64,000 bases of DNA from Mustelus asterias (Eukaryota), in assembly GCF_964213995.1 (NCBI RefSeq), contig NC_135830.1, positions 10,664,001 to 10,728,000 of the forward strand. The letters are read 5' to 3'. A program made the position numbers and the translations under genes. Below, piece after piece: positions 1-64,000 of this stretch; position 1 is the first letter of the stretch, and each line of letters begins with the position of its first letter. The notes under the pieces were generated by a model. That model had not been told where the DNA came from. It did not search any database and saw only the letters and a list, made by a program, of their open reading frames with translations.

Positions 1-467
1 CTCTGCCCTGCTCTTTTAGCCACTGAATAAACTGATAACATGTGTGATGAGTCAAAATAGGTGTGTCTTCTTTCCTGCTCAGTTTGTCGTGAATTTTCAG
101 CACTTTTGTCTTTTCCTGAATGTATTTTGAGGCTCAAGTAAGAGCCAATGTCATATGATTGTAAGATACTATATTCAGGTAATATTCAATAGTGGATTCA
201 CTGGCGGGAGGTGTGCGGTTTCGAGTCATGTTGTTGACGCTGGATTGATAACGCAGAGAAGCAGGCTGAAGCTTTGGGAACCAGGGTTCGAAATCCAGCA
301 CAGCAGGTTAACTCAATTCAAGGCAAAGTACAATTACTGTAAGTGAGTAGAGAAAAATTTAATGATGCAACATTTCCTCACTAAAACGAATATGTTTTGA
401 CCATGGCTCTGCCGATTTCGAAGCCTCGAACCGATATGTAAAACATTGCTGCATGGTGTTTGGCTGT

Positions 468-540
468 GGGCCAGTGGCGCAATGGATAACGCGTCTAACT
501 ACGGATTAGAAGATTCCAGGTTTGACTCCTGGCTGCCTCG
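468..540 (+). tRNA. tRNA-Arg(ACG), probably pseudogene
   Basis: GGGCCAGTGGCGCAATGGATAACGCGTCTAACTACGGATTAGAAGATTCCAGGTTTGACTCCTGGCTGCCTCG matches vertebrate tRNA-Arg-ACG; T-loop GTTCG>GTTTG and one acceptor-stem mismatch. Confidence 0.85.
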
Positions 541-1039
541 CTGTGATAGTTTAACAGTAGTTCGAAAACTCCATATTCGTGTGGATGAAAAATGTGTTTT
601 CACAAATTTTGGACCAATTCAGAGAAATGTTGAACAAATGCAGTCAGCTTCTCTGAAGAAATTTATCTTAGCTAATTATTTTTCAAAAAAATGTTGACTA
701 TTTTAAGAAAAAAATTTACCGATAAACTTCAATTAAGTTTTTTTTAAAAATAGCTTCTTTAAATGACGAATTCTCGTTAAAGTATTTGGGAAAAATATGT
801 TAGCAAGTTTAAGCTATCTTTTAAAAAGTTGGAAATTTCTCGAAAAATACGTGGAAACATTACATTTTTCAAAATGGTGAAAACATTTTCTAAAAGATTG
901 ATGAACTCTGCGGAAGAATTTCTTTTAAACATGTTTAATTTTAAGAAGCAAAATACACAGAAATGTTTTTTAAAAGTTGAAAATCAGATGGAGGAATTTC
1001 TTTGGAGTAAGCTTAGTTTTGAAAACTTCAAATTAGCCA

Positions 1040-1370
1040 GAAGTTTCTGGTTTGTGATGCTGGGATTGTTGTCCATTGGAGCGAAGGAGATTGAGGAGCG
1101 ATTTAATCGAGGTGGACTAGATCAGGTAAGTTTAGAGGGGGAGGGGCAAATTTTAAGATATTGGGCAAGGCGCGGGCGAAGAAGATTTGGAAGCAACATT
1201 TTTTCCACAGCGAGTGCTCAGGACCTGGAACTCATTGCCTCCGAGAGTGTTGGATGCGGTCAATTTAGGTAATAGAAATTCTGAGGTGGACATGGACCTC
1301 CTGAGAAGTAAGATGCGTCTCAAGGAACATTGTAAGTCAGGTAGATGGATCTCCTCGGTAACATTGAACC
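1040..1370 (+). mobile_element. old CR1 LINE 3' fragment
   Basis: Degenerate LGLLSIG.KE / FFPQRVLRTWNSLP motifs of the CR1 ORF2 C-terminus. Confidence 0.6.
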
Positions 1371-1952
1371 TGAAGATCAACCTGTAGCAGGACACCCCTC
1401 CCCGGCCCCGCCCCCACCCACTGTTGAGATATTTGATAAGAACTCCGCTGATATCAAATACGCGGGCATCAAAATCAAAAAGGGAATTCTGGAACATTGG
1501 TTCTTAGTTGTATATATTTTCAATTTCAAAGAATGTGAAAAAGGATATGCAAAATTTTCAATTTCATATAATGTGAAAAAGGATATGCAAAATATTCAGA
1601 CTGTTGAATGGGAACTCTCGACATTGTTACAAGGACAACATTAACTATTTCCCCTCATTGCCACCATCTCAGAAGCTGTCTTGGCGAAAGGTCCAACATT
1701 GCGGTGAATCCTTGTTTCGGTCCCGCTGTGGGGAAAACAACTTCATTGCTTCGCTGGCCCTGCTCTGACGTAATAAACTGGAGGACAAAGGGTCTGTGAG
1801 CTGATTGGATGAATTGGAGAATCAGGGACATGATTGGACGTTACCAGTTGACTCTTTTGGGAATTAACCAATCGCTGGAGAGACCGGATATACATGTAAA
1901 TATCTTCACCCAAACAATTACAGATTAAACCCATTCTGTTTAATTCCGCAAT

Positions 1953-2162
1953 GGGCGGCACGGTAGCACAGTGGTTCGCACTGCTGCTTCACAGCTATCG
2001 GGACCCGGGTTCGATTCCTGGCTTGGGTCACTGTCTGTGTGGAGTTTGCACATTCTCCTCGTGTCTGCGTGGGTTTCCTCCGGGTGCTCCGGTTTTCCCC
2101 CACAGTCCAAAGATGTGCGGGTTAGGTTGATTGGCCATGCTAAAAAATTGCCCTTAGTGTCC
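1953..2162 (+). mobile_element. HE1-like (V-SINE) tRNA-derived SINE, 3'-truncated
   Basis: GGGCGGCACGGTAGCACAGTGG...GGTTCGATTCC head followed by V-domain TGTGTGGAGTTTGCACATTCTCC...CACAGTCCAAAGATGTG. Confidence 0.9.
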
Positions 2163-2407
2163 TTGTTTCAGCTCTTTTGCCTGGTAAGTCTGCAAGGGAC
2201 ATAAATTTCTTCGTGCAAGCGATGTCGACAGTAATTTAATTCCGCTTTCATGCTGATGATAATGTGATCCGTGTCCTGATGTTATGAGTTACAATAGAAT
2301 GATAATAATATCTTATCTTTCAATATTTCTAAATTTCTGCCGGTGCCACGACTGGAGACTCAATATCAAAGGAGCCGGTTACAGCGATGAATTTTGAATG
2401 GGACTCA

Positions 2408-3008
2408 AAGAACAAAGAACAAAGAAAATTACAGCACAGCAACAGGCCCTTCGGCCTCCAAGCCTGCACCGATCACGCTACCCGACTGAACTAAAACCCC
2501 CTACCCTTCCGGGGACCGTATCCCTCTATTCCTATCCTATTCATGTATTTGTCCGGACTCCCCTTAAAACTCACTATCGTATCTCCTTCCATTCCCTCCC
2601 CCGGCAGGCACCCACCACCCTCTGTGTAAAACACTTGCCTCGTACATCTCCTTTAAACCTTGCCCCTCGCACGTTAAACCTATGCCCCCGAGTAATTGAC
2701 TCTTCCACCCTGGGAAAAAACTTCTGACTATCCACTCTGTCCATGCCCCTCATCAGCTTGTAGACTTCTATCAGGTCGCCCCTCAGTCGATCCAGTGAGA
2801 ACAAACCAAGTTTCTCCAACCTTTCCTCGTAGCTAATGTCCTCCCTGCCAGGCAACATCCTGGTAAGTCTTTTCTGTACCGTCTCCAAAGCCTCAACATC
2901 CTTCTGGTAGTGTGGCGACCAAAATTGAAAACTATATTCCAAGTGCGGCCTAACTAAGGTTCTATAAAGCTGCAATATGACTCACCAATTTTTAAACTCA
3001 ATGGCCCG
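2408..3008 (-). mobile_element. CR1 LINE 3' fragment
   Basis: ORF 2574..2975 LYRTLVRPHLEY..QFWSPHY..LGLFSL..RLRGDLIEVYK; (TTCTTTG)n tail at 2408. Confidence 0.92.
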
Positions 3009-3009
3009 G

Positions 3010-3271
3010 TGACCAATAGGTTAACTGCTCAGCAGCTGTTGCATATTACATTCAATTGTATCGCCAGGACCGGGAGAAGGCTCCCAGCAAAAAGAACGGA
3101 GAAAGCCCCCATCTTCTTGATCTGTATCTCTTATTATGGAGATATTTCCGGTGCAGAGTGTGTGGGCATTCGATTTTCTGCATATATCGAGAGGTCGAAA
3201 AGCAAGGGGAATTTCAGCATGTGTCAGCTGTGATTGTCGGACAGCGCGGTGTATTACTGTGGACTGAGAAA
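3010..3271 (+). pseudogene. TCR alpha/delta-like V gene segment pseudogene (5' part lost at CR1 junction)
   Basis: Reads NCSAAVAYYIQLYRQDREKAP / frameshift / KAPIFLICISYYGDISGAECVGIRFSAYIERSKSKGNFSMCQL*LSDSAVYYCGLR: first Cys, (W>L)YRQ and DSAVYYC motifs; in-frame TGA at 3231. Confidence 0.8.
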
Positions 3272-3310
3272 CGCAGTGACAGAAACCAGAGGGAGCCTGG
3301 TATGAAAAGA
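3272..3310 (+). promoter_or_regulatory. degenerate recombination signal sequence, 23-bp spacer
   Basis: CGCAGTG (CACAGTG variant) + exactly 23 nt + ATGAAAAGA directly after YYCGLR. Confidence 0.7.
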
Positions 3311-3359
3311 AAACACTGCCAGAGTGACAGGGTGACCTCTCCATGAAAATGTTAAGGAA

Positions 3360-3432
3360 TGTTTCGAGCCGGTTTGGAACCAAGAACTTTTCACGTATGA
3401 AGAAAACGTGATAACCACTACTCTACAGAACC
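3360..3432 (-). pseudogene. tRNA-Val pseudogene (array copy 1)
   Basis: Heavily mutated reverse complement of GTTTCCGTAGTGTAGTGGTTATCACG...GAAACA. Confidence 0.75.
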
Positions 3433-4590
3433 AGGTGACACGACGTTACAACAAATCGGCCTGTCGGCAATGTTAAACTGTGCTGTGTTGCTGCAGGTTC
3501 CAATGGTTTGACTGAGAGCCCGTGTCACTTAATTCGGGAAGATAACCGTTACTCTCGATCTGATTGCTCAACTTATCTTAAACTTCAACAATTAAAAGCG
3601 CTCGTCTCGCAAATATCTAAGGGAACAATGATTTCTGCCCATTCATTAATGCATCATTCTCATCTTCCTTCGAAGAATCTCAACCAATTGTACTCAGTAA
3701 TAAAAGCAAATTACTGCGGCGGCTAGATTTGGAAACCAAAAGGGAAAATTCTGGCAAATCTCACAATGTCTGACAGCAGCTGGAAGGAGTCAAAATGGCT
3801 GAGGTTTCGAGTCCCGATGGCACTTCGGCAAAGCTCATTGTACAATTGTACTCAGTATTTGTTTCAATATTTAGTATCAATGCATTATTGAACACACATG
3901 TCTTCATTCTGAATTGAATATCTCAGGAATTGAACATCACTGATTTGCAAACATAACTGAGCAACAGAAGGGATCGAGTCACCTGGTAATACAGATCGCA
4001 ATTTTAAGATTGGACATAGTCAGCTTTTTAAAAGTCAACCACATCTAAATGGGAGGGAGTTAAGAATTATCTGATAGTGACTCTTGAGCAGTTTTTTATT
4101 ATGGGCGTGAAGTATTCAGGCGCATACATTTCGGCCCTTTACAGTGAAGTCCAGTCGATCCGCACTGAGGCTCGATTCCCTCATCTGTCTGAGTGGTTTT
4201 TCCTGTTTCTTAGTGGCGAAAAACGATTTTTAAAAAGAATCTTCTGTGAAATGTGCGCATTTCCTCTAGTTCACTTACAGTATCACTTGTATCTATCTTT
4301 TAGAGCACACACTGCTGTCAGATATTTCAGATGGTGATTAACCATATTAGTCTGGACCTTTAAACCCATTACATTCTGTTGTAGACTGAACGAGATGCGA
4401 ATAAGTGCTCGGTGTCAAAATCGAACTTTCCTGTCAGTGCGTCAAAAAATAGCGTTTCTTATTTCACAGAAAGCATTTGAGGGTCCTGTCAGAGCAATAA
4501 CATGCCTTTCACATCGAGGCTCGGATCATGATGAGCAACAAACTGAAATAAAACAATTTTCCGTAACCCGACATGGGAAAGTTTAATGAA

Positions 4591-4663
4591 TGTTTCTGCC
4601 CGATTTCGAACCGGGAACTTTTCGCGTGTTAGGCGAACATGAAAACCACAACACTACAGAAAC
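4591..4663 (-). pseudogene. tRNA-Val(AAC) pseudogene (copy 2)
   Basis: Anticodon arm TTCGCCTAACACGCGAA intact; A-box/D-arm and T-stem substitutions. Confidence 0.85.
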
Positions 4664-5800
4664 AGCTGGAAACATGCTGAAACAAATCTGCCTGTCTGCA
4701 ATTTTCAACTACGCTGTGTTGCTGCAGGTTTCGATGGTGAGACTGAGAGCCCATGGCACTCAATTCAGGAAGATAACCGTTACTTTCAATCTGATCGTAC
4801 GACTTATCCCGTACATCAAAATTTAAAAGCGTTCGTCTCGCAAATATCTAAGGGAGCAATAATTTCTGCCCATTCGTTAATGCATCATTTTCATCTTTCT
4901 TCGAATAATCTCAATCAATTGTACTCACTAATAAAAGCAAATTACTGCGGATGAGAAAAGAGAAAATGCTGCAAAATCTCACAATGTCTGACAGCACCTG
5001 TAAGGAGTGAAAAGGGCGGACGTTTCGAATCCAGGTGACACTTTATCAAAGCTCATTGGACAATTGTACTCAGTATTTGTTTCACTATTTAGTATCAATG
5101 CATTATTTAACACATATGACTTCATTATGAATTTAATATCTCTGAAATTGAACATCACTGAATTGCAAACATAACTGACCAACAGAACGAAGCGAATCAC
5201 CGGGTAATACAGATCGCACATTTGAGATTGACTCTCGTCAGCTTTTCAACAAAGTCAACTACATTTAAATGGAGGGGAATTAAGAATTATCTGTTCGTGA
5301 CACTTGAGTCTTTTTAATTATGGGCGTGAAACATTCAGGCGCATAAATTCCGGCCCTTTACAGGAAAGTCCAGTAGATCCGCATTGAGTCTCCATTCCCT
5401 CATCTGTCTGAGTGGCTTTTCCTGTTTCTTAGTGACGAAAAACTATTTTTAAAAAGATTCTTCTGTGAAATGTGCGTCATTTCCTCTAGTTCACTTACAG
5501 TATCACTTGTATCTGTCTTTTTGAGCACACACTACTGTCAGATATTTCAGATGGTGATTAACCATATTAGTCTGCACGGATAAACCCATTAAATTCTGTT
5601 GTCGGCTGAACGAGATGCGAATATGTGCTCGGTGTAAAAATCGAACTGTCCTGTCAGTGCGTCAAAAACAAATGGATTCTTATTTCACACAAAGCATTTG
5701 AGAGTGATGCCAGATCAATGATAACATGCCTTTAACATCGGGGTTCGAAAAACGTTGACCAACCAACTGAAGTCAAGCAATTTTCCCTTACCCGATATGA

Positions 5801-7110
5801 ATCCATCATTAAAGAAGAAATAGCAGGCCATCTGGATAAGAATGGTTCAATAAAGCAGACGCAGCATGGATTCATGAGGGGAAAGTCGTGCTTGACGAGC
5901 TTGTTGGATTTTTACGAAGATGTGACTAGTGCGGTTGACGGAGGGGAACCGGTGGATTTCCAAAAGGCGTTTGATAAGGTGCCTCACAAAAGCTTGCTGA
6001 AGAAGATTGGGTCACACGGAGTTGGGGGTAGGGTGTTAGCGTGGATCGGGGATTGGCTATCTGACAGGATGCAGGGAGTCGGTATAAATGGGTGCTTTTC
6101 TGGTTGGCGGATGGTAACTAGTGGCGTGCCGCAGGGATCGGTACCATTTATATAGACGATCTGGAGGAGGGGACTGAGTGTAGGGTAACAAAGTTTGCAG
6201 ACGACACAATGATAAGTGGAAAAGTGAATCGTGTGGAGGGCGTAGAAGGTCTGCAGAGAGATTTGGACAGGCTGAGTGAGTGGGCGAGGATCTGGCAGAT
6301 GGAGTATAATGTTGACAAATGCAAGGTTATTCACTTTGGAGGAAATAATAGCAAATTGGATTATTATCTAAATGGAAAAAAATTACAACATGCTACTGTG
6401 CAAAGGGACCTGGGGGTCCTTGTGCATGAGACACAAAAACCCAGTCTGCAGGTGCAACAGGTGATCAAGATGGTAAAGGGGATGTTGGCCTATATCGCAA
6501 GGGGGATAGAATATAAAAGCAGAGATGTCTTGCTGCATCTGTGCAGGGCATTGTGGGGTCGCAGCTGTGTGCAGTATTGGTCCCCTTATTTGTGGAAGGA
6601 TATATTGGCCTTGGAGGGAGTGCAGGGAAGGTTCAGCAGGTTGCTACCAGATGAGGGGTGTTGATTATGAGGAGAGATTGAGCAGATTGGGTTTGCACTC
6701 GTTGGAATTTAGAAGGCTGAGCGGGGATCTTATAGAGGCCTATAAGATAATGAAGGGGCTGGATAGGGTACAGGTGGAGAGGTTCTTTCCACTTAGAAAG
6801 AAGCGAGAACTGGAGGGCACAGCCTCAAAATAAAGGGGGGTCAGTTTAGGACAGAGTTGAGGAGGAACTTCTTCTCTCGGAGGGTGGTGAATCTCTGGAA
6901 TTCTCTGCCCACTGAAGTGGTGGAGGCTACCTCGTTGAATATGTTTAAATCACGGATAGATGGATTCCTGATCGGTAAGGGAATTAGGGGTTGTAGGGAT
7001 CAGGCGGTTAAGTGGAACGGATCCACTTCAGATCAGCCATGATCTTATTGAATGGCGGGGCAGGTTCGAGGGGCTAGATGGCCTACTCCTGCTCCTGTTT
7101 CTTGTGTTCT
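5801..7110 (+). mobile_element. 5'-truncated CR1 LINE inserted in array unit
   Basis: RT motifs QHGFMRGKSCLT, SGVPQGSV, KFADDT; TTCTTGTGTTCTTATG tail; flanked by TATGA at 5796-5800 and 7111-7115. Confidence 0.95.
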
Positions 7111-7129
7111 TATGAGAAAGCTGAATGAA

Positions 7130-7203
7130 CGTTTCTGCCTGGTTTCGATCCGGGGATTTTTGGCGTGTTAGGCGAACGTGATAACCACTGCACGAACGCA
7201 AAA
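7130..7203 (-). pseudogene. tRNA-Val(AAC) pseudogene (copy 3)
   Basis: Degenerate acceptor stem, AAC anticodon retained. Confidence 0.8.
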
Positions 7204-8347
7204 GCTTAAAGGGCACTGGACCAAATCTGCCTGTCTGCAGTGTTCAACTACGCTGTTTTGCTGCAGGTTCCGATGGTTCGACTGAGAGCCCGTATCACTT
7301 AATTGAGGAAGATAACCGTTATTTTCAATCTGATTGCACGACTTATCCAGAACATCAAAAAATAAAAGAGTTCGTCTCGTAAATATCTAAGGGAGCAATA
7401 ATTTCTGCCCCTTCATTAATGCATCATTTTCATCTTTCATCGAATAATCTCAATCAATTGTACTCAGTAATAAAAGCAAATTACTGCGGATGAGAAAAGA
7501 CCAAATGCTCCAAAATCTCCCAATGTCTGATAGCACCTGTAAGGAGTGAAACGGGTGGACGCTTCGAGTCCAGATGACACTTTATCAAAGCTCATTGTAC
7601 AATTGTACTCAGTATTTGTTTCACTATTTAGTATCAATGCATTATTTAACACATATGTCTTCATTATTAATTGAATATCTCTGAAATTGAACATCACTGA
7701 ATTGCAAACATAACTGACCAACAGAACGAATCGAATAACCGGCTAATACAGATCGCAATTTCGGGATTGATTATCGTCAGCTTTTAAATAAAGTCAACGA
7801 CATTTAAAAGGCGAAGAGTCCAGAATTATCTGTTCGCGACACTTGAGCCTTTTTTATCATGGACGTGAAACATTCAGGCGCATAAATTCCGGCCCTTTAC
7901 ATGAAAGTCCAGTAGATCCGCACTGATTCTCGATTCCCTCATCGGTCTGAGGGGCGTGAAACATTCAGGCACCTAAATATTTTTTTTAAAGAATCTTCTG
8001 TGAAATGTGCTCCATTTCATCTCGTTCACTTACAGTATCAGTTGTAACTTTCTTTTTGAGCACACACTCCCATCAGATATTTCAGATGGTGATTGACCAT
8101 ATTAGTCTGCACCTATAAATCCATAAAGTTCTGTTTTAGACTGAGCGGGATGGGAATAAGTGCTCGGTGTCAAAATCGAACTTTCCTGTCACTGCGTCAA
8201 AAAAGACGTTTCTTAATTCACAGAAAGTAGTTGAGGGTGATGTCAGCGCAATCAAAACATGCCTTTAACATCGAGGCTCGGATAATGATGAGCAACGAAC
8301 TGAAAGCAAGCAATTTTCCCTTACTCGACATGGGAAAGCCTAATGGA

Positions 8348-8420
8348 TGTTTCTGCCCGGTTTCGAACCGGTGACCTTCCGCGTGCTAAGCGAACGCGAT
8401 AACCACTACACTACAGAAAC
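8348..8420 (-). tRNA. tRNA-Val body with AGC anticodon (copy 4), likely non-functional
   Basis: GTTTCTGTAGTGTAGTGGTTATCGCGTTCGCTTAGCACGCGGAAGGTCACCGGTTCGAAACCGGGCAGAAACA; stems mostly pair, A/B boxes intact. Confidence 0.75.
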
Positions 8421-9571
8421 AGCTTGAAGGGCATTTCAGCAAATCTGCCTGTCTGCAATGTTCAACTACGCTGTGTTGCTGCAGGTTCCGATGGTGAGAC
8501 TGAGAGCCCTTGGCACTCAATTCAGGAAGATAACCGTTACTTTCAATCTGATTGCACGACGTATCCCGAACATCAAAAGTTAAAAGCGTTCGTCTCGCAA
8601 ATATCTAAGGGAGCAATGATTTCTGCCCATTCATTAATGCATCATTTTCATCTTTCTTCGAATAATCTCAATCAATTGTACTCAGTAATAAAAGCAAATT
8701 ACTGCGGATAAAAAAAGAGAAAATGCTGCAAAATCTCACAATGTCTGACAGCACCTGTAAGGGGTGAAAAGGGCGGACGTTTCGAGTCCAGATGACACTT
8801 TATCCAAGCTCATTGTACAATTGTACTCAGTATTTGTTACACTATTTAGTATCAATGAATTATTTAACACATATGTCTTCATCATTAATTGAATATCTCT
8901 GAAATTGAACATCACTGAATTGCAAACATAACTGTCCAACAGAACGAAGCGAATCACCGGGTAATACAGATCGCAATTTTGAGATTGACTATCGTCAGCT
9001 TTTAAACAAAGTAAACTCCAAATAAATGGAGAAAAATCGAGAATTATCTGTTCATGACATTTGAGCCTTTTCTTTTAGGGGCGTGAAACATTCAGGCGCA
9101 TAAATTCCGGCCCATTTAGCAACGTCCAATCGATCCGCACTGACACTCGATTCCCTCATCTGTCTGAGTGACTTTTCCCGTTTCTCAGTGACGAAAAACG
9201 ATTTTTAAAAAAAGATTCTTCCGTGAAATGTGCGCCATTTCCTCTCGTTCACTTACAGTATCACTTGTATCTTTCTTTTTGAGCACACACTACTGTCAGA
9301 TATTTCAGATGGTGATTAACCATATTAGTCTGCACGGATAAACCCATTAAATTATGTTGTAGACTGAACGAGATGCGAATAAGTGCTCGGTGTCAAAATC
9401 GAACTTTCCTGTCAGTGCGTCAAAAAAAAGAGTTTCATAATTCACAAAACGCATTTGAGGGTGATGTCAGAGCAATGATAACATGCCTTTCACATCGAGG
9501 CTCGGAAAACGATAAGCAACAAACTGAAATCAAGCAATTTTACCTTACCCGACGTAGCAAAGCTTAATGAA

Positions 9572-9644
9572 TGTTTCCGCCCGGTTTCGAACCGAGAACT
9601 TTTCGCGTGTGAGGCGAGCGTGATAACCACTACACTGCAGAAAC
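9572..9644 (-). pseudogene. tRNA-Val(CAC) pseudogene or variant (copy 5)
   Basis: CGCCTCACACGCG anticodon arm; U8>C and stem substitutions. Confidence 0.8.
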
Positions 9645-10128
9645 AGCTTGAGGCACCGGGAGCAAACCTGTCTGTCTGCAATGTCCAAAGACGCTGTGTT
9701 GCTGCAGGTTCGGATGGTTGGACTGAGAACCCAGGGCACTTAATTTTGTTCCACTGGAGCAAGCTGAGAGGGAGTGATTGGAGGCAGCAGTGCTGGTGAG
9801 AGATTAATTGAATTGTTTGTTTATTTAATGAGTCAGCTAGTGTGTGTTTTTTTTTGGCCTTTACTTTTGCAGTAGTATTTTAAGTTTAAAGTGAAAACTG
9901 GAAGTGGGCTGCTAAGGAGTCTGGGAAGGGTTTTTTAAGCGCGTGAAGTATAAAAGGTAGGCTGCAGTATAGAGTGGGCAGCGTCGGGAGCGGGCAGCGT
10001 AGTGAGTGGGAAGCAGAGTGTGAGCTATAAGGCTTTGGCTCACAGGGCTTAGGCAGAAAGGGCGAGCAGGGGTGAGTTTAATTCATTTTTGCTGTTTCTA
10101 CCTGGTACTGGCAAGGTATCTAGAGGGG

Positions 10129-11052
10129 ATGGGTGTGCAGACAGTGCTATATTCCTCTTGCACTATGTTTGAGGTGAGGGACGACGACGGTGTCCCTGCT
10201 GATTACATCTGTGGGAAGTGCACCCATCTGCAGCTCCTCCAAAACCGTGCTAGGGAACTGGAGCTGGAGTTGGATGAACTTAGGATCATCAGGGACGCAG
10301 AGGTGGCCATAGACAGAAGCTTTAGGAATACAGTCACTCCGCGGAATGAAAACAGATGGGTGACTGTGAGGGGGGCTGGGAGGAAGCAGTCCGTGCAGGG
10401 ATCCCCGGTGGTCGTTCCCCTTAGCAACAAGTATTCCACTTTGGATACAGTTGAGGGGGATGACATACCAGTGGTGAGCTGCAGTGAGAGGATCTCCAGC
10501 ACTGTGTCCGTCTCTGTGGCTCGGGAGGGTAAGGGGCAGAGCGGGAGGGCAATAGTTATTGGGGACTCGTTAGTTAGAGGGATAGATAGGAGGTTCTGTG
10601 GCAGCAAAAGAGACTCACGGATGGTATGTTGCCTACCAGATGCCAAGGTCCGTGACGTCTCAGACCGTGTTTTCCGGATTCTGAAGGGGGAGGGGAAACA
10701 GTCACAAGTCGTGGTACACATTGGTACCAATGACATAGGTAAGAGAAGGGACAGGGATTTAAAGCAGGAATTTCTGGAGCTGGGCTGGAAGCTGAGAGCC
10801 AAGACAAAACATGTGGTCATCTCTGGTACATTGCCGGTGCCACGTGATAGCTAGTTGAGGAACAGGGAGAGTGCAGTTAAACATGTGGTTGCAGGGATGG
10901 TGTAGGAGGGAGGGTTTCAGGTACGTGGATAATTGGAACACATTCTGGGGAAGGTGGAACCTGTACAAACAGGACGGGGTGCACCTGAACCAGAGGGGCA
11001 CCAATATCCTAGGAGGGAAATTTGTGACGGCTCTTCAGGGGGGTTAAACTAA
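10129..11052 (+). pseudogene. CR1 ORF1 (Cys-rich N-terminus, coiled coil, SGNH/esterase-like domain), disrupted
   Basis: YICGKC, LELELDEL, IVIGDSLVRG, VVHIGTND; premature stop at 10852. Confidence 0.9.
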
Positions 11053-11111
11053 TTTGTCAGGGGAGTGGGAAAAGGAGTTGTAGTCCAGAAGTTAGTGAGG
11101 GTGGTGAGGTA

Positions 11112-13946
11112 TTGGGGAAGGTATCAGGGTCAGAGGTGGGTACCGGTAGACAGGAAGGTCGGTTGAAGTGTGTCTACTTCAATGCAAGGAGCATCCGGAA
11201 CAAGTTAGATGAACTTGGGGCGTGGATTGGTACTTGGGACTACGATGTTGTGGCCATTACGGAGACGTGGGTAGAACAAGGACAGGAATGGTTGTTGGAC
11301 GTTCCGGGGTATAGATGTTTCACGAAGTGTGGGGAAGCTGGTAAAAGAGGTGGAGGAGTGGCATTGTTAATCAAGGATAGTTTAACGGCTGTGAAAAGGC
11401 ACTTCGAGGGGGATCTGCACACTGAGGTAATATGGGCTGAGGTTAGAAATAGGAAAGGAGTGGTCACGTTGTTAGGAGTTTACTATAGGCCCCCAAATAG
11501 TAATATAGATGTGGAGGAAGAAATTGCTAAGCAGATTATGGATATGTGTGGGGGTCACAGGGTAGTTGTCATGGGGGACTTTAACTTTCCAAATATTGAT
11601 TGGAACCTTTGGAGGTCAAATAGTTCGGATGGGGAAGTTTTTGTGCAGTGTGTGCAGGACGGTTTCCTGACACAATATGTGGATAGGCCGACAAGAGGTA
11701 AGGCCACATTGGATTTGGTCCTGGTAAATGAACCGGGCCAAGTGTTAGATTTGGTTGTGGGAGAGCACTTTGGAGATAGTGACCACAATTCGGTGTCTTT
11801 TGTTATTGCAATGGAGAGGGATAGGGCCGTACGGCAGGGCAAGGTTTACAATTGGGGGAGAGGTAATTATGATGCGATTAGGCAAGAATTAGGGGGCATA
11901 TGTTGGGAACAGAAACTGTCAGAGAAAGGAACTAATGAAAAGTGGAACTTTTTCAAGGAACAAATACTGAATGTCCTTGATAGGTATGTCCCTGTCAGGC
12001 AGGGAGGAAATGGCCGAGTGAGGGAACCATGGTTCACAAAAGAGGTGGAATGTCTTGTGAAAAGGAAGAGGGAAGCTTATGTAGGGATGAGGAAACAAGG
12101 TTCAGATGGCTCGATTGAGGGTTACAAGTTAGCAATGAATGAGCTGAAAAAGGGACTTAGGAGAGCTAGGAGCGGACACGAGAAGTCCTTGGCGGGTCGG
12201 ATCAAGGAAAACCCCAAGGCTTTTTACTCTTATGTGAGGAATAAAAGAATGACCAGGGTAAGGTTAGGGCCGGTCAAGGACAGTAGTGGGAACTTGTGTA
12301 TGGAGTCAGTAGAGATAGGCGAGGTGATGAATGAATACTTTTCTTCAGTGTTCACCAAGGAGAGGGGCCATGTTTTTGAGGAAGAGAAGGTGTTACAGGC
12401 TAATAGGCTGGAGGAAATAGATGTTCGGAGGGAGGATGTACTGACAGTTTTGAATAAACTGAAGGTCGATAAGTCCCTTGGGCCTGATGAAATGTATCCG
12501 AGGATTCTTTGGGAGGCAAGGGATGAGATTGCAGAGCCTTTGGCTTTGATCTTTGGGTCCTCGCTGTCCACGGGGATGGTGCCAGAGGACTGGAGAGTGG
12601 TGAAAGTTGTTCCTCTGTTTAAGAAAGGGAACAGAAATGACCCTGGTAATTATAGACCGGTTAGTCTTACTTCGGTGGTTGGTAAATTGATGGAAAAGGT
12701 CCTTAGAGATGGGATTTACGACCATTTAGAAAGATGCTGATTAATCCGGGATCGTCAGCACGGATTTGTGAAGGGCAAGTCGTGCCTCACAAATTTAATC
12801 GAATTTGTTGAGGAGGTAACTAAGTGTCTTGATGAAGGTAGGGCAGCTGATATCATATACATGGATTTTAGTAAGGCGTTTGATAAGGTCCCCCATGGTC
12901 GGCTTATGATGAAAGTGAGGACGTGTGGGATAGAGGGAAAGTTGGCCGATTGAATCGGTAACTGGCTGTCTGATCGAAGACAGAGGGTGGTGGTGGATGG
13001 AAAACTTTCGGATTGGAGGCAGGTTGCTTGCGGAGTGCCGCAGGGATCAGTGCTTGGTCCTCTGCTCTTTGTGATTTTTATTAATGACTTAGAGAAGGGG
13101 GCTGAAGGGTGGATCAGTAAATTTGCCGATGACACCAAGATTGGTGGAGTAGTGAATGAGGTGGAGGGCTGTTGTAGGCTGCAAAGAGACATAGATAGGA
13201 TGCAAAGCTGGGCTGAAAAATGGCAAATGGAGTTTAACCCTGATAAATGTGAGGTGATTCATTTTGGTAGGACTAATTTAAATGTGGATTACAGGGTCAA
13301 AGGTAGGGTTCTGAAGACTGTGGAGGAACAGAGAGATCTTGGGGTTCGTATCCACAGATCTCTAAAGGTTGCCACTCAAGTGGATAGAGCTGTGAAGAAG
13401 GCCTATAGTGTGTTTGCTTTTATTAACAGGGGGTTGGAGTTTAAGAGCCGTGGGGTTATGCTGCAACTGTACAGGACCTTGGTGAGACCACATTTGGAAT
13501 ATTGTGTGCAGTTCTGGTCACCTCACTATAAGAAGGACGTGGAAGCGCTAGAAAGAGTGCAGAGGAGATTTACCAGGATGCTGCCTGGTTTGGAGGGTAG
13601 GTCTTATGAGGAAAGGTTGAGGGAGCGAGGGCTGTTCTCTCTGGAGCGGAGGAGGCTGAGGGGAGACTTAATAGAGGTTTATAAAATGACGAAGGGGATA
13701 GATCGAGTGAACGTTTAAAGACTATTTCCTCGGGTGGATGGAGCTCTTACAAGGGGGCATAACTATAGGGTTCGTGGTGGGAGATACAGGAAGGATATCA
13801 GAGGTAGGTTCTTTACGCAGAGAGTGGTCGGGGTGTGGAATGGACTGCCTGCAGTGATAGTGGAGTCAGACACTTTAGGAACATTTAAGCGGTTATTAGA
13901 TAGGCACATGGAGCACACCAGGATGATAGGGAGTGGGATAGCTTGA
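11112..13946 (+). pseudogene. CR1 ORF2 (APE endonuclease + reverse transcriptase), three in-frame stops
   Basis: YFNARS, ITETW, MGDFN, SDHN, NYRPVSLTS, GVPQGSVLGP, KFADDT; ORFs 11112, 12768, 12987 and 13734 share one frame, with stops at 12738, 12951 and 13716. Confidence 0.95.
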
Positions 13947-15083
13947 TCTTGGTTTCAGATGAAGCTCGGCACAACATCGCGGGCCGAAGGGCCTGTTCTG
14001 TGCTGTACTGTTCTATGTTCTATGTTCTATAACCTTTCCTTTCAATCTGATTGCAGGACGTATCCCGAACATCAAAGGTTAAAAGCGTTCGTCTGGAAAA
14101 TATTTAAGGGAGCAATGATTTCTACCCCTTCATCATTTCATCATTCTCATCTTCCTTCCAATAATCTCAATCAATTGTACTCAGTCATAAAAGCAAATTA
14201 CTGCGGATGCTGGAATCGGAAACGAAAAGGGAAAATTCTGGCAAGTCTCACAAAGACTGGCAGCATCGATAAGGTGTGAAACGACCTGGCGTTTCGTGTT
14301 GAGATGACATTTTGTAAAAGCTCATTGTGCAATTGTACTCAATATTTGTTTCAATATTTGGTATCAATGCATTATTTAACAAATATGCCTTCATTATGAA
14401 TTGAATATCTCTGAAATTGAACATCACTGAATTGCAAACTTAACTGACCAACAAAATGAATCTTGTCACCGGGTAGTACAGATTGCATTTTTAAGATTGA
14501 ACATAGTCCGTTTTTTTTAAGAAGTCAACGAGATCGAAATGGAAGAGATTTAAGAGTTATCTGCCAGTGACCCTTGAGCCTTTTTTTATTATGGGCGTGA
14601 AACATTCATGCGCATAAATTCCGGCCCTTTACAGGAAAGTCTCGTAGATCCGCATCGAGTCTCGATTTCCTCATCTGTCTGAGTGGCTTCTCGTGTTTTG
14701 GTGATGAAAAACGATTTTTAAAAAGAATCTTCTGTGAAATGTACGCCGTTTCCTCTCGTTCACTTACAGTATCACTTGTATCTGTCTTTTTGAGCACACA
14801 CTACTGTCAGATATTTCAGATGGCGATTAACCATATTAGTCTGCACCTATAAACCCATTAAATTCTGTTGTCGACTGAACGAGATGCGAAAACGTGCTCG
14901 GTGTCAAAATCGAAATTTCCTGTCAGTGCGTCAAAAAAGAAGCGTTTCTTATTTCACAGAAAGCATTTGACGGTGACGTCAGAGCAATGATAACATGCCT
15001 TTCACATTGAAGTTCTGATGATGTTGAGCATCAAACTGAAATAAAGCAATGTTCTCTCACCCGACATGAGAAAGCTGAATGAA

Positions 15084-15157
15084 TGTTTCTGCTCCGTTTC
15101 AAACCGGGGAATTTTTCACGTGCTGGTCGAACGTGATAACCACGACACGACAGAAAC
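15084..15157 (-). pseudogene. tRNA-Val pseudogene (copy 6)
   Basis: Degenerate copy at the homologous unit position. Confidence 0.75.
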
Positions 15158-16307
15158 AGCTTCGAGCACGTTAGAGCAAATCTGCCTGTCTGCAATGTTC
15201 AACTACGTTGTGTTGCTGCAGGTTCCGATGGTTAGACTGAGAGCCCATGTCACTGAATTCAGGAAGATAACCGTTACTTTCAATCTGATTGTACGACTTA
15301 TCCCGAACATCAAAATATAAAAAAGTTCGTCTCGCAAATATCTAACGGAGCAATGATTTCTGCCCATTCATTAATGCATCATTTTCTTCTTTCTTCGACT
15401 CATCTCAATCAATTGCACTCAGTAATAAAAGCAAATTACTGCGGATGAGAAACGAGAAAATGCTGCAAAATCTCACAATGTCTGACAGCACCTGTAAGGA
15501 GCGAAAAGGGCGGACGTTTCGAGTCCAGATAACACTTTATCAAAGCTCATTGTACAATTGTACTCAGTATTTGTTTCACTATTTAGTATCAATGCATCAT
15601 TTAACACATATGTCTTCATTATTAATTGAATATCTCTGAAATCGAACATCACTTCATCCCAAACATAACTGAACAACAGAACGAATCGAATCATCGGGTA
15701 CTACAAATCGTAATTTTGAGATTGACTATCGTCAGCTTTTAAACAAAGTCAACTGCATTTAAATGGAGAAGAATCAAGAATTATCTGTTCGTGACACTTG
15801 AGACTTTTTAATTATGGGCGTGAAACATTCAGGCGAATCAGTCCAGGCCCTTTACAGGAAAGTCCATTCTATCCGCGCTGAGTCTCGATTCCCTCATCGG
15901 TCTGAGTGGCTTTTCATGTTTCTTCGTGCTGAAAGAATATTTAAAAAAAGATTCTTCTGTGAAATGTGCACCATTTCCTCCAGTTCACTTACAGTATCAG
16001 TTGTAACTTTCTTTTTGAGCACACACTACTGTCAGATATTTCAGATGGTGATTAACCATATTAGGCTACACCTATAAATCCATAAAATTCTGTTGTAGAC
16101 TGAACGAGATGGGAATAAGTGCTCGGTATCAAAATCGAACATTCCTGTCAGTGCGTCAAAAAAAATCGTTTCTCATTTCACAGCAAGCATTTGAGGGTGA
16201 TGTCAGAGCAATGATAACATGTCTTTAACATCAAGGTTCGGATAACGTTCAGCATCAAACTGAAATCAAGCAGTCTTCCCTTACCCGACATGAGAAAGCT
16301 TAATGAA

Positions 16308-16381
16308 TGTTTCTGTCCGGTCTCGAATCGGGGAACTTTCCGCGTGTTAGGTGAACGCGACAACAGCTACACTGCAGAAAC
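16308..16381 (-). pseudogene. tRNA-Val(AAC) pseudogene (copy 7)
   Basis: Degenerate copy at the homologous unit position. Confidence 0.75.
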
Positions 16382-17524
16382 AGCTTGAAGCACAATAGAG
16401 CAAATATGCCTGTCTGCAATGTTCAACTACGCTGTGTTGCTCCAGGTTTCGATGCTTAGACTGAGAGCCCATGTCACTTAATTCAGGAAGATAACCGTTA
16501 CTTTCAATCAGATTGTACGACTTATGCCGAACATCAACATTTGAAACCGTTCGTCTCGCAAATATCTAAGGGAGCAATGATTTCTGCCCATTCATTAATG
16601 CATCATTTTCATCTTTTTCGAATAATCTCACTCAATTGTACTCAGTAATAAAAGCAAATTACTGCGGATGAGAAAAGAGAAAATGCTGCAAAATCTCACA
16701 ATGTCTGACAGCACCTGCAAGGAGCGAAAAGGGCGGATGTTTCGAGTCCAGATGACACTTCATTAAAGCTCATTGTACAATTGTACTCAGTATTTGTTTC
16801 ACTATTTAGTATCAAGGCAGTATATAACACGTATGTCTTCATTATGAATTGAATATCTCTGAAATTGAACATCACTGAATTGCAAACACAACTGACCAAC
16901 AGAACGAATCGAATCACCGGGTAATACGGATCGCAATTTTGAGATTGACTATCGTCAGCTTTGAAACAAAATCAACTATATTTAAATGGAGGAGAATCAA
17001 GAATTATGTGCTCGTGACACTTGAGCCTTTTTTATTATGGGCGTGAAACATTCAGGCGCATAAATTCCGGCCCTTTACAAGAAAGTCCTTTAGATCCGCA
17101 CAGAGTCTCGATTCCCTCTGTCCGAGTGGCTCTTCCTGTTTCTTCGTGATGAAAAACGATTTTTAAAAAAAGATTCTTCTGTGAAATGTGCGCCATTTCC
17201 TCTCGTTCACTTACAGCATCACTTGTATCTGTCTCTTTGAGCACACACTACTATCAGATATTTCAGACGGTGATCAACCATATTAGTCTACACCTATACA
17301 CCCATTAAATTCGGGTGTAGACTGAACGAGATGCGAATATGTGCTCGGTGTCAAAACCGAACTTTCCTGTCAGTGCGTCAAAGAAAAACCGTTTCTTATT
17401 TCACAGAAAGCATTTGAGGATGATGTCAGAGCAATGATAACATGCCTTTAACAGGGAGGTCCGGATAATGTTGCGCAACAAACTGGAATCAAGCAACTTT
17501 CCTGACATGAGAAAGCGTAATGCA

Positions 17525-17597
17525 TGGTTCCGCTTGGCTTCGAACCGGGGATCTTTCGCGTGTTCGGTGAACGTGATCATCACTACGTTACAGAAAC
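17525..17597 (-). pseudogene. tRNA-Val pseudogene (copy 8)
   Basis: Degenerate copy; B-box GGTTCGAAG retained. Confidence 0.75.
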
Positions 17598-17630
17598 CGC
17601 TGGAAGCGCGGTTGAGCTAATCTGCCTGTC

Positions 17631-17823
17631 CTCTTTTTTTTTTAGATCAAACCAAACCAAGTAAACAAACTCAGATTAAATCAGGACAAAGTAAAAGGGG
17701 CAGCTCCCCAAAAAGGAGGGGGAACAGCCCGAACAGAAATCAAAGTACAAAGGAAACTTAAAAACATCAAATTAAAATGTGATTATTAGTGTCAATAATG
17801 CACCCCAACCCCTGCGGTGTGTC
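17631..17823 (-). mobile_element. 3' end of a poly(A)-tailed L1/Tx1-clade LINE
   Basis: Minus strand reads TPQGLGCIIDTNNHILI*, then a T-rich UTR and an A10 tail; unrelated to the array unit. Confidence 0.6.
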
Positions 17824-17952
17824 CACAGAAAGCATTTGAGGGCGATGTCAGAGCAATGATAACATGCCATTAGCATCGAGGCTCGGACAATGATGAGCAT
17901 CAAACTGGACTCAAGCAATTTTCCCTTACACGACATGAAGAAGCTGAATAAA

Positions 17953-18025
17953 TGCTTCGGCCTGGTTTCGAACCGGGGACCTTTCGCGTGTTAAGCGAAC
18001 GTGATAACCACTACACTACAGAAAC
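17953..18025 (-). tRNA. tRNA-Val(AAC), among the best preserved copies (copy 9), probable pseudogene
   Basis: GTTTCTGTAGTGTAGTGGTTATCACGTTCGCTTAACACGCGAAAGGTCCCCGGTTCGAAACCAGGCCGAAGCA; mismatches in acceptor and T stems. Confidence 0.8.
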
Positions 18026-19962
18026 AGCTTGAACATAAGAGCAGCAAATCTGCCTGTCTGCAATGTTCAACTACGCTGTGTTGCTGCAGGTTCCGATGGT
18101 TAGACTGAGAGCCCATGTCACTAAATTCAGGAAGATAACCGTTACTTTCAATCTGATTGTACGACTTATCCCGAACATCACAATTTAAAATCGTTCGTCT
18201 CGCAAATATCTAAGGGAGCAATGATTTCTGCCCATTCATTGATGCATCATTTTCATCTTTCTTCGAATAATCTCAATCAATTGTACTCAGTAATAAAAAC
18301 AAATTGCACGGGGATGAGAAAAGCTAAAATGCTGCAAAATCTCACAATATCTGACAGCACCTGTAAGGAGTGAAAAGGGCGGACGTTTCGAGTCCAGATG
18401 ACACTTTATCAAAGCTCATTGTACAATTGTTCTCAGTAGTTGTTTCAATATTTAGTATCAAGGCATTATTTAACACAAATGTCTTCATTATGAATTGAAT
18501 ATCTCTGAAATTGAACATCACTGAATTGCAAACATAACTGACTAACAGAACGAATGGAATCACCGGGAAATACAGATCACAATTTTGAGATTTACTATCG
18601 TCAGCTTTTAAACAAAGTCAACTACATTTAAATGGAGGAGAATCAAGAATTATCTGATCGTGACACTTGAACCTTATTTATTCTGGGCGTGAAACATTCA
18701 GGCACAGAAATACCGGCCATTAATAGGAAATTCCAGTAGATCCGCACTGAGTCTCGCCGCCTCCAGCAAATCGGCCTGCCTGCAATGTTGAACTGCGCTG
18801 TTGTGCTGCACGTTCAAATGGTGAGACTGAGAGCCTGGTCTCCTCCCCCGCCCCCCCTCCACCCTCGCAACCTCCCTCCCCCACCCACCCCGCAACAATG
18901 TGTCTTGTTTCAGGAAGATAACCGCTGTTTTCAATCTGATTGCTCAACTTATCTTGAACTTCAAAACTTAGAAGCGTTCGTCTGGCAAATACCTGAGGGA
19001 GCAATGATTTCTGCTCATTGATTAATGCATCACTCTCATCTTCCTTCGAATAATCTCAACCAATTGTACTCAGTAATAAAAACAATTTACCGTGGATGCT
19101 GGAATCTGAAACCAACAGAGAAAGTGCTGGAAAATCTCACAAGGTCTGGCAGCATCTGTAAGGAGAAAAAAGGGCTGACGTTTCGTGTTCAGATAGCATT
19201 CGTGAAACTCATTTTACAATTGTACTCAGTATTTGTTTCAACATTTAGTATCAATGCATTATTTAACACATATGTCTTCATTATGAATTGAATATCTCTG
19301 AAATTTAATTGCAAACATAACTGACCAAGAAGGAAGCGGGTCACCGGGTAATGCGCGGATCGCAATTTTGACATTGATTATAGTCTGCTGTTAAACAAAA
19401 TCAACTCCATTTAAATGGAAGAGATTGAAAGACATCTGTTAGTTGCACTTGAGCCTTTTAATTATCGGCGTGAAACATTCAGGCGCATGAATTCCGGCCA
19501 TCTTTAGGAAAGTCCAATAGATCCGCACTGAGTCTCGATTTCCTCATCTGGCTGAGTGCTGTTTCCTATTTCTTTGTTATGAAGAACGATTTCCAAAAAA
19601 TAATGTTGTAGGAAATGTGCGCTATTTCCTCTAATTCACTTACACTCTCACTTGTGTCTGTCTTTTTGAGCACACATTGCAATTAGACATGATTCAGATG
19701 GTGATTAACTATGTTCGGCTGCACCTATCAACCCATTAAATTCTGTTGTCGGCTGAAACAGATGCTGATGTGTGCACACTGTCAAAATCGAAAATTTCCT
19801 GTCAGTGCGTCAAAAGAATCAGCATTTCTTATTTTACAGAAAATATTTGAGGCCGAGCTCAGAGCAAAGATAATATGGCTGTAACATCCAGATTTGGATG
19901 ATGTTCAGCAACGATCTGAAATCATACAGATTTCCCTCACTCTACATGGGAAAGCTGATGAA

Positions 19963-20034
19963 TGTTCTGCCCGGTTCTGAAGCGGTGACCTTTCACGTGT
20001 TGGGCCAATGTGATAACCACTGCACTACAGAAAC
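19963..20034 (-). pseudogene. tRNA-Val pseudogene (copy 10)
   Basis: Degenerate copy, B-box broken. Confidence 0.7.
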
Positions 20035-21008
20035 AAGAGAATGCGCCACGCCGCCAATTGGCCTGACTACAATGTTGAACTACATTGTGTTGCTGCAGGT
20101 TCTCATGGTCACATTGAGGGTCCATGTCACTTAATAGAAGAACAAATCCGTTACTTTCAACCTGATTTCTCAACTTATCTTGAACTTCAAAATTAAAAAG
20201 CGTTCGTCTGGCAAATGTCTCAGGCGGCAATGGTTTCTGTTCAATCATTCATACATCATTCTCATCTTCCGTCAAATAATTTCAAACAGTTATATCAAAT
20301 ATTTGCAGTTATTCAACATTTAATTTCAATACGTTTATTTAAAACAGATGTCCTCATTCTGAATTGAATATCTCTGTAATATACAACATTGTCTTGCAAA
20401 CATGTCTGACCAACAAAAGAAATAGAGTCACTGGGTAATGCCCATGCCATGATGTTTATTTCAGATTGACCACATTCATCCTTTAAAGAAAATAAAATGT
20501 ACTTGAATCCTCTTTATTCTGTGTGTGAAGTATTCTGGCGCCTAAATCTCGACCATCTATCGGAAGTCCAGGAGGTCCGCACTGAATCTCGATTTCCACA
20601 TTTGTCTGAGTGGTTTTAACTATTTCTTTACTGTGAAGAGCAATTTTACAAAGGTGCTTCTGTGAAATGCGCCTATTTCCTCCAGTTCAGTTTGACTTTC
20701 AATTTTGTCTGTCTTTATGAGCACATAATACTATTCGATACATTTCAGATGGTGATTAACTAGGTCAGTCTGCACCTCTAATCCCATTAAATTAATTTGT
20801 GGACTGCACGAGTTGCGAATATGTGTATACACAATGGAGTTCTTTATTCCCTGCTTCCTCAAAGAGAGCATTTCTGATTTTCCGAAATGCTTTTGAGGCC
20901 GAGATCAAAGCCAATATAACATGACCGTGATATCGGATTCGCATGAGGTTGAGCTATGAACTTACATCATGCAGACTTCCCTCTTGCTTAATGACAACGA
21001 TCCAACAG

Positions 21009-21081
21009 TGTTTCTGCCTGGTTTCGAACCGGTGACTTTTCGCGTGTGAGGCGAATGTGAGAACAACTGCACTTCAGGAAC
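21009..21081 (-). pseudogene. tRNA-Val(CAC) pseudogene (copy 11)
   Basis: CGCGTGTGAGGCG anticodon arm seen on + strand; D arm degenerate. Confidence 0.75.
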
Positions 21082-21416
21082 AGCTGACAATGCCCACGTG
21101 CAATTTCACTTGTATCTGTCTTTTAGAGCACAGACTACCATTAGACATGTTTCAGATGGTGATTAACTCTGTTAGTCTGCACTTATTAACCCATTAAAAT
21201 CTGTTGTTGACTGAACGAAAAGCTAATGTGCGCATGTTTGTCAAAATAGAAACATTTATTTCCTGTCAGTGCGCCAAAATATTCAGCATTTATTTTACAG
21301 GAAGCATTTGAGGCCGACGTCAAGCAAAGATAATATGAATCGAGATTCGGATAATATTCAGCAACAAACTGAAATCATTCAGATTTCTCTCACCCGACAT
21401 GAAAAATCTTAATGTA

Positions 21417-21470
21417 TTCTTCTGCCCGGTTTCGGACCCGGGTCCTTTACAAGCACTGCACTACAGAAAC
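21417..21470 (-). pseudogene. tRNA-Val remnant with internal deletion (copy 12)
   Basis: Both ends present, anticodon arm deleted. Confidence 0.6.
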
Positions 21471-21877
21471 AAATGACAGCATATCGCACTCAATCGACCT
21501 GACTACAATGCTCAACTCCACTGTGTTGCTGCAGGTTCGCATGGTTAGATTGAGAACCCATGCCACTTCATACAAGAACACACACGTTACTTTCAACCTG
21601 ATGTATCAACTTATCTTGTAATTTCAAATTAAAAAAGCGTTCCTCCAGCAAATGCCTATGGGAACTCAATGAGTTAAAGCTGAATTGTTTCAGTTCAGAG
21701 TTCAGAAATGTTGAGTAATATCCGGCCCCAATGGTGATTGGTTCATTCCTTTCCAGCAGGAGACAATGAGCTGAACAGAAGAACATAAGAGAATAGGGAA
21801 GAGGAGTTGCAATGGACCATTTGCTCCTTCATTAGGGCCTGTTCCGCCATTCAGTAAAATCATTGTTGATCTCCCTC

Positions 21878-23287
21878 ACAGTAAGAAGTCTCGCAACACT
21901 AGGTTAAAGTCCAATCAGTTTACTTGGTCGCACGAGCTTTCCAGAGACTGCTCCTTCATCAGGTGAGTGGAGAGTTGGGTTTAGAAACAGGGCATAGAAA
22001 GACACAGACTCAATTGCAAGATAATGGTTGGAATGCGTGTCTTAACAGCGAATCAAGTCTTTACAGGTACAGACAATGCGAGTGGAGAGGGGGACAATGA
22101 CACGTTAAAGCAGTGTGAATTGTCTCAAGCCAAGCCAGTTAGTAGGATTTTGCAAGCCCAGGACAAATGGTGAGGGTGACAAGTCGTGTGACCTGAACCC
22201 AAGGTCCCGGTTGAGGCCGTTCTCGTGTATGGAATTTGGTTATCAGTTTCTGCTCAGCGATTCTGCGTTGTCGTGCGTCTTGGAGGCCGCCTTGAAGAAC
22301 GCTTACCCGAAGATCGGTGGTTGAATGCGCTTGACTGCTTAAGCGTGACCCGACAGGAAGGGAATACTCTTGCCGGGTGATTGTCGAGCGGTTGCCATTC
22401 TTCTGTTGTCGTAGCGTCTGCATAGTCTCGGCGATGTACCATGCTTCGGAACATCCTTTCCTGCAGCGGATGAGGGAGACAACGTTGGCCGAGTTGCATG
22501 TGTATGTATCGTCTACCTGGTGGATTCTGATCTCACGTGTGATGATGGCATCCGTGTCGATGATCCAACACATCTTGCAGAGGTTGCCCTGGCAGGGTTG
22601 TGTGGTGTCGTGGTCGCTGTTCTCTTGAAGGCTGGGTAGTTTTCTGCTAACAATGGTCTGTTTGAGGTTGCGCTGTTTTTTGAAGGCAAGTAGTGGGGGC
22701 GTGGAGATGGCCTTTGCGTGATATTCGTCTTCATCGATTGTACGCTGAAGGCTCCGAAGAAGATGTCATAGCTTCTCCACTCCGAAGATGTCTTGGCTTC
22801 TACACTCTGGGGACGTACTGGAGGAGGGGCGGCACGGTGGCACAGTAGTTAGCACTGCTGCTTCACAGCTCCAGGGTCCCGGGTTCGATTCCCGGCTCGG
22901 GTCACTGTCTGTGTGGAGTTTGCACGTTTTCCCCGTGTCTGCGTGGGTTTGCGCCGGTTTCCTCCCACAGTCCAAAGATGTGCGGGTTCGGTTGATTGGC
23001 CAGGTTAAAAAAATTGCCCCTTCGAATCCTAAAATGCGTAGGTTAGAGGGATTAGCGGGTAAAATGTGTGGGGGTAGGGCCTGGGTGGGATTGTGGTCGG
23101 TGCAGACTCGATGGGCCGAATGGCCTCCTTCTGCACTGTAGGGTTTCTATGATTCTCTGAGGAAGGGCACTCTGAGGGCTGTGTCCCGTACTTGTCTTCT
23201 GAGGAGGTCGGTGCGCTTTTTTGCTGTGGCGTGTCGGAACTGTCGATCGATGACTCAAGCGCAATATCCTGTTCTTACAAGGCCGTA
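21878..23287 (-). mobile_element. Penelope-like element 3' part (GIY-YIG endonuclease + terminal repeat), interrupted by a SINE
   Basis: CNSANVVSLIRCRKGCSEAWYIAETMQTLRQ (GIY-YIG type); terminus ...GGACTTTAACCTAGTGTTGCGAGACTTCTTACTGTG with hammerhead-like core at 21931-21966. Confidence 0.9.
22827..23156 (+). mobile_element. full-length HE1-like SINE
   Basis: tRNA head, V-domain, CR1-type tail GATGGGCCGAATGGCCTCCTTCTGCACTGTA. Confidence 0.93.
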
Positions 23288-23357
23288 TGTCAAAAACGAC
23301 ACCGTTCAACCCGAGCTGTTAGACTTCAGCTCCAAGGACAAAAACTTGCATCAACTC

Positions 23358-23439
23358 TGGCAGCGGTGGGATTCGAACCCACGCCTCGAGAGAGACTGGA
23401 GCCTAAATCCAGCGCCTTAGGCCGCTCGGCCACGCTACC
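23358..23439 (-). tRNA. tRNA-Leu(TAG)
   Basis: GGTAGCGTGGCCGAGCGGCCTAAGGCGCTGGATTTAGGCTCCAGTCTCTCTCGAGGCGTGGGTTCGAATCCCACCGCTGCCA; TTTT terminator ~14 nt downstream. Confidence 0.92.
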
Positions 23440-35750: not shown

Positions 35751-36184
35751 GAACTAGGTCACCTTATCAAACATTGCCTACTCTTTCTCCGTTCATGGAC
35801 AAGAGAATATCTTTTTTGGCAACATGGTGGCACTGTTGCCTCAGTACCCCAGTCAACCGCCGGCAACTCCACTTCATGTTCTTCCACAGGCAGTGGATGA
35901 TATCAGCTTCTCCAGAGGGTTCTGGTCTGGCCCTTTGTGCTTTCCGACATTGTGTTTCTTGACGCTGAGATGTGGACATTCTAAAGTTCTCGAGTTCAGC
36001 TCCGAGATCTGAGTTGGTAACAGACCATAATCAAGTTGAGAGGGAACATAATTAACGACCTTCATGTGGGCTCAGAAGAACTTCTCTGAATCGGTACAGT
36101 AGACAGTTAAACTCTCCTTTTGCTCAAACATCATCGACTCATCAGATCTACTCCCCCACGCAGCCATGGGCCACCATCCACACT

Positions 36185-36490
36185 CAATAGGGAAATGCAC
36201 AAAAGGCTACCTAATCAGAAAAGAGGCCATAGTGTTGGCGGTATTATATCATCATGGATAGACAATGGGCTAACTAATAAAATACAGAACATTTGGATCC
36301 GGGGAGCATTTACAAGATGGCAAACTGTAACTACTGGAGTGCCACGAGAACCGCTGCTGGGATCAGCATTATTGATGATATATGGAAATGAGGTAAACAA
36401 GATAGTTGAATGTACAATAGTCAGGTTTGCGGATCGAACAAAATAGGTGGGAAGGCAAGTGATGAGAATTTTGCAAAAAATCTGCAGAGG
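36185..36490 (+). repeat. near-identical copy of the decayed CR1 fragment at ~46973-47270
   Basis: NREMHKRL...GAFTRWQTVT.GVP.EPLLGSALLMIYGNEVNKIVEC.IVRFADRTK* shared, including idiosyncratic lesions. Confidence 0.85.
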
Positions 36491-36782
36491 ATGGTCTTGC
36501 AAAATCTCACTAACTGTCCTGTCTGGAGACAATACACATCTCTTTAACCTGTGTTTAACACACTCTCCCCTCACATCGTCTGACCTTTAAGACTTGATTA
36601 CCTGTAAAGACTCGCATTCCAACCATTATTTTGTAAATTGAGTTTGTGTCTTTATATGCCCTGTTTGTGAATAGAACTCCCACTTACCTGATGAAGGGAA
36701 GAACCACGAGAAAGCTAGTGGTTTTTGCTACCAAATAAACATGTTGGACTTTAACCTGGTGTTGTGAGACTTCTTACTGTGA
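36490..36782 (+). mobile_element. Penelope-like 3' UTR/terminal repeat
   Basis: Same family as 21878-22160 in the opposite orientation; CTGATGA...GAAAGCTAGTG...GGACTTTAACCTGGTGTTGTGAGACTTCTTACTGTG. Confidence 0.8.
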
Positions 36783-37923
36783 AGAATATGAAGACATGGA
36801 CGTGGACAGAAAGTTCAGGGCGGGAAGGTTTGAAGGTCACTGATCGATCCCTGGCGTTATGTTCAGTGAGTTCAGGGGGACGTAATCAGAGGGAATGGAG
36901 CAGGGAGAGAGGATCCCTGGAGTGATGTTGAGTGAGTTCATGTGGATGGTGTCAGAGGGAATATTATTTGCTGGGGATGGTGCATAATATAAAAATGAAT
37001 CAGAAGGATAGGTACAAAATTGGTACAAATTGGAGAACTTGAACACTGTGTGTTCACCACAAAGTGGAGCGTGTGCGTTTCTAACATTCAGAGAGGCAAA
37101 AATGCATACTTGTTTGTTGGAAAACTCAAGAAAATCCACAAAAATTTAAGCCGGAGTCTCTGTATCAGGATAAACACCATTCTCTCGGAACATTTTCCTT
37201 GTTTTTTGCTTAGTTTTTATTTCAGTTGAATCTTCGCATCTGGGAATTTCCGCGTTTGTTCCCCTAGTTTAACTTACAAACTCAAACTCTGGCAATCATT
37301 TGTAAATTTGTACTTGATTCGTGCGATTGACGCCTCGGTCTCTCGGTATTATTCCATGTTATTTACAATACTGTCCTCTCTTTGTTTTATATCTAGACTG
37401 TGGCGTATCTGCATTGGTAATGTTTAATTGGACAGTAGGGAGGGAGATTTACTCTGATAATCTGTCCTGCAGCGAAACTTGTAGTGTTTGGTGGGATAGT
37501 GTCAAGGAAGTTTTCCTCTCCATGTACTGTGCTCTTTCGGCCTCTGATGAAGCAGACTATTTATTATCTAGAATTACCTGGCGGTCGGCAATGACAGACC
37601 AGTTTATGAGTAAAATCGCCGAGTTTATACACGCTGTTGAATTATTCTGACTCGAGTTTATTGTGAAAACGCAGAGGTGAAGCTGTCTTTACTCAGAGAA
37701 TTCACTGGGTGGCGCAGTGACTCTTTCGCTCCAGGGCCTTGAGTTCAAACACATCCCAGACAGGACTGGGGTAAATACCAATTTTGGAAAGGGGGAGAAC
37801 CTTGTAATAGGGAAAATGTAGCGGTGCTGATGAGATTTGGATACAGGAGTTAAGCAAGGTCCTACCTTGTTCATTTTTCATTCAAAATATATTAATAATT
37901 CAAGAGAGTATTTTACAGAAAAG

Positions 37924-37929
37924 TTTATT
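37924..37929 (-). terminator. candidate polyadenylation signal of membrane IgM mRNA
   Basis: AATAAA on the minus strand ~420 nt after the TM2 stop. Confidence 0.55.
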
Positions 37930-38347
37930 TTAAACTTCACAAAAGTGAATATAATGATTGAGCTTCACACTGAGAACAGAACCCATGGGCTCTGAGCTTC
38001 CAAGTATATGTACAACTGTAAGAGACACCAGAAAGGGAAAACAGGAGCTCAACATAAAAAAAGGAAAAAACTATGAATCAGAGATTGCGAATAAGGAATA
38101 AGAAACGTCGCTTTTGTACACATGGAATTCAAGGGAAACCACCAGCTAAAATTATTGTAGAGCACAAATCGCCAATTTCAAACTGGAAGAGTGAAATATC
38201 GAGAACGACTGTCTCAGTAACAGATTCAGAATGATAACCTGAGAGAATTTTGCTTTCCGAGTCAAAGAGCGCAGATACTGTGTTGGTGCCACGCAGATAA
38301 CTTAATAATCTGGTGAGGGGAATCTACAGCGTCCAAAGTTCACTCCA

Positions 38348-38356
38348 TCACTTGAT
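38348..38356 (-). CDS. IGHM: IgM TM2 exon (IK*)
   Basis: ctctcttttacag|ATC AAG TGA, 130 nt downstream of the TM1 donor. Confidence 0.88.
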   Translation of the reverse strand: MK

Positions 38357-38486
38357 CTGTAAAAGAGAGACACAATAATGAAGCCGATGTTTTTGAGCTG
38401 GGACATTAATGTTAGTGTTTTTAATCAGTGAAATATTGAGAGATTTTTCTGCCGGTTTGAAGTGTGAGTCCATTGAATCATCTCAC

Positions 38487-38614
38487 CTTCACCAGAGTGA
38501 CTGCAGCGCTGTAGGACATGCTCAGGAAGAACAGGACGATGAATGTGGAAGCGGTTGTCCAGATTTTGCCGTTATCATCCTCATTGGCTTCAATCCAGAT
38601 GTCGTCTGTGAAGT
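38487..38614 (-). CDS. IGHM: IgM TM1 exon
   Basis: ag|(D)FTDDIWIEANEDDNGKIWTTASTFIVLFFLSMSYSAAVTLVK|gtgaga; antigen-receptor TM motif, phase 1 acceptor, phase 0 donor. Confidence 0.95.
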
Positions 38615-39349
38615 CTAGGGGCCGGAGACAAGGAAATACATTTAGATTACTTGATTGATCTAGAGAATCCTATTGGTAATGTTATATGCCCTCTTCTCTT
38701 TCTTAAGCGATTAACTTATTTTCCAATTTATTTTTCAAAATATCTCAACTATTAAGCTAGTGATACTAAGTAACAGAACTCTGTCATTACCTTCACAACT
38801 GTTCTTCGTTTTTATTCATCAACGTGTGCCAGAAAACACTCAATTTTATTTTCGGTATCAGTTCATTTTCGAACAATTTTGCAGATCTCTTATTGAAGAA
38901 TATTATGATTGATATCGAGGAACGTTCACTGATCAATCATGATTTCTTTAACAAGTGTTTTCAGATCTTTAAACAGTGAATGTTGCTGTTTAAAGATGTG
39001 ATTTCTCATATTCTTTATTTATGTTGGAAATGTTCAGTACATCATTAGCTTCCAGACAGTTTCTCATTACGTACAGTGCTACAGTGTGTTTGTGGATTGA
39101 TTGTATTTTAGGGACAGTTGTCGGAGGATATTTGCATTGAAAAGGTTATGTTTCAAATTTACTTTCATTCATTGCCTACCATTTGTGGTTAAGATTTAGA
39201 ATTTATGTATGGGTGCATGAGCATCTCATGGCCTGCATTCCACTTTGTTTATGAGCTGCTATGTGCGTATGAGTGTTAATATGCATATTCATGTGCCTGT
39301 GGTTTTGATTCGTGCATTCGTGTGCCTGCGTCTCTGTATATATACTTAT

Positions 39350-41560
39350 TTTAATTTGATTTAATTTATTATTGTCACATGTATACAGTGAAAAGAAATG
39401 TTTCTTGCGCGCTATACAGAGAAAAACATACCGTTTATAGAGAAGGAAACGAAAGAGTGCAGAATGTATTGTTACAGCCATAGCTAGGTTGTAGACAACG
39501 ATCAATTTAATGCAAGGTAGGTCCATTCAAAAGTCTGACAGCAGCAGGGAAGAAGGTATTCTTGCGTTGGTTGGTACGTAACCTCAGACTTTTGTATCGT
39601 TTTCCCGAAAGAAGAAGGTGGAAGAGAGAATGTCCGGGGTGCGTGGGGTCCTTAATTACTCTGGCTGCTTTCTGAGTCAGCGGGAAGAGTAGACAGAGTG
39701 AATGGAAAGGAGGCTGGTTTTTGTGATGGATTGGGCAACATTCACGACCTTTTGTAGTTTCTTGCGGTCTTGCGCAGAGCAGGAACCATACCAAGCTGTG
39801 ATACAACCAGAAAGAATGCTTTCTATGATGCATATGTGAAAGTTGGTGAGAACCGTAGCTGACATACCAAATTTCCTTAGTCATCTGAGACAGTAGAGGG
39901 GTTGTGGGTTTTCTTAACTATAGTGCCGGCATAGGGAGACCAGGACAGGTTGTTGGTGATCTGGATACCTTCAAACGTGAGGCTCTTGACACTTTCTACT
40001 TCGCCCCCTTTGATGTAGACAGGGGCATGTTCTCCTTTACGCTTCCTGAAGTCGATGACAATTTCCTTCATTTTGTTGACATTGAGGGAGAGATTATTGT
40101 TGCCGCACCAGTTCAACAGATTCTCTATCATTCCTCTATCTCATCATTGTTTGAGATCCGAGCCACTGCGATGGTGTCCTCGAAAATCGAATTGGAGGGA
40201 ATTTTGGCTGCACAGTCATAGGTGTATAAGATGTAGAGTCGGGGGCTGAGAACACAGCCTTGTTGGGCAACGGTGTTGACGATGATCATGGAGGAGGTGT
40301 TGTTGCTATCCTTACTGATGGTGGTCTGTGAGTTACGAAGTTCAGGATCCAGTCGCAGAGGGAGGTGCTGAGGCCCAGGCCACTGAGTTTGGAGATGTGT
40401 TTCGTGGGTATAATCGTGTTGAAGGTTCAGCTGTAGTCAATAAATAGGAGTCTGACATAGGTGTCCTTGTTTTCTAGATGTTCCAGGATTGAGTGCAGGG
40501 CCATGGAAATGGCATCTGCTGTGGACCTCTGGCGGCGGTAGGGAAACTGTAGTGGATCCAGGTAGTCCGGGAGGTTGGAATTGATTCGTGCCATGACTGA
40601 CCTTTCGGACCAATTCATAATGATGGATGTCAGAGCCACCGGTGATAGTCATTAAGGCACGCTGCTTGGTTTTTCTTAGGTACCGGGATGATGGTCGTCT
40701 TCTTGAAGCAGATACGGACCTCAGATTGTTGTAAAGAGAGGTTGAAAATGTCTGTAAATACCCCCGCCAGCTGATCTGCACATGATCTGAGTGCTCGTCC
40801 GGGTACCCCATTCGGGCCAGTTGCTTTCCATGGGTTGACCTTCAAGAAACCGCCTTGACATCTGCAATTGTGACCCCAGATATAGGTTCATCCAGGGCTT
40901 CCAGGGTGGAGGACATGCTCTCGCTGACCTCTTGCTGAAAGCGGGCGTAGAATGCATTGAGATCATCAGGGAGAGCTGCGTTGGTGCCAGCGATTTTACA
41001 TGCCTTCATCTTGTTGCCTGTTATGCCTTGCAGATCTTGCCATAGTCGGCGGGGTCGGTTTGGCTAGCCTGGGACTCTAGCTTGATCCGGTATTGTCTTT
41101 TGGCATCTTTGATGGATCTCATTAGATCATATCTGGCTTTCTTGTATAGGTCAGTGTCGCCTGACCTGGACGCCTCAGACCTGGACTTCAGCAAGCAGTG
41201 AATATGCCTGTTCATCCATGGTTTCCAGTTGGGGGACACACGGATTTGCTTCGTTGGCATACAGTCTTCTACACACTTACTAATGAAGCCAGTTACGGTC
41301 GTGGCGTACTCGTTCAGGCTGGTCGCAGAGTTTTTAAATACTGACCAGTCCACTGACTTCAAGCAGCCCCGTAGAAGATCATTCCATTCCTCAGACCAAC
41401 ATTGCACGAGTTTCTTTGATGGATTTTCCCGCTTCAGTTTTTGCTTGTAAGTCGGGAGCAGGAGCACAGCCTTATGGTCTGAATTGCCAAAGTGTGGGCG
41501 GGCGATAGAGCAGTAGGTATGTTTGATATGTGTGTACCGGTGGTGCAGGATGTTCGGGCC
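39350..41560 (-). mobile_element. Rex1/Babar-clade LINE, 5'-truncated and decayed
   Basis: [71 protein letters not shown]. Confidence 0.9.
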
Positions 41561-41747
41561 TCTGGTCGAACGAATATCCGAATGACAGACGAATAGTATA
41601 TTCGTCTGTCATTATGTTTGTATGACTGCATTATTATGTGAAATCTATGCTTATAATGACAGTAGGATATGCTATTCGTCTGTCATTATGTTTGTGTGAA
41701 GTCTATGCTTATTTATTAAAGACACTCTTATTGCGTGTGTATGCGTT

Positions 41748-42620
41748 TTCAAGTTTGCTGATGACACCACAGTAGTGGGTCGGATCTCAAACAATGACGA
41801 GATAGAGGAATGATAGAGTACAGGAATGAGATAGAGAATCTTGATAACTAGTGCGACGCCAATAACCCTCCCTCAATGTCAACAAAACGAAGGATATTGT
41901 CATCGGCTTCAGGAGGCATATTGGAGAACATGCCCTGTCTACATCAAAGGGGAGGAAGTAGAAATGGTCGAGAGCTTCATATCTTTAGCTGCACATATCA
42001 CCAGCAACCTGTTCTGGTCCCCGCATGCCTACACTATAGTTACGAAAGCCCACCAACCCCTCTACTTTCTCAGAAGACTAAGGAAATTTGGCATGCCAGC
42101 AATGACTCTCACCAAATTTTACAGATGCACCATAGGAAGCATTCCTTCTGGTTGTATCACAGCTTGGCATGGCTCCAGCTCTGCCCAAGACCGCAGTTAA
42201 CTACAAAAGGTCATAAATGTAGCCCAATCCATCATGAAAACCAGCCTCCTTTCCATTCACTATGTCTACACTTCCCGCTGTCTCGGAAAGCAGCCAGCAT
42301 AATTAACGACCCCAAGCACCCCGGACATTCCCTCTTCCACCTTTCTCCGTCGGAGGAAAGATAGAGAAGTCTGTGGTCGCATACCAACCGACCCAAGAAC
42401 AGCTTCTTCCCTGCTGCCATCAGAGTTTTGAATGGACGTATCGCGCATTAAGTTGATCTTCAGCTGCACATTGGCTGTAACTGTAACAGTACATTCTGCA
42501 CTCTCTCGTTTCCTTCTCCATGAAAGGTATGCTTTTTCTGTAGAGGGCGCAAGAAACAATACTTTTCACTGTATCCCAATGCATGTGACAATAATATTAA
42601 ACCAAGCAAATCAAATCAAA
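41748..42620 (+). mobile_element. Rex1/Babar-clade LINE 3' fragment, inverted relative to the previous copy
   Basis: KFADDTTVVGRISNNDE, LYFLRRLRKFGM..LTKFYRCTI, (CAAAT)n tail. Confidence 0.9.
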
Positions 42621-42839
42621 TGCCTTGATCCTTCTTTTTTGTGTTCTACCTATCCATCAGGCTCTTAATATTCGTCTTGTTTTCTTTGTGTCTCTTTGTC
42701 TGTTTCTGTGTGACTATCTGTTAATGTGTTCGTGTATGGATTTAAATTTTGATAGTTCTTTATAACTTTGTGCTGATGGATGTTTAAGTCTCCATGCGTA
42801 CTAATGTGTGTGATGGTGTTCTGTTCTGTTTGAGGATGT

Positions 42840-43800
42840 AAATGATTGCATCTGCATGTGTGCGTGTGTATGTTTTTCTGTCTATTCATCTGTGTGTTTC
42901 TGTGCCCGTGTGTTGTCTGATAATGTGCTATTGTATGTGTCCATGTATGTGTGTTAATGTGTATGACATTGCGTGTCTTTATGTCTATGTTTCTGCCATC
43001 GTGAACGTGTGCCCTTACATATGAATTTATTTGTGCGCGTGTGTATGGAATTTATATGTGCGCATGTGTATGTGCCTGTATGTGTGCTTGTCTGTTCGTA
43101 TCTATGTATTTGTGTGCATGCTTTTGTGTGTGTATGTGCATGTACGTGTATGTATGCATGTACTGGCGTGTGTGTGTATTAATATGCGCATGTGCTTATT
43201 TGAGTGTGTGTATGTTTTATATATGTTTGCGCATGTATATGTCTATGTGTGCATTTCTGTATGTGTGTGTGAATGTGTGCATGAATGTGTGTGTGTGTGT
43301 AGTTGTGTGCATTCAGAGTGCGTGTGAATGTATGTGTGCCTATGTATTGTGCCTGTTTTTTTGTGCATGCGTGTTTTTGTGGGCATGTGTTTTTGTGTTT
43401 GCCTGTGTATGTGTTTGTGCATGACTATTAGTGTGAGCATGTTTGTTTCTCTGTAAGTGTGTTCATTAATGTTTGTTTTGCGTGTACGTTTGGTGTGTAA
43501 AAGTGTTTTTTATTTGTGTGTATGCACGTACGTGTTCGTGTATTTGTGTGTGCCTCTCTGTAATTGTATACATGTGCGTATATGATTGGGTGTGTGTATG
43601 CTCGTGTTTGTGTCAATGTGTGTATTTGCATGAGTATTTGTGTATTTGTGTGAATATGTGCGAGCATGTGTATTTGTGTATGTATTTGTGCCTTTGTGTT
43701 TATGTGTGTTGTGTGTGTGTATGTGTGTCGATGTGTATATGTGTGTGGATGTGCGAGCCGATGCGCATATTTGTAATGGTGTCAGTTTTGTGTGTTTTCT
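42840..43800. repeat. degenerate (TG)n/(TGTA)n low-complexity block
   Basis: Alternating TG/TA/CA dinucleotides. Confidence 0.9.
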
Positions 43801-44152
43801 TATTGCTGTTCCAAGTTTCACGGGTAACCATTAATCAAGCCTGACCCGGACAATAAAAATTATGGATAATATTTCCAATGTTTGTGGCTAATGTCTTTTA
43901 TGTGAGCGACAAGGTGACATCAGATGAGTGAATGCAATAATTCATTGATGCGTCTCAGAATACTCATGGAGAAAACTGTAAAAACCGGAGAGAATTCAAT
44001 CGTTGGTTTAAATTTGGGTTGTGAGAAATCAATCCCAGCATATGACTAACAGGAGCAAGAGTGTTGAAAGATTTTTAAGTTTTGGATAAATATATATTTT
44101 ATGAAATGTTTCACAAAATGGAAGTTTAAACTCTGCGGCCAATAATCCAGAG

Positions 44153-45535
44153 GTCCATAAGACCATAAGACCTAGTAGCAGAATTAGGCCACTCGGCCCA
44201 TCGAGTCTGCTCAGCCATTCAATCATGGCTGATCGTTTTCTCATCCCCATTCTCCTGTCTTTTCCCCATAACCCCTGGCCCCCTTATTAATCAAGAAACT
44301 ATCTATTTTTGTCTTAAAGACACTCAATGACCTGGCCTCCACAGCCTTCTGCGGCAAAGAGTTCCATAGATTCACCACTTCTGGCTGAAGAAATTAGTCC
44401 TCATCTATGGTTCTATGGTTCTCTGTTTTAAAGGATCGTCCCTTTAGCCTGAGGTTTAGCCATCTGGTTCTAGTTTTTCCTACGAGTGGAAACATCCTCA
44501 CCACAAACACTCTATCCAGGCCTCGCAGTATCCTGTAAGTTTCAATAAGATCCCCCCCTCATCCTTCTAAGCTCCAACAAGTATTAACCTAGAGTCCTCA
44601 ACCGTTCCTCATACGACACGCTCTCCATTCCAGGGATAATTTTGTGAACCTCCTCTGGACCCTTTTCAAGGTCAGCACATCCTTCCTTAGATATGAGGCC
44701 CAAAACGGCTCACAATACTCCAAATGGTGTCTGACCAGAGCATTATGCAGCCTCAGAAATACATCCCTGTTCTTGTATTCTGGCTCTCTCGACATGAATG
44801 CTAACATTGCATTTGCCTTCCTAATTGCCGACTGAAGCTGCACATCAACCTCACAAGAATGTTGAAAAATGACACCCAAGTCCCTTTGTGTTTCTGATTT
44901 CCTAAGCATTTTCCGATTTAGAAAATAGTGTATGCCTCCATCCCTCCTTTCAAAATACATAACCTCACACTTTTCCACATTGTATTCCATCTGCCACTTC
45001 TTTGCCCACTCTCCTAACCTGTCCGAGTCCTTCTGCAGCCCCCCTGCTTCCTCAATACTACCTGTCCCTCTATATATCTTCGTATCATCTGCAAACTGAG
45101 CAACAGTGCCTTCAGTTCCTTCTTCCAAATCGTTAATGTATATCGTGAAATGTTGTGGTCCCAGCACCGACCCGTGAGGCACACCACTAGTCACCGGTTG
45201 ACATCCTGAAAAAGACCCCTTTACCCCCAACTCTCTGCCTTCTGCCAGTCAACCAATCCTCTATCCATGCCAGGATCTTACCCTTAACACCATGGGCAAT
45301 TAACTTCTTTAACAGTCTCCTATGCAGCACCATGTCAAAGGCCTTCTGGGAATCTAAACAAATCATATATACTTGTTCTCCTTTATCTAACGTCCTTGTT
45401 ACATCCTCAAAGTACTCTAGCAGATTTGACAGACATGACTTCCCCTTGACAAAGCCGTGCTGACTCAGTCCTACGTTATCATGCACTTCCAAATACTCTG
45501 CGATCTCATCTTTAATAATGGACTCTAAAATCCCG
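44153..45535 (-). mobile_element. CR1 LINE, 5'-truncated
   Basis: QHGFVKGKSCL, SGVPHGSVLGP, QFADDTK; (TCTTATGG)n tail. Confidence 0.93.
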
Positions 45536-45711
45536 GAAATAAAAGTCAATTTCTACTGATGGCAACTGAGTTCTTATCGGAAATGCCCTTCCGAATGCAC
45601 TGTCTGAGGAGAGGGAAATAGTGAGCTCATAGTTTGCTCTGTTTCGCCGGTAATTACCCTTTTGGATCTATCCGCAGAGGAATTGGAGCCACAGTGGGTT
45701 ACGTTTGTGGC

Positions 45712-46030
45712 TCCACGGTGGCACAGTGATTAGCACTGCTGCTTCACAGCGCCAGGGACGTGGGTTCGATTACCGGTTTGGGTCACTGTCTGTGCGGGTT
45801 CTGCAGGTTTCCCCGTGTCTGCGTGCGTTTCCTCCGGGTGCTCTGATTTCCTTCCACAGTCCAAAGATATGCAGGCTAGGTGGATTGGCGATGCTAAATT
45901 GCCCCTAAGTGTCAGGGGACTAGCTAGGGTAAATGCATGGGATGAAGGGGATTGGGTCTGGGTGGGACTGTGGTCGGTGCAGACTCGATGGGCCGAACGG
46001 CCTCCTTCTGCACGACAGGATTCCATGACT
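45712..46030 (+). mobile_element. HE1-like SINE
   Basis: Same head, V-domain and tail as 22827-23156. Confidence 0.9.
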
Positions 46031-46265
46031 CTCTATAATCGCATTCCTCGTCTTTTCATTGAGGCAAGTGGGGTTCGGTGCGTGAGTTAATGGACCTCCA
46101 CCTCTGTTTCGACAGTGTGTATCTGAACGGGGATCGCTGGTTACCAAGAATTGGGAGCGAGACCTGTAAATATGAGACCCAAACCAAAGATACCTAACGT
46201 AAGTAAAACAGGAAAACAATCAACTAAGCGATTGGGTATTTCATTCATCGTTGGAGAAAAAAGCT

Positions 46266-46280
46266 TTTATTACTTTTATT
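46266..46280 (-). terminator. tandem AATAAA polyadenylation signals of secretory IgM mRNA
   Basis: TTTATT at 46266-46271 and 46275-46280, ~30 nt after the secretory-tail stop. Confidence 0.8.
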
Positions 46281-46307
46281 GAAGTTCTGAATGTAACCGA
46301 GTGATTC

Positions 46308-46699
46308 TCAATGACAGGAATTAACGGTGTCCATCAGTGCAAGAGAAATGTTCACAAAACTGGGTTTCCCACTGGATTTATCAACCGTTCTGTTGATGAT
46401 CTTCAAGGGGATAGCTTCATGTCCCACCACACAGGAGTAAGAAGCGCCGCTGGCCCACTCCAACGCTGCAATGGATAACAGACTGTACATGAAGAAGGAG
46501 CTATTGCCGTTCTCCGCCATCACCTTCGTGTTACTGTAGTTCCCGGGATTCACCGGCTTGTCTTTGAAGGTCCACTTGACGAAGATCTCTCGGGGGGAGA
46601 AACCTCTCACTAAGCAGGAGAGGGAGACTATTTTTTGAGCGGAGACTTCTTCTGCCAAGGGCATGAGGACAGAAACGGACGGTTCCCGCGGATTTGGAT
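46308..46699 (-). CDS. IGHM: IgM Cmu4 exon plus secretory tailpiece
   Basis: cag|[43 protein letters not shown]...[43 protein letters not shown]; NIS sequon and penultimate Cys. Confidence 0.97.
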
Positions 46700-46779
46700 C
46701 TGCTGAAAATATATAATAAATGTCAATAAAGTGGAGAGTTCCAGATACAATTCAACGGTAGACCAGAGGCGAGGGGAAT

Positions 46780-48680
46780 GTTTTGGATGTATGGGCTTAA
46801 ATGTTCATCTTTGTGATCTGCCCGGTTTCCCAGTTCGGAGCAGAGATTGATATGCTTTTCTTTGCTCCCTACTGTTCTGGATTTCAATTCTGTACCAGGC
46901 CCTTCCCATCTTACTCCCAGAGGTACAGGGGAAACCAATAAATGCAATGCACTTGGATTTCCATAAAGCATTCAATAGGGAAATGCACAAAAGGCTACTT
47001 AATAAGAAAAGGGGCCATAGTGTTGGCGGTATTATATCATGGATAGAGAATGGGCTAACTAAAAGAATACAGAAAATTTGGATCCGGGGAGCATTTACAA
47101 GATGGCAAACTGTAACTAGTGGAGTGCCACTAGAACCGCTGCTGGGATCAGCATTATTGATGATATATGGAAATGAGGTAAACAAGATAGTTGAATGTAT
47201 AATAGTCAGGTTTGCGGATCGAACAAAATAGGTGGGAAGGCAAGTGATGAGAATTTTGCAAAAAATCTGCGGAGGAATATGAGCAGGTTAAGCAAGTGAA
47301 CAAAAACTTGGCAGGTGGAATATAATGCAGGACAATGTGAATTTATGCACATTGTTGGGAAGAGTAAAGGGGTTGAATATTATTTAAATGGACAAAAACA
47401 GCATAAAGCTGCAGCAACATGCGATTTGGGGATCATCGTGCATATATCACGAACACGAGCGTGCAAGTTCAGCAGGTAATGAGAAATACAAATGGAATGT
47501 TGGGCATCATTTAAAAAGGAATGGAATATAACAGTAGGGGAAAAAGGATAAACGATGCAACCTGGCACAATCTTCAAATGGTGAAGAGTTTTGATCCCAA
47601 TAAATAAGGAAATGACAGAAGTGATTGACGAGGGAAAGGCCGTGAATGTTGTCTACATGGAATTTAGTAAAGCATTTAAAAAGATCCCGCATGGCAGGCT
47701 GGTGCAAAAGGTTCAATAACATGGCATCAAGGGTGAACTCGCTGGATGGAGTCAGAACTAGCTTGGCCATAGAAGGCCGTAGCGGTGGAAGGATGTTTCT
47801 TTTTTCTGAATGGCGGTCCATAACTGGTGGTGTTCCACACGGATCAATGCTGAAACCTCTGTTGTTTGTAATATATATAAATATATATATATATCTTATA
47901 TACATTACTTCAATAACATGCAGCTGGCATCATCAGGAGAGGGAGACTATTTTTTGAGCGGAGACTTCTTCTGCCGAGGGCATGAGGACAGAAACGGACG
48001 GTTCCCGCGGATTTGGATCTGCTGAAAATATATAATAAATGTCAATAAAGTGGAGAGTTCCAGATACAATTCAACGGTAGACCAGAGGCTTATCATCTTG
48101 CGGATGATACTAAGATTGCTGGAACTGCGGATAGTGATGAGGATTGTCAAATAATACAGCAGGATATAGGTAGACTGACAATTTGGGAGGGGAAATGTCA
48201 GATGGAATTTTATCCGGACAAATGCGATTTGATGCATGTTCCTTCGAGGAATGGTTGAGGAGGTCTGCCATGTAACTCATTGGAGATTAGATAAATGTGA
48301 GGCAACCTTATTGAGCTATATATCATGCTCAGGTGTCGGGACAGGGTAGATGCTGAGACGTTTCTTTTCTCCCCTTTTGTGGAAGAGTCTCGGACTACAA
48401 GGTATAATATCTGAGTAAGGGGCTGAGCCATTTAGGAGAGGGATAAGGAGGAATTTCCTCTCAGAGGGTAGTGAATCTGTTAAATTATTTACTACAGTGG
48501 GCTCTAGACGCTGGGTCATTAAGTATGTTCGTAGACAAATTTGTAATCAATAAGGGAATCAACAAATATGGAGTTGGGGCGGGAAAGTGGAGTGCAACGT
48601 TACCCTATCGGATGTGTCATGATCTCACTGAATGCCAGAGCATACTCAAAGGGTCGAATGACTATAACTTACTGCCCATG
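46780..48680 (+). mobile_element. old CR1 fragments filling the Cmu3-Cmu4 intron
   Basis: LDFHKAF, SGVP.EPLLG, GGVPHGSMLKPLLFVIYIN, ADDTKI remnants. Confidence 0.75.
47934..48089 (-). pseudogene. 156-bp duplicate of the Cmu4 acceptor and first 86 nt of the exon
   Basis: Matches 46615-46770 except for one substitution seen by eye; reads [28 protein letters not shown] then TGA TGA. Confidence 0.95.
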
Positions 48681-48900
48681 CTCTTACTCAATCTAAGCCA
48701 ATCTCACCACCTTCAATTCATTGTTCATTCATCAACTTATCAATTTCCCCATTTAAAAAAGTCCGCACGACCAGAGTGTTTAGTTAATGGAATTACCAAT
48801 CAGGAGAGGCCAAAAGAACATGGAATAATACATATTGACTTTACACATATAATGTAAATAGACACAATGGCTCATTAATCGCTCCAATCCCTCCACTCAC

Positions 48901-49209
48901 CTTCTTCCTTGTGGACGGATTTTCTTAAAGGTGTCGGCAGATCCTCATGGTTCGCAATGCAGTCAAACACAGTCCCACTCAGCCAGGCTTGTGTTGAGAT
49001 GTTTAAGTTGCTGACGACGCTGTAAGGATCCTCTCCAGGCTTTTCAGCAATTTCTGATTTCAAAGCCTTCTTGTCTTGGCTCCAGGACACGTTGAGTCCA
49101 TAAGGAGCATGAGATATGACGCAGGTTAAGGTTACAGTAGCCTCCAGTAAGACCTGTTCAATTGGTGGTGGCAGTATTGTCAAGGTGGAATCAGCATTCT
49201 GGTAAGAAT
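48901..49209 (-). CDS. IGHM: IgM Cmu3 exon
   Basis: ttgcag|[31 protein letters not shown]...W...[23 protein letters not shown]|gtgag; 309 nt, open. Confidence 0.95.
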
Positions 49210-49887
49210 CTGCAAAGGAAAAATGAAAATCAACACAAGTTCCATCTTCAGAATCAAGACAACATTATTCAGCCCTCACACTCTAAATGGAATAAATCAA
49301 CTTCGAGATATCAAACTCCAACCATCGCCCTTAATCTTCTATAGTCAATGAAAAACCAGCTTGGTCTGGGAAAACTATTCTCATTGTTAAAATATTTCTG
49401 CTCCACTCCCATTCTAATGAATCGACATTGCAACTTTCCCAATACAAATATATCATTCCTGATCTCAGGAATGCAGTCCTGAACGTTGGTTTATAAATAG
49501 GGTGAATGCACTTTTCAACACATTACCCTAAAGGTGTTACCAGACAACGACATCAGTCCAAATATTATCAGCTGCCTCAGGAATTTCTGTGCATATTAAT
49601 GCATGTCACACTAATAAATGAAATCAAAGGATAAAGCTGGTATCAATTCCACCTCTCTCACTATATGACATCAAAGTATCAAAGTTGGGGGAATCATTTT
49701 TTGCAATTCTGATAAAATCCTGAATAGTGAGCAATCCAAATGGAGCTCTTACATTAGAATGAAACACAAACTACATAGAAATAACTAAGAATTTGTTGCC
49801 TGCAATGTCCTAACTTCAATCATTTTTGGTTTTGATTAAAAGCAGAGCGCAGAGTAACCAATTTCTTTATTGGTCTGTGCCTCTTAC

Positions 49888-50202
49888 CCAGAGATCCAGT
49901 GATGTTTCGACTTTGGAGGAGGCCTTGATGAGTGACCTGGCAGGTATAGACTGCTTTGCTGAACCATTCTCCAGCGGAGACTGTCAGCCCACTGCTCGCC
50001 GAGAGGTTCCCATTCGCATTCCAGGCGGGAGAGGTGACAATTCCTGAATCCATGGGTTGTCCATTCTTCAGCCACTTCACCGTCATTGACTTTGGAAAGA
50101 AACCGATAATTGAACAGATAACGGTTGCAAATTTGCTGCTTGTGATTTCTTCACTGGAACTCACGGTGAGGATAACGGTTGGTGCGATGTCATCTCGAGG
50201 AC
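49888..50202 (-). CDS. IGHM: IgM Cmu2 exon
   Basis: ctgaag|[54 protein letters not shown]|gtaag; 315 nt, open. Confidence 0.95.
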
Positions 50203-50409
50203 CTTCAGAAACACATGTTAATCATTTTCAGCAGAAGATGTTGATCAATCAAATGCATTCTGTATTATCAATTCATTTGCAGTCAATGGACACAAACCTG
50301 GATATTCCAGGGGTCAAGAATATGCAGATCTCTATAAATTAGTTATAACAAATGTCACATACAGGTTAATCAAAGGAATTTTGTTATGTACAATTTCTAC
50401 AACACTTAC

Positions 50410-50709
50410 ATTGCATTTCAATGCTCTTATCTGAACCGCTGTGTCGAACCTCACAGTTGATGTTGCTGCATGCTCCCTCTGACTCGGTGATGGTTAATTG
50501 GCTGCTTAGGGTGTAGGTTCCCTTTGTGTTTCTCATTGATGGGTAAGTCTTAACTCCAGTGGTGATCGGCTGTCCATCTTTCTTCCAGGTCAGCCTGGTG
50601 ATTTCTGGGAAGTAGTCCATCGCCAAGCAGCCGTAGGTGACGGTGCCGTCGGTGTTGTGTTGCTGACAGGAGGAGACCAGGTTGTGGAGAACGAGCGGAG
50701 ACGGTGTCG
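50410..50709 (-). CDS. IGHM: IgM Cmu1 exon
   Basis: ttcccag|[46 protein letters not shown]...[18 protein letters not shown]|gtaag; 300 nt, open. Confidence 0.96.
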
Positions 50710-51097
50710 CTGGGAAAGAATGGCCGATATAACAAGTTAGACTCTGTTATTTGCGATTACTAAGCCAGCAGACATTTCAGGATTTGACCAGAACTGTGAG
50801 GTTATGCTAATATTTCCGAACAAAACCTACATCACATTTGAGATTTTATTTGTGCTATTAGTTAGAAACCATCACCTGTTCCTTCCCTCTGTAGAAACTC
50901 ACATCTCTTTCTCCGTCTCTGTCACATTGGAGAAAAAAAACATTTTGACGTTATCTGAATGACATACATGGCATTGGATCAAAAGAGAAGAGACAGCGGA
51001 TTCTGTCCATCAACTCTGCGACCATTTGTTTCTCAATCATCAACAGTTGGTGAGGAGGAAGTTGTCTCTACATTTATGTCGTTGCAGTTTTGGAAAT

Positions 51098-51475
51098 TAG
51101 AGAATCCCTACAGTACAGAAGGAGGCCATTTGGCCCATTTAGTCTGTACCAATGACAATCCCACCCAGGCCCTATTCCCAAACCCTGCTACTGCTCTTGC
51201 GAACCCTGCCAGCTCGTGGAATATTCTCTGTAAACACATTTCATATCGAATATTACCCTGCTAATCCCCCTGACACTAGGGTCAATTTAGCCTGGCCAAT
51301 CAATGTAACCCGCACATCTTTGGAGTGTGGGAGGAAACCGGAGCACCCGAAGGAAACCCACGCAGGCACGGAGAGGATGTACAAACTCCACACAGACAGT
51401 GACTGGGGTTGAAATCGAGCCTGGGTCCCTGGCGCTGAGAGGCAGCAGTGCTCAACACTGTGCCACCATGCGGCC
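51098..51475 (-). mobile_element. HE1-like SINE
   Basis: Reverse-complement V-domain GGAAACCGGAGCACCCG..AAACTCCACACAGACAGTGAC. Confidence 0.88.
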
Positions 51476-51699
51476 AAATTGCCAGTGTTCAAGCCCACTA
51501 ATGCCCCTCTCCTCCTCTTTCCATCCCTCTGCCACCAAACGCCCCCTCCTACAACACCCAAAGCCCCAAAAACAATGATTCGTGACTTTGCTTTAAAAAT
51601 GCCATCAGGATGAATATTTATGTAATCATCATATGCCCTAACTGTCAATACTAATTCAAGCAATTGCAATTACTACTTGGACTACAAAGACGACTTGCA

Positions 51700-52735
51700 T
51701 GACGAACGGCAAAATCAGCAAGTGATAGTCCATAGGAAGGTGGCTGTGGTTATGGAGGGTCAGTCATCGCAGCTCAAGAACATCTCTGCCTTCGGGTAGT
51801 ATCCTAAGCCGAACAGTCTTCAGCTGCTTCAGCAATGACCTTCCCTCCGTCGTAAGGTCAGAAGTGGGGATATTCACCAATGATTCGCCACTCATCAGAT
51901 GGTGAAGCAGTCCATGTTCAAATGCAACAAGATCTGGACAATATCCAGGCTTGAGTCTGACAGGTGGCAAGTAACATTCGCGCCGCACAAATGCCAGGCA
52001 ATGACAATCACAAATAAGGGAAACTCTAAACACAGTCCCTTGACTTTTGATGGTGTTAACATCACTGAATCAATGTCGAAACTTTTGGGGTTACCATTGA
52101 CCAGAAACTCAACTGGGCACACCACATAAACACAGTGGCTACGAGAACAGTTCAGAGGCTAGGAATACCGCGGCGAGTAACTCAACTCCTGACTCCCCAA
52201 AGCCTATCAATCAACTAAAAGGTACTTGTCAAAAGTGCAATGGAATACTCCCCACTTGGCTAGATGGGTGCAGCTCCAACAACACTCAGGAAGCTTGACA
52301 CCATCCCGGACAAAGCAGCCCGCTTGATTGCCACGGATCTACAAAGATCCAATCTCTCCACCACCGACGCTCAGTAGCAGCAGTGTATGCTATCTGCAAG
52401 ATGCACTGCAGCAATTGACCAAAGATTCTTAGACAGCAGCTTCCACACTCAAGAACTCTTGCATCTAAAAGGACAACGGCGGCAGATAAATGGGAACACC
52501 TCCACCTGCAAGTTCCCCTCCAAGCCGTTCACCATCCCGACTTGGAAATATATCGCCGTTCCTTCGCAGTCGCTGGGTCAAAATCCTAGAATTCCCTCCC
52601 TAACGGCATTCCACAGAACATGAACTGCAGCGATTCAAGAAGGCAGCTCACCACCACCTTCTCGAGGGCAACCAGGGATGGGCAATAAAGGCTGGCCATC
52701 CAGCGATCCCATATCCCAAGAATGAATAAACAAAA
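51700..52735 (+). mobile_element. L2/CR1-group LINE 3' fragment
   Basis: WQVTFAPHKCQAMTI, MEYSPL remnants; tail AGGGATGGGCAATAAAGGCTGGCC...GAATGAATAAA. Confidence 0.8.
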
Positions 52736-52879
52736 TAATTAAACAATTTTCTCTAATCTTAGGACCATACATTCAAAGCATGAGAAGGACATTCCGCCCC
52801 TTGAGCTTTCTCCTCCATTCAGTAACATCATGGCTGAACTGATTGTGCTGTTAACTCCATATTCCAACCTTTCCCCTCG

Positions 52880-53640
52880 CCTACGGAAAGTTAGCTGTCT
52901 ACTCTTTCCCGGATCTTTCCCCGATCCCTCGGCTTTCCACATTTTCCCTCGGCTCCCTGCGCTTTGACCCGTCTCACTATGCTCTCTGCACATTTGACCC
53001 TCCGCCCCCCCACTTCGCTTTTCCCCGCATCTCTGCCATGACTCCCTCTCCCTACACTTTCCCCAGGCTCTGTGCCCTTTCTCTGCTCTTTCTGGACTTT
53101 CTGTATGCTACGTTCCTTCCTGTATCTCCACTTTCTCTCTACCATTGTCCCCCGGCTCTCTGCCCTTTCCCCGCCTCTTTGCCCTTTCCCCCGACTCCTT
53201 GCTTTTTTCACCGGCATCCTGCCATTCCCCCTGGCTCTATGCTCTTTCCCGCCAGCTCTTTTCCCAATCACCCGGCTGTATTCCCTTTCCCCCGGTTCTC
53301 AGCCCTTTCCCCCCGACTCCCTGCATTTTCCTCCGGTTCTGTACTCTTTTCCAAGGCATTCTGTAATTTTCTCCGACTCTCTGTACTTCCTTTCATCTTT
53401 GTGCCCGTTCCACCGGCTGTCCATCCTTTAACCTGGTCTCTGAATTTCCCTGGCTGTCGGCCATTTCCACTTGCATCCTGTGGTTTCCCCGCCTCTGTGC
53501 AGTTTCCCTGGCTCTTGAGCTTCCCTTCATCTCACTCTTGGCATTCTCCTGCATTTGGACATCACTCGTCTTCAGATCTCACTTCAGTTCTCTGTTGTTG
53601 AATAGACCACCCCCCCCACCACCTCCCCACCTCCCTCCCC
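52880..53640. repeat. pyrimidine-rich degenerate minisatellite (G/A-rich on minus strand)
   Basis: Recurrent CCCTTTCCCCGGCTCTGTG-like units. Confidence 0.8.
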
Positions 53641-53659
53641 ACCCACCGCCGCCCATTTC

Positions 53660-54590
53660 GCGACTGTGAGTGGGAGAGTGTGAGTGAGTGATGCTGGGTG
53701 AGGGATGAGGGTGAGTGAGTGAGGCTGATTGAATGATGGTGAGTGAGAGTGAGTGACACAAGGAAGTTTCAGTGACTGATTGAGTGCATGGGGATGATGA
53801 AGATGAGTGCACATGAGTGAGTGTGAGTGAAGGTGAGTGAATGAGGGTGAGTGACGCAACTAAGTTTCAATGAGTGAGTGAGTGCATGGGGATGGATGAA
53901 GATGAGTGCATATGAGTGAGTGTGAGTGAACGTGAGTGAGTGAGGGTGAGTGAAGGCGACTGAGTGACGCTGTGTGAGTGAGGTAGTGTGAAAGTGAGTG
54001 AGTGAGAATGAGTGAATGATGTTGGACAGCGTGTGAAAATCACTGAGAGTAACTGAGGTTGGGTGAGTGAGCCAGGGTGACTGAGTGAGGTGGTGAAAAT
54101 GAGTGAGAGTGAATTAGTGAGTCTTAGTGAATTGTAATGAGTGACTGAGTGAGGGTGAGCGATTGTGAGTGAATCAGGATGTGTGAGTGAAGGTGATTGA
54201 GTTTCAGTGACGGCGAGTGATTGAGGAAGAGTGAGCGTGGGTGACTGAGAGATGGTGAGTGAGTGAGGTTGAGTGAGGATGAATGCCGATGGGTGTGTCA
54301 GGGTGAGGGTGGGTGAAGGTGAGTGTGGGTGAATGAGGCTGGGTGAGTGGGGATGAGTGAATGAAGGTGGGTGAATGAGAGTGTGTGAGCGAAAGAGGGT
54401 GCGTAAGAGCATGTGAGTGAGTCGGGGTCAGTCTGGATGTTTGAGAGAGTGTAAGTGACTGAGGGTGTGCGAGTAAGGGTGATTGTTTGAGAGTGAGTGT
54501 GGGTGGGTGAATGAGGGTGAATGAGTGAGTGTGGGTGAGTTTGGGTCAGTGAGGATAAGTGAGTCAATGTGTGTCAGTGAGGGTGGATCA
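53660..54590. repeat. (GAGT/GTGA)-rich degenerate satellite
   Basis: Repeated GTGAGTGAGT / GAGGGTGAGT. Confidence 0.9.
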
Positions 54591-54820
54591 GATAATGGAG
54601 CAGCGCTATGAAAGCTCATGATTCCAAATAAACCTGTTGGACTTTAACCTGGTGTTGTGCGACTTCTTACTGTACCCACCCCAGTCCAACGCTGGCATCT
54701 ACACATCATTGCTATCATCGGCACCGCAAGCCGCCGGCTCAAAGTGGACTCCCGTGACGAAGGAGCAGAGCTCCGAAAGGTCGTGATTCCAAATAAACCT
54801 GTTGGAATTCAACCTTCTTA
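54585..54820 (+). mobile_element. two Penelope terminal-repeat fragments with hammerhead-like motifs
   Basis: GGAGCAGCGCTATGAAAGCTC and GTGACGAAGGAGCAGAGCTCCGAAAGGTCGTG, each followed by ATTCCAAATAAACCTGTTGG. Confidence 0.75.
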
Positions 54821-54889
54821 CTATAAGAAGTTTAGTAAGGGGCTGAGGACATAGCTTGTGGAGTGCTGGTGTTGGGGATAATATGTGTT

Positions 54890-55300
54890 AGACAGTGTGG
54901 GTGTGTGTTTGTGTGTGTGTAGGTGTGTTTGCGTGCGTGTGTTTGTGTGTGAGAGAGAGAGAATGAAAGAAAGATCGTGTGTGGTGTGTGTTTGCGTGAG
55001 ATGGAGAGTGAGAGACGTGTGTGTGGCCGAGATTGTGTGTCGTTCGTCTGAGAGGGAGTGTGTGAGAGACATTTGCATGTGAGAGCCTGAGATTTTCCAT
55101 GTGTGAGGCAGTGTCTCTGTGTGTGAGAGACAGTGTGCGTGAGTGTGTGTGTCTCAGAGAGAGAGAGAGAGAAAGAGAAAATGTGTGTGTTTGCAGCGTT
55201 ATTTTATACTTGAGTGCGTATGAGAGTGTGTGAAGGGAAAAGTGAGAGAGAAAGAACGTGCAAATGAAACATAGTTGGTGTGTGCGTGAGGGCCACGTTT
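54890..55300. repeat. (TG)/(GA) low-complexity block
   Basis: Dinucleotide runs. Confidence 0.85.
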
Positions 55301-55319
55301 GAGAGAACATGAACCTCTG

Positions 55320-56070
55320 ATAAAAAGGGAAAACGCTGGACAAGCTCAGTACGTTTGGCAGCATCGGTAAGGAGAGAAAATAGCTGATGTTTCGAGTCTG
55401 GACGACCGTTTGTCAAAACTAAAGAGCATAGATACTGAAAGATATTTATGCTGTAGGGTGAGGGAATAAAAGATGAGTCATAGGCAAGAACGAAGGGAAA
55501 GGTGCTCAAAAGTGCTGATGGAAGTCCATGGAGAGAATAGAATGTGTGAATGGCCAAACGGCAGAGAAGTCAAAATCAGAGGGTAAACTAGAGATGTAAC
55601 AGATGGCCCTGAAGTTGGGGGAGGGGTGACAAAGGGAGAAGCGTGGGAAAAAAGTAGAAAAGAAGAGGAAAAGGGATGAATGAAAGAATAAAAGGTGGGG
55701 GGGGGGGGTAAGGAAAGAAGGAAAAAAGTAAAATGGGGGTAAGAGTAGAGTGGGAAGAAAAATAAAGAAAGACGAATACAATGAAAAATAAAAGATCGGA
55801 AATGAAAGTAGAAAAATGTTAAAAAGGAAAATAAACGAGAGAAAAGAAAGATGGGGAAAAACAAAGGTAAAGAACATTAAAAAAAAGAAACAAGGGGTTC
55901 CAAGTGGGGTAGAGCTAATCATCTGACATTGAATTCGATGTTGAGGCCGGAAGCCAGTAAAGCGCCGAAGCGAAAGATGAGGTGTTGTTCCTCCAGTTTG
56001 TGTTGAGCTTCACTGGAATATTGCAGCAGGCCATGGACAGGCCTGAGGGCATGAAATGTCCGTCGAGTGC
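55320..56070 (-). mobile_element. Penelope-like element 3' end (second family)
   Basis: KLEEQHLIFRFGALLASGLNIEFN (GIY-YIG C-terminus), pyrimidine-rich UTR, TTTGACAAACGGTCGTCCAGACTCGAAACATCAGC. Confidence 0.8.
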
Positions 56071-56079
56071 GTGTTTGTG

Positions 56080-56400
56080 ATAAAATGAGAGAGAAAAAAT
56101 GAGAGAAAAAATGTGAAAAAACGTGTGTGAGATAGTGTGCGTGCGTATGACTGTGTGTGTATAGAGAGAGATTGTGTGTTGGGTGTATGTGAGGGCGAAT
56201 GTGTGAGAGACATGTATGAATGTGTGTGAGTGTGGATAAGAAAGAGAGATTATGTATGAGAGCCTGAGCGTGTACGTGTGTGGGACAGTGAGCCTCTGTG
56301 TAAGAGAGGGTGTGCATGTGTGAGAGGGTGTGTGTGTGTGTTCGGGTGTGTGCATGTCTGTGTATGCGTATGTGTGTGAGGGAGAGAGAGAGAGAGAGGT
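56080..56400. repeat. (TG)/(GA) low-complexity block
   Basis: Dinucleotide runs. Confidence 0.85.
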
Positions 56401-57509
56401 TGGTTGGGGGGGTGGGGCGGGGGGAGGTGGACTACCACCCGATCTATATCCTGTGCAAGTCTATATTTGAAACAATGTCGCTGTTGCTTCACTGTCGCTG
56501 GGTCAAAGTCCTGGGACTTCCTCTGCAACAGCACAGCAGATACATTGGCACCACACGGACTGCAGTCATTCAAGGATACTTCAAGTCAAAATTTGCCCCT
56601 TGCGAAAGATATCAAATTTTGGCCTCGCAAGCGACTGTAAAATCGAATTACACTGTAAAATCCAATATTCCCATGGCCGGTGGGTCAGCTTTTAATAATT
56701 TTCCCCTGTCTCTTTTAAATCTCGAAAACTGGGCAGAAAAATGCAATTTCGCTGAAAATGAGCACATCGAATTTAACAGATTCAGTGTAGTTTAATTTCC
56801 CTAACAGATATGGTGTTACAGTAAGAATTAAACAAACCAGGAAATATTTAAATTGAAAATCATTACCTGATTCGATCTAATTTCTTAATTAACTGTAATC
56901 AACAAAATAATCGAAGCAAAACACCTTATAGAGCAGATTACAGCTGAGTAATGTATTGTTTTCTGAATTCATTTTCCATACAATTAAATATTCTCTAAAA
57001 CCGTTAAATTTGATTGTTGGAGGTCATTTTTGTTGAATTAATTAGCACGAATATTATATATAACTTATTATTAATTGCCAGTTCTTTCTCCTGTCAGCTG
57101 ATTTGTTTTATATAATAAAAAACAGTTCTCAATAATTCAAAACTCCCTTCTGCAGAGAACGTTGTTAAGTAATTGGGTTTCAACGAAATCTTAAACAGTG
57201 TTAAACAATTAACATCAAATTACTGGATGGAAACGTTCAGACATCTTTAATAATTTTACCTTCATCTATTCACATTTTATTATTTGATTTTTGTCTTTTA
57301 CGAAAAGCCTTCTATTAACCCACAAATTGATTAAAAATGCATACTTCAAGGCCCAAGTATACTGTAAAGCATGGCTGTTTGTGATCAATAAAATTGCTTC
57401 CTTGATTTAATCGTTCATAAGAACATAAGAAATAGGAGCAGGAGTAGGCCATCTAGCCCCTCGAGCCTGCCCCGCCATTCAATAAGATCATGGCTGATCT
57501 GACGTGGAT

Positions 57510-60500
57510 CAGTACCACTTACCCGCCTGATCCCCATAACCCTTAATTCCCTTACCGATCAGGAATCCATCCATCCGGCTTTAAACATATTCAGAGAGGT
57601 AGCCTCCACCACCTCAGTGGGCAGAGAATTCCAGAGATTCACCACCCTCTGGGAGAAGAAGTTCCTCCTCAACTCTGTCTTAAACCGACCCCCCTTTATT
57701 TTGAGGCTGTGTCCTCTAGTTTTAACTTCCTTACTAAGTGGAAAGAATCTCTCCGCCTCCACCCTATCCAGCCCCCGCATTATCTTATAAGTCTCCATAA
57801 GATCCCCCCTCATCCTTCTAAACTCCAACGAGTACAACCCCAATCTCCTCAGCCTCTCCTCATAATCCAAACCCCTCATCTCCGGTATCAACCTGGTGAA
57901 CCTTCTCTGCACTCCCTCCAATGCCAATATATCCTTCCTCATATAAGGGGACCAATACTGCACACAGTATTCCAGCTGCGGCCTCACCAATGCCCTGTGC
58001 AGGTGCATCAAGACATCCCTGCTTTTATATTATATCCCCCTCGCAATATAGGCCAACATCCCATTTGCCTTCTTGATCACCTGTTGTACCTGCAGACTGG
58101 GCTTTTGCGTCTCATGCACAAGGACCCCCAGGTCCCTTTGCACGGTAGCATGTTTTAATTTGTTTCCATTGAGATAGTAATCCCATTTGTTATTATTTCC
58201 TCCAAAGTGTATAACCTCGCATTTCTCAACGTTATACTCCATTTGCCATATCCTCGCCCACTCACTCAGCCTGTCCAAATCTCTCTGCAGATCTTCTCCG
58301 TCCTCCACACGATTCACTTTTCCACTTATCTTTGTGTCGTCTGCAAACTTCGTTACCCTACACTCCGTCCCCTCCTCCAGATCATCTATATAAATGGTAA
58401 ACAGTTGCGGCCCGAGTACCGATCCCTGTGGCACGCCACTAGTTACCTTCCTCCAACCGGAAAAACACCCATTTATTCCGACTCTTTGCTTCCTGTCGGA
58501 TAGCCAGTCCCCAATCCACTTTAACACACTACCCCCAACTCCGTGTGCCCTAATCTTCGTCAGCAGCCTTTTATGGGGCACCTTATCAAACGCCTTTTGG
58601 AAATCCAAAAACACCGCATCCACCGGTTCTCCTCCATCAACCGCCCTCGTCACATCTTCATAAAAATCCAACATGTTCGTCAAGCACGACTTTCCCCTCA
58701 TGAATCCATGCTGCGTCTGATTGATCGAACCATTTCTATCCAGATGCCCTGCTATCTCCTCTTTAATAATGGATTCCAGCATTTTCCCTACTACAGACGT
58801 TAAGCTGACCGGCCTATAGTTACCCGCCTTTTGTCTCCTTCGTTTTTTAAACAGCGGCGTAACATTAGCCGTTTTCCAATCAACCGGCACTACCCCAGAA
58901 TGCAACAAGTTTTGATAAATAATCACTAACGCATCCACTATTACCTCTGACATTTCTTTCAATACCCTGGGATGCATTCCATCCGGACCCGGGGACTTGT
59001 CCACCTTCAGTCCCATTAGTCTACCCAGCACTGCCTCTCTGGTAACATTAATCGTATTAAGTAATTCTCCTGCTGCCAACCCTCTATCGTTAATATTTGG
59101 CAAACTATTTGTGTCCTCCACCGTGAAGACCGACACAAAAAACGTATTTAAAGACTCAGCCATATCCTCATTTCCCACTATTAACTCCCCCCTCTCGTCC
59201 TCCAAGGGTCCAACATTCACTCTAGCCACTCTATTCCTTTTTATATATTTATAAAAACTTTTACTATCATTTTTTATATTAATTGCTAGCCTAGCTTCAT
59301 AGTCTATCCTTCCTTTCTTTATCGCTTTCTTAGTCTCTCTTTGTTGTTTCTTAAATTTTTCCCAATCACTTGTTTCTCCACTATTTTTGGCCACTCTGTA
59401 CGCAGCTGTTTTTATTTTAATACTTTCCTTTATTTCCTTCGTTATCCACGGCTGGTTCTCCCTTTTCTTACAATCCTTGTTTTTTGCTGGAATATATTTT
59501 TGCTGAGAACTGAAAAGGATCTCCTTAAAAATCCTCCACTGTTCCTCAGCTATCCTACCTGCCAGCCTGCTCTCCCAGTCTACCTTAGCCAATTCATCCC
59601 TCATCCTATCATATTTCCCTCTGTTCAAACAGAGGACACTGGTTTGAGACCAAACTTTCTCCTCTTCCATCTGAATCAGAAATTCGACCATATTGTGGTC
59701 ACTCGACCCAAGAGGGTCCTTCACAATAAGATCCTTAATTCTACCTACCTCGTTACACAACACCAGATCCAAAATAGCTCGTTCCCTCGTCGGTTCCGTA
59801 ACATGCTGTTCAAGGAAACTATCCCGACAGCATTCTAAGAACTCTTCCTCCATTCCACCCTTACCGACTTGAGTCTGCCAGTCAATGTGCATGTTGAAGT
59901 CCCCCATGATTATTGCCGTTCCGTTTTTACACGCATCCCTTATCTGCTTGTTTATAGCCCTCCCTACCTCAACATTATTATTTGGGGGCCTATATACCAC
60001 ACCTACTAGTGTCTTTCTCCCTCTACTATTCCTCATCTCTACCCATAATGATTCCACGTTTTGTTCCTCAGAGCCTATGTCATCCCTCAGTACTACCCTG
60101 ATATTATCTCTTATTAATAGCGCGACCCCACCACCTTTTCCTTCCTGTCTATTCTTCCTAAACGCCTGATACCCCTGGATATTCATCTCCCAGTCCTGGT
60201 CACCTTTCAGCCACGTTTCTGTAATGGCCACTAGATCGTACCCACTTGTGCTGATTTGCACCATCAACTCATTCACCTTGTTCCGAATGCTTCGTGCATT
60301 CAGGCAAAGTGTCCTTATTCCAGCTTTTATCTGGACCCGCTTTGATGAGTCGCGAACACCGTCTCCCTCTACTCCCTTATCTAAATTACCGCCTTCATTC
60401 ACTTGCACCCTCTCCTCTACCATTAATTTTGTAATTCCCCTTACCCCTGCATCCTCCCCCCCATCAATTAGTTCCTTGATCCTAGTCAACTCTTCTAGCT

Positions 60501-60513
60501 CCCCTCCCCCCAA
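57510..60513 (-). pseudogene. CR1 ORF2 (APE endonuclease + RT); open for 827 aa, then one nonsense codon and a terminal frameshift
   Basis: LNARS, ITETW, MGDFN, SDHN, GVPQGSVLGP, KFADDTK; GAA>TAA at 58030-58032 with the same frame continuing in 57559..58011; 1-nt loss near 57577. Confidence 0.93.
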
Positions 60514-60518
60514 CCTAT

Positions 60519-61457
60519 CTAGTTTAAATTCTCCCCAGTAGCCGTAGCCAACCTACCGGCCAGGATATTGGTCCCCGTGTGATTCAAGTTCCACCCGTTT
60601 TTTGTATACAGATCACCCCTGCCCCTAAAGAGGTCCCAATGGTCCAGGAACCTGAATCCCTGCCCCCTGCACCAGTCCCTCAGCCACACATTCATCCTCC
60701 ACCTCACTCCATTCCTGCCCTCACCTTCCCGTGGCACAGGCAGTAATCCTGAGATTACTACCTTTGCTTTCCTCTTTCTCAGCTGTCTCCCTAATTCCCT
60801 GTACTCCCTTTTCATGACCCCTTCTCCCTTCCTACCCACATCAGCGGTACCAATATGTACCGCTACCTCAGGCTCCTCTCCCTCCCACCTCAGGATTTCC
60901 GGGACGCGACTAGCGACATCCTGGATCCCGGCCCCAGGGAGGCAGACCACCATGCGAGAATCCCGCCTACCTCCGCAGAAACGCCTGTCTGTCCCCTTCA
61001 CCATCGCGTCCCCGATTAATACCGCCTTCCTCCTCTTTTCCTTAGCCCTCTGAGTTACAGGGCTGGACTCCACTGCGGAGACACGGCCACTGCTGCTTCC
61101 CCCAGGCGGGCTGTCCCCCCCAGCAGTACTCAAGCAGGAGTACTTGTTGTGCAGGGGCAAATCCACCGGGGAGCTCTCAACCACCCTAGCCTTACCCTTC
61201 CTGGCCGTCACCCACTTGGCCTCTTCCCGTGGCCCTGGTGTGACCACCTGATGATAGCTCTTGTCTATCACCTCCTCATTCTCCCTCATCAGCCTAAGAT
61301 CCTCGAGTTGTAGTTCCAGCTCCCTAACACGGTCTCTCAGGAACCGCAGCTCGACACACCCCTCACAGATGTGGATGTCCGGGAGGCCAGATGCCTCCAG
61401 GACCTCCCACATCCTACACTGGGAACAACACATTGGTTTCCCACTCATACTGGACAC
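60519..61457 (-). CDS. CR1 ORF1 protein (CxxC...CxxC, coiled coil, SGNH/esterase-like)
   Basis: 312-aa open ORF: CCSQC..HICEGC, LELQLEDL, VLIGDAMVKG, HIGTAD, NLNHTG. Confidence 0.92.
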   Translation of the reverse strand: MSSMSGKPMCCSQCRMWEVLEASGLPDIHICEGCVELRFLRDRVRELELQLEDLRLMRENEEVIDKSYHQVVTPGPREEAKWVTARKGKARVVESSPVDLPLHNKYSCLSTAGGDSPPGGSSSGRVSAVESSPVTQRAKEKRRKAVLIGDAMVKGTDRRFCGGRRDSRMVVCLPGAGIQDVASRVPEILRWEGEEPEVAVHIGTADVGRKGEGVMKREYRELGRQLRKRKAKVVISGLLPVPREGEGRNGVRWRMNVWLRDWCRGQGFRFLDHWDLFRGRGDLYTKNGWNLNHTGTNILAGRLATATGENLN

Positions 61458-61603
61458 TTTATGTCAAGTAAGACAGTGAAAAGTTAATAAGAGTGTAAGG
61501 AAACAAAAACTCACCCCTGCTCGTCCAAGCCCTGTGAGCCAAAGCCCTGACAGCTCACTCAACTTCCCACTCACTCTGCTGCCCGCTGTATACTTTGGTG
61601 CAC

Positions 61604-61953
61604 TTTTAAACCCTCCAAAAACTTCCCCTGGCCACTCCTGGCCTGACTTCCGGTTTTGAAAAAAACCTCCGATTTTAAACCCAAAATTAACTGAAAAAAT
61701 AAATAATTAATTACAGTCAGCAAACCCACTCTCTTACCCTCAGCCTGCTCCTGGGAACAATGAAGCTGAACCTCCAAGGTAAGCCCTTTTTAAACCCTCC
61801 AAAAACTTCCCCTGGCCACTCCTGGCCTGACTTCCGGTTTTGAAAAAAACCTCCGATTTTAAACCCAAAATTAACTGAAAAAATAAATAATTAATTACAG
61901 TCAGCAAACCCACTCTCTTACCCTCAGCCTGCTCCTGGGAACAATGAAGCTGA
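61604..61953. repeat. 184-bp-period tandem duplication in the CR1 5'UTR
   Basis: 61604-61769 repeated at 61788-61953. Confidence 0.95.
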
Positions 61954-61961
61954 TCATTGCT

Positions 61962-62071
61962 GTAATTAAATTGTTGATCATATTGTTTAATTGAAAAAGT
62001 AATTAAATTGTTGATCATATTGTTTAATTGAAAAGTAATTAAATTGTTGATCATATTGTTTAATTGAAAAA
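61962..62071. repeat. 3 x 36-37-bp tandem repeat
   Basis: GTAATTAAATTGTTGATCATATTGTTTAATTGAAAA(A) three times. Confidence 0.95.
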
Positions 62072-63039
62072 GTTACACATAAAACAGTACAAAACACAAT
62101 GAGGACAATTTATTCAAATCCTCTGCAAGACTGAGACATGATGAAAAATAAGTCGAGATTTTGTTCTTCAGTTTAATATTTAATAATAATTAAACAGAAG
62201 TTTCAGATTGAGTAAATTCGTCTGTGCTGACATTTGTTCTTCCTATCATTTTATTCTGTCTGCAGCAGTATTGGAAGACAGAATGTTATTGCTAGGAGCA
62301 GAACTAATATAAAACTTCCGTAATTAAACTAATCAGTGTGAATTTCAAGCATTTACTTGCCGTTGTCTGGCGAGCACCTGTCGACACCTTACCACAATTC
62401 AAAAACCAAATGAACAATTACTTCATGCTAGCGAACTTCAGCTCTCAGAAAACTGTTTAAGATTAGAGTAGTGATTAATTATCTATCGACATATTACTTT
62501 AAAGCAATAATTTGGCTGCGCCTGCAACCGAAAAAAAATGCAATAACAGGATACATACATTACCAAACTGCAATGTAAAACTCCTATTTAAGTGACGGTA
62601 AACTTAATTAGCGCAAAACGATTGTTTCAAAATATCTTGTTGAACTAAACGTTGATGTGGAATCAGCCTGTACTCATTGAAATAGTTTCAGAAATAATCA
62701 CAAAATGTTTTCAGCCTAGAACCTTTCTCGTTTATGTTAATTGTGTGCAATGCACAGCATAGTTGTGAAAGGGGATTAATGATATCAACATCAAATATTT
62801 TTGGTGAATAAGGAGTACATTACCGCGAAGCAATTGTTTCAATTATATTAATTTCACTCTACAAACTTCAAACTTGTTAAGTAAGTATTGATTGTAGCAA
62901 TGAATTATATTCTGAATGATTTTTTTTCAGCCATGCTGTATTTTAATCTGCAATCATCATTTACATTTATAAAAGTGTATCTTTATTTCATTTTTTTCCG
63001 AAACCTGCCTGTTTTTTCCCCGACAATCGTGCTAAAGTA

Positions 63040-63970
63040 TTTTCAAATGCATTGAACCAGAAGACGTGGCACCACGCAGTGTCAACCAGTTTAAACAATG
63101 CAGAAGCAATACCGAAACTCCAAACCATTCCACAAATTATAAACATTTTAAGTCACCCAGATACACAATCTCCTCAGCAGAAAAATACTAAAACACATCA
63201 CCGAGGGAATGAACCCCGTTTTATGGAGAAGCAGCTCAATTATCCATTCAACAGAAATAAATGTAACATCGCACGAAGATCTCAATACGGAATCCAGCAG
63301 AAGATCTCGTCACCAAATTATTAAACTAAACAGCAATCTGGAATGATAACAATAATATTGTGAAGAGGTGGAATATGTCCAACAAATTAATATTGAAACT
63401 TTATCACATTTTATTCATATTGGATCACATTTCAAAGAGACTTCAAACATATTTAAACATTTCGATGGGAAAAGCTGCAGCCATCAGATGCCACCGAAAT
63501 TAAACATTGCAGGTATCACAAATTGTGAATTCAGTGACAAACTATGTTCTGAACGAACGGCGTAAACCGTGCCTTAGTTTAATCTGGAATTATCATTTGA
63601 GATTTTTTTTAAAAACTGCAATAAATCTTGCCTGAGTTCTGCCTGCAATCATGCGTCAAGCAGTTTCAAACGTGTTGAATGTTTGTATTCAATCACAAAG
63701 AGTGTAACAGCTCAGTGTCACCGAGTGTAAACAATGCAGAAGCAATACAGAAACACCAAATCATTTCACACATTTTACTTATTCAAAGTCACCCAGACAC
63801 ACAACCACCTCACCACAAAAAAACACATCACTGAGGGACTGAACCCCATTTCATGCAGAAGCAGCTCAATTCCACAAATACTTTCAACAGAACCAAATGT
63901 AAAATTGACAGAGAATCTCAATATAAAATCCAGCCAATCTGTTAATGACAAACCCAATTAATAATTAAAT
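63040..63970. repeat. diverged tandem duplication, period ~635 bp
   Basis: TAAACAATGCAGAAGCAATAC, AGTCACCCAGA.ACACAA, CACATCAC.GAGGGA.TGAACCCC recur at ~63090-63270 and ~63730-63900. Confidence 0.8.
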
Positions 63971-64000
63971 GGACAGAAATATGCCACAACAACACGAGAT

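Follow-up and report, generated by a model that had tools for sequence, protein, structure and literature searches.

A dead TCR alpha/delta V segment of the alphaV10 family among the IgM clusters of Mustelus asterias, probably copied about 40 times as a passenger of segmental duplication

Introduction

In the shark Mustelus asterias, a degenerate V segment followed by a 23-spacer recombination signal sequence (RSS) lies on the plus strand about 35 kb from the transmembrane exon of a minus-strand IgM cluster. The question raised by this locus is which segments such a V gene could have joined. A first-pass annotation proposed that a TCR V placed 3' of Cmu in inverted orientation would join IgH D-J by inversion, or else that the arrangement simply places the IgM cluster at the edge of the TCR alpha/delta locus. 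In elasmobranchs, TCR alpha/delta V exons are described in the accessible text of PMC12227049 as lying between IgH clusters over megabases, and Table S1 of that paper lists both intact and pseudogene TCR V beside IgM, in both orientations, in white shark, catshark and stingray. NAR-TCR chains are described as delta chains, alongside IgHV-TCRdelta chimeras, in the accessible text of PMC5931798 and PMC6795676, and shark TCR loci are called translocons in that of PMC6795676. We analyzed the window, by which we mean the whole stretch of 64,000 nucleotides (G000:C71:10664001-10728000), and followed its V remnant, its IgM neighbors and possible TCR partners through the genome.

Results

Structure of the V remnant and its IgM neighbors

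The features on which the analysis turns are as follows (window positions).

1831..1952, plus strand: 5' flank (promoter region) of the V gene, 89% identical to the flank of relative L071 across 122 nt
1953..2163, plus strand: SINE in place of the start of the leader exon, breaking the L071 alignment
2164..2342, plus strand: 3' end of the leader exon, intron and splice acceptor (AG changed to CG)
2343..2406, plus strand: 5' part of the V exon, about 21 codons, aligning with L071 and L079
2407..3006, minus strand: 3' fragment of a LINE, about 600 nt, within the V exon, with a reading on the minus strand like the end of a reverse transcriptase
3007..3271, plus strand: 3' part of the V exon, ending in YYCGLR, identified by PDB V-set matches with the open paralogue frame P0001 and by the tree
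3086..3110, plus strand: 25-nt insertion (partial duplication) that restores the frame, seen as a gap against L071
3231-3233, plus strand: in-frame TGA stop
3258-3260, plus strand: Cys104
3272..3310, plus strand: broken 23-RSS, with heptamer CGCAGTG (3272-3278), 23-nt spacer (3279-3301) and nonamer ATGAAAAGA (3302-3310)
38487..38615 (ends approximate), minus strand: IgM transmembrane exon, about 35 kb from the remnant
46308..50746, minus strand: IgM Cmu1 to Cmu4 exons and secretory tail, with Pfam C1-set matches
About 64.5-65.6 kb, just past the window end: J, one D (12/12 signals) and a VH with heptamer CCCAGCG

All parts of a split leader and of a V exon that ends at Cys104 without a J were found, and all are broken. 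The match of positions 3007-3335 to relative L071 has a blastn E value of 4e-64 and is therefore not due to chance, and positions 2164-2406 align with the same relative at 77%. Frame +3 of the remnant translates to ...LSDSAVYYCGLR, in which Cys104 is the only canonical V-domain residue, Cys23 and Trp41 being absent; a Pfam scan with a 35-aa piece of the remnant gave no match. A 1-nt deletion near 3021 and the 25-nt insertion are two compensating frameshifts. The heptamer has one mismatch and the nonamer four to the consensus, and the signal scored under the threshold of our RSS scan of the window. Its reading as an RSS therefore rests on homology, the spacer being alignable with the RSSs of the family relatives L071 and L079. 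On these grounds the V-domain remnant with a 23-spacer signal (3007-3310) that the first-pass annotation had reported is real, and so is its distance from the transmembrane exon.

The remnant is not a functional V gene, which would need a start codon, splice sites, an open frame and a CAC heptamer: it has the SINE in the leader, the CG acceptor, the LINE in the exon, the indels, the TGA stop and the CGC heptamer. The first-pass annotation had called this copy dead through a frameshift, a stop, a change of CAC to CGC and a loss of the 5' end. The first three are present, but the 5' end is not lost: the LINE splits the exon and the SINE breaks the leader. Three other copies of the SINE (81 to 86%) lie within the window. 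The LINE fragment, which we take to be of CR1 type, has a related copy at window positions 13462-14028 and another in L071.

The VH of the window's IgM cluster (L031:1240-1580, at about 65.3 kb) has an open frame and the heptamer CCCAGCG, and its D1 is decayed; this cluster is probably unable to use its own V. Another IgM cluster, also on the minus strand, begins 49 kb to the left and has an open VH with heptamer CACAGCG and a 12/22 D. The start of Cmu4 has a second, partial copy in the Cmu3-Cmu4 intron (47936-48007). Seven tRNAs (Arg, Val three times, Ala, Leu and Lys) were called between positions 468 and 31592, and further tRNA-like relics lie between the V remnant and the IgM transmembrane exon. 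Two further TCR V genes on the plus strand, likewise broken, border the IgM cluster of the window: one at L034:6390-6910 (about -3.4 kb in window numbering), which has kept a consensus RSS, and one at L040:1815-2370. Germline-joined IgM VDJ exons were seen at L226:4796-5150 (contig C166, open) and at L229:1303-1800 (C71 at about 11.0 Mb, split by an insertion).

Family identity

The short remnant fragment has antibodies as its top PDB matches, and the near-whole relative P0003 matches TCR alpha chains and antibodies. Among 1.84 billion representatives, the closest single-domain matches of P0003 are two open-frame proteins of Chiloscyllium punctatum (58% and 52%), which were found by a HMMER library search; a word-indexed search found no homologues. 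In a 42-row tree, the remnant, L071, L079 and the two Chiloscyllium V genes form one clade (support 100/98), and the same five rows had formed a clade in an earlier 60-row tree, from which 18 redundant or long rows were then dropped. The clade is nested in the TCR alpha/delta V group (support 91/86, group not starred), and forcing it together with IgH V is rejected (p-AU 0.028). The tree, in which the deep nodes are weak and the reference labels were partly assigned from the look of the sequences, separates the remnant from the V genes of IgH, IgL and TCR-beta and from NAR V. The shark TCR V genes with which the remnant forms this clade keep a consensus-like RSS.

The start of the V exon is identical to the nurse shark alphaV10.1 cDNA at 35 of 42 nt (by-eye count), and homology can be followed by eye along the V exon (PMC5931798, Table 1 source data and Table 7). 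Of the 45 alphaV10 entries in those source data, the six that are shown match the remnant by eye and have an aromatic residue in place of Cys23 and a Leu in place of Trp41. Like the remnant, nurse shark alphaV10 ends in YYCG, and its leader primer is resembled by the leader of L079. According to the accessible text of PMC5931798, alphaV10 rearranges to J-alpha and is expressed with C-alpha, the primers used being able to recover alpha chains only. In this it differs from every relative examined in M. asterias, all of which are broken. Homology at the sequence level thus supports reading the remnant as a pseudogene in the TCR alpha/delta V family whose expressed nurse shark form is alphaV10, and the tree clade together with the cDNA match bears out the TCR alpha/delta identity given by the first-pass annotation.

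The absence of Cys23 and Trp41 is a trait of the family: both are missing in all five clade members, including the open-frame Chiloscyllium genes, and in the expressed nurse shark alphaV10. The alphaV10 family of three sharks thus has a V domain with no canonical disulfide that is rearranged and expressed in nurse shark (coordinates: window 2343-3271; L071 and L079; P0024 and P0029). The accessible text of PMC5931798 does not comment on it, and the titles and abstracts searched held no on-point report of a Cys-less shark TCR V, the primary trans-rearrangement and NAR-TCR papers lying outside that coverage.

Copies of the remnant and their layout

We list at least 42 close copies, 40 of them at 91 to 100% identity from a DNA search in which 40 of 91 candidates were scored and two more from a protein search; the 40 distinct places were counted by hand from coordinates. 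Some may be second-haplotype duplicates, and a twin at C71:5.04 Mb is 99.9% identical to the window copy. The regions C71:4.86-5.12 Mb and C71:10.60-10.85 Mb of the assembly (G000) are inverted duplicates, about 99.9% identical over the pieces compared, and represent either a very recent duplication or an assembly duplicate. The possibility that the remnant is a lone orphan is rejected.

The LINE junction, the 25-nt insertion and the CGC heptamer are present in all 40 of the copies that were examined, while the TGA stop is present in only the six closest. From the lesions common to 40 of 40 copies we infer that the V gene died before it spread. No intact alphaV10-family member was found among the relatives examined: the distant relatives (two sets of 20 and 16 loci, partly the same) are all broken by stops, frameshifts, a lost Cys104 or broken signals. 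Across copies, the flanking LINE, SINE and tRNA-like DNA is conserved as well as the V part. A second broken TCR V, 6 kb upstream, travels with the remnant. The family of this second V includes dozens of copies with open frames; many of them are on contigs dense in V genes, and some are next to IgM.

In 23 of the 42 copies the nearest Cmu4 within 150 kb is on the opposite strand and behind the V, a head-to-head layout, at a distance of mostly 63 to 95 kb; in 3 copies, one of them the near-identical twin of the window copy, an opposite-strand Cmu4 lies beyond the RSS (the inverted 3' layout). Many contigs are short, and this count of 23 versus 3 may be skewed by contig ends. No Cmu4 lies within 150 kb on either side of 13 copies, as judged from a list of 102 Cmu4 places that is itself a lower bound. 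The recurrent unit is therefore a remnant upstream of an IgM cluster and head to head with it, the window copy being also 3' of the next cluster. TCR V and Cmu matches interleave across about 4.5 to 19.4 Mb of contig C71, and the window accordingly lies inside the TCR alpha/delta V field. The fallback reading of the first-pass annotation was thus right to place the IgM cluster with TCR V genes, but not to place it at their edge.

TCR V genes with a leader candidate, an open frame and a consensus RSS were found near IgM clusters in L181 (C166) and L174 (C132), both on the plus strand, and in L179 (C96) on the minus strand. The IgM nearest to the intact V of L181 is a germline-joined VDJ with no free D. 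Two of the open-frame V genes examined are 3' of and inverted to a Cmu4 (within 100 kb), and for these the script found no family-type leader; the inverted 3' V of L174 has an in-frame stop within its leader.

Constant-gene cassettes

A query with a transmembrane exon found 19 places at 74 to 79% and 2 weaker ones (24 of 24 candidates scored), and a query with a C1 exon found 19 stop-free places at 83 to 100% (35 of 35 scored). The two exons are paired in 19 of 19 cases, 3 to 6 kb apart on the same strand, and some of these 19 cassettes are probably second-haplotype copies. The cassettes lie among the IgM clusters, three of them on the contig of the window, at the following positions.

C71:11017500-11047100: cassette with exons at 11.04 Mb
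C71:7112200-7141750: cassette with exons at 7.14 Mb
C71:12244700-12274250: cassette with exons at 12.27 Mb
L154-L163, L169-L173 and L210-L212: the other 16 cassettes, on further contigs

Six C1 exons differ by 2.5 to 11% in DNA, the three on C71 by 2.5 to 4%. Several J segments lie upstream in all six of the cassettes examined; of the cassettes examined upstream, two have a free D with 12/23 signals and two have a V fused to D before a 23-RSS. The D segments carry a 5' 12-RSS and a 3' 23-RSS, and the J segments a 12-RSS. The germline V-D fusions, followed by the 23-RSS of the D, are at L156:5982-6320 and L170:3166-3470; one is a NAR-TCR supporting V and the other has a stop. Two cassettes have, just upstream, Ig-like V genes similar to alphaV9 cDNAs of nurse shark (L232:146-442 and L233:3759-6239); we take these to be TAILV-like, a name that comes partly from PMC12227049 Table S1. 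NAR-TCR V pairs or Ig-like V directly upstream of the cassettes are also the arrangement of the catshark and stingray delta region (PMC12227049 Table S1). NCBI gene models of M. asterias fuse NAR-TCR V domains to the cassette constant gene, the constant domain of which bears automatic database names ("alpha chain-like"). In contigs from runs guessed to be RNA of other organisms, the constant exon occurs in several variants in X2 and X17 and is spliced to the next exon in X2; such contigs carry no copy number and do not count as evidence here.

Both weaker places come after long arrays of J segments, of which 31 were found on C71 at 18.37-18.42 Mb, and from the J array and the transmembrane exon we read them as C-alpha. 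The Ig exon of C-alpha was not located, a Pfam PF09291 search of the genome found no TCR-alpha constant, and neither constant gene matches the peptide of the nurse shark C-alpha primer. No V, D or C match was obtained in the 180 kb preceding the J-alpha array (C71:18.19-18.37 Mb), and on C71 the cassettes are not directly upstream of this array. Based on the D segments and the NAR-TCR and Ig-like V neighbors, the 19 constant genes are likely TCR-delta cassettes. The nearest cassette lies 350 to 380 kb beyond the remnant in the same orientation and offers a cognate partner for the scattered TCR V genes, so that no IgH partner is needed.

Discussion

The remnant is very probably a dead alphaV10-family TCR alpha/delta V that segmental duplications in the antigen-receptor complex likely multiplied, as a passenger, to about 40 copies. 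Its family membership, its lesions, the sharing of these lesions and the interleaving of V, IgM and TCR D-J-C along the contig were directly observed. The ancestor would have been a regular V gene from the dispersed alpha/delta V field, rearranging to TCR J or D-J; the LINE, the SINE, the indels and the CAC to CGC change would have killed it; and blocks of about 60 to 140 kb, with an IgM cluster, its upstream tRNA arrays and TCR V relics, may then have been duplicated, some of them inverted. The position of the remnant 3' of the window's IgM would be a by-product of two tandem IgM clusters, and the remnant is now likely without a role.

The proposal of the first-pass annotation, that a TCR V inverted near IgM joins IgH D-J-Cmu by inversion, reciprocally to IgHV-TCRdelta, and that the remnant is a dead member of a working class, is very improbable. 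It draws on the 12/23 rule, which permits such joining because the IgH D has a 5' 12-RSS; on the intact TCR V genes near IgM clusters in L181, L174 and L179; on the window's VH, whose CCCAGCG heptamer, while D, J and Cmu persist, would leave a free D; and on the opposite chimera, documented in the accessible text of PMC5931798 and PMC6795676. Against it, all 40 copies examined indicate a V gene that had died by the time it spread, the layout 3' of Cmu is found in only 3 of 42 copies, and no intact member of the alphaV10 family was found among the relatives examined. Furthermore, no family-type leader was detected by the script for either of the examined open-frame V genes lying inverted beyond a Cmu4 and the leader of the L174 gene has a stop, the IgM nearest L181 has no free D, and TCR J and D-J partners are available nearby. 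The literature matches listed contain no report of a TCRV-Cmu chimera, the primary trans-rearrangement papers lying outside their coverage. A search of sequencing runs with the intact V of the neighbor family listed no RNA run containing it. In contigs assembled from other organisms (runs guessed to be RNA), intact V genes of the neighbor family were leader-spliced in two runs and attached to a germline RSS in one, and these contigs either broke off no later than the junction or continued into the germline RSS. By the 12/23 rule, a TCRV-IgM chimera remains allowed for other, intact V-gene families.

That the copies have been retained for a noncoding role, as gene-conversion donors or as boundaries between IgM clusters, is highly improbable: although they occupy about 40 places at a fairly constant distance to Cmu4 (mostly 63 to 95 kb), the flanking LINE, SINE and tRNA-like DNA is equally conserved and no intact family member was seen that could receive a conversion tract. 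A non-rearranging V-set gene or an Ig-type V, a reading suggested by the absent Cys23 and Trp41, the RSS too degenerate for the scan and the antibody matches of the short fragment, is scarcely credible and is rejected by the clade with shark TCR V that have consensus-like RSSs, the rearrangement of nurse shark family members to J-alpha and the exon without a J strand.

The presence of TCR V between IgM clusters is already published (accessible text of PMC12227049), and the dead alphaV10-family V is a new example of that arrangement, sharing with it intact and pseudogene TCR V in both orientations among IgM clusters. The accessible text differs from what we see in M. asterias in reporting no single dead V amplified about 40-fold and no set of several TCR-delta constant genes, Table S1 giving one delta constant directly before C-alpha in stingray and catshark. 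With IgHV-TCRdelta trans-rearrangement and NAR-TCR, as described in the accessible text of PMC12227049, PMC5931798 and PMC6795676, M. asterias shares the genomic region and the NAR-TCR V pairs and Ig-like V just upstream of D-J-C cassettes. However, the direction there is from Ig V to TCR D-J-C, and nothing in M. asterias shows a TCR V joined to IgH D-J-C. Inverted V genes 3' of a constant gene are described in general terms in the accessible text of PMC12227049. Human TRDV3 and TRBV30 resemble the window copy in being inverted and 3' of a constant region, but they are intact single genes with a conserved place behind their own TCR C, whereas the remnant is dead, its copies are 3' of Cmu in only 3 of 42 cases, and they keep no conserved position behind a constant gene that they serve.

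For the cassettes, we lean toward a reading in which delta D-J-C left the front of J-alpha and was amplified into working miniclusters amid IgM, using local alpha/delta, Ig-like and NAR-TCR V genes, some of them V-D joined, with the dead V as a leftover of that amplification. The TCR-mu clusters of marsupials and monotremes (accessible text of PMC7615758) would be the nearest parallel to the 19 cassettes, although not to the remnant, and are likewise delta-derived, repeated in clusters, with two-V chains and germline-joined segments; they differ in their independent origin, and the M. asterias cassettes have several J segments each. By title and abstract there was no on-point report of duplicated delta constant genes, primary papers in J Immunol, Immunogenetics and PNAS lying outside this coverage.

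Finding a reciprocal TCRV-IgM chimera would be unexpected; intact V genes close to IgM make the idea open to test, but our observations give no hint of it. Taken alone, the remnant is unremarkable; it marks the multiplication of IgM clusters within the TCR alpha/delta V field and could serve to date or order the duplications. The delta cassettes matter more, since delta is usually described as a single gene and there are many likely cassettes here. If delta cassettes do lie outside the alpha locus, alpha rearrangement would no longer delete delta, which would raise the question of allelic and cluster exclusion in T cells; each NAR-TCR would have its own constant gene, and a T-cell receptor would be encoded in an antibody-like cluster organization.
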